A stretch of DNA of 63,137 nucleotides, the filler included, from an uncultured bacterium (lineage in GTDB: Bacteria > DAOPZR01): the NCBI GenBank assembly GCA_964637655.1. It is 23 parts of 23 records of this genome, joined end to end, with 100 filler letters (N's around TTAATTAATTAA, not from the genome) between each part and the next. Parts side by side here need not be neighbours in the genome. Positions count along the whole stretch, not along the records: positions 44,795 to 47,362 come from CAZWUZ010000401.1; 22 more parts are not named here. One strand, written 5' to 3'. Each line of letters starts with the position of its first letter. The first letter of the stretch is position 1. The position numbers were made by a program, and so were the translations under genes. Shown piece after piece: positions 1 through 63,137 of the stretch. The notes beneath the pieces are model-generated. The model was given only the letters and a program-made list of their open reading frames with translations, had not been told where the DNA came from and searched no databases.

Positions 1-5
1 TGCCG

Positions 6-650
6 ATGCCGCCGGCAGCGCAGACGGACACGGATCGCTACCTTTCGCTGATCAGGCCGTACGGGCCGGATACCATCGCGTTGTTCACGGTATCAAAGGA
101 CAGCAGGTATGTGGCGGTCGATGCGCGCTACACTGATTCGTGGACGACTTTGTGCGGCTTTGCCTGTCGCGTCCCGGCCGGCGATATGTATCTGATCGCA
201 CTCGACACGCCGGTGGCAATCCCGCTGACTGCTGATCATGCCGGCATTTCCCCCTCGTGGTCACCGACAGGTAAGCGCCTGGCATTCATTCAGCGCGGCA
301 CGGTAGCAGTTTATGCGCTGCCGGCGAAGCGGTTGAGCCGCCTGTCAGCACTCACCGCGTATCTTCCGGACACGCCAACCAATGAATACGACTATGCGGC
401 ATTTTACCCGCCACCGCCACCCCAGTGGTCGCCGAACGGACGTGCCATTGCCGCCATTGCCAGCAACGGCAGATTCGGATGGCTCGTGGTCGCGAACGCT
501 GAAAACGGAAACCTCATGTACACAACGCGGCATCGTGGACGCGAAATCGGCGAAGTATACAGCCTGCGATGGAACCCGGACAATTCGCTCGGTTTTGACG
601 CCGGTAGCGGGACAATCAATGTGCCATTTGCGGCGTTCGGCAATACATAG
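6..650 (+). CDS. TolB/PD40-like beta-propeller protein (probably 5' partial)
   Basis: PD40-type motifs SPSWSPTGKRLAF, PQWSPNGRAIAAI and LRWNPDN. The frame starts at the window edge. Confidence 0.7.
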   Translation: MPPAAQTDTDRYLSLIRPYGPDTIALFTVSKDSRYVAVDARYTDSWTTLCGFACRVPAGDMYLIALDTPVAIPLTADHAGISPSWSPTGKRLAFIQRGTVAVYALPAKRLSRLSALTAYLPDTPTNEYDYAAFYPPPPPQWSPNGRAIAAIASNGRFGWLVVANAENGNLMYTTRHRGREIGEVYSLRWNPDNSLGFDAGSGTINVPFAAFGNT

Positions 651-688
651 TACAAACGTGCTGATGACGACAAACGTTTACGGAGAGC

Positions 689-2815
689 ATGATGGATAAG
701 CGGCTGCAGCAGGGACTGGTGGTTATCGACGGCGGGTTCGGGACGCTCCTGCAGGCGGCGGGCTTCCCGGCGGGGCACTGCCCCGAGGAGTGGAACCTGT
801 CGCATCCCGACAAGGTCAAGGCCATCCACCGCGATTACGCGGCGGCGGGCGCACTGGTGATGTCGACCAACACCTTCGGGGGAAACCGCGTCAAACCCGC
901 GGAGTCCGGCTGCGAGACGCGCGTGGCGGAGTTCAATGCCGCGGCGGTGCAGTGCGCGAAGCAGGCGGGCGACGCGGTGCTCGTGACGGGCTCCATCGGG
1001 CCCACCGGGCGCCTCATGCCCCCCATGGGGGACTTCACCTTCACCGAGGCGGTGGACGTATTCCGCGAGCAGGCATCGGCGCTGGCCGCTGCCGGCGCTG
1101 ACCTCATCTCGCTGGAGACCTTTGCCGACCTGATGGAGGTACGCGCGGCGTTCATCGGGGCGCGGCGTGCCTGCAATCTTCCCATCATCGTGCAGATGAC
1201 CTACGATGCCAACGGGCGGACGCTCACGGGCTCGACCCCGCAGGTTATCGCGGGCGCATTTTCCTCGTTGTTCCCGCTGGCGGTCGGCTGCAATTGCGGC
1301 ATGGGCCCGCAGCAGATGCTCGGCGTGGTGCATGCCTACGCGGCGGCGGCACTCGCGCCCGTGGTCGCGCTGCCCAATGCAGGACTTCCCGAACTGGTTG
1401 ACGGAAAAACAATGTTCCGCATGAGCCCGGAAGAGTACGCCGAGGGGGCGCTGGAAATCGTCCGCGCGGGGGCGCGCTTCATCGGCGGCTGCTGCGGCAC
1501 GACGCCGGCGCATATCGTGGCGCTGACGAAGCGACTTGGTGAAGTGCAGTGCCCGCCCGACCCGGCAGCCATCAGCGGGACGGTGGTTGCCTCGCGGCGG
1601 CGCGTGGTGGTCTTCGGCACAGGGCATCCGTTCGCGGTTATCGGCGAGCGCATCAACCCGACGGGCAAGCCCGAACTGCAGGAGGCGCTCAAGGCGCAGA
1701 AACTGGACATGGTCGCGCATGAGGCACGCGAGCAGGCGCAGCAGGGGGCACACCTGCTCGACGTCAACGTCGGTGCGCCCGGAGTGGACGAGCAGACGGT
1801 GCTCCCCGCGGCGGTGGCGGCGGTGGAAGGGGCCATCGACCTGCCGCCCGTCATCGACACGACGAATTACGATGCTTTTGTCGCGGCCCTCGCGCGCTGT
1901 CCCGGCAAGCCGCTGGTCAACAGCGTTTCGGCGGAACCCGAGAAACTGGAAAAATGGCTCCCCGTGGTGAAAGAGTTCGGGGCAGCGACCATCGTGCTGG
2001 CGCTGCAGGGTAAATCGCTCCCGGCGAATGTGGCAGAGCGGCTCGCGGCGGTGGAAAAGGTCGTCGACAAGGCGCGGGAGCTGCGCCTCCCGCTGCGCGA
2101 TCTGGTCATCGATGTCCTCGCGCTGACCGTCTCGGCACGGCCTGACGCGGCGCAGCAGGCGCTCGACGCCATCCGCGCGGTCAAGGCGAAATGGCCCGAG
2201 GTGAGCACCTCGCTCGGGGTGAGCAATGTCTCGTTCGGGTTGCCCCGGCGCGGTGATGTCAATGCCGCCTTCCTCGCGCAATGTCTTGCGGCGGGGCTCG
2301 ACGCGGGGATTATCAATCCCGGCGATACGAACCTGATGCGCCTGCTGGCGGGTGCGGAACTGCTGGCGGGACGCGATCAGGGCGCCCGGCGTTTCGTGCG
2401 CGCGGTCTCGGCGACCGGCGGCGAGGCGGGAGATGCGGGGTGGACGAAGGCGGCGCGCGCGGTCATCGACGGCGACACGGACGCGGTGGCGCCCGCCATC
2501 GACGCGGAACTGGCGCGCGGGCGGCAGCCGCTGGCTGTCATCAACGAGGACCTCATCCCCGCCATTACCGAGGTGGGGGAGAAGTACAACCGCGGCGAGT
2601 ATTTCCTCCCGCAACTGATGCTGGCGGCGGAAGCGATGCAGCGGGGATTCGCCATCCTCAAACCGCAACTCGGGGCGGCGGACCGGGCGTCGCGCGGCAC
2701 GGTGGTGCTCGCGACGGTCAAAAACGACATTCACGATATCGGCAAGAATATCGTAAAAGTGATGGTCGAGAACAGCGGCTTTACCGTCATCGACCTGGGC
2801 AAGGATGTCAGTGCG
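689..2815 (+). CDS. metH: Cobalamin-dependent methionine synthase (Hcy-binding, pterin-binding, B12 cap and B12-binding domains), 3' partial
   Basis: DGGFGTLLQ, TNTFG, Zn ligands GCNC and GGCCG, PNAGLP, IGERINPTGK, GVSNVSFGLP, YFLPQL and the B12 motif DIHDIGKNIV. Confidence 0.93.
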
Positions 2816-2915
2816 NNNNNNNNNNNNNNNNNNNNNNNNNNNNNNNNNNNNNNNNNNNNTTAATTAATTAANNNNNNNNNNNNNNNNNNNNNNNNNNNNN
2901 NNNNNNNNNNNNNNN
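2816..2915. other. Artificial contig-join spacer (N44-TTAATTAATTAA-N44); first of 22
   Basis: Identical 100-nt spacers with stops in all six frames also start at 5708, 8580, 11434, 14269, 17096, 19912, 22714, 25508, 28277, 31037, 33796, 36553, 39302, 42023, 44695, 47363, 50011, 52656, 55284, 57903 and 60521. Contig lengths fall steadily from 2815 to 2517 nt. Confidence 0.99.
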
Positions 2916-2979
2916 CCACATCGCCGGTCAGCACGCCGCCCGTTGCCAGCGCCGCGTAGCCCGCGGTCAGCTGCGGCAT
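2916..2979 (-). CDS. murF: Probable N-terminus of MurF (fragment)
   Basis: ATG at 2979 overlaps the murE 3' end. MPQLTAGYAALATGGVLTGD resembles MurF N-termini and sits at the canonical dcw position. Only about 21 codons are visible. Confidence 0.55.
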
Positions 2980-4460
2980 GCCGCCACCTCCTCGCGCGCC
3001 ACGGCCACGTCGCTGAACGGCCGCTTCTCCGTGCCGATAATCTGGTATTCCTCGTGTCCCTTGCCGGCGATCAGCACCGTATCGCCGTCACGCGCCTCAC
3101 GCACCGCCAGCGCGATTGCCGCCCGCCGGTCGGGTTCCACCCGGTACGGCATGGTCGCGTCCATCCCCGCCACGATCTCCGTGATGATCGCCTGCGGGTC
3201 CTCCGTGCGCGGGTTGTCCGACGTCACAATGGCCAGGTCGCTGCCGCGCCCGGCGATCCCCCCCATCAGCGGACGTTTGCTGCGGTCGCGGTCGCCGCCG
3301 CAGCCGAACACGGTCAGTACCCGCCCGCGGGTGCACTCGCGCACTGCCGCCACGGCTTTATCCAGCGCGTCAGGAGTGTGCGCGTAATCGACGAGGATGG
3401 TGAAGGGCGCCCGCACCGCGACGCGTTCCAGCCGCCCGGCCACCTGCGGCGCCCGCTGCAGGCCGTCGACGATGGCTTTCGCCGGGGCACCGACCGCGTA
3501 CGCCGCCGCCGCCGCCGCCAGCGCGTTGGCAATATTGTGCCGCGCCAGCAGCGGCAGTTCCAGCACCTGGCGCTCGCCGTCAAGGCGCAGCATGAACCGG
3601 CTGCCGCGTGCCGTCAGCGCGATTTCCTCCGCCGCCACCGTCGCCCCGCGCCGGCGCCCGCCGTCGCTGCTGAAGGTGATGATGCGCCCGCCCGCTTCGC
3701 CGGCGAGGCGCGCCCCGTAGTCGTCGTCGAGATTGACCACCGCCGCGCTCTCCGGGCCGCGCCGTTGCGCGAATATCCTGCGCTTGGCCGCGAAGTACGT
3801 CTCCATGTCATGATGGTAGTCGAGATGGTCGCGCGTCAGGTTGGTAAATACCGCCGCGTCGAGCGGCAGCCCCTCGACCCGCCGCTGGTCGAGCGCGTGC
3901 GAGGAGATTTCCATCGCCGCCGTCTGCACCCCCGCCGCCACCGCCTCCTGCAGGAACGCCAGCAGGGTCAGCAGGTCGGGCGTGGTGTTGGGCGCCGGCC
4001 GGTCGGTATTGCCGATGCGGTAGGCGATGGTGCCGATCACCGCCGTGCGCCGGCAGCGCGCCGCCTCGATGCTCTCGAGCAGATGCGTGGTCGTCGTTTT
4101 GCCGTTGGTGCCGGTGATGCCGATGGTCGTCAGCGCCCGCTCGGGATGGCCGAACCAGCGCGGGGCGATGACCGCCAGCGCCGCCACCGGGTCGTCCGCG
4201 ATGAGCAGCGCCGGCCAGCCGGCGCCCGCCGCCGCAGCATCGGCGACCAGCGCCGCCACCGCTCCCTGCGCCCGCGCCTGCGCGAGGTACCGGTGCCCGT
4301 CGACCCGCGTGCCGCGCAGGCAGACGAAGAGCGTTCCCGCCCGCACCTGCCGGGAATCGGCGGTGAGGTGGCTGATGACGACGCTGCCGTCGCCCTGCAG
4401 CGCGCACGGTGCTCCCTGCGCCAGCGCGCCCAGTTGCCTTGTCGTTGCGTCCCCTCCCAT
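2967..4460 (-). CDS. murE: UDP-N-acetylmuramoyl-L-alanyl-D-glutamate--2,6-diaminopimelate ligase
   Basis: GITGTNGKTTT, NTTPD, MEISSHALDQ, FTNLTRDHLDYH, DYAHTPDAL, FGCGGDRD, DNPR (meso-DAP specificity motif) and AGKGHE. Confidence 0.97.
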   Translation of the reverse strand: MGGDATTRQLGALAQGAPCALQGDGSVVISHLTADSRQVRAGTLFVCLRGTRVDGHRYLAQARAQGAVAALVADAAAAGAGWPALLIADDPVAALAVIAPRWFGHPERALTTIGITGTNGKTTTTHLLESIEAARCRRTAVIGTIAYRIGNTDRPAPNTTPDLLTLLAFLQEAVAAGVQTAAMEISSHALDQRRVEGLPLDAAVFTNLTRDHLDYHHDMETYFAAKRRIFAQRRGPESAAVVNLDDDYGARLAGEAGGRIITFSSDGGRRRGATVAAEEIALTARGSRFMLRLDGERQVLELPLLARHNIANALAAAAAAYAVGAPAKAIVDGLQRAPQVAGRLERVAVRAPFTILVDYAHTPDALDKAVAAVRECTRGRVLTVFGCGGDRDRSKRPLMGGIAGRGSDLAIVTSDNPRTEDPQAIITEIVAGMDATMPYRVEPDRRAAIALAVREARDGDTVLIAGKGHEEYQIIGTEKRPFSDVAVAREEVAACRS

Positions 4461-4494
4461 GTATCCCCCACGCGGCCTGCGCCGCGGTCCATCG

Positions 4495-4935
4495 TCAGCC
4501 CTGCGTTGTCTCCCGCTCCGGCCGCCCGAGCAGCGCCAGCAACCGGCCCATCAGCGTGCGCGGTGCCGCCGCCACCGCCGGGGCCGGCGCGGCGGTTGCC
4601 GCCGGCCGCACGAAGAGCAGCACCACCCGCTGGTCGTCCGGCAGCACCATGCCGAGCTGCGTCGAGGCGACCTGCATGATCCGCTCCGGATTCGCCAGCG
4701 CCTGCACTTCGCTCGTCAGCAGGTTCTGCTCGTTTTCGAGCCGCCCCTGCTCCTGCTGCAGTTGCCGGCACTGGTAGCGCAGGTCGTTGTACCTGACCCG
4801 CGTATGTACCAGCGCCAGAATCACCAGCAGGACCAGCCCGAGGATGGTCATATAGCCCCCGAGCATCCGGACCCCGCCCGTTGCCGCGCTGTCGTCCACG
4901 CGGCTCTGCACGCGTCGCCGCCGTGCCTGTGCCAT
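4495..4935 (-). CDS. ftsL: Cell division protein FtsL-like
   Basis: One TM helix, a coiled coil and the LANPERIMQVASTQLGM motif, directly downstream of rsmH. Confidence 0.8.
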   Translation of the reverse strand: MAQARRRRVQSRVDDSAATGGVRMLGGYMTILGLVLLVILALVHTRVRYNDLRYQCRQLQQEQGRLENEQNLLTSEVQALANPERIMQVASTQLGMVLPDDQRVVLLFVRPAATAAPAPAVAAAPRTLMGRLLALLGRPERETTQG

Positions 4936-5054
4936 GTCTCTGCTCCGTCTGCTGCCGTGTCTGGCCTGTCCGTGGCCGTCTGTGTCTCGTGCCGTGTCTG
5001 CACTGCCGTGTACGCGCCCCTCCCCGGGGCACGGGCGCCGTCAGGCGCCGCTGT

Positions 5055-5707
5055 TCATACCTTTTCCGCCACCCGCAACCGCGCGCTGCGCGCGCGCGGG
5101 TTCGCGGCAATTTCCGCGTCGTCCGCGTGTTCCGCGCCGCGCGTGATGGCGCGCAGCCAGGGACGCCGCCCGCACCCGCACTGCGCCAGTGCCGGCGGAC
5201 AGATGCAGCCGCGCGTCCCGTCGCGGAACACCGCCTTGACCGTGCGGTCCTCCAGCGAGTGATACGCAATCACCGCGAGCCGCCCGCCCGGCGCCAGCTT
5301 GTCCAGCCAGGCGCGCAGCGCCTCGTCCCAGCCGTCCAGTTCCCCGTTTACCGCGATGCGCAGCGCCTGAAAGACGCGCGCCAGTTCCTTGTCCCGCCGC
5401 GGTCCCGCCGGCAACGCCGCCTGCGCTGCTGCCGCCAGTGCTGCCGTGGTGGTCAGCGGCCGCGCCGCCAGCAGCGCCTGCGCCAGCCGCAGCGCGCGCG
5501 GCAGTTCACCATACTCGCGCAGCACCCGCGCCAGCTTCTCCGCGTCCGCGCGCTCCAGCCATTGCGCCGCGTTCACTCCCCGCGTCCGGTCGAAACGCAT
5601 GTCGAGCGGTCCGTCCAGGCGGAACGCGAACCCGCGCGCCGCGTCGTCGAGTTGCCGCGACGACAGTCCCACGTCGAGCAGCACGCCCTGTACCGGCCCG
5701 TCGACCG
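5055..5707 (-). CDS. rsmH: 16S rRNA m4C1402 methyltransferase RsmH/MraW, 5' partial
   Basis: DVGLSSRQLD, GPLDMRFD, FQALRIAVNGEL, YHSLEDR and NPRARSARLR. Confidence 0.96.
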
Positions 5708-5807
5708 NNNNNNNNNNNNNNNNNNNNNNNNNNNNNNNNNNNNNNNNNNNNTTAATTAATTAANNNNNNNNNNNNNNNNNNNNNNNNNNNNNNNNNNNNN
5801 NNNNNNN

Positions 5808-6210
5808 CTACCGCGCCGCGCTGCAGCTCGACCCGGCCCACCCGGAAGTGCTGAACAATCTCGCCTATCTCTACGCGGACCTGGGGGTGCACCTCGACGA
5901 GGCGGAGACCATGACCCGCGCGGCGATGCGGGTTGACGCCTTGCGCGAGGGGTACTACCGCGATACGCTCGGCTGGGTGCTGTACCGCAAGGGGAATTAC
6001 GCCGCCGCGCGTGACGAATTGCAGCGCGCGCTCGCCTACCGCGAGACGGCGGAACGGCATTACCACCTCGGCGTGACGTACCGCGCGCTGGGGCTGCAGG
6101 ACGACGCGATCCGTCACCTGATGACGGCGCGCACGCTGGCGGCCGGCGGTACGCTGGCCGCGGAAATCACGCGACACCTGGCGGAGCTGCAAAGCCCGCC
6201 GGCACGGTGA
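5808..6210 (+). CDS. TPR protein, 5' partial
   Basis: TPR motifs LNNLAYLYA, YRDTLGWVLYRKG and HYHLGVTYRALG. Confidence 0.85.
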
Positions 6211-6223
6211 AACGGAGACGACG

Positions 6224-8215
6224 ATGAAACGGATGGCGACAGCGATGACGATACTCCTGCTGCTGGGACTGACGTTCCCGGCGGTGGCGGACGAGGCGGC
6301 GGAGCGGGCGGCGCAGGCGCGCTCGCACTTCTCGCTCGGGGCGAGTCAGCACCGGCGCGGTGATTTCGCGGCGGCGGCGGACGAGTCTCGCACGGCGAGC
6401 GTGCGCGCCTACCACATAAACCTCGGCTCTGCGCTGGAATGCGCGGGCGACGCCGGCGGCGCGGCGGCGGCCTACCGCCGCGCGCTGGAACTCTCGCCCA
6501 ACGCCTCCTTCGTGCTGCAGCGGCTGGGGATGCTGGCCTACCAGGCGAACGACCTGCCCGGCGCGCAGCGCTACCTCGAGCAGGCGCGGACACTGGAGCC
6601 GGACAACGGCGAGCATGCCTACAACCTCGCGCTGGTGCACTACCGGCAGCAGCGGTATGACGCGGCGGCGGCGGCGCTGCAGCAGGCGCTGGACAAGGGG
6701 TTTGTCAATTACCAGGTGTACTATAATCTCGGGCTGGCGGAGTTCCACCGCGAGCGCCTCGAGGCGGCCATCGCCGCCTACCAGCAGTCGCTGCGCCTCA
6801 AGAGCGACGAGCCGATGGTGCACCTCAATCTCGGGCTTGCGTATCGCAAGCAGGGGAACCTCGACGCGGCGGTGCATGAGTACCGCACTGTGCTGCGGCT
6901 CGACCCGCGCTCGGTGAGCGCGCACATCAACCTCGGGGTGGTCTACCGCCTGCAGGGGAAGACGGAGCAGGCGGCGGAGGAATACCGCGCCGCGCTGGCG
7001 CTCGACCCGCAGAACCGCGCGGCCCAGGAGAATCTCGCGCTGCTCGAACGCGGGCCGGTCATCACGGCGCCCGCCCCGGCCCCGCGGATGGTGGCCGCAG
7101 CGCCGGCGGAAACGCGCCCGGCCGCGGTGACGGCCGCGCGCCCGGTGACGCCGGCGGAGACCCGCCCGGTGGCAGCAGCACGCCCGGCAGCGGCAGCGGA
7201 AACGCGGCCGGCAGTCACGGTGGCGGCACGCCCGGCAGTGCCGGCGGAAACGCGGACAGCAACCCCGGCACCGGCGGCCGCGACACCGGCGACAGGTCCG
7301 GAAACGCTCGACGCGCAGATTGCGCGGCTGCAGGCGGAGGTGACTGCGGCCAACCGGCGTGCGGTCGAATCGCTGCAGTCGGCGCGGCAGGCGCAGCAGC
7401 AGATGACGCAGTTGCAGGCGGAACTGCGCGACCCGACCCGCACGGCGGGGATGCCGACGGCGGAGGAACTGGTGCGCGAAAACCTGCGCCTGCGCGAGGA
7501 GGTCGCGCAGATGCGCGCGCAGGGGCGCACCGATGCGGGGACGGAACTGGAAACGCTGCGGCGTGATGCGGCGACGGCGCGCGAGCGCGCGGCGGTGCTC
7601 AAGGAGAAACTCGATCAGACGCTGCAGGACCTGCAGAACACCTACGGCAGCTACCGCGAGGCGGAGCGGCGCGAACTGACGGCCAACACCGAGGCGGCGG
7701 CTAAACTCGACGCGCTGCGCGCGGAACTGGCGCAGGCACAGGCGTCGGCGGCGACTTCGGGCGAGCGCCTGCAGCGGCTCGAACGCGAACTGGAACTGCT
7801 GCGCCAGTCCTACGGCGAGAAACTGCGCGTGCTCGACGCACAGGTGCGCGAGACGCAGCAGGATGCCGGGCAGCGCGTGGTCGACCTGCAGGCGGAAATC
7901 GCCCGCCTGCAGCAGCAGGCGCAGCGCGAACATGAACTCTACGTCGCCTCGACCGAGCATATCCGCCGGCTCGAAGAGACGGTGCGCGGGCGCTGGTCGC
8001 GCCGCGTCAATCTCAACACGGCGACGCGCGAGGAACTGGCGACGGTCCCGGCACTGACCGGTGCGGTCATCGACAATCTCCTCTGGTACCGCCAGAATAT
8101 CGGGCCGTTCACCAGCGTCGACGAACTGCAGCATGTGCCCGGTCTCGACCGCCGCACCTACCAGGACGCGGTCGACTATGTCGAGGTCGGCTCGCCCGCG
8201 GGAGCAGCGCGGTGA
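6224..8215 (+). CDS. Secreted protein: TPR array, Ala/Pro linker, coiled coil and C-terminal ComEA-type helix-hairpin-helix domain
   Basis: Signal peptide (AVA-DE), about 7 TPRs, AETRP repeats, a long coiled coil, and the C-terminal VNLNTATREELATVPAL...GPFTSVDELQHVPGL. Confidence 0.85.
   Translation: MKRMATAMTILLLLGLTFPAVADEAAERAAQARSHFSLGASQHRRGDFAAAADESRTASVRAYHINLGSALECAGDAGGAAAAYRRALELSPNASFVLQRLGMLAYQANDLPGAQRYLEQARTLEPDNGEHAYNLALVHYRQQRYDAAAAALQQALDKGFVNYQVYYNLGLAEFHRERLEAAIAAYQQSLRLKSDEPMVHLNLGLAYRKQGNLDAAVHEYRTVLRLDPRSVSAHINLGVVYRLQGKTEQAAEEYRAALALDPQNRAAQENLALLERGPVITAPAPAPRMVAAAPAETRPAAVTAARPVTPAETRPVAAARPAAAAETRPAVTVAARPAVPAETRTATPAPAAATPATGPETLDAQIARLQAEVTAANRRAVESLQSARQAQQQMTQLQAELRDPTRTAGMPTAEELVRENLRLREEVAQMRAQGRTDAGTELETLRRDAATARERAAVLKEKLDQTLQDLQNTYGSYREAERRELTANTEAAAKLDALRAELAQAQASAATSGERLQRLERELELLRQSYGEKLRVLDAQVRETQQDAGQRVVDLQAEIARLQQQAQREHELYVASTEHIRRLEETVRGRWSRRVNLNTATREELATVPALTGAVIDNLLWYRQNIGPFTSVDELQHVPGLDRRTYQDAVDYVEVGSPAGAAR
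7103..7270 (+). repeat. Intragenic degenerate repeats encoding four AETR(P/T) units
   Basis: GCGGA(A/G)AC(G/C)CG recurs four times at about 42-48 nt spacing in the linker. Confidence 0.7.
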
Positions 8216-8579
8216 GACGGCTGCTGACTGTCGCGCTGCTCGGGGTACTGCTGGCCGCGTTGCCCGCGGCGGCGGATACCGGTGCCGCGGCGGCGGCGGC
8301 GGAGAACGCGCGGCTGCTCAACCGCGTGCAGCTCATCGTCGAGCGGGCGCTGGCGGAACAGCGGCGGCTCGAGGGTGAGGCGGAACTCCGCTTCCTGCAG
8401 CAGCGCACGGACCATGCCCGGCAGCTGGCGGCACTGCAGGCGGAAAACGACCGCCTGCGGCAGGCCGGCGGCACGCCGGCAGTGACGGCTCCGCCGGCGC
8501 CACCGGCGGCCGGCGGCGTGCCGGCGGCGGAACTCGAACAGCAGCTGGCGGCAGTGCATGATGTCGCCGCGCAACTGGC
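8212..8579 (+). CDS. Secreted coiled-coil hypothetical protein, 3' partial
   Basis: GTGA overlap with the upstream stop, signal peptide and coiled coil. Confidence 0.75.
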
Positions 8580-8690
8580 NNNNNNNNNNNNNNNNNNNNN
8601 NNNNNNNNNNNNNNNNNNNNNNNTTAATTAATTAANNNNNNNNNNNNNNNNNNNNNNNNNNNNNNNNNNNNNNNNNNNNATTTAATCCGT

Positions 8691-9452
8691 ATGATCGCTC
8701 TTGCGATATTGTCAGGAATTGCTACATTAGCACTATATCATTTCCCCCATAAGAAACCGGTCGTTCTTACGCCCATCGGAGAACAATATGGTGTACCAAC
8801 AATAGACCTTAGGAATGTCAAGTTTAACGAAATGGATACGGATGTTGCGCGTCTAATAAACCCGTTTCGTTTTTACAGTTCACCCCATCCAACCTATGAA
8901 GAATTCGTGAAGTATATGATAAATGAGAAGGGTATTCGACTAGACAGGACAATTGCTGATGTAGACCCTATTTTCTACCAAATGTATTTCCTGGGCGCAA
9001 GTATTTCTGATCAAAGCGCAGCACTGATCCGCACACTAATTGAGAATGGAGCAAGAGTGAATTGTACTAACGGAGCCGATAAATATACTCCGCTCATGTA
9101 TGCAACATGGCGAGCGTCCGTCGGGCTGATTGAATACTTGCTTGAACGCGGCGCGGATCCCAATGAATGTACAGTCAATGGAACCACACCGCTAATGTTA
9201 GCAACAAAGAGAAAACGATTAGATGTCGCGCGAATCTTGATCGCTGCCGGTGCTAAATTGAATGCCCAAGATAATAATGGTTGGACAGCTATTATGTGGG
9301 CGGCATTCGTAAAAGATCAGAATCTCGAGAACTACTACATTGAACAAGGAGCTGATAAAACCGGTGTAGAGCAAGTTCGGCCAATTCCAGGCGGCGATGA
9401 TTGGGGTAAGCCGCGAGTAATCTGTAATTATCTAAGTCACCCTAGTTTCTAA
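8691..9452 (+). CDS. Ankyrin-repeat protein (AT-rich, possibly 5' partial)
   Basis: Ankyrin motifs YTPLMYA...LLERGADPN, GTTPLMLA...LIAAGAKLNAQDNNGWTAIMWA. N-terminal hydrophobic segment. Much more AT-rich than the flanking genes. Confidence 0.92.
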   Translation: MIALAILSGIATLALYHFPHKKPVVLTPIGEQYGVPTIDLRNVKFNEMDTDVARLINPFRFYSSPHPTYEEFVKYMINEKGIRLDRTIADVDPIFYQMYFLGASISDQSAALIRTLIENGARVNCTNGADKYTPLMYATWRASVGLIEYLLERGADPNECTVNGTTPLMLATKRKRLDVARILIAAGAKLNAQDNNGWTAIMWAAFVKDQNLENYYIEQGADKTGVEQVRPIPGGDDWGKPRVICNYLSHPSF

Positions 9453-9511
9453 CTTCGCGCTTCTGCGCTTCGCCGCTGGCGCGGCTCGACGCAGAGCGCT
9501 AATCGTAGGGG
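9447..9511 (+). mobile_element. attC-like integron cassette recombination site (degenerate R')
   Basis: TTCTAAC (R''-like, contains the ankyrin stop codon), imperfect stem GCGCTTCTGCG / CGCAGAGCGC with one extrahelical base, and terminal GTAGGGG instead of GTTRRRY. Confidence 0.55.
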
Positions 9512-9557
9512 TAGTGATTATTACGCGATCTGTAATCGTCGCTCATCAGTACGTCAG

Positions 9558-9586
9558 ATGCCCCATAAATGCCCCACAAAAATGCC
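9558..9586. repeat. Short direct repeats (ATGCCCCA x2 plus a partial third), candidate integrase arm-type sites
   Basis: ATGCCCCATAAATGCCCCACAAAAATGCC with 11-nt period, about 50-80 nt from the att core. Confidence 0.45.
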
Positions 9587-9634
9587 TTTGGCAATATAAC
9601 CGACTGGCAATAAAGCTTTAGTGATTATTATTGA

Positions 9635-9662
9635 AGGGGTTCGACTCCCCTCGCCTCCACCA
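9635..9662 (+). mobile_element. Isolated tmRNA (ssrA) 3' end; probable att site of an integrative element
   Basis: AGGGG-TTCGACT-CCCCT T-arm, then CGCCTCC-A-CCA (Ala-type acceptor, U70 implies G3.U70). No matching 5' half lies upstream. Confidence 0.8.
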
Positions 9663-9711
9663 CTTACTTTTGCACTTCCAGACAACAACCTCATATGCTC
9701 ACATGATCCGT

Positions 9712-10908
9712 TCAGCAAACCGGCATGAGGCCGGGATGGGAGCCGGTAATGGAGCGACCACCCCGCGGCGTGACGACGTAGGTGTTTTCACTCCCCACCA
9801 GGCCGATGCCGGGGATGCCCTTCTTCGGTTCCAGCGCGATGACCATGTTCTCTGCCAACGGTTCCTTGAACTTTTCCGCGATGACCGGGTACTCATCAAC
9901 GTGCAGGCCCGTGCCGTGCCCGAGGAAATTCACCGTGCGGCTGCCGAACCCCATAAAGTTCTCCCTGAACTCCGCGGAGAGCGAGCCCATGACCGTGCGG
10001 TATATCTCCTCGGGAATCGCCCCCGGGCGCAACAGCGCCGCCAGCTGCAGTTCCAGTTCCACACACCGGCGATGCGCAGTAACCGCTGCGTCAGGCAACG
10101 TACCCTTGAACACATAGGTCATCGTCTTGTCGGTCTGATAACCCTGCCAGCCGCAGCCGATATCGACAAACACCAGGTCGCCCGGGCGCAGTTTTCGCTC
10201 CGTGCTGCCGATAACCGGTGCCGCCGCGCAGATACCGCGGCAGCCCCCCGGCCCGTCGAAGGCGGTCGGGTAGAGCGAACTGTCGCCGAAGCCGATCTGC
10301 CCGAGCATCGCCTCCACCTGAAACATGCCGAAACGGATCACCCCCTGATGCCCGCGACGGACCAGTTGCGCATAGATTTCCGTCCCGAGTTCCGCTTCAC
10401 TCATGTTCTCGCGCAGCAGGCGCGGCACTTCCTCTTCGAGCACTTCGCGGTGGATGCCTCCCGCGCGCTCGAGACAGGCAAGCTCATACGCACTTTTCAC
10501 CGCCCGCGTTTTCGCCATGGCAAGGTCGCAGGAGAGTACGGTGCGCGCGGGGAAATGCTTCTGGAAGCGCTGCAGCATGGCCAGCGGCACCGCCTCCGTC
10601 TCGACGTGGATGGTCTCCGGCGTCGCGCCATGCACAGCGGCGGCATCGCGGTAGCTCTGCATCGGCAGAATAGCCGGGAAGAGCGATTCCGCCAGCGCGC
10701 GCTCGTGGCTGCGCCGCACGAAGTAGCGCGCGGTGCCGTCACGCGGGATGAGCAGCACCCCGTCCTGCAGCGTGCCGGTGAAGTAGTACTGGCTGATGCG
10801 GCTGAAGATAACCGCCAGTTGCCACTGCGGCTGCTCCTGCGTCAGCAGCGCGCGAAACCGCGCCAGTCGCGCGTCGAGTTCCGTCCGCGGCACCCCGTCA
10901 GTAGCCAT
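9712..10908 (-). CDS. M24 family (Xaa-Pro) aminopeptidase
   Basis: Creatinase-like N-domain, DIG...YQTDKT, GHGTGLHVDEYP, ALEPK and GSENTYVV. Confidence 0.9.
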   Translation of the reverse strand: MATDGVPRTELDARLARFRALLTQEQPQWQLAVIFSRISQYYFTGTLQDGVLLIPRDGTARYFVRRSHERALAESLFPAILPMQSYRDAAAVHGATPETIHVETEAVPLAMLQRFQKHFPARTVLSCDLAMAKTRAVKSAYELACLERAGGIHREVLEEEVPRLLRENMSEAELGTEIYAQLVRRGHQGVIRFGMFQVEAMLGQIGFGDSSLYPTAFDGPGGCRGICAAAPVIGSTERKLRPGDLVFVDIGCGWQGYQTDKTMTYVFKGTLPDAAVTAHRRCVELELQLAALLRPGAIPEEIYRTVMGSLSAEFRENFMGFGSRTVNFLGHGTGLHVDEYPVIAEKFKEPLAENMVIALEPKKGIPGIGLVGSENTYVVTPRGGRSITGSHPGLMPVC

Positions 10909-11224
10909 CAATCATCCTCTCCGGACCGGCCGCTCCGGTACCGCTACCCGGCGCGGTGCCGGCGAAACTGAATACAGGAACGTGCGCCGTCCTGAGCGCG
11001 TGCCTCCACACCATTGCCGCAGCACAGCCGGACGCCGGGCAGCGTTTCCCGGCCGGCCGCGCGCGCAGGTACCCGGATTACTGCGCCCGCAACTGTTCCG
11101 GCACGTTCAGACCGCACGCCGCCGCCATTTCAGCGTCGACCCGCAGTTGCCGCTGGTATCTGCGGCAGGCACCGCTGCCGGACGCCAGCGGTGATAATAT
11201 AGTCCCCCGCTACTCTCTGCCGGC

Positions 11225-11253
11225 ATTTTATCACGCAGCATGTGTTGCGTCAA
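11225..11253 (-). promoter_or_regulatory. sigma70-type promoter pointing toward the M24 peptidase
   Basis: Minus strand TTGACG-N17-TAAAAT with a TGn extension. Confidence 0.6.
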
Positions 11254-11533
11254 CAAAAACAACTTTGCCGGTCGTGGTTGTGGTACAATATGGTAATAGC
11301 AGGGAGGTAGCCGGTGGGAGAGGAGGACCCGCCGGTGAGTAGGTCGCCACCGAGAACCGCGTTGAAATTGGCGCGGTTGGGGTCGCTGGCGGCCCTCCCC
11401 CACACAGCTTGTGTGGGAGGGGGTTGCCCATGGNNNNNNNNNNNNNNNNNNNNNNNNNNNNNNNNNNNNNNNNNNNNTTAATTAATTAANNNNNNNNNNN
11501 NNNNNNNNNNNNNNNNNNNNNNNNNNNNNNNNN

Positions 11534-11872
11534 GGTGATGTCGCGCGAGTACTCGGCACGGATGGTGCCGGGCAGCGCCTTCTGCCAGTCCGTGGTCCCC
11601 ATGACCGCGCGAGCGCGGGCGACAGCGTTGTCCCCCGCCCAGACCATGGCGATGACCGGCCCCGAGGTCATGAAGTTGAGCAGGCGGGGGAGGTAGTACT
11701 GCCCGCGGTGCACGGCATAGAACTCCTCCGCCTTCTCCCGCGACAGCTGCTCCATGCGGATGGCGAGCAGGTGCAACCCCTCGCGGGTGAACGCGGTAGC
11801 CACCGGGGCAAGCAGGTTGCGGCGCACCCCGTCGGGTTTGAGCAGGATGAGCGTGCGGTCGGTCGCCATCAT
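11534..11872 (-). CDS. ndk: Nucleoside diphosphate kinase, 3' partial
   Basis: RTLILLKPDGVRR, AEEFYAVH, FMTSGPV and PGTIRA. Confidence 0.95.
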
Positions 11873-13161
11873 CAGTGCTCCCCCGGGGGAGGGACGGGCA
11901 GCGGCGGCACAGGCGGGCGGGCCGGCGCCGCAGTTTCCGGCGCAGCCGCCGCGGGCGTCACCACACCGCCAGCGGCACGGTAGGCAAGCGCAGTATACAC
12001 GGCGTTGCCGACGAGGTCAGCGAACTGCCGCCCGATGAGTTTGTCACGCTTGCCGAACGGCTTGCCGTTGACCTTCCCCTTGACCCGCAGCACCCCGATC
12101 ACCGAACCGTTCGCCGTCAGCGCACTGACCATCGCCGCCCCGGGCTGCGGAGTATCGATAATCGTCGTGCCGCCGTACTCGGCGGCGCTGCCGATTTCCC
12201 CCTGCCCGACACGCACGCGCACATCGTTGATCGCCTGCGGCTCGATCATCCCGGCGGCATCATGCCCGATGGTCGCGCGCAGTTCGGTCCCCTGTTCGTC
12301 GATGAGGAAGAGCATGACCTCCTGCACCCCGAGCACGCGCACCACGGCGCCCACGGTCTGGTGCAGGATGGCGTCGAGGTCGAAGGTACCCCCGACCTTT
12401 TTGGCCAGGTCGATGATGCCGAAGAACTCGTTGCTGTCGAGCGGGGCGTCATCCGCCTTGCGCGCCTCCGCCGCCTGCTGTTTCTTGATTTCCGCCAGCA
12501 CCTCGGCACGCGTTTTGACCCGCACCTTCTCCTGCAGTTCGAAGGCAAACCGCGCGACCCGCTTGCCGGTAAGGTGATTGCCGACCAGCATGACCACGAG
12601 CACGATCACGAACAGGCTGCCGCCCATGCCCAGCGTCCAGCCGAGCAGTTGCCCGCGATAGGCGAGGACATCCTTTTCCCGGAACCCGGCGCGGATCCAC
12701 CCCTTGCCGGCGGGGAAGGCAAAGTCGAGCAGCACCACCCGCGACGCGGCCAGCGTGTGGGTGCTGCGCACGGTTTCCGCCGGGCGCTCGGTACGTTCCT
12801 CCAGAAATCGGCTCAGCCCGGTGCGGTCATTGCCGCTCGCCACCACGGTCTGATCGACATGGGTGTGCACTTCCATATTGCGCTGGTCGTAGACGTACAG
12901 GTAGGTCAGGCCGAACGGTGCGGCGGTCTTCTGCAGCACACCGGCATAGTGGCGAATCAGCGTCCGGTTGCGGGTATAATCGTTCAGCTGCCGGTCGAGT
13001 CCGCCGGTCATGAACCCGGGCAGTGCTTCGCAGGTACGGGTGATGACCAGGTCAGCCACCGCGCGATCGGCAGCGACATAGAGCCCACCCGACAGCAGTG
13101 CCACCCCGAGCAGTACCGCGCCCAGCAGGGCGAACTGCAACCGCCCCAGTTTCACCTCCAT
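11872..13161 (-). CDS. Membrane sensor-like protein (TM - extracytoplasmic domain - TM - GAF), no output domain
   Basis: Two TM helices. C-terminal GAF-like FDLDAILHQTV...GQGEIG...VIGVLRV...PFGKRD...ADLVGNAV. Confidence 0.75.
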   Translation of the reverse strand: MEVKLGRLQFALLGAVLLGVALLSGGLYVAADRAVADLVITRTCEALPGFMTGGLDRQLNDYTRNRTLIRHYAGVLQKTAAPFGLTYLYVYDQRNMEVHTHVDQTVVASGNDRTGLSRFLEERTERPAETVRSTHTLAASRVVLLDFAFPAGKGWIRAGFREKDVLAYRGQLLGWTLGMGGSLFVIVLVVMLVGNHLTGKRVARFAFELQEKVRVKTRAEVLAEIKKQQAAEARKADDAPLDSNEFFGIIDLAKKVGGTFDLDAILHQTVGAVVRVLGVQEVMLFLIDEQGTELRATIGHDAAGMIEPQAINDVRVRVGQGEIGSAAEYGGTTIIDTPQPGAAMVSALTANGSVIGVLRVKGKVNGKPFGKRDKLIGRQFADLVGNAVYTALAYRAAGGVVTPAAAAPETAAPARPPVPPLPVPPPGEH

Positions 13162-13189
13162 GCCCGGCTCCTCAACCGTCCGCGCCGCG

Positions 13190-14268
13190 TCAGCGGATCT
13201 CCGTGTACTGCGTCAGGGTCGTAACGTCGTCCGCGGTTAGATACGGCACGTTACGGTACTGCTGCGGCGAAGTGAACTCGCCGTAGGTGTAGCGGTAGGC
13301 GATGATCATCTTCGCCTTGAGCGCGTCGATGCCCGGGAGGCGGTTGAGGTCCTCCGCCGCCGCGGCATTGATATCGAGCCGGGCAGCAGCGCTGCCGCCA
13401 AGCGTGCGGCTGCTCTGCGCCCCCGAAGACGCCGGCAGGTTGGGCATCATCTGCAGCCCGTTGTCCTCCTCCGCCGGGGCCGTCCCCTGCGGCACCGGGG
13501 TTACCGGCACGTTGGGCATCAGCATGATGCCGTTGTCCTCACCGGACGCCCCGACCGTCACCTGGTCCTTGACCCGCAGGTACATCTCCGGGGTGACGCC
13601 GTAGACCTTTTTGAGGTCCTCGACCGACGTGAACGCCCCGTAACGGTTGCGGTAGGCGATGACGAGGCGCGCCCCCATCTCGTCGAAGCCGACATTGCGC
13701 AGCTGGTCGACCGTCGCGGTGTTGAGGTTGAGCAGCCCGGATACCGGGGCCACCGTCACCGGCGGCGGCGTGACCGTCGTGGTGGTCGTATTCGGACGCA
13801 CCGTCGGGACGGGCGCACTGATGCCCGGCAGCGCCGGGGCCGGCGGTGCCGCTACCGTCACCGCCGCGTCCTCGCGCACGACATTGCCGATGTGGATGAT
13901 GTCCGCCAGGTAGGCGTCGTAGGTCTCCGCCGGGTAGCCAAGCTGGGCAAAGACGCGCCGCACCGTTTCATAGTCGGTAAAGGTCCCGTGCTGCTGCCGC
14001 CAGGTGACAATCCCCTGCGCAATGGGGAGCGTGACCCCCTTGAGGTTGCGCAGCCCCTCGAGCGAGACCATGTTGATCTTCACCTGGTGTTCGAGGCGGT
14101 AGACAATGGCGTCAAAGGTGCGGTCGTCGATGCCCGGCACGAACTTGAGTTCCTCGAGCGACTGGTACGGCCCGTACAGCTCGCGGTGCTTGATGATGCG
14201 CGAGGCGAGCACCCCGGCGCGCTGCGGGTCGTCCTGCGGCTGCGCGGCGCGGCGCGCGCCGAGCGGCG
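13190..14268 (-). CDS. ComEA-like protein with multiple helix-hairpin-helix domains, 5' partial
   Basis: At least four HhH units: GPYQSLEELKFVPGI, KINMVSLEGLRNLKGV, LNLNTATVDQLRNVG and LDINAAAAEDLNRLPGI. Confidence 0.88.
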
Positions 14269-14397
14269 NNNNNNNNNNNNNNNNNNNNNNNNNNNNNNNN
14301 NNNNNNNNNNNNTTAATTAATTAANNNNNNNNNNNNNNNNNNNNNNNNNNNNNNNNNNNNNNNNNNNNTGAGGATGCCGTAAAACGGCCCGTAGGAA

Positions 14398-14427
14398 AAG
14401 TTTGTTAATTAGTTAACACCCGTCCCC
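14398..14427. repeat. Copy of the 30-bp ACACCCGTCCCC-ending repeat (REP/MITE arm)
   Basis: AAGTTTGTTAATTAGTTAACACCCGTCCCC has 3 mismatches to the reverse complement of the arm at 31697-31726. Confidence 0.75.
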
Positions 14428-14432
14428 GCAGT

Positions 14433-15065
14433 TTAGCGGCGGAACAGGAAGAGGGTGGAGGTAGGCAGCTCGCCGTCGCGGCATTCACGGCGGGTGACGA
14501 TGGCATAGCCGAGCGCGGCGGCGGCGGCAGCCACCTGTTCATCACGGTGATACTTCGCGCGGATGATGATGTCGCCGCTGCCGGTATCGAGACGCTCCGC
14601 CCGGTGCTCCGCGAGGTTGTTGAGCAGCAGGTGCCCGCCGGGTTGCAGCACCGGGTAGAGCGCGCGCAGCAGCGTGTCCGGTTCGGGCAGATGCACGAGC
14701 AGAAACAGGGCGAGACAGACCGTGATACTGCCGGAACGCAGCGGCAACGCAGCCGCCTCCGCCTGCACCAGCGGCGCGGTCACACCGCGCGCGCGACCGG
14801 CGCGCAGCATCCCGCCCGAAATATCGAGCCCGAGCAGACACGGATGGCGGCGCTGCAGGCGGCGCAGGACGCGCCCGTCGCCGCAGCCGAGGTCAAGCAC
14901 CAGGTCGTCTGGACGCAATCCGCCCAGCAGCGGCTGCAGCAGGGCGTGCAGCGGCTCCCAGTCGAATGAATCGAGATGGGCGTGATCATCCTTGTAGCGG
15001 GCGGCGTAGCGGTCATACCCCGACCGCGCGTCATGGCGCGTGCTGACCCGCGGCGGCTTGCGCAT
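14433..15065 (-). CDS. Class I SAM-dependent methyltransferase
   Basis: VLDLGCGDG, GLDISGGML and LQPGGHL. Confidence 0.9.
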   Translation of the reverse strand: MRKPPRVSTRHDARSGYDRYAARYKDDHAHLDSFDWEPLHALLQPLLGGLRPDDLVLDLGCGDGRVLRRLQRRHPCLLGLDISGGMLRAGRARGVTAPLVQAEAAALPLRSGSITVCLALFLLVHLPEPDTLLRALYPVLQPGGHLLLNNLAEHRAERLDTGSGDIIIRAKYHRDEQVAAAAAALGYAIVTRRECRDGELPTSTLFLFRR

Positions 15066-15076
15066 CGCGATGGAAA

Positions 15077-15682
15077 CTACGCGTTGAACAGCTGCTTGAC
15101 GCTCGGGTTCTGCCGGTCAGCTTCGCTCGCCTCGAACAGCTGCTTGCGGCGATAGCCGATAAGCCCCGCCAGCAGGTTGGTCGGGAACATCTCCACCGTG
15201 TTGTTATAATCGGTCACCGCGGCGTTATACCCGGTGCGGGCGCCGGCGATCTCCCCTTCCACGGCGCGCAGTTCCTGCTGCAGCTGCATGACATTCTGGT
15301 TTGCCTTGAGGTCCGGATAGCGCTCGACCGCCACCATGATGCCGCCGATGGCCCGCCCGAGCTTGTTCTCCACGGCCACCCGCTCATCACCCGAAAGGTT
15401 GCCGGACGTCGCCTGCGCGCGCAGCGCGGTGACTTCGGTGAGCAGCCCCTTTTCGTGCTGCATATACTGCTGCACGCTGGCGACCAGGTTGGGGATGAGG
15501 TCACAACGTTTCTTGAGCACCACGTCGATGCCGGCGAACAGGTTCTCGACCATGTTCTTTTTGCCCACCAGCAGGTTGTACATCCGTACCCCAACCACCG
15601 CGATGACGGCCAGCACGGCCAGCAACAGCACCGCCACCGCCAGCACCGCCACGATGCCCAGACCACCCATACCGACTGCCAT
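15077..15682 (-). CDS. lemA: LemA family protein
   Basis: N-terminal TM, YNLLV, LKKRCDLIPNLV, ERYPDLKANQN, YNNTVEMFPTN. GGAGG RBS before ATG 15682. Confidence 0.93.
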   Translation of the reverse strand: MAVGMGGLGIVAVLAVAVLLLAVLAVIAVVGVRMYNLLVGKKNMVENLFAGIDVVLKKRCDLIPNLVASVQQYMQHEKGLLTEVTALRAQATSGNLSGDERVAVENKLGRAIGGIMVAVERYPDLKANQNVMQLQQELRAVEGEIAGARTGYNAAVTDYNNTVEMFPTNLLAGLIGYRRKQLFEASEADRQNPSVKQLFNA

Positions 15683-15772
15683 GCCGCACCTCCGCCTGTG
15701 ATTGGTAGGGCATAGGATACCCGACTTCACCGGCCCCGTCAATCTGCCGGCCCTGCGGGTGCCCGCAGGCAC

Positions 15773-15801
15773 TTGTGTTTTCTTTACCAATGTGCTATGC
15801 T
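15773..15801 (+). promoter_or_regulatory. Candidate sigma70 promoter
   Basis: TTGTGT-N17-TATGCT with TGn, in an AT-rich intergenic region. Confidence 0.45.
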
Positions 15802-15884
15802 AACCTAATTGTAGTGGTTCGGCGCACTCCACCCGTATGCTGAGGGTCGATGTTCAGACGCCCGTGCCGGAACAGGGGAGATTG

Positions 15885-16979
15885 ATGGCCGCGGGATTAC
15901 CGCCGTTACAACTCGGTGACCTCACCATACCCGTCCCGATCATCCAGGGTGGCATGGGGGTCATGGTCTCCACCGCACCGCTCGCTGCCGCTGTTGCCAA
16001 TTGCGGCGGCGCGGGGACCATCGCCAGCGTCGGGCTCGGGCTCGGAACGGACGAGAACGAAATCGCCTTTGTCGATGCCTCGCGCCACGGGCTGCAGCGG
16101 GAAATCCGCGCGGCGCGCGCGCTGACCGCCGGCACTATCGGCATCAACATCCTCTGCGCGGTGAGCAATTACGACGACCTCGTGCAGGCCGCGGCGCAGG
16201 AAGACATCAACTTCATCATCTCGGGTGCCGGGCTGCCGCTCAAACTCCCCGCGCTCACCGCCGCCAACCCGAAAATCAAACTTATCCCCATCGTTTCCTC
16301 GGGACGCGCCCTGTCGCTCATTGTCAAGACCTGGCGCAGCCGCTATGACCGCTGGCCTGACGCCGTCGTGGTCGAAGGGCCGCTGGCCGGCGGGCATCTC
16401 GGGTTCCGCTTCGACACGCCCGGCGAGTACCAGGCCAACTCGCTCGAGGCCCTGACCAGGGAAGTGCTGCAGGCGGCCGCCGCGGCGACCGCCGGGACGA
16501 ATGCGACCATCCCGGTTATCGCTGCGGGAGGCATCTACACGGGGGCGGACATCGCCCGCTACCTGCAGCTGGGCGCGGCCGGAGTGCAGATCGCGACGCG
16601 GTTTGTCACCACGGACGAATGTGCCATCGACCAGAAGTTCAAGGACCTGTACCTGAAAGCAAAGGCCGACGATGTCATCATCATCGAGAGTCCGGTCGGC
16701 ATGCCGGGACGCGCGCTGCGCACCGCGTTCACCGAGAAACTGGCGCGGGGCGAACGCGAACCGATCCGCTGCCGCTACCGCTGTCTGAAGACCTGCGACC
16801 CGAAGGTCGCTCCCTATTGCATCGCGCGGGCGCTGCTCAACGCGGTACAGGGTGATCTCGACAACGCGGTGGTCTTTGCCGGGCAGAACGTGTCGCGCGT
16901 CGACCGCATCATGCCGGTGCGCGAACTGATGGACGAACTGGTGCGCGAGGCGGTTGCCGCGCGGAGCAGCGCTTCATAA
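15885..16979 (+). CDS. Nitronate monooxygenase / FabK-like FMN oxidoreductase
   Basis: PIIQGGMG, SGAGLP, VEGPLAGGHLG, PVIAAGGI, SPVGMPGRA and a C-terminal Cys cluster CRYRCLKTC...YCI. Confidence 0.9.
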   Translation: MAAGLPPLQLGDLTIPVPIIQGGMGVMVSTAPLAAAVANCGGAGTIASVGLGLGTDENEIAFVDASRHGLQREIRAARALTAGTIGINILCAVSNYDDLVQAAAQEDINFIISGAGLPLKLPALTAANPKIKLIPIVSSGRALSLIVKTWRSRYDRWPDAVVVEGPLAGGHLGFRFDTPGEYQANSLEALTREVLQAAAAATAGTNATIPVIAAGGIYTGADIARYLQLGAAGVQIATRFVTTDECAIDQKFKDLYLKAKADDVIIIESPVGMPGRALRTAFTEKLARGEREPIRCRYRCLKTCDPKVAPYCIARALLNAVQGDLDNAVVFAGQNVSRVDRIMPVRELMDELVREAVAARSSAS

Positions 16980-17015
16980 CGTAGTCCCTATCACATTGGC
17001 ATGGGAGGGATGCCG

Positions 17016-17095
17016 ATGCACATCAGCCGATTCGGAAAAATGTGTCTGCTAACCACGCTGGGCGTCATGTGTGCCGCGCTGGTGGCCATTGCCGT
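17016..17095 (+). CDS. N-terminal fragment of a secreted protein
   Basis: GGAGG RBS followed by a signal-peptide-like sequence that runs into the gap. Confidence 0.35.
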
Positions 17096-17195
17096 NNNNN
17101 NNNNNNNNNNNNNNNNNNNNNNNNNNNNNNNNNNNNNNNTTAATTAATTAANNNNNNNNNNNNNNNNNNNNNNNNNNNNNNNNNNNNNNNNNNNN

Positions 17196-18726
17196 ACGGA
17201 TGCACCAGTTCCTCCTGATGGGGATTGATGAGCAGGACTACCGGCGGTGACAGTGCCGCCGCTGCTGCCGCGACCGCGTGCGCCACCCGGTCACGGTCGG
17301 CGCGGGTGCTGCCATCGATCTGGCTCGGGGGCTGCGTGGTCAGCAGCACGAGACGACTGCCGTCGGGCACACCAAGCGCGTGCCGCACCTCCGCCGCCCG
17401 TGCCTGCAGGCGCGCCCGCTGTGCCTCCCAGCCGTCGTAGCGCGCGATGCCGGTGACCCTGATGCTCTCCGTCGCACATCCCGCTGCGACCAGCATGGCG
17501 CGCATCGCCTCGCCCATAACCGTCGTGCGGTCGCACGGCAGGTGGAGGCGGAGTCGCGGCGGACGCCCCTCCCGCGGCGGTTCAATCGCGTGCAGCGACG
17601 CAGTGACGGGGTAGACCGTGGGTTGCACGTTGTGCTGCACCACAGTCGGCACACCCGCCATGCGGGCGACGTCGACCAGCAGGCGCTCGCGCCAGTTGTT
17701 GTCCAGCGACAGGAGCAACACTGCCGGGCGCTCTCGCGCGACCACCGCCTCGTACAGCGCCGCGTAGCGCAACGCCGCGAGCGCCAGCGGGCCGCAGGTG
17801 AAACGGTCGTGGCGCAGCATCGCAGCAGCCACACCGTAGTCGGCGTAATGCGCGCGTCGTGCCGCGTCGATGTCCGGTTCCGCCAGCAGGGCCTGCCAGC
17901 GCCGCCAGCGTGCCTGCGCGCGGTGGTCGCAGCGCGGCTGCCAGTAGTCCTGCCACGCCATCACCCGGACACAGTCGCCCAGCAGGCGTGTGATCTCAGG
18001 CGCCACCTCGGGCAGCGGGGCGATGAGTACCAGGTCGTAGCATCCCGCCTCCGCCAGCAGGCGCACCACCGGTGCCTGGTAGCGCAGCCCGCCGAGATTG
18101 AGCCCGTGCAGGGGCAGGATGATGGACCGCGTTCCCGGGCGCGGACGGTTGCCCGTTGCCGGCACGCGCTCGAACTCAGTGCGGATGCTCCGCCGCCGGT
18201 GCCACGCTTCGAGTCCGTCGAGCAGCGCCTGCAGGCGCGCCGGCAGCAGCGGGAGCGTCGTCGTGCCGTCGCTGATGTCCGCATGCGCCCCGTCGGCATA
18301 CAGCCGTGACCCGGGGTGCTGCTGCCGCAGGTGGTCGCGCACGCGCACGCGCTGCAGCAGCGTCTCGGCATACCGCACCCGCTCATGTTCAAGGGCGTCA
18401 GGCAGGGCCATACCGTCGAGACGCAGGCGCGCGCAGCGCTCTTCTGCACCCGTCCGCTTGTACCAGCCGCAGGCCAGGTCGGCCGCCGTCGCGGTCAGGT
18501 CAGTGAAACGACCCGGGGCATGGCACGCCGTCAGCGGCAGAAATCCGGTACCGGCAGGAAGCCCGGCCGGGTCATCACCGACCGCGAGCACCTCATCCCC
18601 CCGGTGCAGCCAGTGCCGGATACGCGCGACAGCAATGCGCGTTTCCAGCATGCGCCGCCACGCGGCGAGGCCGCTGCCGCCACGGCCGAAGGTCCGGGCC
18701 GCGCGGTAGAGTACCAGTCGCTTCAT
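17196..18726 (-). CDS. Surface polysaccharide biosynthesis protein (GT-B / CDP-glycerol glycerophosphotransferase-like), 3' partial
   Basis: GVPTVVQH, VMGE, IRVTGIARYD, LLTTQP and LINPH. Coupled by ATGA overlap to a flippase. Confidence 0.65.
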
Positions 18727-19911
18727 GCCGCAGACCTCCGCATGAGCCCCGCCGCCAGCGTGCGCAATTCGTCGAGCACCCCGTACCGGCGCTGTGCCAG
18801 CCAGAGCAGCGGCAGCAGCAGCAGCCCGTAGACCACCAGCGCCACAACCGCAGCCAGCAGTCCGCTGCCGGTCAGCTGTTCCGCCAGCACCGCCGCCGCC
18901 GCGCAGTAGGCGGTACCGCCCAGCACCGCCGCGATGAGCATGGCGCTTTCACCCGCCGCCGCCCGGCAGAGGCGCAGGCCGAGCAGCAACCCGCCCGCGG
19001 CATAGACGGCATACGAGAGTACCGTCACCAGCGCCACCCCGGTAATGCCCCAGCCGCGTTGCAGCAGCGTCAGGTTGCAGGCGAGATTCAGCAGCAGCAC
19101 CGCCACCTGCAGGGCGATGATGCGCGTGAAGGCCTTGCAGCCGGCAAAGACATACCCGACAGCGGTGACGGCGGCATTGAAGGCGGTGTACCAGACCAGC
19201 AGACGCATCGCGGAGAGCCCGTCGAGGTAGCGCGGCAGGTACAGGGTCAGCAGGGGAGGAAAGGCCAGGAACGCGACGCCGCTGCCGACAGCGGCAAGCC
19301 CGGTCAGCAGCACGACCGGCTTGCGCACGTAGCGCAACAGATCGCGTTCCTGTTCCGGCCGTCCCGCCTCGCGATAAATGCGCGGCGCCAGCGCATGCCC
19401 GACCGTGTACGGCACCATCATCATCAGTGCGCTGAAGCTCACCCCGAGCCCGTACAACCCCGTTTCGCGGAACCCGGGATACCACCACTTGATGAGCATG
19501 AGGTCGATGTCGAAGATCAGCGTGCCGAGCACCGTCAGCACGGTGACCGGAATGCCCAGCCGGACCAGCGTACGCAGTGCGTTGCGGTCGATGCCCCATC
19601 CCGGACGGTACGGGTCGTGACGACGGGTCCACCAGAGTGCCAGCAGTTCACCGAACACCAGCCCGGCAAACACCGCGTACAGGCCGAACCAGGCGGCACC
19701 CCCGACTGCCAGCGCGGTGAAGGCGAGCGCATAGACCGCGTCCTGCTGGCTGCGCAGACGGAAGTTCAGCTCGACCCGCAGACGCCCGGCATAGAAATGC
19801 AGCAGGTTCTGCAGCACCACGACGACGGCGAAAACCAGCAGCCCGGTGCGCACCATCGGGTCGTCCGCCAGAGGGATGAGCGCCACCATACCGAGGGCGA
19901 AGACCATGGAC
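18723..19911 (-). CDS. Wzx/MOP-family oligosaccharide flippase, 5' partial
   Basis: More than 10 TM helices, LVRLGIPV, GLYGLG and WGITGVALVT. Confidence 0.8.
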
Positions 19912-20011
19912 NNNNNNNNNNNNNNNNNNNNNNNNNNNNNNNNNNNNNNNNNNNNTTAATTAATTAANNNNNNNNNNNNNNNNNNNNNNNNNNNNNNNNN
20001 NNNNNNNNNNN

Positions 20012-21103
20012 CCCCTCGAGCTGATACTCGACCGGGTCCTCGATGGTGATGAGTTTGCGGTCGGGCCGGTTGATCTCGTGCAGGGCGGAATAGAGCGTGG
20101 TCGTCTTGCCCGACCCGGTCGGCCCGGTGACGAGCAGAATGCCGTTGGGCTTGCGAATGATCTCGTCGAAGGTGCGCTTGTTATCGTCGATGAACCCGAC
20201 CTGTTCGAGGCCGAGCGACACCGCCGACTTGTCGAGGATGCGCATGACAAAACTTTCGCCGTAGAGCGAGGGCAGCGCGCTGACGCGGAAGTCGATTTCC
20301 TTGCCCATGATCTTCTTGCGGATGCGCCCGTCCTGCGGGACGCGGTGCTCGGCGATATCCATGCCCGAGAGGATTTTCATGCGCGAGAGGATGGCACCCT
20401 GGAACTTCTTGGGCGGCGGCGGGTAGATGTGGCAGACCCCGTCAATGCGGTAGCGCAGGCGGCATTCCTTTTCGAAAGGCTCGAAGTGGATGTCGGAGGC
20501 GCGGTCCTTGAGGCAGGTCATCAGCATCATGTTGACCAGCTTGATGATGGGCGCGGCGTTGGCCATTTCCTCGTCGCTGCCAGCCGCCTCCTTGCTCACC
20601 AGTTCGACATCCTCCTCGCCCAGGCCGGCGAGCATGTCGGCAATCGACTCCGCCGTCGCCCCGTACTGCTCGGTGATCTTCTCCTGCAGCACCCGCGGGT
20701 TGGTAACCACCGGGGCAACGCTCGCCTCGCACAGCTTGCTCAGATCGTCGACGGAACGGAGATCGAACGGGTCGAGCATCGCCAGCTTGAGGAAGATGCC
20801 CTGGCGCTCGAGCGGCAGCACCATGTACTGCAGCGCGGTATTGGCATCGAGCGTCTGCACCATCTCCGGATTGAGAATGAACTCACGCAAGTCGACATAC
20901 TCCATGCCGACCCCGTCGGCAAAGGTCTGCCAGACCGTTTCCTCCTCCGCGTATTCCAGTTCGACCAGGGTGGCGACGAAGTCCTTGTCGCGGACCTCCA
21001 TCTCCATGACGATCTGCGCCGCCTGCTCTTCGGTGATCAGTTCGCGGTCGAGCAGGACCTTGCGGATCTGTTCGTATTCCTGCGGATCAGCGGCCATGAT
21101 CAT
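20012..21103 (-). CDS. pilB: GspE/PilB family secretion ATPase (paralog 2), 3' partial
   Basis: MshEN-like N-domain, RASDIHFEP, PQDGRI, Walker A GPTGSGKTTT and TIEDPVEY. Confidence 0.9.
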
Positions 21104-22713
21104 GCACCCCCCGATGCCGGCGGCGCGGACTCGGCGGCGCGCGCGAGGGGGGTGCCGGCCAGCGAGGTCGGTGCCACGCGCAGCACCTCCTCCACCGTGG
21201 TCACCCCGGCAATAATTTTCTGCCAGCCGTCCTCGACCATGGTCATCATTCCCTGTTCCACCGCCTTGGCGTAGATGACATTGGAAGGCATCTTGTTGAC
21301 CACCAGTTCCATAACCTCGTCGGTCATCTCCAGCAGTTCAAACAGCCCGAGCCGCCCGCGATACCCCGTCTTGACGCAGTGCGTGCACCCCTTGCCATGG
21401 TAGAACGTCACCCCGCGACGCAGGGCCTCGGTCGCCCCGAGTTTGCGCAGGTCGTCAGCATCCGGTTCGTACGGTTCCTTGCACTCGGGACAGATGGTGC
21501 GCACCAGGCGCTGGGCACAGATGGCGCGCACGGTCGAGGTGAGCAGGAAGGGCTCGACCCCCATGTCGATAAGGCGGGTGACGCCGCCGGCGGCGTCGTT
21601 GGTGTGCGTCGTCGACAGCACCAGGTGCCCGGTAAGCGCCGACTGTACGGCGATTTCCGCCGTCTCGACGTCACGAATCTCCCCGATGAGGATGATGTCC
21701 GGGTCCTGGCGCAGGATCGAGCGCAGGGCGGCGGCAAAGGTCATGCCGATCTTCTCGTTCACCGGGCACTGCACCAGCCCGTTGACCTCGTACTCGACGG
21801 GGTCCTCGACGGTGATAATCTTGTCGTCCGTGCTGTTGATCTCGAGGATACCGGCATAGAGCGTCGAGGTCTTGCCGCAGCCCGTCGGCCCGGTGATGAG
21901 CACCACCCCGTTCGGGTTTTCCAGCTGCTTGCGGAAGCGCTCCTCGACCGGTTTCTGCATGCCCAGCTGGTCGACCTTGAGCATGATCGAGCCGCGGTCG
22001 AGCAACCGCAGCACCACCGACTCGCCGTACATGGTCGGCAGGGTCGAGACGCGCATGTCGACCTCGCGCCCGCCCATCTTGAGGCGGATGCGTCCGTCCT
22101 GCGGCAGGCGGTTCTCGGCGATGTTGAGGTTGGCCATAACCTTGACGCGTGAGGGGATGCCCGCCCAGAGGTTGCGCGGCGGCGACGGCACCTGCTGCAG
22201 GACGCCGTCGATACGCTCGCGGATCTGCAGGATTTTCTCGAACGGCTCGATGTGGATGTCAGAGGCGCGGTCCTTGAGTCCCTGCAGGATGACCGCGTTG
22301 ACATACTTGATCACCGGGGTGTCCTGCGCCGCCTGTTCGGCGCTGGTGGCGAGCCCGCTCCCCGGCGTGTCGGTATCCGCGACCATGATGTCGTCTTCGC
22401 TGAGGTCGCCGATGGTCGCTTCGAGCGATTCGAGCGAGGCATACAACTGGTCCTGCAGCGCGGTAATCTCGTTTTCCGGGGCGATGACCGGCTCGATGTA
22501 GGTGCCAAGCATCAGCGACATGCTGTCGAGGATGGCGATATCGAGCGGGTCGGCGACAGCGACAGTGATCTTGTCCTCGGTATGCTCGATGGGCAGGATT
22601 TTGTGTTTGCGCGCCACCTTGTCGGGGATGAGCTTGACCATCTGCTCGGTGATCTGGTAATCCGCCAGGCGCACGTAGGGGATGCCGAGCTGCGCCGAGA
22701 GCGCGGCGGCGAT
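21100..22713 (-). CDS. pilB: GspE/PilB family secretion ATPase (paralog 1), 5' partial
   Basis: RASDIHIEP, GPTGCGKTST, LRQDPDIILIGEIRD, TGHLVLST, Zn motif CPEC...CTHC and GYRGR. Confidence 0.92.
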   Translation of the reverse strand: MAAALSAQLGIPYVRLADYQITEQMVKLIPDKVARKHKILPIEHTEDKITVAVADPLDIAILDSMSLMLGTYIEPVIAPENEITALQDQLYASLESLEATIGDLSEDDIMVADTDTPGSGLATSAEQAAQDTPVIKYVNAVILQGLKDRASDIHIEPFEKILQIRERIDGVLQQVPSPPRNLWAGIPSRVKVMANLNIAENRLPQDGRIRLKMGGREVDMRVSTLPTMYGESVVLRLLDRGSIMLKVDQLGMQKPVEERFRKQLENPNGVVLITGPTGCGKTSTLYAGILEINSTDDKIITVEDPVEYEVNGLVQCPVNEKIGMTFAAALRSILRQDPDIILIGEIRDVETAEIAVQSALTGHLVLSTTHTNDAAGGVTRLIDMGVEPFLLTSTVRAICAQRLVRTICPECKEPYEPDADDLRKLGATEALRRGVTFYHGKGCTHCVKTGYRGRLGLFELLEMTDEVMELVVNKMPSNVIYAKAVEQGMMTMVEDGWQKIIAGVTTVEEVLRVAPTSLAGTPLARAAESAPPASGGA

Positions 22714-22813
22714 NNNNNNNNNNNNNNNNNNNNNNNNNNNNNNNNNNNNNNNNNNNNTTAATTAATTAANNNNNNNNNNNNNNNNNNNNNNNNNNNNNNN
22801 NNNNNNNNNNNNN

Positions 22814-25507
22814 TTGACGTCCTGCACGAACTTGTTGGCGGCGGACCACTCGACGAAGACCCACTTCTCGAGCTTCTCCAGCAGCCCGTCGGCGTTCTCG
22901 AACCGGCGGAAGTAGTCGAGCAGCTTCATCACGCGCGGGCGCAGCGCCTCGACCGTCGCGCGGTCGCCGCTGCGGGCGCGCAGCATGCCCTCGCGCCGCC
23001 ACAGATCGGCGTCACGCGGGCGCAGCGCCTGCGCCCGCGCCAGCGCCTGCAGCGCGACGGGCACATCGCCCGACGCCGCGCACGCTTCCGCGAGACGGGT
23101 ATACCCTGCCACCGCGTAGGGGTCAAGTTGCACGGCGCGTTCGAGGGAGCGGCGGGCGGCGGCGTAGTCGCGCGCGGTCAGTGCCATGATCCCCGCCGCG
23201 CGATGTGCCACCGCGCTGCTGCCATCCGCCGCCAGCGCCGCGCGGACAGGGGTGGCAGCCGCCGGGTCGCCCGCCTCGGCCAGCAGCAGGCCGAGCCGCG
23301 CCTGCGCGGCCGCATCGGCGGCGTTCTGCGCCACCGCGCTCCGCAACTCCGCCAGCGCCGCCGCGTTCATGCCCTGCGCCGCATAGGCCTCGCCGAGCAG
23401 GGCGCGCGGCTGCTGCGCGGGCGGGGCAAGGCGCACCGCCTCGCGCAGGTCGCGCACCGCCGCGGCAACATCACCCCGCCGCAGGTGCAGCCGCCCGCGC
23501 CGCTCATAGCCCGTCCACTGCGCCGGTGCATGCGCGAGGAGCGCATCATAGGCGCGCTGCGCCCCGTCAGCATCGTTCACCCGCAAACAGGCATCACCCT
23601 GTGCGGCATACGCGCGCTGCGTCAGCGCCTCTCCCGCCGCGGCCGCGACGGTGCCGCGCAGTTGCGCCGCCGCCTGCAACGCGCCCGGATAGTCGCCCGC
23701 CGCGAGACAGGCGGTCGCCAGCGCCTGCACTGTTTCCGGGCGCGGCTGCAGGGTTGCTGCCCGGGTCAGTGCGGACGCCGCCGCCGCCGGGTCGCCAAGG
23801 GTGCCGTAGAGCAGGCCGAGATTATGCCAGGCCGCGGCGTTATCCGGTGCCGCCCGCAGCAGCGCCGCGTAGGCGCGCAACGCGCCGGCCGGATCGTTCC
23901 GCCGCCGGCAGAGCTCAGCGAACCCCTGCGCCGCGGCCGCGTTGCCCGGGTCGGCCGCCAGCACCCGCTGATAGTCAGCCAGCGCGCCGCCGAAATCACC
24001 TGACCGCTCGCGCTGTGCCGCCGCCAGCAGGCGCGCGTCACTGCTGTTCGGGTCGTCCGCCAGCCACTGCCCGCAATAAAGGAGCGCGCTGCGCGCGTCG
24101 CCGCTTGCCGACGCGGCCCGGGCCAGCGCCGCATAGGCGGCGGTATCGCGCTCGCCGGCCGTGAGGGCGGCGCGATATTCCGCCAGCGCTGCCGCCTGCT
24201 CCCCGCTCCCCGCCAATGCCTGCGCGCGGCGGATCCGCACCGGTTGTGCGCCGCCGCGCGCGCCGTAGTCCTGCAGCGCGGTAAGCGCTTCCGTCCATGC
24301 GCCGGCCGCCGCCAGCGCGTCAGCCAGCAGCAGGCAGGGTGCCGCCAGCGCGGCATCAGCCGCAACCGCCCGCGCCGCATACTGCCGCGTCGTCGTTGTC
24401 TCACCTTCCTGCCACGCGCGCGCCGCCAGCTGCGTCAGCAGTTCCGCCTCCGCCCGGCGCAGCCGCGCGTCAGCGGGAAACTGCGTCCGCGCCGACGCCA
24501 GCAGCGCCAGCGCCGCCTCCTCCTCGCCCGCACCGGCGTGCAGCAGCGCGCGCAGGCGCAACACGTCGGCACTCGCGCGGCCGGCCGCCAGAAACGGTTC
24601 CAGTGCCGCCAGTGCCGCGACCGTGTCGCCGGCACTGCGCTGCAGCGCCGCCAGCAGGCAGGCCGCCGTCGCTGTCGCCGGACGCACCGCGCGCACCGTT
24701 TCCGCCCATGCTGCCGGTGCCTGTCCCGGGTGCAGGCGCGCATCACACAACGCCCCGGCATACGCCGCCTCGATGAAGTCCGGCTGGCGCTGCAGTGCCT
24801 CCCGGAACGCCGCACGCGCGTCAGCAATGCGCCCGTCACTCCATGCGGCCACCCCCAGCCAGTAGCGCGGCAACGCGGTCTCCGGGCGGGCAACGGCAAG
24901 GGCGCGCCAGTACGGACGGGCAGCCGCATACTGCCGGCGCTCCGTGAGCAGCCCGGCCAGACCGAACAGCGCGCGCCAGTCATCACCCGCCTGCACCAGC
25001 CGCTGCCGGTAGGACTGTTCCGCGAGGATGCGATTGCCCGCGCGCGCCGCCACCTGCGCGCGCCGCACGAGGTAGCGCGGGTCGGCACCCGCGGCAAAGG
25101 CCTGCGCGTAGAGCTGCAGCGCCAGCGGCAGGTTGCCGCCGGCGCGGGCCAGTTCCGCCTGCCAGAGCAGCGCGGCACCGCGCAGCGCCCCGCGCCCGGT
25201 GGCCGCCGCGGCAAACGCCGCCGCCGCGGCGTCCCAGGCACGCTGCCGCACGTGCAGGATACCCTGCTGATAGTGCAGCCAGGCATCGTCCGGATGCTCA
25301 GCCAGCGCCGCCGGTACTACCTGCGCCAGCGCCGTCTCGTTCTGCTGCTGCCGGTACAGGCGCGCCAGCCGCAGCGCGCGCCCCGGCGTCGCCACCGGCA
25401 GGCGCTGCAGCAGCGCCGCAGCGGCACTGTCGCTGCCGGTCCGCAGGAACGCATCGGCGCCCGCCAGCAGCAGGCGCGGGCTTGCGCCCCGCCGTGCCGC
25501 AGCCCGC
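22814..25507 (-). CDS. Long Ala-rich TPR protein, partial at both ends; the last ~55 codons look foreign
   Basis: Many TPR units (AWHNLGLLYGTLGD, YERRGRLHLRRGD). The distal segment switches to a GH78-like sequence. Confidence 0.8.
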
Positions 25508-25607
25508 NNNNNNNNNNNNNNNNNNNNNNNNNNNNNNNNNNNNNNNNNNNNTTAATTAATTAANNNNNNNNNNNNNNNNNNNNNNNNNNNNNNNNNNNNN
25601 NNNNNNN

Positions 25608-27376
25608 TCGTAGGAGCGCAAAACGATTTCCCCCTGCTCGCAGCGCACGGTGGAGAATTCGATGCGCTCGGTGACCATCAGCGCGGCGCGCCCGACGGTG
25701 AGCTGCACATGCGGGTGGATGAAGGTCTGCACCGCGATTTTGCCGTCGACCATGCTGTCGAGCATCTCGGCGCGCAGGGTGTCGACCTCCTGCCCGAGCG
25801 CCCCGACCTTATCCTTGAGCCGCGCCCCGACCTGGTTGAGTTCCTGCAGCATCGCCTCGCGCTCCGGCGGCAGTTTCCCGCCCGCCTGACGGATCTTGAG
25901 CAGCCCCTTGAGCCCGAGCACCACCTTGTTGAGCAGCAGCGACTGGCGGCTCAGTTCCTCCTCCGCCTGGCGGATGCGGTCGCGCAGGCGGAGCTGCATG
26001 CCGACCTCGAGCACCGTGGCGGCACCGCCGACAGCCCCGATCTCCTTGGCGTAGATGGCGCGCCCGGCGCGGATGGTGCCGCCGACGAGCACCGCCTTCT
26101 TCCCGGTCAGCGCGACGGTATGCGCGGCATCAACGCGGCTGTGCAGGATGGCCTCGCTGACAACGACATGCCGCCCGGCGCTGAGCCGCGCGTTCTCGAC
26201 GAACTTCGCCTGGATGTCGATGCCGGCACGCACCGTCCCCTGCTCCTTGCCGAGAATGCCGCCGCGCACCTGCACGCTTCCCTCGCACTCGACCGTCGCC
26301 ATGCCGATACTGCCGTGCACGACGACATCCTGCGAGGCGCGCACGCTGAAGTTGTCGACGATGCTGCCGCGCACGATCACCGTGCCGAGGAACGAGATGT
26401 TGCCGACGGCGAAATTGACGTCGCCGGGGATTTCGAGCACCGGCTCGACACTGAGCGTCGGCGCCTTGTACCTGACCTGTCCGTCGATGCCGGCAACACA
26501 GGTGACCCCGTCGTCGAGCTGCATGACATTTTTCCCCGCCACCAGCACAACTTCCCTGGCCGGCTTCGGATCGATGACCCGCCCGTGCACGTCCTGCCCG
26601 GCCACCCCCTCCTCTTTCGGCACCTTGACCGCCAGCACCTGCTGCGCGGCGACGCTCTCGATGAGGTTGAGTTCGTGGAAGTCGGCGTGGTCCTGCGCGT
26701 CGATTTTCGGGCGCGCGCGGCGCGTCAGTTCGACCTTGAACTCGATGCGCGCGTCGCGGCTGGCGCGCCCGGGAATCCCCTGCGCGACGATGTGCACGTC
26801 GAAGTAGCGCTTTTCCTCGACGATGGCCTTCACCTTGGCCTTATCGATGCCGCTGGTGACGTTCGCCTGCCGCAGCGCCGCCTCCACCTGTTCAATGGTC
26901 ACCTCGGGACCGCCGTTGGCAGGCGGCAGCACGGTCAGGGTTGCCGTCATGTGGTCGTCGTCAAGTTCCACCCGCACGCGCGCCGGCTGCGGGCGCAGCT
27001 CAGCCGCGGTCGCCGGCGCCGAGGCGGGGTCATCAGGCAGCAGCCCGGACGCCGCCGGCAGGGCGGCAGCCGACTCGGCCGCGACTTCCGGCGGCGGCTG
27101 CCCCCTGCGGAAAACGCGGCAGCGACAGGGGATGGCCGCGCCCCCGAGCAGCGCCGGCACCCCCTCCTCGATGACCCGGTGTTCGAGCTTCTCACGCCCG
27201 ACATGCAGCAGCATGGCCGCACGCGTGAGGCAGGCCTCGGGCGTTGCCGCCTCGACCACCGCGTGCTGCGGGCCGAGGATGGCTTCGTTCGGCGACAATT
27301 TCGTCATGCCGCGCGCCGCCTTCGGGTTGGTCGCCACGTTGCCTGCTCCACCAGTATCAGTATCGGCATACACCAA
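25608..27376 (-). CDS. FapA/DUF342 family flagellar assembly protein with Jag-N-like N-terminal domain, 3' partial
   Basis: DFHELNLIESV, GDVNFAVGNISFLGTVIVRG, AKFVENA and GGTIRA. Downstream of fliA. Confidence 0.85.
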
Positions 27377-27495
27377 GATGCTATTTAGTTATGAAGCAAG
27401 GATGGTGCCATTTAAACAAAAGACACTACCGCTTATGAAACAGAACGATATGAAATCGATACAAAATGTGGGGTGACAATTCTACAGGGAAGAAA

Positions 27496-28276
27496 CTACT
27501 CGTTCATCGGCCCGGTAAAGGCATCGATGTTTTTCTGCAGGATGGTGCGCAGGCGCAGCATCGCCTTGGTATGCAGTTGCGAGACGCGTGATTCGGTAAC
27601 CCCGAGCACTTCGCCGATTTCCTTGAGCGTCAGTTCCTCGTAATAGTAGAGGTAGACGACCTGCTGTTCCTTCTCGGGGAGCTGGCGCACCCCTTCGGCC
27701 AGCACACGTTTCATGTCCTCGCGTTCGAGGTGGCGGTCGGGGGTGTTTTCCGCGGGCCCCTCGAGCGAATCGAGCACGGTGGTCTCATCGTCGTCGGGTC
27801 CGCCGCTGTGCGGGCTGTCCATCGACAGGACGGTGGTCCCGCTGATGCTGAGCACCTGGGCGTTGAACTCGTCAAGCGACAGGTTGAGATGGGCCGCAAC
27901 CTCCTGGTCGGTGGGCGAATGCCCGAGCTGATTTTCCAGTTCGAGGTAGGCGCGGCTGAGCTGGCGCGCGCGCTGATGCACGGTGCGCGGGATCCAGTCG
28001 AAGGCGCGCAGTTCGTCGAGGATGGCGCCGCGGATGCGGGTCGAGGCATAGGTGCGGAACTTGACCTCGCGGGCCGGGTCGAACTTGTCGATGGCGTCGA
28101 TGAGCCCGAGCACCCCGTAGCCGATGAGGTCGTCCTCCTCGACGCTGGGGGGCATGGAGATGGCCAGGCGTCCGGCGAGATACTTGACCAGCGGGGCATA
28201 GAGTTCGATGAGGCGGTTGCGCAGCGCGAGCGCTTTCGTCGCGCGATACTCGCGCCACAGCTGTTCTTCGCCGGTG
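27496..28276 (-). CDS. fliA: FliA/WhiG family sigma-28 factor, 5' partial
   Basis: DDLIGYGVLGLIDAIDKFD, RIRGAILDELRAFDWIPR and LYYYEELTLKEIGEVLGVTESRVSQLH. Confidence 0.95.
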
Positions 28277-28376
28277 NNNNNNNNNNNNNNNNNNNNNNNN
28301 NNNNNNNNNNNNNNNNNNNNTTAATTAATTAANNNNNNNNNNNNNNNNNNNNNNNNNNNNNNNNNNNNNNNNNNNN

Positions 28377-31025
28377 CTCGAACTGCAGCTGCCGCGGACG
28401 CATGCCCGCCGGCACCTCGCTGACCACTTCGACGCGGAAGAGCGTCTGCAGCACCTGCTCGCGGATACTCTCGATCATCGCGTTGAACAGGCGCGCACTC
28501 TCGTTCTTGTACTCGACGAACGGGTCACGCTGCGCGTAGCCGCGCAGGTAGATGCCCTCGCGCAGGTGGTCCATCTGCAGCAGGTGCTCACGCCAGCGCT
28601 CGTCGACCGTGTGCAGCAGGACCATCTTCTCGAGGTAGCGGGCGCGGTCCGCGCCCAGTTTCGCCACCCGCACCGCGTAGGCGGCACGTACCGCCGCCAC
28701 CACCGCCTCGCCCGGTTCCTGCCCGGCCGCAAGCGCCCCGCGATCGAGCGGCGGCAGGGCAAAGGCCGCGAGCAGCCCGCGGTTCAGTCCGTCCCAGTCC
28801 CAGTCATCAGCATGCTTGTCCGGCGGGCAATAGTGGTCCGTCAGTGTTTCGACCTGATCGGCGATGAAGTTGTCGATGACTTCGCTGATATCGTCACACT
28901 CCAGCGCCTGCCGCCGCTCGCGGTAGACAATGGTGCGCTGCTGGTTCATCACGTCATCAAACTTGATCAGGTTCTTGCGGATGTCGAAGTTGCGTTCCTC
29001 GACCTTTTTCTGCGCGCGCTCAAGCGCCTTGGAGATGAAGGGATGGCTGATCACCTCGCCTTCCTCGACCCCGAGGCGGGTCATGAACCCCGCCACCCGG
29101 TCGGAGCCGAACAGGCGCATCAGGTCGTCCTCGAGCGAGACGAAAAACTGTGATTCGCCCGGGTCCCCCTGCCGCCCCGCACGGCCGCGCAGCTGGTTGT
29201 CGATGCGCCGCGACTCGTGCCGCTCGGTGCCGATGATGTGCAGCCCGCCGAGGTCCTGCACCCCCTCGCCGAGCACGATGTCGGTGCCGCGGCCGGCCAT
29301 GTTGGTGGCGATGGTGACCCCCCCGCGCTGCCCGGCGCGGGCGATGATCTCCGCCTCGCGTTCGTGGTACTTGGCATTGAGGATGCTGTGCGGGACATTC
29401 GCCGCGCGCAGCAGCTTGCCGAGCAGTTCCGACATCTCGATGGAAATGGTGCCGACGAGCACGGGGGCGCCGGACGCGTGGATTTCCTTCACCCGCTGCA
29501 CGATGGCGTTGTTTTTCTCCCGCTTGCTGCGGTAGATGGCGTCGTCGCAGTCCGTGCGGATAAGCGGCATGTTGGCGGGGATGATGACCACGTCCAGTTT
29601 GTAGATTTCGCGAAACTCGACCGCCTCGGTGTCGGCCGTGCCGGTCATGCCCGCCAGTTTGCCGTAGAGGCGGAAGTAGTTCTGCAGGGTGATGGTGGCC
29701 AGCGTCTGGTTCTCGCTCTCGACCACCACCCGCTCCTTCGCCTCGAGCGCCTGGTGCAGCCCGTCGGAGAACCGCCGGCCGGGCATCAGGCGCCCGGTGA
29801 ACTCGTCGACGATGAGCACCTTGCCGTCTTTGACGATGTAGTCGACGTCGCGCTCGTACAGGCGGTGCGCGCGCAGCGCCTGCAGGTAGTCGTGGATGCG
29901 GTCCATGTGCTTCGCGTCGTAGAGGTTGGCGACGTTGAGCAGGCGCTCGATGGTGCGGATCCCCGCATCGGTGATGTTGACCGTGTACTCCTTCTCGTCC
30001 ACCTCGAAGTCGGTGCCCGCCGTCAGCGCGCGCGCCACCTGGTCGGCGGCGGCGTAGCGGTCGGGGTCGTCCTCCGACGGTCCGCTGATGATCAGCGGGG
30101 TGCGCGCCTCGTCGACGAGGATGCTGTCGACCTCATCGACGATGGCAAAGGCATAGGCGCCGCGCTGCACGCACATGTCGAGCGACGCCGCCATGTTGTC
30201 GCGCAGGTAATCGAACCCGTACTCGTTGTTGGTGCCGAAGGTGATATCCGCGCGATAGGCGTCGCGGCGCGGCACCGCGACAAACTGCGACGGCTGGGAC
30301 GGGGTCTCCGATTCGAGGCAGTAGGCGGTGGCATGCTGCAACACCCCGACGCCGAGCCCGAGAAAGCGGTAGATCTGTCCCATCCAGAGCGCGTCGCGCT
30401 TGGCCAGGTAGTCGTTGACGGTGACCAGGTGCACCCCCTGCCCGGCGAGCGCGTTGAGGTAGGCGGGGAGCACGGCAACGAGGGTCTTCCCCTCGCCCGT
30501 CTTCATCTCGGCGATCTTCCCCTGGTGCAGCACGGTGCCGCCCAGCACCTGCACGTCGAAATGGCGCATGTTGACCGTGCGCAGCGCCGCCGCGCGCGCC
30601 AGGGCAAAGGCCTCGGGCAGGAACAGCGCCAGCGGGTCCGGCTGTTCCTCCGTGCTGCCCAGTTCCTGCAGCAGGGCGCGGAACGTCGCGTCGTCCATGA
30701 CGTCGGTGCCCGCCGCCCAGCGCGCGGCGCGGGCGCTGAACTCGTCGGCACTGCGGGCGATGCGCTCGGGGCGGAAGGCGCCGAGCAGCACGCTGGAGAA
30801 GGCATCCTCCTTGAAGAGTTCCGCATAGGCCAGCGACTGGGCCTGCAGTCGCTCGGTCAGCCGCCGCGCCGCCGCCGCCGCGTGCTGTTCCCCGCCGGTA
30901 CGCCAGCGGTCGAGCGCCGCGGCGCGCGCGGCGGCCGGGTTGCCGCGATACCCGGCGCGGTCGGCCGCCGCCTCGTTGAGCGCCTGCTGTACCGCCCCGC
31001 GGAGCGCCAGCGAACGCGCCAGCCG
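28377..31025 (-). CDS. secA: Preprotein translocase SecA, partial at both ends, atypical long N-terminal region
   Basis: AEMKTGEGKT, VTVNDYLA, AIVDEVDSIL, ATNMAGRGTDI and ERHESRRIDNQLRGRAGRQGDPG. The frame is open upstream to a TAG at 31026-31028. Confidence 0.96.
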
Positions 31026-31136
31026 CTACCCGGAGTNNNNNNNNNNNNNNNNNNNNNNNNNNNNNNNNNNNNNNNNNNNNTTAATTAATTAANNNNNNNN
31101 NNNNNNNNNNNNNNNNNNNNNNNNNNNNNNNNNNNN

Positions 31137-31643
31137 ATTGCGCGGCGGGTTCTGCCATTGCGGCAACCCGTTGAGCAGTATCGCGCTGCTGGAGACCTCG
31201 ACGATATGAAAACTCTGCAGGTCGATGCGCTGGTCTACCACTTCGTCCTCGCGCAGGACGAGATTGCGGTCGTTGCGGTCCTTGACCGGGCGCCCCTCGG
31301 CATCGAAGAATTCGAGGCGCAGCGGCCGCCCGGCCGGCCATTCGATGGTCAGGGACAGTTCCACCTTGCGCCCCGCGGTCAGTTCCACAGGGAGGCGCCG
31401 CGCATAGCGTCCTGAAGCGGTGATGAGCACGCTGCCGGTGAAGGGCTCGTCCGAGAGGAGTGAGAGGGTAAGCGGGCAGCCGCGGTTCTCAATGACGCGG
31501 CGCTCGAAGCCCGCGCTGGCTGATACCTGCAATTCCGCAGCGGCGGGGAATGCACAGCAGAGGAAAGCAATAACCAGCACCGCCACGATGTGGCGGCGTG
31601 TGTGGACTTTCGGCGGCAGGCAGCGCAACCGTGGCAGTTCCAT
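31137..31643 (-). CDS. Secreted hypothetical protein, 3' partial
   Basis: Signal peptide (PAAA-EL) and beta-rich N-domain. Start chosen from the promoter position. Confidence 0.65.
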
Positions 31644-31656
31644 GAACCCTGGACGG

Positions 31657-31684
31657 AGTATACACCATAAGGTTACGTTGTCAA
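31657..31684 (-). promoter_or_regulatory. sigma70-type promoter
   Basis: Minus strand TTGACA-N16-TATACT. Confidence 0.6.
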
Positions 31685-31696
31685 GCAACCTTTATC

Positions 31697-31829
31697 GGGG
31701 ACGGGTGTTGACAAATTGACAAACTTGCGATTTGGGTATTTTTGACCTGCTATTTGGACAAATCAGGACGTGGAGGAAAAAGAAAAAGTACCAATCTGAA
31801 AGTTAGTCAATTTGTCAACACCCGTCCCC
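31697..31829. mobile_element. 133-bp MITE/REPIN-like element with 30-bp inverted arms
   Basis: GGGGACGGGTGTTGACAAATTGACAAACTT ... AAGTTAGTCAATTTGTCAACACCCGTCCCC (29/30 complementary) around an AT-rich core. Confidence 0.8.
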
Positions 31830-32258
31830 GGTTGTGAACCAGGCGGTGAGGAGGGCAAACAGACGTTCGTTATCGGCGGCGGTGCGGGGCTTGGGGCCGC
31901 GGGTGCGGCCGCCGCCGCGACGGAGCTTTGCGGCAGCGTGGCGGGCAGCGAGCAGCCCGTCGATGTTGCCGGCGTCATATACCAGTCCGGTCGGGCTGAT
32001 TGCGCGGGCCTGTTTGCCCAGCGCAAGAGCAGCCACCCCGTAATCCTGCGTGATGACGATGTCGCCGGTGAGAAGGGCGTTGGCGAGCGCGAGGTCGACA
32101 CTGTCGCGGCCGCGGTCGCAGGTGACGACCTGCGCGCCGGAGTCAGCCAGTTCGTGCGCATCATCGCAGAAGAGGAGCACCGGCACGCCATGCTGCCGCG
32201 CGAGCGCGATAATGGCGCGGAGGGAGGGACAGGCGTCAGCGTCGATGAGCAGGCGCAA
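31815..32258 (-). CDS. YaiI/YqxD (DUF188) family protein
   Basis: MRLLIDADACP, DSVD, GDIVITQDYGVA and C-terminal RGPKPRT. The stop codon lies inside the repeat arm. Confidence 0.9.
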   Translation of the reverse strand: MRLLIDADACPSLRAIIALARQHGVPVLLFCDDAHELADSGAQVVTCDRGRDSVDLALANALLTGDIVITQDYGVAALALGKQARAISPTGLVYDAGNIDGLLAARHAAAKLRRGGGRTRGPKPRTAADNERLFALLTAWFTTGDGC

Positions 32259-32288
32259 GTTCTACTGCTTGCCGTCGCTGCTGCCCGA

Positions 32289-33662
32289 CTACTGGCGGCC
32301 GATGCCAAAGACCTGCTGCCAGGTCTGGTCGGTGCTGCTCTGCTGTGCCTGTTCACCGGGGACGGGCAGCCCCCACTGGCGCAGCCGGCCTTTCGTGTAT
32401 TCCGCCTCCTCGCCCTCCGGCTCGTCCTCAAGGAATTTCGTGTAGTATTTTGCCGCCTCGCTGTTGTTGCCGAGCGATTCGTAGGAGCGCCCGAGCAGGT
32501 ACTGCACCTCGGTGACGCCGGGGAGCAGGCGGTCGGCGGCCTTGAGCTCGGTGACGGCGTTGCGCCAGCGTTCCTGCCGGATGTTCAGTTTCCCGGCGAA
32601 GTAGCGGGTGTAGAAAAGGTCGGGATAGTAGCGGCGGGCGGAACTGATATCGCGTTCCGCCGCGGAAAGGTCGTCCTCTTCCATGAGCGCCTGCGCGCGC
32701 GACAGGTAGATGACCGCCTGGTCGGGAGCGCGACGCACCGCCTCGTTATACTTGGCGATGGCGGCGCGGATGCTCCCTTCCTCCTGCAGCTTGTCGCCTT
32801 CGTCCATGAGCGCATAGGCGGGAGCGACCGAGAAGAGACGGCGCGAGGCGGAGGTGTAGTTTGCCGCGGCGAGGGTGAGCGGCGGTGCATTCGGTGCGCG
32901 GGCGGCGAGGTAGCGCTGCGCATGTCCGCTGCAGTCGCGGATGCGTTCAGCAGTGAGCGGGTGCGTGGCGAAAAGGCGCTCGAGGAAATTCGGCTCGCTC
33001 TCGCGCATTTTGAGGAACATCTCCATGACGCTGACATAGGCCTGCGGCTCGTACCCCGCGCGGACCATGTAGTCGACCCCCAGCTGGTCGGCCTGGCGCT
33101 CCTGGTCGCGCGAGTAATGGGCGAGGTACATCATCGAGCCGATATAAGCGCCAATCAGCGCGACATCGCCGTACTTGTACCCCTTATGCTCCATGTAGAC
33201 GGCGCCGGCGACGAGCATCAGGTTGATGAGCAGCTGCTGGCTGGCATCGGATATGTAGTGCTGCGCGGCGACATGCCCGACCTCGTGGCTGAGCACGCCC
33301 GCCATCTGCGCCTCGTTGTCGAACTTGCCGAGCAGCCCGCGGGTGATCATGATCTTGCCGCCGGGGAGGGCGAAGGCGTTGATCTCAGAGGTGTTGACCA
33401 CCTTGAACTGGTAGTCGAGATTGGGGCGATGGCTCAGGGCGGCGACGGTCTTGCCCACGCGGGTGACGTAGTTCTGCAGCGGGTCGTCCTGAAACTCGCC
33501 CATGAAGGCCTGGGTGTAGACCGGGAAGGCCTCGTTGCCGGTGGCGATCTCCTGGCTTTCGCTGATGAGCGCCAGCTGGCGGCGCCCGGTGACCGGGTTG
33601 GTGGCGCACCCGGTCAGGGTAAAGAGCAGGACGGCAAGGAGCAGCAGGGAAACGTGGCGCAT
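32289..33662 (-). CDS. M48 family metalloprotease lipoprotein with TPRs (BepA/YfgC-like)
   Basis: Lipobox LTGC, ATNPVTG, NAFALPGG, HEVGH, YSRDQERQAD, THP and C-terminal TPRs. GGAGG RBS. Confidence 0.92.
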   Translation of the reverse strand: MRHVSLLLLAVLLFTLTGCATNPVTGRRQLALISESQEIATGNEAFPVYTQAFMGEFQDDPLQNYVTRVGKTVAALSHRPNLDYQFKVVNTSEINAFALPGGKIMITRGLLGKFDNEAQMAGVLSHEVGHVAAQHYISDASQQLLINLMLVAGAVYMEHKGYKYGDVALIGAYIGSMMYLAHYSRDQERQADQLGVDYMVRAGYEPQAYVSVMEMFLKMRESEPNFLERLFATHPLTAERIRDCSGHAQRYLAARAPNAPPLTLAAANYTSASRRLFSVAPAYALMDEGDKLQEEGSIRAAIAKYNEAVRRAPDQAVIYLSRAQALMEEDDLSAAERDISSARRYYPDLFYTRYFAGKLNIRQERWRNAVTELKAADRLLPGVTEVQYLLGRSYESLGNNSEAAKYYTKFLEDEPEGEEAEYTKGRLRQWGLPVPGEQAQQSSTDQTWQQVFGIGRQ

Positions 33663-33689
33663 GACAACCTCCCCCGGCAGGATAAGGGC

Positions 33690-33719
33690 ATGGTAGCGTG
33701 CCCGCCCCCGGCCTGTCAA
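33690..33719 (-). promoter_or_regulatory. sigma70-type promoter of the M48 protease
   Basis: Minus strand TTGACA-N18-TACCAT. Confidence 0.55.
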
Positions 33720-33740
33720 CACGTATTGGACAGTGCCCGG

Positions 33741-33795
33741 GGCAGTGATTCCGCATCCGGGCAAGCCTAACAGCTAAACAGGGACGGCAGCAGTC
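33741..33795 (+). mobile_element. End of a multicopy element (probable IS), copy 1
   Basis: 55 bp identical to the reverse complement of 50111-50165. Both copies are at contig ends with unrelated flanks. Confidence 0.75.
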
Positions 33796-33895
33796 NNNNN
33801 NNNNNNNNNNNNNNNNNNNNNNNNNNNNNNNNNNNNNNNTTAATTAATTAANNNNNNNNNNNNNNNNNNNNNNNNNNNNNNNNNNNNNNNNNNNN

Positions 33896-34761
33896 AGGGC
33901 AGTCAGCGTTCCCGCATAGATTTTGAGCGACTGCTGTTTGGGGTCGTCCGGCTGGGGTACGGCGCGCCCCCGCAGGTGGATGGTATCGGCATCAGCCGCG
34001 GTCATCGTACGCATCTGCGGACGCCAGCAGACGGCGAGGAACGGACTGCCGTTTGTTCTTCGCTGCCAGGCCGGTTTGCCATCCGCTCCGAAAAGCGCCA
34101 GCGACTCCTCGCTGCCGGCGAGCAGATAGCCGCCCTGCGGCTCATAGGCAAGTGCGTACACCGGTTCCAGTTCAGTCGCGTTATGGCTGCGTGGCACGTC
34201 ATATTCGCCCTGCCGCGAGCCGTCGCGCCACGACAGCAGGCGCACCTTCCCGTCGAGCGCTCCTATCGCCAGCGTACCGTGATTCGTGTCGCAGGAGATG
34301 GCGGTGATGCGTTCGTTTGCGACCTGCTGCGCATGGCATTGCTGCTGCCGGTCGATATCCCAGGCGATGAGCGTGCCGTCATGCAGGCCGGCGAACAGCA
34401 TACCCTTCACCACACAGAGCGCGCTGACTGCGCCGGGAAGCGCGATCGTCCCGTCCGGCACAAAGAAACCGCCGCAGGCATCGCTCACGGCCAGCGAACT
34501 GAGCGCATCGCCCGGGCGGGCATCCCCGTCCCCGATACCGCGCAGCAGCAGGTGGAACTCGTCCGACGGTTGCTGTTCTTTTTTGCCCGGTGCGAGTGCC
34601 GAGGCCACGGCTGTAATGATGGTCTGGCGGTAGCGCCGCCCGTGGCGCAACAGCGCAACGCGCCCGCCTTCGACCGGGGCAGGGCCGTACGCCCGGCAGC
34701 GCACCGCGTGCCTGCCGTCAGCGTCCAGTTCGTGTGCAAGCACGCGTGCGAAGATGGCCAT
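33896..34761 (-). CDS. WD40-repeat protein with N-terminal translation-factor-like beta-barrel, 3' partial
   Basis: GGAGG RBS. N-domain ends in LLLRGIGDGDARPGDAL. WD40 motifs LFAGLHDGTLIAWDI and LAIGALDGKVRL. Confidence 0.75.
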
Positions 34762-34950
34762 GGCGCCCTCCATGATAGTATACACGAAAAACAGCACTCC
34801 TGTTGCCGTCTTTTTGCTTTTCACGCAACACACTGTTTTCAATAACATTGCGCAAATCGTTAGTATCGCACCGTCCTCCGCCAGAAATTCGTCCTTTACA
34901 AAAGGACAATTATGTGGTATATCATCCTTCAAGGAAGGACGATTATACGC

Positions 34951-36228
34951 ATGCTCACCACCCGGCACTGGCGGGAATTGATTGCCGCCAACGACGAAAC
35001 GATTCTGCACCAGCTGCCGGCACCGGTAGCCCGCCCGCACCTTTCCGGCCTCCCGCCGGAGCGCAAGGCACTCGTGCTGTACGGGGTTCGCCGGGCCGGC
35101 AAGAGTTTCCTGCTGTTCGACCGCTATCGCCAGTCACCCGGCACATCCCTGTATCTCGATTTCGAAGACGACCGTCTGGCCGGTTGCACGCTCGCTGATT
35201 GCGACCGCATCCTCGAAGCATTCCACGCCGAAAAGCCCGGGGTTGGCCATCCGGTGTTTCTGCTTGACGAAATACAGAATGTGACAGGGTGGGAACGCTA
35301 TGTCCGCCGCCTGGTGGAGAAAGAGGGGGTGCGCGTCATCGTTACCGGTTCCTCCTCGCGGGTCATGCCGCAGGAGTTCCATACCGCCTTGCGCGGCCGC
35401 GCGTGGAGCCGCGAGGTACTTCCCTATTCCTTTACGGAGTATCTGACCGCGTGCGGGACGACCGCACCCGGCTCCCTCCCGCCGCCCGGCCGCAAACGGG
35501 CGGCGCGCAAAAATCATTTTCTCGACTATCTGCACTATGGCGGGTTCCCGGAAGTGGCCGCGGCGGCATCCCCGTACCTGAAGCGCAAACTGGTATCCGA
35601 CTACCTCGACGCCATGTACTTCCGCGACCTGGTGGAACGCTTCAACCTCACCAACATCCCGCTGCTCGAAGCGCTGCGCGAACTGCTCTTCGCCTCGTTT
35701 GCCACCCGCGTTTCTGTCAGTTCTTTCTGCCGTCACCACAAAGGCCGCTTCCCGTTTGCCCGGGACAGCGCCTTCCACTACTACCACTGTTTCCTGCAGA
35801 GTCTGCTGGTGCGCGAAGTCCGCTGCCACACCGAGTCGTCCTACCAGCGTCTGCGCAATCCTGCCCAGTGCTATCTCGCTGACACCGGGCTGGCCCGCCA
35901 CGTCACATCAACTGATGAGGGACGCCTGCTGGAAAACGCGGTTTTTCTTGAGTTGCAGCGTCGCGGTCACGAACTCTGGTATCACGGCAACGGCGGCGAA
36001 TGCGATTTTGTCGCCCGTCATGATAGCGGGATGCATGCCATACAGGTCGCCTGGGAGGTGCATCCCGGCAATCAAAACCGTGAAATTGACGGTCTGCTCT
36101 CCGCCTGCAAACGTCTCGCACTACCGCACGGCACCATCATCACGGCGGAGCAGGAAGGCGAAGAGGTTCATCAGGGGGTGCGCATCAGTATCGTCCCCGC
36201 CTGGCGATGGTTCTGCGCCCCGACATAA
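34951..36228 (+). CDS. AAA_14 ATPase with DUF4143 / PD-(D/E)XK-like C-terminus
   Basis: GVRRAGKS, FEDDRL, LLDEIQ, VTGSSS, LRGR, YGGFPE, YLADTG, LLENAVF and ECDFV...AIQV. Confidence 0.92.
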   Translation: MLTTRHWRELIAANDETILHQLPAPVARPHLSGLPPERKALVLYGVRRAGKSFLLFDRYRQSPGTSLYLDFEDDRLAGCTLADCDRILEAFHAEKPGVGHPVFLLDEIQNVTGWERYVRRLVEKEGVRVIVTGSSSRVMPQEFHTALRGRAWSREVLPYSFTEYLTACGTTAPGSLPPPGRKRAARKNHFLDYLHYGGFPEVAAAASPYLKRKLVSDYLDAMYFRDLVERFNLTNIPLLEALRELLFASFATRVSVSSFCRHHKGRFPFARDSAFHYYHCFLQSLLVREVRCHTESSYQRLRNPAQCYLADTGLARHVTSTDEGRLLENAVFLELQRRGHELWYHGNGGECDFVARHDSGMHAIQVAWEVHPGNQNREIDGLLSACKRLALPHGTIITAEQEGEEVHQGVRISIVPAWRWFCAPT

Positions 36229-36652
36229 CCGCCGGTCAGGTACAGCACCATGATTCGCGGGCGCTGACAACACCTTGCCCTCAGGTGAAATAGTGGCGGA
36301 GGATGCGGCGGGTGGCGCGCGCCCAGTCCGGGCCGGCCTGCTGCATCAGCGGCACCGGCAGCTGCAGCAGGTGCCCGTCATTCTGTTCGCTGCCTGCCGC
36401 CGCCCCTGCCACCACCACCGCCGCGCGCAATTACGCGCCGGGAGAACCCAAGCCCACCGCCAAAACGACTAGGCGGCGCAGGCTCGACTTGAAAGAAAGG
36501 ATGATTTGACCATGACCATTGAACCAGGCAAAATTTATGGCTTGCTGGGAAANNNNNNNNNNNNNNNNNNNNNNNNNNNNNNNNNNNNNNNNNNNNTTAA
36601 TTAATTAANNNNNNNNNNNNNNNNNNNNNNNNNNNNNNNNNNNNNNNNNNNN

Positions 36653-38092
36653 CTGCGGCTGGTGCTGCACCTTTCCCGCGAGCTGTTCGGGGGCCAGGCC
36701 GATCAACTCGACGACTGGCTGCCGCGAGCGTCGGCGGATGAGCAACTGCCGCTGCTCCACGACTACTATGAAAAATGCCCGCACGACCTTTACCGGCTAT
36801 GGGCGGCTTACCAGCTTTCGCGGCGCGGCGAGTTGACGGGCCTCGAACTTGCCGCGAACAATACGGCCGCGGCCGCGGGCGCGCCGCACGCCTGGGGAAT
36901 TCTTTATTATGGGCAGCCCAGGGAACAATTCCAGTTCGCGGGCTTCCGGCGGATCTGTTATGCCAATCCGGTCACGCTGACCCGTATGATCGAGGAAGGA
37001 CTTTTTTCTCCCGCGGGCATGGATGCCGGCACCCATGATTTGCTGGAGTCGATGGCGGCCGACCTCGTGCCGTACAATTTCGGGGTCTTTAAGAAAATGC
37101 GCTCGGCCATCGTTCGGGAAATGGAGCGATCGGGGGTGGACAACAGCGACTATTGGGGCTTGCCACGGCGCGCCTCGACGACGACGGTGGTGCGCGTTTT
37201 CGGCGGTCAGAATCCCGCCGGGGTGGCATCCAACCGGAGTGACTTCAAAATGATTGCCGCGGCTGACGACGCGGCTGCGTTCTGGGCGCTGTACGGGCAG
37301 GAGCCGGAATCACTGTGGCGGATACGCACCAAGGGCCTCGCGCCCAGGTATTTTCTCGGTTTCCTGAACGACCCGAATTCAACGATAGATCGTGACATGA
37401 TGCTTGATGAACTGCTGACCAATTGCGAAGGTGAGGTCTGGTCAAGAACCGTGGCGGCGGAAAAAGTTATTGCCACCGGCACAATTGATGGTATTACCGG
37501 GTTCCCGATCGGGCGGGTGCCGCAGCTCACTGCCAGTCCGCAAGTGGATGGCCAGATCAGCGCGGCTGAGCGGGCGGGGGCTCTGCGACTTACCCCCGGG
37601 CATCAGGAGGTTGCAGGATCGCCGCTCGCCACGGAGGTCTTTCTCGCGTACAACAGCGAGGGACTTTATCTGGCCTGGTCGGCGGCTGACCGCAAAGAGC
37701 GAATCGAGAACCAAACTTACGATCAAAACGGGGCGGTATTCAAGCGGGAATCTTTTACATTCTTCATTGATGTGATGCGACTGGCCCGCAAATTGGCGTC
37801 CTTCTCGGTTGACTACTGGGGCAAGGGCAGTTTGGAAACCTGGGAAACGTCCACTATCGGGGGCGGGCTCAAGCGGCAGGTGCCGATCAATTGGGCAGGG
37901 GAACGCTGGGAAGGCGAGGCGTTGCTGACCTGGACCGAACTGCTGGCGTCGCCACCGCTGCCGGGAACGGTCTGGCGCATGAATTTCCGTCGCAATCAGT
38001 TCGAGGGGACGCAGGGAAATTCCTATCAGTGGGTGGAGATGCCCAAAAATCCCTATCAGCCGGAGTATTACGGCTTCATCGTGTTCGAGTGA
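36653..38092 (+). CDS. Hypothetical protein with C-terminal CBM9/DOMON-like sugar-binding domain, 5' partial
   Basis: PQVDGQI, TEVFLAYNSEGLYLA, WEGEALLTWTEL, GTVWRMNFRR and terminal YGFIVFE. Confidence 0.7.
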   Translation: MRLVLHLSRELFGGQADQLDDWLPRASADEQLPLLHDYYEKCPHDLYRLWAAYQLSRRGELTGLELAANNTAAAAGAPHAWGILYYGQPREQFQFAGFRRICYANPVTLTRMIEEGLFSPAGMDAGTHDLLESMAADLVPYNFGVFKKMRSAIVREMERSGVDNSDYWGLPRRASTTTVVRVFGGQNPAGVASNRSDFKMIAAADDAAAFWALYGQEPESLWRIRTKGLAPRYFLGFLNDPNSTIDRDMMLDELLTNCEGEVWSRTVAAEKVIATGTIDGITGFPIGRVPQLTASPQVDGQISAAERAGALRLTPGHQEVAGSPLATEVFLAYNSEGLYLAWSAADRKERIENQTYDQNGAVFKRESFTFFIDVMRLARKLASFSVDYWGKGSLETWETSTIGGGLKRQVPINWAGERWEGEALLTWTELLASPPLPGTVWRMNFRRNQFEGTQGNSYQWVEMPKNPYQPEYYGFIVFE

Positions 38093-38096
38093 CCTG

Positions 38097-38774
38097 ATGA
38101 TCGAGACGACCGGACCGGACCCGCAGTATTACCTGGCTATCGACGGGCAGACTCTGGGGCCGTGGCAGTTGCCGGACATTGCGCAACGATTGGCCAGCGG
38201 CGAATTACCGGATGCGACGCTGCTGTGGGACGGGACGGTATGGTGCGCGTGGCAGGATTTTGCCCCCCTGGTGCAACTTCGTGCGGAGTTATTCGGGACC
38301 GTTGCGGAATCCGGCGTTGCTGTGGAATCTGAATTTGTTTTGCCGACGGTGGCGGCGGCTGAATCGGCGCCGGAAGCCGCGGCGGCCGGTGTAGTGGCAT
38401 TGCCGGTGCTGCCGGTTTGCCTGCCCCAGCCGCGCGCGGAGGTGCTGCTGCCGGATTGGTATCGTCAGGACACCGCAACGGAAACCGTGCGCCAGCGGGG
38501 AGTCCGCCAATATTGCGCGGCTTTCCGGATGGCATGGTCACGCGGCCCGGTGGTGGAGTTCATTCCCTGGCTGGCAATAGCGCCGGCGATTATCGCCGCC
38601 GCGCTATTCGGCTATGCGGGTAAGTTGTACATGGTGCTGACGATTGGCAGCGGCTTCGCTGTCGGACTTGGTTTGTTCCTGTGCGTGCGGGTTAGCTGGC
38701 AGTACCGGCTGGTGTTGGGGTTGTGTGCCCTGGCGGCGGGGGGGGGCGCCTGGTGGCTGCGCCTTGGCATATAG
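38097..38774 (+). CDS. GYF_2 (DUF4339) domain membrane protein
   Basis: YYLAIDGQTLGPW...GELPDATLLW...W plus three C-terminal TM helices. Confidence 0.75.
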   Translation: MIETTGPDPQYYLAIDGQTLGPWQLPDIAQRLASGELPDATLLWDGTVWCAWQDFAPLVQLRAELFGTVAESGVAVESEFVLPTVAAAESAPEAAAAGVVALPVLPVCLPQPRAEVLLPDWYRQDTATETVRQRGVRQYCAAFRMAWSRGPVVEFIPWLAIAPAIIAAALFGYAGKLYMVLTIGSGFAVGLGLFLCVRVSWQYRLVLGLCALAAGGGAWWLRLGI

Positions 38775-39118
38775 AGCCGGAAACGCGAGAAGAGCCGGCA
38801 GGAAACACATATTCGTAAATTCCAGTGATGTTGGCGGACCGCGCGCATATTGACAGATCTCACCGGGCGTCAATGGAAAACCTGGCGAAGGTCCGCAGCC
38901 CAGGCAACTTTTTGCCGATGCCGCGTGCGCGGCACGTCTGCGCGGAAACTGTCGGTTGCTTGCGGTGGCAGCGCGCGTAAGATACAAAAAAGTGAAGTCG
39001 TCCGGGAGGGGACCCCTGACTGACCAGGAATATTACCGCGCTGGCTTCACGCAACTGCAGCGCCCGTGCCGCGGGGTGTCGTATATCATCGGCGCTGGTA
39101 CGGGACCCGGCGCGCTGC

Positions 39119-39301
39119 GTGCCTGTTGTCTGGCGGACGGGGACGGAACAGCGTTACCGCCTGCGGCTGCACGCGCAGGGGCGCGGCCTGCTCAGTGACG
39201 CGCTCAATGCCATCGCCGCCGCCGGCGCCTATGTCCTCGCTTCGCATGCCGCGGCGCTGCCCGACGGCATTTCCGCGCTCGCCTTCGAGGTCGAGGTACG
39301 C
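39119..39301 (+). CDS. ACT-domain fragment (RelA/SpoT-type ACT), 3' partial
   Basis: YRLRLHAQGRGLLSDALNAIA...FEVEV pattern. Start uncertain. Confidence 0.5.
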
Positions 39302-39553
39302 NNNNNNNNNNNNNNNNNNNNNNNNNNNNNNNNNNNNNNNNNNNNTTAATTAATTAANNNNNNNNNNNNNNNNNNNNNNNNNNNNNNNNNNNNNNNNNNN
39401 NTTGAATGTCCTATGGACTGGTAAAGCCGCTGACCAACGCCATGGATGTCGGGGTGGTTTTGACTGCGGGAGCAACGGGTGAAACACTGTCATCAGTGAG
39501 CATGGCACTCTGGCAGAGGGCGAATTTCCGGCCGGCACGACAGGAGACGTATC

Positions 39554-40486
39554 ATGAAGAAGAATTTCAGGATTATGCCGTTGGCAGTATTGTTCTGTGT
39601 GTTTTGGAGTTGTGTCGGGGTATCAGGAGCGGAAGTGGCAGGGGAAACGCAACCATTCGTGGTGACGGCCGTTGCTTCGAGTGACCGGGACAGCAATGGC
39701 GCTAACCAGGCGGTTGACTGGGACCTTTCGACCCGGTGGGAACCGGATTCGGATGTTGTCCCGGCATGGATTGAGTTGATACTGCCGGAACCGACCCTGC
39801 TCCATTCGCTGAATATTTACTGGGGAGAATTCGCCGCTGAAAAATACGAACTGGCGGTTTCAACCGACGGAACGGAATGGCAGACCGTAGCGACCGGCAC
39901 CGACGGGGAAACAGGCAGTACGCGATTGCTGGCGCTGGCGCCGCCGCGCCTGGCCCGGCAGATACGTCTCACGGTCTGTACGGACACCGGCGCGGAACAA
40001 TACTGTTCCGTCCGGGAGATAGAACTTAATCCAGGGGAAGGAAACCGCGCGGAGGAGCGCGATACCGCTCCTCACCGTAACCGGCGGTCGGCGGCAGCCC
40101 GGCCGGTCGCCGGAAGTTTGAAATTTCTCGTTGTCGACGATTATGCCACCATGCGGAGAATCGTAAGCAATCTCCTCCGGCAGAACAATTACAACGATGT
40201 CAGTGGCGCGGCGAGCGGTTCCGACGCGCTGGCCATGCTGCGGGAGGGCGAGTTCAATTTCGTTATTTGCGATATGAATATGCCGGAGATGACCGGTTAC
40301 GAGGTCCTGCGGACGATCAGGGCGGACCCGAAACTCAGGGCGCTTCCCGTTCTCATGATTGCCACGACTGCGGACCGGGAACAGCTTGCGGCCGGGGCTG
40401 AAGCGGGGATGAATGGTTATATCATCAAGCCGTTCAACGCCGCGACCTTGCAGGAGAAAATCGGGAATATTCTGAGCGCCTACTGA
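39554..40486 (+). CDS. Signal peptide + F5/8 type C (discoidin) domain + CheY-like receiver
   Basis: AGGAG RBS and signal peptide. ASS...AVDWDLSTRW...WIEL...STDGTEW...ARQIRL...SVREIE. Then KFLVVDDYATMRRIV...CDMNMPEMTG...GYIIKPF. Confidence 0.85.
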   Translation: MKKNFRIMPLAVLFCVFWSCVGVSGAEVAGETQPFVVTAVASSDRDSNGANQAVDWDLSTRWEPDSDVVPAWIELILPEPTLLHSLNIYWGEFAAEKYELAVSTDGTEWQTVATGTDGETGSTRLLALAPPRLARQIRLTVCTDTGAEQYCSVREIELNPGEGNRAEERDTAPHRNRRSAAARPVAGSLKFLVVDDYATMRRIVSNLLRQNNYNDVSGAASGSDALAMLREGEFNFVICDMNMPEMTGYEVLRTIRADPKLRALPVLMIATTADREQLAAGAEAGMNGYIIKPFNAATLQEKIGNILSAY

Positions 40487-40551
40487 CGCGGCATAACATT
40501 ATTTTGGGGTCGTCGCAAAAATAGGTGGGTTGCTGAAATCAGCAAGTAGTT

Positions 40552-40649
40552 GCAGCCGCAGGCTTTAGTGCCTGCCTTTGTTGTTTGGCACCGTTTCATC
40601 TGCCTGCGTTTGGCATTGTTAGAACATGCACGCTGAAGCGCTCGGCTAC
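40552..40649. repeat. Degenerate inverted doublet of GTAG-type REP sequences
   Basis: GCAGCCGCAGGCTTTAGTGCCTGC ... GCACGCTGAAGCGCTCGGCTAC, related to 62931-62999. Confidence 0.55.
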
Positions 40650-40924
40650 AAAAGCGCGTTTATGTCAGTACCGGGGCGATCTCGATTTTCGTGCTTGAAA
40701 GTGCAGTCCTTGGCGGGCTTGGCGCCTTGGCGAGAAGAAAATCAGTAATGGCGTCTCTCGCGAAGGCGCTAAGTTCGCCAAGAAAGTAAAAACCGCAATG
40801 GATGAGGCTAAACAAGCATGCTATCAGGCACCCACCGATTCTTGTGAGGAACCTTATTTTGTGAAAGTCCGCCGGGTGCCTGCAACGGCGGCAACTTGAC
40901 CTGCCACTGAGTTCCCTGTCGACT

Positions 40925-41476
40925 TCAATGGTCGCCGGCGGCACTGGCGCGGGCGCCGGCCCGTAACAGGCGGACGATAGCCTCCGCCACTTCCTTAGGG
41001 GTCTGACCGTCGGTTGCTATCGCCAATCCGGCGCGGGCGTAGGCGTCCGCGCGCTGCGCGAGCCGTACCGCGATTTTTGCCAATCGCTCCGCCGCTGTGC
41101 CTTGCAGCAGCGGGCGGTTGCTGCCTGCCGTGCGCGCCAGGATGGCAGGTACGCTCGCGGTGAGCACGAAATGTATGCTGCCGTTTCGTCGCAAGGCCGC
41201 AAGGTTCTCTGCGCGCAGCACCGCCCCGCTGCCGCAGGCGATGACGGCGCTGTCCTTCTCCGCCAGCCGGGCGATGGCCTGCGTTTCCAGCCGCTGGAAA
41301 GTTGTCTCATCCTGCCGTGCTGCTATTTCCGGGAGGGAACAGCCTGTTTCCCGGGCAATTTCCTTATCGCTGTCGAAAAATTTGCGCTTGAGCCGTTGCG
41401 CGAGGATTTGCCCGACCACGCTCTTGCCCGTGCCCGTGAAGCCGAACAGGACAATGGGCGCGCTGCGTTCGCTCAT
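40925..41476 (-). CDS. aroK: Shikimate kinase
   Basis: GFTGTGKS, FFDSD, FQRLE, VIACGSG and RPLL. Confidence 0.92.
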   Translation of the reverse strand: MSERSAPIVLFGFTGTGKSVVGQILAQRLKRKFFDSDKEIARETGCSLPEIAARQDETTFQRLETQAIARLAEKDSAVIACGSGAVLRAENLAALRRNGSIHFVLTASVPAILARTAGSNRPLLQGTAAERLAKIAVRLAQRADAYARAGLAIATDGQTPKEVAEAIVRLLRAGARASAAGDH

Positions 41477-41498
41477 GCGCGTCCACCTTGGAAGAATA

Positions 41499-41618
41499 TC
41501 AACGCAGAGGCGCAGAGGTCGCGGAGAACTGCAAATTCAATTAGTGACGTGGCCTCGCCTGGCGGGCGAGGCAAATCAATAAATTCTTTTCTCTGCGACC
41601 TCCGCGCCTCTGCGTTGA
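41499..41618. repeat. 120-bp palindromic intergenic element with 30-bp arms and an inner hairpin
   Basis: TCAACGCAGAGGCGCAGAGGTCGCGGAGAA / TTCTCTGCGACCTCCGCGCCTCTGCGTTGA (28/30). Inner GCCTCGCC-TGGCG-GGCGAGGC. Confidence 0.8.
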
Positions 41619-41635
41619 ATATCGTATTAGTCATA

Positions 41636-41941
41636 TCACTTAAGTGGTTCGAGCAGGGCCACGGCCTGGGCGGCGATGCCTTCGCCGCGGCCGAGCGCGC
41701 CCAGTTGTTCCGCGGTTTTGCCCTTGATGTTCACTGCGTCCTGCGTTACCCCGAGCAGTTCCGCCATCCGGGCGCGCAGTTCGTCACGTTGCGGGCCGAT
41801 TTTTGGCTGTTCACAGATGATGGTGGCGTCGATATTGCCGATCCGCCAGCCGGCGGCCTGCACTTCGGCCACGACGGTTTGCAGCAGTTTTGTCGAGTCG
41901 GCATTGTGCCATTGCGGGTCGGTGTCGGGAAAATGCTGGCC
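41636..41941 (-). pseudogene. ispF: 5'-truncated 2-C-methyl-D-erythritol 2,4-cyclodiphosphate synthase
   Basis: GQHFPDTDP, NIDATIICEQPKI, NIKGKTAEQLG and GRGEGIAAQAVALL. The N-terminal ~55 aa carrying the Zn ligands are replaced by non-homologous DNA. Confidence 0.75.
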
Positions 41942-41972
41942 AGTATAGCAGTACCCCGCTGTCCACAAAGCT

Positions 41973-42001
41973 ATTGTACCACCGCCGCCGGCGGGCGTCA
42001 A
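41973..42001 (-). promoter_or_regulatory. Near-consensus sigma70 promoter
   Basis: Minus strand TTGACG-N17-TACAAT with TGn. Confidence 0.7.
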
Positions 42002-42122
42002 CGGATATTTTGCCAGTCGGCGNNNNNNNNNNNNNNNNNNNNNNNNNNNNNNNNNNNNNNNNNNNNTTAATTAATTAANNNNNNNNNNNNNNNNNNNNNN
42101 NNNNNNNNNNNNNNNNNNNNNN

Positions 42123-44694
42123 TATTTTGCGCGGCACCCCGACCGCCCCGGCGCAGGTGGTGCAGGACAGCGCCACTGCTGTGTGGAAATTCACGTTTAC
42201 CCGCAACTGGTGGGGGACCACGGACAGTGCGGCAATCCGGCAGATGATCAGCGGGGCTGATTCCGTGAGTTTCACACCGTACCGACTGGGGACAGTCGAT
42301 ACGGCACCGGGGGCGGATACCGTGGCGCCGAATGCCCCGACGTCCGTGTCGGCGACGGCAATCAACGACAGTACGCTGCAGGTTGCCTGGACCGCGTCGG
42401 TTGGTTCGGAAGAACCGGAAGCGGCGGCCGGGCAGATGGAATACCGCGTCTACCGCTCGCTGACGCCGGACACGTCGTACGGGGAGTGGTGCGGGAGCGT
42501 CCCCTTCGGCACCAACATCTTTGCCGACAGCGGGCTCATGCCCCTGACGACCTATCACTATCGCGTGACCGTGCGCGACGCGGTCAGCGTGATGAACGAG
42601 TCGTTCTACTCCGATTCCATCGCTGCCGCCACGACGCTGGCTGACACTTCCGGACCGAATGCATGGTACGTTAACGACAGTGATACCACGGGTGATGTCT
42701 ACTGTAGTGCGCCGGGTGACACGGCCAATGACGGGCTGTCCCCGGCGACACCGAAGTACCGGGTGCCGGCGGTCATGGCACTGCTGACATCCGGCGACAC
42801 GGTATATATCGACGCCGGTCTGTACGGCGAAACGTTCAGCATTACGGTTGATAACATCTGGGTGGCGGGCGCCGATTCTTCAGCGACGCTATTTGATCCA
42901 CCGGGCGACTCGCTGACTGCCGGGCTGGTCGGCATCACGCTCAACGGCCGCAGCGGGGTAACCGTGCGCGACCTCGGGGTGCGCGGTGTGGAGAACGGCG
43001 TGAACGTGCTCAATGCCGCCGCCTGCCGGCTCGAACGGATCCGCCTGACCGAACACAACTGCGGCTTGTATGTCGATAACACCGACTACAGTGTATTCAC
43101 GGCGCTGGAAAGTATCGCGGGCACCTACGGCATCATGTTCTGGAGCATCAACGACAGCAACACTGTCAGCAACTGCCTGGTACAGGGAGCGACCTTCCCC
43201 TATTTCTTCCAGGGCGGGAATGCGGGCACGACGGCCAACCGCTACACGCTGGTCACCGGCAACACGGCCATCGGCGGCAACACGTCGTTCTACGGAGCCA
43301 TGGCGGGCGGAGCGAGCATGGGCAACATCGGCTGGCAGTTGCGCCACAACCGCGCCATCGGGGCCAGCACCTACGGGCTGTATGTGCTCGGCTACCAGGG
43401 CGGGGTGGCGGACGAGTATTTCGTACAGAACGACTTCGACACCGGGATCACCCTGCAGAGTTTCAACAGCGGCCTGATTTCGAAAAACAATATTTCCGGC
43501 ATCGTCGTCAACCAGACGGCGGTACCGCTGACCCGCAACTGGTGGGGGACGTCCGACAGCAGTGCCATCGCCGCGCGCATCAGCGGGGCAGGGTCGCACG
43601 TGTTTGCCCCCTACCGGTTCGGCCCGGTCGACACCGCGCCGGGCGGCGACACCGTCGCGCCGCGCGCGCCCGACACGGTTGCCGCCACCGTGCTTGACGA
43701 CACGAGCATTCGCGTCACCTGGGCGCAGACCACCACCTCCGAGGAGAGCGAGGCGGTCTTCAACGTTTCGTGGTATCGCATCCACCGCGCCTCGACTCCG
43801 GATGCCGCCTACTGGACGATGCGCGGCAGCGCGGTGGCGGGGGTGCAGGGCTGGACCGACCACACGCTGAATGCCGGTGAGACCTATTGCTATCGCATCA
43901 CCGCGGTTGACAATGCCAGCCCGTGGGAGAACGAGTCGTGGTACAGCGACAGCATTGCCGCCGCGCAGATCACGCTGCCGGACACCTCCGGGCCGAACCA
44001 CTGGTACGTCAATTTCGTCACGGGCGACACCTTCTATACCGGTCTGACCGCAGCAACCCCGAAAAAGTATATCAGCCAAATCACGCCGGGCGTGCTGCGC
44101 CCGGCCGGGCTGTCGCTGCTGACCGCGGGCGATACGGTCAATGTCGCAGCCGGCGTCTACAGCGAAACCGTGGCTATCGACACCGACAACGTCTGGCTGC
44201 TCGGTGCCGGTGACAGCACGATACTCTGGCAGCCGGCCGGTGCGGTCGGCACCGCGGTGCTTGAACTTCATGCGCGCACGGTACAGGTGCGCGATCTTGC
44301 GGTGCACGGCGGGGAGATCAGCGTTCTGCTCAAGGATGCGGACACGGCGACACTCGAGCACGTGCGCGTCGACAGCAGCAGCGCATACGGCGTGCGGCTG
44401 GAGACGACGACCGGGGCGCGCCTGCATGACCTGCGTCTCGATTCGCACGCGCAGTATGGCATCGATATATTCAGCGGGGCGGCAGCCACGATTGACAGTT
44501 GCAGCGTGCTGCATTCGGGGCTCAACGGTATCCGGGTACTGACCGACAGCAATACGCTGTCCCGAAACCTGGTGCAGCATACGGGCGAAGCCGCGGTCAA
44601 AGTCGACGGCGCCGACAGCAACCTGCTGACCGGCAACCGCATCGGGGAGAGTCGCAACAGCTGGTTCGGACTGTATCTCAATAACGCCAATGCC
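42123..44694 (+). CDS. Large surface protein with repeated FN3 + right-handed beta-helix (NosD/pectin-lyase-like) modules, internal fragment
   Basis: Module NWWGT.DS...DTAPG.DTVAP - FN3 - DTSGPN.WYVN - beta-helix occurs twice, 1332 nt apart. Confidence 0.85.
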
Positions 44695-44794
44695 NNNNNN
44701 NNNNNNNNNNNNNNNNNNNNNNNNNNNNNNNNNNNNNNTTAATTAATTAANNNNNNNNNNNNNNNNNNNNNNNNNNNNNNNNNNNNNNNNNNNN

Positions 44795-44849
44795 CGGCAC
44801 TCGGAGGAGAATACTGTGGTTGAAAACGGGTTATTTCAACAACCTGTTA
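44795..44849. mobile_element. Probable IS terminus (IS5-family-like end)
   Basis: The first 55 nt of the contig end in TTTCAACAACCTG-TTA, resembling CAGGYTGTTGAAA-type inverted repeats with a TTA/TAA target. Confidence 0.5.
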
Positions 44850-44929
44850 AACATCGGGGACGGAGCTCAAGTTATTAAGTTATGGCACAAGCCTTACGAT
44901 GACAGCATGATACGCGCCGGGGTAGACCA

Positions 44930-45136
44930 ATGAAAGAATGGCATTGCGATAAGTGCGGGATGGATTTTGCCGCGGCGGCGCAGCCGGAGAAATGTCCTGC
45001 CTGCGGCGGCATGGAGGTTGCACCGCGCGTTTCTCCCATGTTGTTGTCCGGCAAATTGAAGGAACGCTACACCTGCGACGGCTGCGACAAGAAGGGCACC
45101 TGCGATCCCGCCGACAAGTACAAGTGCTGTGACTAA
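44930..45136 (+). CDS. Small Cys-rich rubredoxin/Zn-ribbon-like protein (68 aa, 9 Cys)
   Basis: WHCDKCG...CPACGG, then CDGC...C...CC. Overlaps the next start. Confidence 0.7.
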   Translation: MKEWHCDKCGMDFAAAAQPEKCPACGGMEVAPRVSPMLLSGKLKERYTCDGCDKKGTCDPADKYKCCD

Positions 45137-45638
45137 ACTGAAAATCACAGCAATTGTCGTGGTGACGCTGTTCCTGGGAACATGGTTTATCGCATCGAAA
45201 ATCAGTGACAAGCATGGACAGTTTCTCGCAATGCACCGGGTGTCCGAAATCTACGACAACCACATATCCGACCAGTTCAGCGTGCTTGAAGACGAGATGT
45301 TTGCGGTTGGCCCGGAGGCGTTCCAGGATTCGCTGCCGCTGGCGAGCGTGCTAGCGGATACGGTGTTTACCAGATGCTGGAAGACGCAGCAGGAATTCCG
45401 CTGGCTGCGTCTGCCGCAGCAGCCGGAACGAATCCTCATCTGGTGTCCGGAAGCGCATTACACGGTTGACGAACGGCAGGTGCATGCAGGGATGATTACG
45501 GATTTTTCCGTTCGCCGCGTGGAGTGGGTCATCATCGCAGCACCATTCGTCCCGGAACAGCCGGACCGCATGCTGTTGCTGCCGACCCCGGCCTACTGGA
45601 AATTCGATCATCGCGGTACAGACACAGGAACTTCGTGA
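45129..45638 (+). CDS. Membrane-anchored hypothetical protein
   Basis: N-terminal TM helix. Overlaps both neighbours. Confidence 0.6.
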   Translation: MTKLKITAIVVVTLFLGTWFIASKISDKHGQFLAMHRVSEIYDNHISDQFSVLEDEMFAVGPEAFQDSLPLASVLADTVFTRCWKTQQEFRWLRLPQQPERILIWCPEAHYTVDERQVHAGMITDFSVRRVEWVIIAAPFVPEQPDRMLLLPTPAYWKFDHRGTDTGTS

Positions 45639-46621
45639 TGGAATTGCTTGCCGGATTGCTGCTGTCGTTCGTGCTGCCGCTGGTCCCGGCGCTGGCGTTT
45701 ATCGCGCTGCTCTGGTGGCTCGACCGCTACGAGCGCGAACCGCTCTGGCTGCTCACGGTCGCCTTCCTCTGGGGGGCGGTGCCGACTATCCTGCTGTCGC
45801 TCGTCGTGCAACTGGTGCTTGCCGTGCCGGTTGACGCCATGTTCGGCGACTCGCTGGCCGGGGCGCTGGCGGGGGGGAGCATCATCGCACCACTCTCGGA
45901 AGAGGGGTTCAAGGCGCTGCTCGTGCTCGGGCTGTTTTTCCTGTACCGGCGCGAGTTCGACGGTCCCCTTGACGGCATCCTCTACGGCGCGCTGGTCGGG
46001 TTCGGCTTCTCGGTGGTCGAAGACGCGATGTATCTGCTAAGCGCGCTGCATGAGGGCGGATGGGGCCAGTGGGGCGTGCTGGCGGCGCTGCGTGTCGGGC
46101 TGTTCACGCTCAACCACTCGCTCTTCACGGCGATGACCGGGCTCGGCTTCGGCCTGGCGCGCCTCTGCGCGCGCTGGTGGCCGAAACCGCTGCTCATCCT
46201 CGCGGGCTTCGCGCTGGCGGTGTTCCTGCACGCGTTCCATAACGCGGGCGCGGCGCTGGCGGAGACGACGGGCGGCTTTTCGTTCCTGCTCATCCTCGCC
46301 GTCGACTGGCTCGGTGCGGTGCTGATTTTCTTTCTGCTGCTGCTCTTTGCGCAACTCGAGAAGGGATGGCTGAAGGAGCTGGCGACGGAAGTGGCAAGCG
46401 GACTGCTGACGGCGGAGGAATATCGCGTTGCCGGCAGTTATCGCGCCCGTTTCGCGGATGGATGGCGCGTGCTCTTCCGGCAGGGACCGCTGCCGTGGTG
46501 GCGGGCGCGGCGGCGTATCGCCCTGCTCACCGAACTCGCCTACAAGATACATCAGCGCGCGCTGACGGGTGACGCGGGGTATGACCGGCTTATTGACGGA
46601 CTACGGGCGCGCCTGCGCTGA
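45638..46621 (+). CDS. prsW: PrsW family intramembrane protease
   Basis: LDRYEREP, APLSEEGFK, DGILYGALVGFGFSVVED, HSLFT and LHAFHN. Confidence 0.92.
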   Translation: MELLAGLLLSFVLPLVPALAFIALLWWLDRYEREPLWLLTVAFLWGAVPTILLSLVVQLVLAVPVDAMFGDSLAGALAGGSIIAPLSEEGFKALLVLGLFFLYRREFDGPLDGILYGALVGFGFSVVEDAMYLLSALHEGGWGQWGVLAALRVGLFTLNHSLFTAMTGLGFGLARLCARWWPKPLLILAGFALAVFLHAFHNAGAALAETTGGFSFLLILAVDWLGAVLIFFLLLLFAQLEKGWLKELATEVASGLLTAEEYRVAGSYRARFADGWRVLFRQGPLPWWRARRRIALLTELAYKIHQRALTGDAGYDRLIDGLRARLR

Positions 46622-46637
46622 CGGGATGAGGACGATG

Positions 46638-46814
46638 ATGACGGACGGGAACGGGGAGCGGGCGGCAAAGGAACTGCACGAAGGGGAACTGGAACGCGTC
46701 AGCGGTGGCGGCGGCGCTTACTGTTCACCGCCCGCCGGGGTGCGCGAGCAGGCGCAGTGCCAGCAGGGGCAGGCCTACTGCGCGACCTGCCAGTACCGCA
46801 CAGGGAATGCGTAG
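46638..46814 (+). CDS. Double-glycine-leader peptide precursor (bacteriocin/RiPP-like), Cys-rich core
   Basis: GAGGA RBS. Leader ...KELHEGELERVSGG, core GGAYCSPPAGVREQAQCQQGQAYCATCQYRTGNA. Alternative ATGs at 46626 and 46635. Confidence 0.75.
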   Translation: MTDGNGERAAKELHEGELERVSGGGGAYCSPPAGVREQAQCQQGQAYCATCQYRTGNA

Positions 46815-46817
46815 GGC

Positions 46818-47362
46818 TCAGGTCGGCCCGTAGCCGCTGCCGATAGCGGAGAAGGGAAGCTCCAGCCCGAGCGCGGGCACCTGTTGTCCAATCCAGGCGA
46901 TGAAGGTGTTGCTGTTGGGACCGGGGAAGGCGGCGTAGGTGTCCGCCCACGGGTAGGTGCGCGCGGCGGCATCAACCTGGTCGATCAGCGCGTCCACACC
47001 GTCGCCCTGATGCGCCTTGAGCAGGCGCGGCGCATTGCCATACCAGCGGCGGTCGGGCACATCCTGCTCAATGCGCACCAGCGGCAGTCCGCGCCGCTGG
47101 CGGAACCCGATGACTTCGTAGACCGTATAGGAGGTATCGCCTGTATGCTTGGCGGCAATCCATGTGTGGATGGCGAACCACCCGCGCCAGCCGTACGTCG
47201 AGGCACCATAAACGTGCAGCACCGCGTCGCGGGTGGTGGTTGGCTCGGGCGCGATACCGGCTGACTCGCGACTCGCGGTGCGCCAACTCCCCGAGCTGCC
47301 GGCACACCCCGCCCCGATAGCGACGAGGATGAGCAGCAGCACGACGGCAAGGCCAATCCGCT
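46818..47362 (-). CDS. DUF3750 family lipoprotein, 5' partial
   Basis: WRTASRESAGIAP, WRGWFAIHTWIA, PDRRWYG and PGPNSNTFIAW. Confidence 0.8.
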
Positions 47363-47464
47363 NNNNNNNNNNNNNNNNNNNNNNNNNNNNNNNNNNNNNN
47401 NNNNNNTTAATTAATTAANNNNNNNNNNNNNNNNNNNNNNNNNNNNNNNNNNNNNNNNNNNNCG

Positions 47465-50010
47465 GCGCGTGAACAGCAGCAGCAATGCGAGGCGGAGAGC
47501 GCCGCCCTGCAGCGGCAGCTGGCGGCAGCGGCAGAAGAACTGGCTGCCCGGAGCGCGGCGGTGGAGCAGGCCGGTCATGAACTGGCCGCCCGGCGCGAAG
47601 CACAGACCGGTGCAGCGCGCGAACGGGATGCCGCCCGCGCGGAACTGGCGGCAGCCCGTACCGCAGTCGAGACGGCCGCCGCGCAGGTGGCAACGCTGCG
47701 CGCACAGGCGGCGGCGATGGCAGAGGGGAACACCCGCCTGCAGGCGGAAGCGCAGCGGCAGGCGGCGGAAGCGCAGCGGCAGGAGGCGGCGGCGCGTGCC
47801 GCTGAACAGCGCGCGGCGCGTGCCGCAACCGCGCTCGACCGGCTGGCCCGGCGGCGTCGCAAGGCGCAGCGCCTGCGCCGCCGTTTCGTGCAGACCCTGG
47901 CGGCGTTGCGTACAACCTGTGCCGCGCAGCAGCAGGAACAGCGCGCTGTGGCCGCGGCGGTGCAGCAGGCCGGTGAGGAACTGCGGCAGCAGGAAGCGCT
48001 GCGCCGGGCGGCACACGAGGCGCAGCGGACGGAAACAGAGCGGCTGGTGGCGCTGCGCGCAGCGACGGCCGGACTCGAGGCCACACGCAGTGCCCTCGCC
48101 GCAGCGGAGGAACGGCTGCAGCGGGCGGCCGTGGCGGAAACGGAGCAGCGCACGGTTGCCGCCGCGCTGGAGCAGCGGCTGGTGGCGCTGCAGGCGGAAG
48201 TGACGGCGCGGCAGACGGAGGCCGAAAACGGGGCGCGGGCGGCGGAGGACGCTGCCGCCCGCGGCGAACTGCTGCGCACCGCGCTGGCGGCGCAGGAGCA
48301 GCTGCTGCAGGAGCGGCGGGCGCAGGTCGGCAGGGAACAGGAGGCGCTCAGCGACGTGCGTGACCGCCAGGCGGCCGCCCGTGCGGAACTGGACCGCCTC
48401 CGGCAGCAGGCGACGGCCGCGCAGCAGGAGGAACAGCAGGCGCGGGCGGAAACCGCGGCGCAGGCGCAGGCGGCGGCGGCGGCGCGGGAACGGCTGGCGG
48501 CGGCGCAGGACGCAACGGCACAGGCGGAAGGTGAACGCGTCAAATTGCAGGTGCAGACGGTGCGCCTGCGCGAACGCCTGGCGGCGCAGCGGGCGGCGGT
48601 GCAGGCGGCACAGGCCGCCTCGCAGGCGGCCATGGCCCGCTGCGGAGAACTGCAGCGGCAGGCGGAGGCGTCGCGCGAAGCTGCCGCGCGCCTGCATGAC
48701 CTGGAACGCGAACTGGCGCAGGCGACTGTGCGGCAGGAAACCGTGCGCGCCGCCGCGCGCGAACTGGCGGAACTGCAGCAGCAGCGCGCGGCCGCCGCGG
48801 CGGAACATGAAGCACTGCAGGCGGCGGCGCACCGCGCCCGGACGGAGCTGGAACAGGCGCAGGCAGCGGCGGCGGCAGCGGCGGCGCAGTGCGCGGCGGA
48901 AGAAGCGCGTGTCGCTGCACTGCGGCAGCAGCGGGCGGAGGAAGAGGAATTTCTCGCCCGCCAGGCGGAAACCTTCGCGGAACTGCAGCGCGCCCGTCAG
49001 ACCCTGCAGGGCGAATGTGCGGAAACGCAGGCGGCCCAGGCGGCCGCGCAGCAGGAATTGACAATGCTGCGTGAGCAGTTGGCGCAGCAGCGGGCAGCGG
49101 TGGCGGCTGGCGAACAGCAGATCGCAGAACGGATGGCGGTGTACGCGGCCGCGGTCGCGCGTGAAACGGAACTGCAGGAACGCATGCAGCGCCTGGCCGT
49201 GGCGGCCGACGCCGCGGAGACGGCGGCCGCGGGCGCGGCGGCACAGCGCGAAACGGAACTGACAGCGCAGGTACGGCGCCTGACGGACGAACAGCTGGCA
49301 GCAGCGGCGCGCGAAGCGGAACTGCAGGAACGGATACGGTGCCTGACGGCGGCAGCTGACGATACGGAACGCGCGGTCGCGGGCGCGGCGGCACAGCGCG
49401 CGGCGGAACTGGCAGCGCAGGTCCAGCGGCTGACGGATGAGCAGACGGCGGCACGCGACCGCGAAGCGGAACTGACGGCGCAGGTGCAACGGTTGACGGA
49501 ACAGCAGGCGACAGCACTGCCGGCGCCGGCTGACACCGGGGCTGGCGTGGGGGCACAGCACCTGCTGACGGAGTACGCGCAGGCCCGTGAACAGCTCGCG
49601 CGTGAACTGGCCACACATCTGCAGCGGTGCGTGGCGGCGGAAGAGGCAACGCCGGCAGCACGTGAAACGGAAAAACAAACAGCCGCCGCAGCGGCGCAGC
49701 GCGCGGCGCTGCTGCAGGAATGTGCGGCACTGACGGCGCAGCGCGATGACGTGCAGCAGCAGATGCGGGCAGCACAGCAGCAGCAGGCGGAACTGGATTC
49801 AGCGGCGGCGCAGCGCGAGGCGCTGCTGCAGGAATGTGCGGCACTGACCGCGCAGCGCGACGAAGTGCAGCAGCAGGTGCGGGCAGCACAGCAGCAGCAG
49901 GCGGAAGTGAACGCGGCGACAGCGCAGCGCGAGGCGCTGCTGCAGGAAGTGGCAACACTGACCGCGCAGCGCGACGAAGTGCAGCAGCAGGTGCGGGCAG
50001 CACAGCAGCA
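47465..50010 (+). CDS. Very long Ala/Gln/Glu/Arg-rich coiled-coil protein, internal fragment
   Basis: The frame is open across the whole contig, has very few Pro or aromatic residues, and carries internal repeats. Confidence 0.8.
49694..50010 (+). repeat. Intragenic 114-bp (38-aa) tandem repeat, about 2.8 copies
   Basis: Units start at 49694, 49808 and 49922 (AQREALLQECAALTAQRDEVQQQVRAAQQQQAE...). Confidence 0.9.
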
Positions 50011-50110
50011 NNNNNNNNNNNNNNNNNNNNNNNNNNNNNNNNNNNNNNNNNNNNTTAATTAATTAANNNNNNNNNNNNNNNNNNNNNNNNNNNNNNNNNN
50101 NNNNNNNNNN

Positions 50111-50165
50111 GACTGCTGCCGTCCCTGTTTAGCTGTTAGGCTTGCCCGGATGCGGAATCACTGCC
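50111..50165 (-). mobile_element. End of a multicopy element (probable IS), copy 2, inside the DUF2148 gene
   Basis: Exact reverse complement of 33741-33795. Confidence 0.75.
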
Positions 50166-50602
50166 GCGTACCCGGCGGTATACATGATGCGGTTGTCCAT
50201 GCGCCGGTCCGCCGCGAGCGAAACCGCCGACCCGAGCGCAATGCCCAGGTCGCCCGGCACAAAGACGCACATGCCCCGCGCCGCTTTGCACCCGGCGCAG
50301 TCGCCGAACCCGCAGAACCCGCACGTGCGCAGGCCCATGACGGTATGTTCCGTCCCGAGCAGCACGAGCACCAGCGCCTGGCGCAGCCCGGCCGCGTCGC
50401 GGGTAAAGGGTGATTTTTCAACCCCGGCGCCGATGGTCACCATGGTCTCCGCCACGGCGTCCTTCTCCGCGCCGGAGAGAATCATGGCGTGGAGCAGGTC
50501 ACGCCCGCGCCCCTTGGGCGCCGTGCGCGCCGCCGCCACCATCGCCTGCGCCGCCGCCAGCACGGCCGCCTGTTCCGCGGCCGCGGCGTCGATACGCGTC
50601 AT
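50129..50602 (-). pseudogene. DUF2148 ferredoxin-domain protein, 3' end replaced by element sequence
   Basis: AARTAPKGRG, CGFCGFGDC, DLGIALGSAV and DNRIMYTAG, then a tail (VIPHPGKPNS*) read from the repeat. Confidence 0.75.
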
Positions 50603-51855
50603 GCGCAGCCGCTGTTTTCCGCGTAGAGCGGGAAGCGGGCGCAGAGCGCGCCCACCTCGGTACGCAGGCGCGCCTGCAGCGCCGCATCGGCGGGGGCCTC
50701 GACCACCTGCGCAATCCAGCGCGCAATCTGCCGCATTTCCGCTTCGCGCATGCCGCGCGTGGTGAGCGCCGGCGTGCCGAAGCGCACACCGCTCGCCTGC
50801 GCCGGGGAGCGCGTCTCGAACGGGATGGTGTTCTTGTTGGCGGTGATCCCCGCCGCCTCGAGTGCCGCCTGCGCCTGCGCCCCCGTCACCTCGCGCGGGC
50901 GCAGGTCGATGAGCAGCAGGTGCGTGTCGGTGCCGCCGGAAACCACGCGTATGCCCGCCTGCTGCAGTTCCGCCGCCAGCGCCTGCGCGTTGGCCACCAC
51001 CTGCCGCTGGTAGTCACGGAATTCCGGGCGCAGCGCCTCGCCGAAGGCGACCGCCTTGGCGGCGATGATATGCATCAGCGGCCCGCCCTGCATGCCCGGG
51101 AAGACCGCCTTGTCGATCTGCTTCGCGATCTCGCCGTCGGTACAGAGCACCATGCCGCCGCGCGGCCCGCGCAGCGTCTTGTGCGTCGTCGTGGTCACCG
51201 CGGTCGCATGCGGCACCGGCGAGGGATGCACCCCCGCCGCCACCAGTCCCGCGATATGCGCCATGTCGACCAGCAGGTGCGCTTCGACCGACTCGGCAAT
51301 GGCGCGGAAGCGCGCGAAATCGAGCGTGCGCGGGTAGGCGGAAGCGCCCGCGACGATGAGGTCCGGACTGACCTCGTGCGCCTGCTTCTCCAGCGCGTCG
51401 TAGTCGATGGTTTCCGTCTCGCGCGTTACCCCGTAATGCGTAACCGCGTAGAGTTGCCCCGAGAAGTTGACCCGGCTGCCGTGCGTCAGGTGGCCGCCAT
51501 GCGCGAGGTCCATGGTCAGGATGCGCGCGCCCGGCTTGAGCAGCGCGAAGTAGACCGCCATGTTCGCCTGCGACCCGGAGTGCGGCTGCACATTGGCGAA
51601 GGGAGCGCCGAACAGTTCCCGCGCCCGCGCCCGGGCGAGATCCTCGACGGTATCCACCACCTCGCAGCCGCCGTAATAGCGCTTCCCGGGATACCCCTCC
51701 GCGTACTTGTTGGTCAGCGGGCTCCCCGCCGCCGCCAGCACCGCCGCGCTGGCGAAGTTTTCCGAGGCGATCATTTCCAGCGTGCCCTGCTGCCGCGCCA
51801 GTTCCGCAGCGACCGCCTGCGCCACCGCCGGGACCTGCTGTGCCAGTATGCTCAT
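50599..51855 (-). CDS. glyA: Serine hydroxymethyltransferase
   Basis: [40 protein letters not shown] and [13 protein letters not shown]. Confidence 0.98.
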
Positions 51856-51858
51856 GAG

Positions 51859-52626
51859 TCAGCCGTTGTCCTTTCCTTTGCGCGGGGCGCCGCACGCCCG
51901 CTGCCGCATCACTTCCGCCATGACGATGGCGCCCGCCGCCGCCACGTTCAGCGACTGGGTCAGCCCCTGCTGCGGGATACGGACGCGGTAATCGCACCGG
52001 TCGCAGACCAGCCGCCGCAGGCCGTCCCCCTCGTTGCCGACGATGACGCAGACGGGACCGGTCAGGTCGGTATGCCACAGCGACGTACCGTTGTCAACCA
52101 CCGTCCCGGCCAGCCAGATGCCGCGTTCGCGCAGGGTTTCCATCGCCTGCACGGTGTTGCCGATGCCGGCCAGCAGCAGGTGCGCTGCCGCCCCCGAAGC
52201 CGCGCGCTCCACCGCGGCGGTCAGCCCCGCGCTGCGCCGCGCCGGCAGGAGGAGCGCATGGAAGCCGAGCGTCTCCGCCGCACGGATAAGCGCTCCGAGA
52301 TTCTGCGGGTCCTGCACCTCGTCCGCCAGCAGCAGCGCCGGCTGCTTGCCGTCGAGGCGCGGCCAGAGCTCATCGAGTTCCAGCAGTGCCAGCGGGGGGC
52401 AGAGCGCCACCACCCCCTGGTGATGCGCCCCCTGGGCCAGCGCGTCGAGTTTCGTCTCGGGTACCGCTGCCAGCGGAATGCCCCGCTGTTTCGCCAGCGC
52501 GGGGAGGTCGGTCCCCGACTGCGCCGCCGCGGACAGGTAGAGATGCAGCACCTTCCGGGTGCCCGCCTGCAGCAGGTCGCGCACGGGATTGCGCCCGCAG
52601 ACCGCGACGGCGTCTTTTGTGCTCAT
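51859..52626 (-). CDS. rlmB: 23S rRNA Gm2251 methyltransferase (TrmH/SpoU family)
   Basis: GRNPV, HQGVVA, DPQNLGALIR, GNEGDG and SLNVAAA. Confidence 0.92.
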   Translation of the reverse strand: MSTKDAVAVCGRNPVRDLLQAGTRKVLHLYLSAAAQSGTDLPALAKQRGIPLAAVPETKLDALAQGAHHQGVVALCPPLALLELDELWPRLDGKQPALLLADEVQDPQNLGALIRAAETLGFHALLLPARRSAGLTAAVERAASGAAAHLLLAGIGNTVQAMETLRERGIWLAGTVVDNGTSLWHTDLTGPVCVIVGNEGDGLRRLVCDRCDYRVRIPQQGLTQSLNVAAAGAIVMAEVMRQRACGAPRKGKDNG

Positions 52627-52818
52627 ACCTGCTCCTGCGGCGCCGGCGTCAGCAGNNNNNNNNNNNNNNNNNNNNNNNNNNNNNNNNNNNNNNNNNNNNT
52701 TAATTAATTAANNNNNNNNNNNNNNNNNNNNNNNNNNNNNNNNNNNNNNNNNNNNCAGTATCCTGCGGGTGGCAGTCCCGCTGCCGATTCCCGGCATGTC
52801 ATCGCTTCTGTCGTGTTT

Positions 52819-54627
52819 TCAGAACTTATCGGCAGAAAGGTCATAGACGGCAACGCTGCCGTCGGCGGCGCCGATAACGCAGCGGTCGCGCATCAGCAGC
52901 ACCTGCGGGTGTGCGAGATGCGGACGCGTCTGCACCGCGCCACACGGCACGCCGTCGGCGCGCCGCCAGCGGTAAAGATTGCCGCACCGGTCCACCGCGC
53001 GCAGTTCCAGGTCGCTGCTGCCGAACGCGCAGGCGGCAACCGGGAAGAGCGTGGCCAGCGTCCCGTAGCGCGGATGCACCGCGTCGTCTACCCAGAGGCG
53101 GAGCGCGCACCCGTCGCCGACCGCGAGACAGCGGTCGTCGTAACTGATCTGCACCACGGTCGGGGCCTCCGGCAGGCCGCTCAGGCGTTCTTTCACGGTC
53201 CCGTCTTTCGCCTCGGCGATGCGGACGCTGCCGTCGCCGCAGCCGACCAGCAGGATCGCGTCACAGCGCGCCCATACCGGCGGGGCGCTGATATCCATCT
53301 GCCGCTGCCAGCGCCAGCGCTGCCCGACGGTGTCATAGACCCCGAGCATGCCGTTGCCGCTGACTGCCAGGTCGCCACTGCGGCTGAACGAAAGCGCGTT
53401 GATGCCGTGCTTGTGCTGCCGCGTCACCGCCTGCCCGGCGGCCGCCCCGGTCAGCGCGTCATAGAAATAGACCGTGGTGAGCCGCGCGACCGCCAGCAGC
53501 GGGACATGCCTGGCGCAGGCCATGGTGTAGCCGCCGCCGCGCGGGAACGTGCCGAGCAGCGCGCCGCTCTGCGCGTCCCACATCTGCAACATGGTGCCGT
53601 CGCTGGCGTACAGCCGCCGGCCGTTCTCGGCATACGCCAGCGCCTGCACCCCTTCGGCCAGCGCCGGTTCAGTGGCATATGCCGGCGTGCCGTCCACCCG
53701 CCGCACTTCCACCCGCCCCTCGCGGTTGCCGGTGGCCAGCAGCATGCCGCCGGGCGCGAAGGCGAGCGCGCTCACCCCCCGGCTGACCACGCGCCAGGTC
53801 GCCGCCTGGCGCCGCTGCGCGAGGTCGCAGACGACAACCGAACCGTCGCGCAGGCCGGCGGCGGCATAGGGCGCGCCGGATGCCACCGCGAGCACGGTCA
53901 CGCGCTCAGTCGCGTTCGTTTCGAACAGCAGCGTGCGCTTCTGCAGGTCCCAGAAACGCAGGCCATTCCGCCCGTCACTCGCCGCGCCGCGCGTGCGCTC
54001 CGCATCCACCGCCATCAGCGCCACCTGCGGCTGCCGCACCGCCCCCCGCCCGTCAAACAGGTTGTTGCCCCATTGGCCATAAAACTCGGATAAATCGGGC
54101 AGCGCGGGGATATCATCCTCCGGCGGCCGCAGCGGGTGCGGATGGCCGTGCATGCTGCCGCGCACCTCGTGCAGCAGCACGCCGTCGGCACAGCGCCAGG
54201 TGCGCACCGTGCCGTCGCCCGCAGTCGCGGTCAGCGTGCTCCCGTCAGGCGCGAAAGCGAGCGCGGTGATGCCGGCCGGACAGTTCCACACCGCGCGCGC
54301 CGGGGTCAAGGCGGGTTGCAGCGTGCCGAATGGCGCGAGATGTTCCGTGCTCAGCCGGTCGCGGTACCGCACCGCTTCCGGGCCCAGGCCGCGCAGCGCC
54401 AGCGCCGCGCAAGTGCCGGCCGGCAGGATGCGCGAAAACATCACCCCGAGTTCATGCCTGATGTTTTTTATACCGGTAATGACCGTACGCACGCTGCGCG
54501 AGACATCGGTACCATCATGGCGATAGACCCGTATGGCAAGCCCCTCGCGATGCCCGCCGGCGTGAATGCGGCACAGCGCCCAGAGTCGCCCATCGATGAT
54601 TTTGCGGTCCAGCACTTCGGCCAGCAT
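52819..54627 (-). CDS. WD40-repeat protein with N-terminal EF-Tu/IF2-like beta-barrel
   Basis: GGGAG RBS. N-domain LAEVLD...RTVITGI...AGTCAALALRGL. Many WD40 repeats (ITALAFAPDGSTL, VSALAFAPGGMLLATG). Confidence 0.82.
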   Translation of the reverse strand: MLAEVLDRKIIDGRLWALCRIHAGGHREGLAIRVYRHDGTDVSRSVRTVITGIKNIRHELGVMFSRILPAGTCAALALRGLGPEAVRYRDRLSTEHLAPFGTLQPALTPARAVWNCPAGITALAFAPDGSTLTATAGDGTVRTWRCADGVLLHEVRGSMHGHPHPLRPPEDDIPALPDLSEFYGQWGNNLFDGRGAVRQPQVALMAVDAERTRGAASDGRNGLRFWDLQKRTLLFETNATERVTVLAVASGAPYAAAGLRDGSVVVCDLAQRRQAATWRVVSRGVSALAFAPGGMLLATGNREGRVEVRRVDGTPAYATEPALAEGVQALAYAENGRRLYASDGTMLQMWDAQSGALLGTFPRGGGYTMACARHVPLLAVARLTTVYFYDALTGAAAGQAVTRQHKHGINALSFSRSGDLAVSGNGMLGVYDTVGQRWRWQRQMDISAPPVWARCDAILLVGCGDGSVRIAEAKDGTVKERLSGLPEAPTVVQISYDDRCLAVGDGCALRLWVDDAVHPRYGTLATLFPVAACAFGSSDLELRAVDRCGNLYRWRRADGVPCGAVQTRPHLAHPQVLLMRDRCVIGAADGSVAVYDLSADKF

Positions 54628-54714
54628 GGCGCACGCTCCCAACAGGTATATACGCCATACCGCGGGCGCGCGTTGCACCGGTATATCAGGTTGTCATTAC
54701 TGTGATTGGGACGG

Positions 54715-55283
54715 TCAGATATAGTCGCCGGCAGTAGTCCGCACGCCCTTGTTGCGCAACAGGTGGAATACCCGCATCTTCTTCACCTGCGCCGGGTTGA
54801 GCGAACCGAGCGGAATATACAGCACCCGCCTGCCCATGCGCTGCGCGAGGCGCTTCCACTTTGCCGCGGGCGGATGCTTCGCGATATAGGCGACGCCCCG
54901 CTGCTCACTATAAACAATGCCGGCCAGCAGCAACCGCTCCGCGCGCGTTTCCGCGATGTTGAACTGCGGTTCCTGCCAGATATCGTACATGCGCTGCGGC
55001 GGGTACGACAGCAGGAAGGCACCGTACTCGAGCCGCGTAATGCCCGGCCCGACGACATTTTCGCCCAGTGCAGTGGCATAGAACGCCATGTCCGATTCCT
55101 GCGTATGTTCGCCCTGCCAGGTCATGGCGAACGGATAGTTGTCGCCTTCGTCCAGTTCAAAGCTGACGACCACCGACCCGAAATCGAGCCCGCCGCTCTC
55201 CTCGGTCTTCACATAGAGCCGCTTTTCGTGGAAGCGGCGCAGGGTTTCGCGCAGGTCGGGCCCGGCCCCGAAATCGGCGATGA
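54715..55283 (-). CDS. Conserved hypothetical protein, C-terminal fragment
   Basis: Coding-like codon usage and motifs TWQGEHTQESDMAFYAT and GPGITRLEYG. Function unknown. Confidence 0.7.
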
Positions 55284-55383
55284 NNNNNNNNNNNNNNNNN
55301 NNNNNNNNNNNNNNNNNNNNNNNNNNNTTAATTAATTAANNNNNNNNNNNNNNNNNNNNNNNNNNNNNNNNNNNNNNNNNNNN

Positions 55384-56666
55384 GGCAGGGGGCTCCTGAC
55401 GGATTCGGAAATCTGCGGGTTGACCGCGGTGATGAGCAGCCCGTTGCCGACCGAGCAGAGCGCAAGCACGAGCATCAGCGAGCGGACCAGTGCTGAACGG
55501 TGTGCCAGCGCCCGGGCGAGTACCAGGGCGAAAAACGGCATCGCTTCCTGCAGGAAGCGCGGATACGTGCAGGCGCCACCCCACCAGAATACGTAACCGG
55601 AATTGAGCAGCAGGAAATACGCGATGACTGCCGGCGCGGCGTAACACTGCTGCCGCATGCCGGGCGGCCCGCCCGCGGTCACCGGGGGCGCGGCGGCGGT
55701 TGCGGGCGCGCAGGCATTCCGGAAGTGCCGGTCGGCGAGCAGGAAGACGGCCAGCAGGGCCGGGGAGAGCAGGAACAGCCCCCGGTAGCCGCCGAAGAGC
55801 AGCGCGAAGACGACCGCCGGCTTCGGCAGGGAGATGCCGAAAAATCCGCCTCCCATCGTGTCCTTGAAGTACGTTTCCGCTTCGTGCGCGTAGCCGACGG
55901 CGAAGCAGGACCCGGTGACCGCGGCATTGTAGAGCATCAGCACCAGCACCAGCGGCGCCGCCCCGGCCGCGAACCACGGGACCAGCCGGACCACAGATCG
56001 CCACTGCGGCGCGAACAGCACGGCAACGAGCAGGAGAATCGCCGGCACGGTGGTGTACTGGGTCAGCAGCGCCGCCCCGGTCAGGACACCCGCCGCCAGG
56101 AACGTGCGGGGTGAGGGAGACCGTCGCGACAACAGGAACAATACCGCGAACACCAGCAGCGCGGCATGAATCTGCCCGTAGAGCATCGTGGCGCAGGGAA
56201 AGAGTCCGGTGCCCAGGGTGAGGGTTGCGGTAGCCAGCACGGCGGCGCGCGGGGGGACCAGCGGCAGCAGGTAGAGCAGCAGCAGCGCGCCGAGCAGCGC
56301 CCCGGGCACGGCGGTGCACAGGACCTGAATGATCCGGAAGAGTGCTCCCTGAATGACGCCGGAAGTGGCGGCCTCGTCGCGGCTGCGGAGAGCGGCGGCT
56401 GCGTGAAATCCGCCGGCATAGAACGGCAGCGCCAGCAGCGCGGTGCCGGGTGGCTTGTCGCTGAAATAGCGCCCGCCGTTCCGTGCCTTGTCGATCGTGT
56501 TCAGGTGGTAGGAATCGATGGAGAGGGTGCCTTCTTCGACGATGGCCCGCACCAGGTTATAGCGTGAATTCTGGTTGGGCCCGGTCCCCGTCTGGAAATA
56601 CCCGTACGTGAAGAGCAGGAGTCCGAACACCGTGAGAGCGAGGCGCTGAGGCGAGGTCATCATCAT
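55384..56666 (-). CDS. GT-C-like polytopic membrane protein, 3' partial
   Basis: NQNSRY...AIVEEGTLSID...YFSDKPPG, RGLFLLSP, WWGGAC.YPRF and many TMs. Confidence 0.75.
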
Positions 56667-56870
56667 CTCCGCAGGACAGTTCCGGCCCCGGATTCCGCGA
56701 CTGCTGCCGCCTTGCCGGCATCACCGTGGTGATTCTATCACCGTCGCGCGCATCCGTCAAAGCCGGCGGTGCGGCCACCGGCGGCAGGTGCCGCCGGGAA
56801 ACCGCTCATTTGTCAACGCAACCCGGCGGTGGTAAAAATCGATTTAACGACCCGGGCGCAGACGGAGACC

Positions 56871-57902
56871 ATGCAGACGACCGGCCCTTTCCCGGCAGCG
56901 GCTTCACCGGCCCGACGGGCGGCATACGCCTGCCTGGCGCTGGGATTGTTCCTCGCCTTTTTCTGGCCCTTGTTCGACGGTAGCCGGACGCTCTTTTTCC
57001 GGGACCATTTCAACCAGTTCCTGGCGGAACGGAAATTTCTCGCCGACAGCTACGGCTGGTGGTGTCCCGGAAACTTCCTGGGCGTTCCCGCCTATGCCGA
57101 CCCGCAATTCGGGTTCTGGTATCCGCCCAGCATTCTGTTCCGCCTGCTGCCGTTTCCGCTGTCGTACAACGTGCATATCCTGCTGCATTTTCTCCTCATC
57201 GGCTGGTTCGCCCTGCTCTTCGCCCGCCGCCACTTCACCCCCGCCCCGGCGCTGTTCTTTGCCGTCGGCGCCACCGGGTGCGGACTGACCCTCTCGATTT
57301 CGGAGTTTGCGTCGTATTTCGGAAGCTATGCCTGGCTCTACCCGCTGCTGTACCTGCTTGACACCTCCCGTGCGCCGGGACAGCATGCGCGGCTGCTCTG
57401 GCTGCCCCTGGTGCTGTGCTGTTCCCTGACCGCGGGTGGCACGCTTTTCTCCGCCGCCAATCTCGCGCTCGCCATCGGGGCATTGTGCTGGTTCACCGCC
57501 CGGGGAAGTCTCTCCCGGCCGCGCCTGCTGCTGCTCCTCGGCCTGACGCTGATCGTCTGCTATCTTCCCGCGTACTACTTCATGGAACTCTATCTCCGGT
57601 CTTCGCTGCGCCACGGGTACGAGGTCCAGGGGAACATGGAATTCCTCTGGTCGCGGCTGCCCGACCTGTTCCTGGCCGGCCGCGCCACCTGGGAACGGTA
57701 CCTTGCCCAGCCGCACACGCTCTACCCGGTGGTCTACTGCGGCGCCTTTACCGGTCTGCTGCTGTTCGCCGGCCTGCGCCGGGCGTGGCCGGCCGGGTGG
57801 CGCGTGTACATGGCCCCGGCGCGGCGCGCGTTGCGCGGCTGGCCGGAGCTGGAGGCCCGTTTTGGCGGGCGCGCCGGCCTCTTCTATCTGCTGACGGGTC
57901 TG
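56871..57902 (+). CDS. YfhO-like GT-C membrane protein, 3' partial
   Basis: LFFRD...WCPGNFLGVPAYADPQ...YPP and multiple TMs. Confidence 0.75.
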
Positions 57903-58002
57903 NNNNNNNNNNNNNNNNNNNNNNNNNNNNNNNNNNNNNNNNNNNNTTAATTAATTAANNNNNNNNNNNNNNNNNNNNNNNNNNNNNNNNNNNNNNNNNN
58001 NN

Positions 58003-58149
58003 CGTGCTCTTCCCCGAGCCGTTGTAGCCGATGACCCCGATCTTCGCCCCGTAGAAGAAGGAGAGGGAGATGTCCTTGAGAATCTGCTTGTTGGGCGGGA
58101 CGACCTTGCCCGCGCGGTGCAGGGAGAAAATGACCTGATGGTCGCTCAT
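58003..58149 (-). CDS. ettA: ABC-F translational throttle EttA, N-terminal fragment
   Basis: KVVPPNKQILKDISLSFFYGAKIGVIGYNGSGKST. Confidence 0.9.
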
Positions 58150-58240
58150 GATGCTATCCTTACCGGAGAATTGCCGCAGCGCGGCAGGCGGCAGAATACC
58201 ACATGCGGCGACGGGGAGCAAGGCCCACCGCGGCGGAGGT

Positions 58241-59896
58241 TCAGACGGACGGGGAAAAGTGCCAGAGGCGGCGCAGCAGGAGCAGGCAGAGCGCGAGCAG
58301 CGCCAGCCAGGGGAGAAAGGCGGCAGCCAGCGCGCCGGGCGCGGCGAAAACGCGGGCCCCGCCGCTGGTATAGGCAAGGTAGACGGGCCACAGGTCGGGC
58401 TTGTTCAGCCAGAAGTGGTATTCGAGCGGCAGGTACGCTGTGGGCTCGGCAGGCACATAGTTGTGTTGCCGGGGGAGGTCGAGGAACAGCGCCCGGCAGG
58501 CGAGGGCGAACATCGTGCCGGTCTGGGTGAAGGCGGCCGGGGCGAGCGGCTGCGGGCGGATCTCCTGCACGAGTTCGCGCTGCTGCTCAGGCATTTGATA
58601 CCAGTTGGCATAATCCCAGGCACTGCCCGGCAGATTGACCAGCAGGCCGAGCAGCCCGATACCGATGATGGCGGGGCGCGACAGCATGCGGAGCGCCTGC
58701 GGCAGCATGACGGCAGCGAGCAGCACGACGGGGAGGGCGAGGCGGTTGGCATAGCCGACTTCACCCTCCCATCCTGTCCAGGCGCTGATGAGCAGCAGGT
58801 AGGCAAACGCACCGAGCAGCGCGCAGGTTTCAAGACGGGAGACGGTGCGCGCACGCAGGCGACGGATGATGACCGGCACGACCAGCAGCAGGAACGGGTT
58901 GTAGACAAAAATGCTGCGCAGCGGGGAGAACAGATGCCCGGCCAGTCCGAGGCTGACGGGAAATGAAAAATTCTGCGGGACGCCGGTGGCAAGCAGCGGC
59001 TGGTAACCGTGCATGGTGCCGAACCGGGCAACATTGCCGGTGACCACCACGGCGGTGGTGGCAGCAAGCGCCAGCAGGGCGAGAACGCGGTGTTTCCGTT
59101 CAGGGGCGGCGCCGGCAAGAAACAGACAGGCAACGAGGCTGGCGGGTTTGGCGAGAATGGCGAGCGCCAGCGTGAGCGCCGCAAGCCGCGGACGTGCGGC
59201 GGCATATGCCGTCAGGGTGCCGGCCAGTGCGGCAGTGAGATACACCTCGTCCTTGATGGTGTCGCTCCAGACGAGCAGCGACGAGCAGGCGCAGACGAGC
59301 AGCGCCATGGCGAGCGCGCGGCGCGGGGAAAGCCCGGCCCGCAGGGCATAGTGGTGGAGACACGCGGCGGTGAGGCCGAAGAGCAGCGCCGGCAGCAGAA
59401 AGAGCGGGAGCCAGAGGCAGCCGGCCACCAGCAGGAGGAGGGTGAGCAGGCTGCCGGCGGCAACCGCCGCCATGCGGCGCAGCCGCGGCGGAGAATGGCG
59501 TTCCGCCCGGGGCAGATGCGTCACGCGCTGCGGCTGGTGGTAGCAGAACCAGAAGAGTCCGGTGACGATGGCGGGAATGAGCAGGCAGGCGAACAGCAGG
59601 GATGATTCGCGCGCGAGGCTGACCAGCAGGGAGGGAATGGGAACCAGCCAGCGCAGGGTGGCGGCAGTACCCAGCAGCGGCAGCAGGCCGTAGTGGTAGG
59701 GGCGCAGGTGAAGGTCGGGGAGTGGTGGTGCGGCGAGCAGCAGGTCATTGACGGCTGCAACGGAGTGATCCGGCCAGGCGAGTGAGCGCGCGGCGGCAAG
59801 CGTGATCTCTTCGTCGGTGATGTGCGTGTGCCCGGCAGTGAAGAGGATGGCGCAGAGAAAAAAAGCTGACCAGGTGGTGAAAAAAGCGCGGATCAT
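58241..59896 (-). CDS. GT-C-like polytopic membrane protein
   Basis: First-loop acidic motif TDE, GLAGHLFSPLRSIFVYNP, W.G..GYANR and many TMs. Confidence 0.7.
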   Translation of the reverse strand: MIRAFFTTWSAFFLCAILFTAGHTHITDEEITLAAARSLAWPDHSVAAVNDLLLAAPPLPDLHLRPYHYGLLPLLGTAATLRWLVPIPSLLVSLARESSLLFACLLIPAIVTGLFWFCYHQPQRVTHLPRAERHSPPRLRRMAAVAAGSLLTLLLLVAGCLWLPLFLLPALLFGLTAACLHHYALRAGLSPRRALAMALLVCACSSLLVWSDTIKDEVYLTAALAGTLTAYAAARPRLAALTLALAILAKPASLVACLFLAGAAPERKHRVLALLALAATTAVVVTGNVARFGTMHGYQPLLATGVPQNFSFPVSLGLAGHLFSPLRSIFVYNPFLLLVVPVIIRRLRARTVSRLETCALLGAFAYLLLISAWTGWEGEVGYANRLALPVVLLAAVMLPQALRMLSRPAIIGIGLLGLLVNLPGSAWDYANWYQMPEQQRELVQEIRPQPLAPAAFTQTGTMFALACRALFLDLPRQHNYVPAEPTAYLPLEYHFWLNKPDLWPVYLAYTSGGARVFAAPGALAAAFLPWLALLALCLLLLRRLWHFSPSV

Positions 59897-60520
59897 TCTC
59901 TATCCGGCCACAGGTACAGGGTATCGCCGGAAGTGGTGGTGGCGGCGCCGGCGAGGGCGCGGTACGCGCCCGGGGGGAGCTCCTGCAGGTGCTGCACGTA
60001 GCGGTGGATGCCGGTCGCGGTCAGGTCGGTGCGGGCAAGGTGGCGCAGGTACGCGGTGCTGTAGCGGTGGGTGGCGAGTGCTTTCTCCCGGAATGACGGG
60101 CGTGACCCATACTGCGCCAGTTCGTACCAGCCGTCGGCATAGAGCGGTTCGAGCAGCACGGCGCGGCGCAACGCGGCGATACTGCCGGCCAGGTCGCCGG
60201 TCTGCCGCCGGATCGTGGCCAGCCGGCGCCAGTGTGTTGCCTCGTATGGGTCGCAGGTGAGTGACCGCTCCAGGGCTGCAAGTGCGCGCCACGGCTCGCC
60301 GGCGAGCAGCCAGACCCGCCCGTACTGGGCAAGGTAGATCGGGTTGCGCGGCTCACAGGCAAGGGCAATGGCGAATTCGCGGGCGCATTCGCCGAAGAGC
60401 AGCGCCGCGGTTTCCGGCGGCGCGGTTTTGGCCTGCTGCAGGAACACGCCGCCGCGGTGCATGTGGAACAGTCCGGCCAGTGGCGACCAGGTGACGGCAG
60501 CAGTGTAGTGGTGCAGTGCG
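59893..60520 (-). CDS. TPR-containing C-terminal fragment, 5' partial
   Basis: TPR-like helices and an ATGA overlap with the GT-C gene. Confidence 0.7.
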
Positions 60521-60658
60521 NNNNNNNNNNNNNNNNNNNNNNNNNNNNNNNNNNNNNNNNNNNNTTAATTAATTAANNNNNNNNNNNNNNNNNNNNNNNN
60601 NNNNNNNNNNNNNNNNNNNNAAAACGCCGTTACGATGCCTTATACGCCACTGACAGAA

Positions 60659-60688
60659 AAGTTAGTCAATTTGTCAACACCCGTCCCC
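60659..60688. repeat. Copy of the 30-bp ACACCCGTCCCC-ending repeat
   Basis: Identical to 31800-31829. Confidence 0.85.
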
Positions 60689-60694
60689 ATCAAA

Positions 60695-61885
60695 TCAGGC
60701 GAAGCGGAAGCGGACCATCGAGAAGTCGTCCTCGAAGTCGGGGCGTTCGCTGAAGACGCGCGCGTATTCCGCCAGTTCGCCGATGGGATCGCCGTCACTG
60801 CCGTAGCGGGCGGCAAGTTCCTTCGCGAAATCGTCGTACTCGAGCATGCTGCCGTCCGCTTTCGCCACCTCGTACACCCCGTCGCTGAACAGGTAGAGTT
60901 CGCTCCCCGGCGGGACAGTGGCCTGCGCCTCGGTGAACGGGGCGTCGGGCATGCCGCCGACGATAAAGCCCGGCGAATTGAGCTGTGTGCGCTCGCCTGT
61001 CGCGGTCACCAGTTCCGCCGGCGGATGCCCGCCGTTGGCGAACCTGATGGTGCGGGTGCGCGTGTCGAAGATGGCATACCACATGGTGAAGTAGAGGTCG
61101 TTGTGTTCGTCCATGGGGAAGGTGCGGTTGAGGAACGCGAGCATCTCCGCCGGCTTCTCGACCAGGTCGGTCTGCGCCTGCGCGCGCAGCACGTTGATGG
61201 CGGAGATCGACAGCAGCGCCGCGCCCACCCCGTGCCCGCAGACATCGAGCAGCGTGAGAATAAAGCGGTGTTCGTCGAGCCATGCGTAGTAGAACGAATC
61301 GCCCCCGAGCGCAATCGAGGGGATGAACGTCCACTCGGTACGGATGCTGCCGGTCGTCAGCGGCGCGGGCAGCAGACGCTTGACGTACTCCGCCGCTTCC
61401 GCCAGTTCACCCGCCAGCTGCTTCTGGCTCGCCTGCAGGGCATCATACGCCTCGTTGCGCTGCAGCAGGTTGATATAGCCGCGCGAGTGGTAGCGGATGC
61501 GCGCGAGCACCTCGAGCGGGTCGGGCAGTTTCACCATGTAGTCGTTGGCCCCGAGCGCGAACGCCTCCGCCTTGGTCTCCCCCTCCTCTTTTGACGACAG
61601 GACGATGAGCGGCACATCTTTCGTCGTCGCGCGGGCGCGGAAGAATTTCACCAGCGTCATGCCGTCGACCTCGGGCATCACCAGGTCCTGCAGGATGACC
61701 GTCGGCTTGAACTCCTCAGCCGCCGGGATGGCCTGCCCCGGGTCCTGGCAGAAGCGGAACTCGATATCGGCGTGCGGGGCGAGCATGCGGCGCACCGCCT
61801 CCCCCACCATGGCTGAGTCGTCGACCAGCAGGACGCGGATGCGGTGCTCGGTCAGTTGCGTATGCAGCAGTGCGGCAGTGCTCAT
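60695..61885 (-). CDS. Response regulator: WspR-type receiver fused to a SpoIIE/PP2C phosphatase
   Basis: VLLVDD, PTVILQDLVMP, GANDYMVKLPD, ARIRYHSR. PP2C motifs GGDSF, DVCGHGVGAA, NGGHPP, FSDGVYE and EDDFS. Confidence 0.9.
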   Translation of the reverse strand: MSTAALLHTQLTEHRIRVLLVDDSAMVGEAVRRMLAPHADIEFRFCQDPGQAIPAAEEFKPTVILQDLVMPEVDGMTLVKFFRARATTKDVPLIVLSSKEEGETKAEAFALGANDYMVKLPDPLEVLARIRYHSRGYINLLQRNEAYDALQASQKQLAGELAEAAEYVKRLLPAPLTTGSIRTEWTFIPSIALGGDSFYYAWLDEHRFILTLLDVCGHGVGAALLSISAINVLRAQAQTDLVEKPAEMLAFLNRTFPMDEHNDLYFTMWYAIFDTRTRTIRFANGGHPPAELVTATGERTQLNSPGFIVGGMPDAPFTEAQATVPPGSELYLFSDGVYEVAKADGSMLEYDDFAKELAARYGSDGDPIGELAEYARVFSERPDFEDDFSMVRFRFA

Positions 61886-62922
61886 GGATGTTCTCCCCGG
61901 GCTTCAGCCCATTCAGTCATGGTGAGGGCGATGCGGGCAGGTGGCAGCACCTGTTCCGCCCCGCCATTGTCGCGCGCAGCCTTCGGCATCCCGTAGACGA
62001 CGCTGCTCGCCTCGTCCTGCGCCACGGTCGTCCACCCCGCCTGCCGCAGCGCGAGCATGCCGGCAGCACCGTCGCGCCCGATACCGGTAAGCAGGACCGC
62101 CAGCCCGGGCGCGGGCCAGTGGCGGGCGGCAGACATGAAAAGTTCGTCCACCGACGGGCGATACGGCACGCTGCGCGGCTCGGCCGCATAGGTGAGTGTG
62201 CGGTCCGCCTGCAGCACCAGATGGTCATTCTCCCCGCTGATCAGCACCGTCCCGGCGGCCGGGCGTTCACCGGGCTGCACCAGCCGCACCGGCAATTTCG
62301 CCTGCTCCGCCAGCCACCCGGCCATGCCGCCGGCGAATTCGCGATCGATATGCTGCGCGATGACCACCGCGCCGCGGTAGCCGGCCGGCAGCGCGGCCAG
62401 CAGCGTGGCGAGCACGCGCGGACCGCCGGTGGACGCCCCGATAAGCACGAGCGGCGGGAGCGGTGCTGCCTGTCGCGACGCTGCTGCCGGCGCGGCTGCC
62501 GGTGACGTGTGCACCGGTGCCATCACCGCGGGCGCCGCCATTGCGCCCAGTCGCGCAATTTTCGCCAGCAGCAGGTCGCCACCGCCCAGTGTACCGTCGC
62601 TGCCCAGTGCCGGCGTACATACGGCATCGAGCGCCCCGTGGCCCAGCGCGGCAAAGACCAGCGCGATATTCTGTTCCACAGACGCGGTCACGACCAGGAT
62701 GGGGCAGGGCGTCGCCCGCATGATTGCCTTCGTCGACTCGGCCCCGTTCATCACCGGCATGATCAGGTCCATGAGGATGAGGTCAGGCACGTCAGCGGCA
62801 CAGCGGCGCACCGCTTCCTGCCCGTCGAGCGCCGTCCACGCCACTTCATGCCCCGCACCGGCGACGATGCGGCGCAGCACTTCCGTCGCCATGCGCATGT
62901 CATTGACGATGGCGATTCTCAT
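61882..62922 (-). CDS. cheB: Chemotaxis methylesterase CheB of the WspF type
   Basis: MRIAIVND receiver, GASTGGP, QHID, YRPSVD, LTGIGRDGA and QDEASSVVYGMPKAA. Confidence 0.93.
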   Translation of the reverse strand: MRIAIVNDMRMATEVLRRIVAGAGHEVAWTALDGQEAVRRCAADVPDLILMDLIMPVMNGAESTKAIMRATPCPILVVTASVEQNIALVFAALGHGALDAVCTPALGSDGTLGGGDLLLAKIARLGAMAAPAVMAPVHTSPAAAPAAASRQAAPLPPLVLIGASTGGPRVLATLLAALPAGYRGAVVIAQHIDREFAGGMAGWLAEQAKLPVRLVQPGERPAAGTVLISGENDHLVLQADRTLTYAAEPRSVPYRPSVDELFMSAARHWPAPGLAVLLTGIGRDGAAGMLALRQAGWTTVAQDEASSVVYGMPKAARDNGGAEQVLPPARIALTMTEWAEARGEHP

Positions 62923-62930
62923 GCGGATAC

Positions 62931-62999
62931 CTGCGCCGGCTGAAGTCGGCGGCTACCACGGCGGTAGATCTGCGCAGGCTGAAGCCTGCGGCTACCACG
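62931..62999. repeat. Two direct copies of a 30-bp GTAG-type REP
   Basis: CTGCGCCGGCTGAAGTCGGCGGCTACCACG and CTGCGCAGGCTGAAGCCTGCGGCTACCACG, 39-nt period, each a hairpin followed by GGCTAC. Confidence 0.75.
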
Positions 63000-63050
63000 A
63001 CAATGCACACCCTGGATTCCCGATGGCACAAAGCGGGGCACCCATTCAAC

Positions 63051-63134
63051 CACCCTCACCCTTCCCTCTCCCGCCACAGGCGGGAGAGGGGGGGTGGCTT
63101 CCCCCTCGACGGGGGGGGCGGTTGGAGGAGGGTG
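63051..63134. repeat. CCCTCTCCC/GGGAGAGGG-type palindromic REP-like element
   Basis: CACCCTC...CCCTCTCCCGCC-ACA-GGCGGGAGAGGG...GAGGGTG. Confidence 0.65.
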
Positions 63135-63137
63135 AAG

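Follow-up and report, generated by a model that had tools for sequence, protein, structure and literature searches.

A solitary four-cysteine peptide gene with a double-glycine leader, and a probable NHLP-type export route for its product, in an uncultured bacterium

Results

A small gene located directly behind prsW in the genome of an uncultured bacterium encodes a 58-residue precursor, which is probably a substrate of a shared NHLP-type exporter: the precursor would dock at the exporter, be cut after Gly24 and have its core carried out via an HlyD/TolC-like conduit. The ORF is a real gene, which we state with high confidence. A first-pass annotation of this DNA had proposed a small peptide with a double-glycine leader, either secreted or modified, whose processing would occur in trans, and the proposal is supported in silico by the leader, by an orthologue and by the presence of a C39 exporter.

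The window analyzed here, 63,137 bases in total, is a chain of contigs of about 2.6–2.8 kb joined by N spacers and not one piece of a chromosome. It was taken from the genome bin G000 (485 contigs, 3.99 Mb, G+C 65.5%), for which completeness was estimated at 90.55% and contamination at 3.64%. The peptide gene lies on contig C401 (2,568 bases, window positions 44795–47362), which is so short that statements about neighbors extend no further than about 1.8 kb on the upstream side of the gene and 0.55 kb on the downstream side. Among the species genomes searched, those of this phylum number two, G000 and G001, the latter representing a different genus of the same family; both are about 90% complete.

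The peptide gene and its orthologue

Direct reading of the plus strand revealed a Shine-Dalgarno-like GAGGA (46628..46632), separated by 5 nt from the ATG at 46638, which opens a gene of 58 codons plus a TAG stop (46638..46814, plus strand; stop at 46812–46814). Additional in-frame ATGs are found upstream of this start, at 46626 and 46635. The full product consists of the 24-residue leader MTDGNGERAAKELHEGELERVSGG (46638..46709, plus strand), which ends in Gly-Gly at residues 23–24 of the precursor (C-terminal end ...LHEGELERVSGG, also given as KELHEGELERVSGG), followed by the 34-residue core GGAYCSPPAGVREQAQCQQGQAYCATCQYRTGNA (46710..46811, plus strand). The four cysteines of the core, at core positions 5, 17, 24 and 27, are spaced C-x11-C-x6-C-x2-C. 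The ORF, its ribosome-binding site, the leader and the four-cysteine core are all as the first-pass annotation had described them, and the gene does sit directly behind prsW, whose TGA (46619–46621) precedes the peptide ATG by 16 nt. The same annotation had expected the ORF to be easily missed by gene calling, but the 58-residue product was already called in the protein collection.

In the relative G001, an orthologue is encoded at C9:7340-7510 (E 1.4e-6 in the search of this genome), so that conservation, which had been suggested as a check, was found in the sole available relative. It is preceded by an AGGGAG ribosome-binding site with the same 5-nt gap to the ATG, and its core also comprises 34 residues, with all four cysteines in register. 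Between the orthologues, 14 of the 34 core positions are invariant (C5, P8, A9, V11, R12, A15, Q16, C17, G20, Y23, C24, C27, R30 and A34), compared with 6 of the 24 leader positions (Met1, L-12, L-7, V-4, G-2 and G-1); the core is therefore conserved better than the leader. Only one Ser/Thr position of the core is conserved (core 6), against four cysteines. The reading frame is intact in both genomes, and the GC3 of the G000 gene is 0.83 against a GC2 of 0.58, like that of the long genes of this genome. An internal echo that had been pointed out in the core (GGAYC/GQAYC) is indeed present in G000; since the G001 orthologue has MTYSC/GESYC instead, the echo is probably due to chance.

Searches beyond these two genomes returned no further relative. 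A word-based search of 5.8 billion proteins retrieved the peptide's own product alone, and a profile built from the two orthologues recovered only those two members among 1.84 billion representative proteins, its two extra hits, one to a repeat protein and the other to a leader-repeat protein, being judged spurious. When 61 genomes were searched with the peptide, a match at E ≤ 1 was obtained in 26, but the match was convincing in none except G000 itself and G001; the other matches had E values of 0.0115 or worse, some with internal stops. A pattern scan of JGI metagenome contigs produced 600 pattern matches, none of them confirmed. At the structural level, the AlphaFold2 model of the peptide had no confident fold (mean pLDDT 46, pTM 0.20), the PDB sequence search gave no match below E 0.88, and the best score in the ESM Atlas was 0.86, under the 0.9 level and of use for leads only. 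Among the public sequencing runs, no RNA run was listed as carrying the sequence.

Genomic context and presence/absence of the gene

Upstream of the peptide gene, contig C401 carries a gene for a 68-residue Cys-rich zinc-ribbon protein (44930–45136), the first of the presumed operon, followed by ORF169 (45129–45638; 169 residues, no Pfam match) and by prsW, which encodes an intramembrane protease of 327 residues (45638..46621, plus strand; PF13367, 128.6 bits). The zinc-ribbon gene overlaps ORF169 by 8 nt and ORF169 overlaps prsW by 1 nt; because of these overlaps, the three genes together with the peptide gene look like one operon. Promoter-like sites on C401 numbered 0, with 0.4 expected, a scan that is uninformative for an organism whose promoters are not known. 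The opposite side is occupied by a convergent DUF3750 gene (46818..47342, minus strand; PF12570, 163.8 bits), whose end at 46818 falls 3 nt past the peptide stop and whose frame is open to the end of the contig. No maturase lies beside the peptide gene on the 2,568 bases of C401. The description of the gene as an orphan thus holds for this contig, which carries neither a maturase nor a transporter; it covers only these 2,568 bases, and for a contig so short the orphan status is partly an artefact.

A metagenome run (X6) yielded a contig in which the peptide gene is missing. This record (record 16; 1,554 nt, depth 6) aligns to 45706–46611 and 46836–47360 and skips the 224 nt between them (46612..46835), which hold the whole peptide gene, carrying 14 other letters instead. 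It differs from C401 at 91 positions over 906 nt on the prsW side, up to 46611, and at 51 positions over 525 nt on the DUF3750 side, from 46836. A second contig of the same run (151 nt, depth 2, 11 differences) covers 46696–46844, that is, the peptide gene joined to DUF3750, and the first two genes of the operon are represented by a third contig of 814 nt with 86 differences. Since a relative of about 90% identity joins prsW to DUF3750 without it, the peptide gene behaves as a cassette of about 0.2 kb that is present or absent alone between close relatives while the operon and DUF3750 stay, a polymorphism read from single low-depth metagenome contigs. The indel borders on either side of the gene carry an inverted repeat of 18 nt (78% complementary), at about the chance level for its length and G+C.

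The setting of the orthologue in G001 is different. There, the peptide gene is flanked by rsgA and by a 78-residue ORF with no family match, for which no homologue was found in G000, and TPR genes follow. Beyond rsgA, at 1.4–3.2 kb from the peptide gene, lie an NHLP precursor (TIGR03793, 56.7 bits versus 50.9; 1.4 kb away) and its radical SAM/SPASM gene, the latter about 1.8 kb from the peptide gene and separated from it by rsgA and the NHLP precursor. We considered synteny with this NHLP/radical-SAM cluster and rejected it, as G000 has the cluster on C85 and rsgA on C37. Neither prsW nor DUF3750 was found in G001. A role of prsW as dedicated partner or immunity gene was likewise rejected, given that prsW was not found in G001, where the peptide is present, and is kept in the relative lacking the peptide. 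The closest homologues of this prsW are PrsW proteins of the ordinary kind; one shares 78% identity and the others about 54% or less, and some carry the label Anaerolineae.

The leader and its sisters in the genome

According to passages of PMC6363468, the C39 domain binds hydrophobic residues at positions -4, -7 and -12 in a groove of the protease, and cleavage is blocked by charged replacements of Val-4 or Leu-7 and by most mutations of Leu-12. Apart from Met1 and Gly-Gly, the leader residues shared by the two orthologues are exactly L-12, L-7 and V-4. The logo given in passages of PMC2887384 for the 13 residues preceding the cut in NHLP, Nif11 and TIGR01847 leaders has an acidic residue at each of positions 1, 4 and 6, a Leu at both 2 and 7, Ser or Thr at 3, Val or Leu at 10 and Gly-Gly at 12–13. 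Compared with the logo as these passages give it, the 13 residues before the predicted cut, ELHEGELERVSGG, display seven of the eight features, the exception being position 3, which is His and not Ser/Thr; the G001 leader fits fewer features than that of G000. The same passages put the mean leader length at 24 residues in the TIGR01847 class and at 70–83 residues in N11P and NHLP.

A strict motif search in all six frames of G000 returned 14 matches, namely the C401 ORF, one that looks spurious and 12 others; a looser scan was too noisy for use. These 12 are small ORFs whose tails are rich in Cys, Gly or Pro, distributed over C20, C31, C42, C207, C244, C258 and C312; sister ORFs on C20 and C31 match TIGR03798 (76.4 and 66.2 bits). 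The sister precursors that the first-pass annotation had suggested looking for are hence at least 12 in number. A leader profile was trained on these 12 leaders with the C401 ORF left out, and the latter emerged, with 17.6 bits and an E value of 0.013, as the top non-training segment of the 74,713 obtained from the six frames. Next in rank were two ORFs of NHLP type on C85 and one resembling Nif11 on C97. Curated models were negative for the peptide. Nothing relevant, and no Nif11 or NHLP domain, came up in Pfam or NCBIfam at E ≤ 1, and TIGR01847 (curated, 15 positions), run over the whole genome at E ≤ 10, matched six other places, the C401 ORF being absent. The lack of a hit to double-glycine leader HMMs had been named beforehand as a point against the annotation, and across these model collections and thresholds the peptide has none.

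The C39 exporter

Bearing out the expectation that a C39 transporter should exist in the genome, G000 encodes one NHLP-type C39-ABC exporter with HlyD and TolC-like partners. The only match to the C39 peptidase domain (PF03412) is found on contig C158, outside the window, in a row of genes for a TolC-like protein (PF02321, 109 bits), an HlyD-type adaptor (TIGR03794, 269.9 bits where the cut-off is 156.2) and the C39-ABC protein, unlinked to the peptide gene. The C39-ABC protein matches TIGR03796 with 521.5 bits over profile positions 1–371 of 710, a score that stays under the full-length cut-off of 853.3 because the gene runs off the contig. In an alignment of its C39 domain with 37 homologues (38 sequences), Q13, C19, H92 and D108 are invariant; we take Q13 to be the oxyanion Gln and C19/H92/D108 the Cys/His/Asp catalytic set of the C39 fold. 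Given this invariance, the domain looks catalytically competent.

Because the exporter is located on another contig of a 485-contig bin, its co-residence with the peptide in G000 rests on binning. The pairing of peptide and exporter is repeated in G001, where a complete system is encoded on one contig (TolC-like, HlyD, ABC1 of 717 residues and ABC2 of 981 residues). Phylogenetic profiling, as reported in passages of PMC2887384, has tied the NHLP-type export system to NHLP and N11P precursors.

Contact between the two partners was also modeled, using C39 residues 1–150 with a 38-row alignment and the peptide with a 2-row alignment, both alignments being self-made. The complex scored 0.34, compared with 0.00 for the best of three controls, with contact agreement of at least 72% and partner pLDDT of at least 48 across runs. 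Of 157 solved complexes, 116 attain the mark applied to this score, as do 2 of 215 mismatched pairs, and passes at or below 0.60 comprise 18 of the 157 solved complexes together with both passing mismatches. As like complexes have already been solved, the pass may reflect memory, and the prediction lends weak support to a C39–peptide contact.

Maturation enzymes and cysteine chemistry

The genome was also screened for radical SAM/SPASM and LanM genes, a search suggested in the first-pass annotation, and both kinds are present. Two nif11-like peptide radical SAM maturases (TIGR04064; 587.4 and 562.8 bits against a cut-off of 518.7) adjoin Nif11 precursors on C20 and C31, and two of the genome's radical SAM/SPASM maturases are related to PapB (NF047865, 239 and 237 bits). 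Contig C20 additionally carries ScmF (TIGR04251, 471 bits versus 400), followed by a second radical SAM/SPASM ORF; a LanM-sized frame with a LanC-like domain (PF05147, 112.4 bits) is present on C31, with another in G001, and a B12-radical SAM gene on C42. SPASM-domain matches amount to 30 in G000 and 23 in G001. Among 26 further radical SAM/SPASM ORFs scanned against NCBIfam (the 25 other SPASM-bearing ORFs and the gene on C85), five had a family match at E ≤ 1e-30, and all 26 stayed below the curated cut-offs. No match to YcaO was obtained in either genome.

Neither DsbB nor VKOR was found in G000 or G001, each about 90% complete. This weakens the possibility that the core cysteines form disulfides and favors enzymatic thioethers or metal binding. 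However, some microcins with several cysteines need the DsbAB of the target cell, as stated in passages of PMC12219008, so that the producer's apparent want of DsbB is not decisive.

Discussion

We propose that the 24-residue leader would form a short helix, with L-12, L-7 and V-4 docking in the hydrophobic C39 groove of the C158 exporter. The C39 domain would then cut after Gly24, and the 34-residue four-cysteine core would exit in trans via the HlyD-type adaptor and the TolC-like channel. The same exporter would be shared with the many Nif11- and NHLP-type precursors of the genome, and the peptide gene itself appears to be solitary, with no dedicated partner. The role of the peptide is likely to be in competition or signaling between cells.

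As for the core, our tentative reading, held at slightly under an even chance, is that no dedicated enzyme tailors it and that it resembles class II bacteriocins or microcins, its cysteines forming disulfides or binding metal after export. This reading is suggested by a leader that keeps the exporter-binding residues only, by a core better conserved than the leader, and by a gene that is flanked by no enzyme in either genome and moves alone. The rather unlikely alternative is a true RiPP, in which the four cysteines would be turned into thioethers by a trans-acting radical SAM/SPASM enzyme, as in ranthipeptides and sactipeptides, or by LanM, before the C39 domain removes the leader. Four invariant cysteines in genomes with no DsbB or VKOR match would suit such chemistry, as would the unusually large number of radical SAM/SPASM genes (30 and 23), the two TIGR04064 maturases above cut-off and the LanM of both genomes. 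The start of the core, GGAYC, moreover resembles GKGYC, the start of the Nif11 precursor core on C31, and scattered precursors served by one enzyme are known from N11P and prochlorosins, according to passages of PMC2887384 and PMC6363468. Yet the leader is short and, beyond the exporter-binding residues, has no conserved element for recognition by a maturase, nor does the peptide contain a Nif11 or NHLP domain. Conservation that is stronger in the core than in the leader is the reverse of the NHLP and N11P families, which combine a conserved leader with a hypervariable core according to passages of PMC2887384. One conserved Ser/Thr position for four cysteines makes the peptide a poor lanthipeptide candidate. 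The vicinity, in G001, of an NHLP precursor at 1.4 kb and of the radical SAM/SPASM gene that goes with it also fits a RiPP, but that enzyme has its own NHLP substrate, rsgA intervenes, the G000 counterpart cluster is on the separate contig C85, and no maturase flanks the gene in G000. Gain or loss of the gene alone between close relatives argues in the same direction. Decidedly unlikely, in our estimate, is the most far-reaching version, in which the peptide would be the founding member of a new class of radical-SAM thioether peptides confined to a two-genome phylum, with a minimal leader of 22–24 residues, maturation in trans by one of about 25 unassigned radical SAM/SPASM enzymes, shared NHLP-type export and a 0.2-kb mobile cassette between convergent genes.

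Export itself would be in doubt if the product were a cytoplasmic four-cysteine protein, metal-binding or zinc-knuckle-like, encoded by the last gene of the zinc-ribbon/ORF169/prsW operon, with a merely fortuitous Gly-Gly. A CxxC with two further cysteines is a common metal-binding layout, and the core fits it; the first gene of the operon likewise encodes a small Cys-rich zinc-ribbon protein, the peptide start follows prsW by 16 nt with no promoter-like site found on C401, and no curated leader HMM matches. We nevertheless consider this quite improbable, since the leader residues kept between the orthologues are exactly L-12, L-7, V-4 and Gly-Gly, the ORF is the best non-training match of the genome's own leader profile, the G001 gene is not near prsW, which was not found in that genome, and a close relative keeps the operon without the peptide gene. 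The AlphaFold model, at pLDDT 46, offers no positive support for a metal-binding fold either. A chance ORF or a decaying, functionless remnant could account for the small size, the lack of a family match, the mere two members among 1.84 billion representatives and the absence from one close relative; such an explanation is barely credible in view of protein conservation across two genera with the same length, cysteine register and ribosome-binding-site spacing, a coding-type GC3 and a frame intact in both genomes.

Export of the precursor by the shared NHLP-type system, our preferred reading, would mean that a very sparsely sampled phylum (two genomes in the set searched) runs a large repertoire of double-glycine peptides through a single exporter. 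Short-leader peptides with no known family coexist there with the familiar precursors of the Nif11 and NHLP types. The wider message is a modest one, as scattered double-glycine precursors with a distant exporter are already documented. The points of interest are the core family, the presence/absence polymorphism, and the cysteine chemistry in genomes that have very many radical SAM/SPASM genes and no DsbB/VKOR matches. The peptide would be inexpensive to synthesize or to secrete from a heterologous host and is, given its four invariant cysteines and the lack of DsbB/VKOR matches, a reasonable test case for radical SAM maturation in trans.

Comparison with known systems

Ranthipeptides and sactipeptides (PapB, SCIFF and TIGR04064-type) share with the peptide a short Cys-rich core, and the genome is rich in radical SAM/SPASM maturases; unlike in these systems, no maturase lies beside the gene on the 2,568 bases of C401 and the leader has no recognizable maturase-binding element. 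The N11P (TIGR03798) and NHLP (TIGR03793) families, prochlorosins included, are alike in the 13-residue motif before Gly-Gly and in the exporter family (TIGR03794/TIGR03796/TIGR03797), as far as these are described in passages of PMC2887384. The same passages report many paralogous precursors per genome, some of them far from enzymes and exporter, and G000 contains precursors of these families together with radical SAM and LanM enzymes. In contrast to them, the peptide has no long structured leader domain (24 residues versus the mean of 70–83 given there), and its core is conserved between the orthologues and not hypervariable. As the long leader domain is absent, the peptide is not a member of TIGR03793 or TIGR03798.

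Class II bacteriocins and microcins (MccV/CvaAB-TolC; TIGR01847) are alike in the leader, which has 24 residues, ends in Gly-Gly and carries L-12, L-7 and V-4, although the peptide has no TIGR01847 match. In the enterobacterial microcin pattern M...Rx[IL]x9G[GAS], L-12 and Gly-Gly fit, whereas position -14 is Lys in the peptide and His in G001, not Arg. Classical microcins are longer than the 34-residue core. Genes of G000 for a PCAT, a membrane-fusion protein and a TolC-like channel correspond to the microcin route, and several cysteines in the core are also seen in some microcins, both according to passages of PMC12219008. The same source places microcin immunity genes immediately adjacent, at up to 216 residues. 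Judged by size and family match, neither flank of the peptide gene carries a recognizable small membrane immunity gene in G000 or G001. The peptide thus differs from class II microcins in having no adjacent immunity gene and an unlinked exporter. In its proposed way of working it would be comparable both to class II double-glycine bacteriocins or microcins and to the scattered N11P/NHLP precursors. Taken together, the peptide, as the representative of a core family with no known relatives in the databases searched, appears to be a lineage-restricted addition to the well-known double-glycine peptides.

Genomic Context of the Peptide Gene

The window (positions 1-63137) was assembled by chaining about 23 short contigs of about 2.6-2.8 kb each, each spacer between them consisting of 12 bases flanked on either side by 44 N, and gene neighbours that span these spacers are not real. 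Upstream of prsW, positions 44930-45638 encode a 68-aa Cys-rich zinc-ribbon ORF, which gave weak rubredoxin-like matches and carries abundant Cys and Asp in its C-terminal tail, and a 169-aa ORF for which a Pfam search returned no match. The two ORFs overlap by 8 nt, and the 169-aa ORF shares 1 nt with prsW, an arrangement that looks like a tight operon. The relative of about 90% identity found in the public sequencing run X6 has retained this operon as well.

The peptide gene itself is flanked by an 18-nt inverted repeat (46601-46618 and 46816-46833) whose arms are 78% complementary and include 8 bp of perfect pairing at the core; its position coincides almost exactly with the ends of the 224-nt segment absent from this relative. 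At this G+C content, such a repeat is about what chance would produce, and it might represent a hairpin remnant between the convergent genes.

Other Double-Glycine Leader Peptides

Further candidate precursors were detected elsewhere in the source genome, G000. Two tandem double-glycine leader ORFs on contig C207 (locus L006, about 3860-4100) have cores without Cys and share the ending ...EPFLPG(Y/T)Y; they may constitute another unnamed family of small peptides. On the minus strand of contig C312 (L009, 3581-4099), an NHLP-like precursor gene adjoins a TPR-methyltransferase gene, and its product, with a Gly/Asn-rich core devoid of Cys, scored 46.8 bits against TIGR03793, just below the cut-off of 50.9.

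In the sister genome, G001, an ECF-type sigma factor gene occupies positions 8167-8742 of contig C91, immediately after the TolC-HlyD-ABC1-ABC2 export operon, and is followed by a gene for a 183-aa zf-HC2 anti-sigma-like protein (8877-9428; the pair forms locus L028, 8167-9428). In its C-terminal part, this protein has a double-glycine leader motif (...LDDDELLEVAGG) as well as a tail of 28 aa, and it is possibly an anti-sigma factor cut by the exporter's peptidase. A search of G000 with a query from this locus found no counterpart.

Radical SAM Enzymes and the ScmF Locus

G000 and G001 are the only members of their phylum in the genome set searched. Whole-genome searches yielded 30 SPASM-domain matches in G000 and 23 in G001, and no match to DsbB, VKOR or YcaO in either. 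None of 26 scanned radical SAM/SPASM ORFs of G000, comprising the gene on contig C85 and 25 other SPASM-bearing ORFs, reached a curated NCBIfam cut-off.

On contig C20 of G000 (L002, 7178-9820), the gene for ScmF (TIGR04251, 471 bits) is accompanied by another radical SAM/SPASM ORF, and after these lies a double-glycine leader ORF whose leader (...LNDGELARVSGG) precedes a core with five Cys. An in-frame TAG separates the leader from a good RBS and ATG, which could mean that the gene is broken, that the sequence contains an error or that the stop is read through. To our knowledge, the precursor of the SynChlorMet cassette has so far escaped identification; we propose the C20 ORF as a candidate for it.
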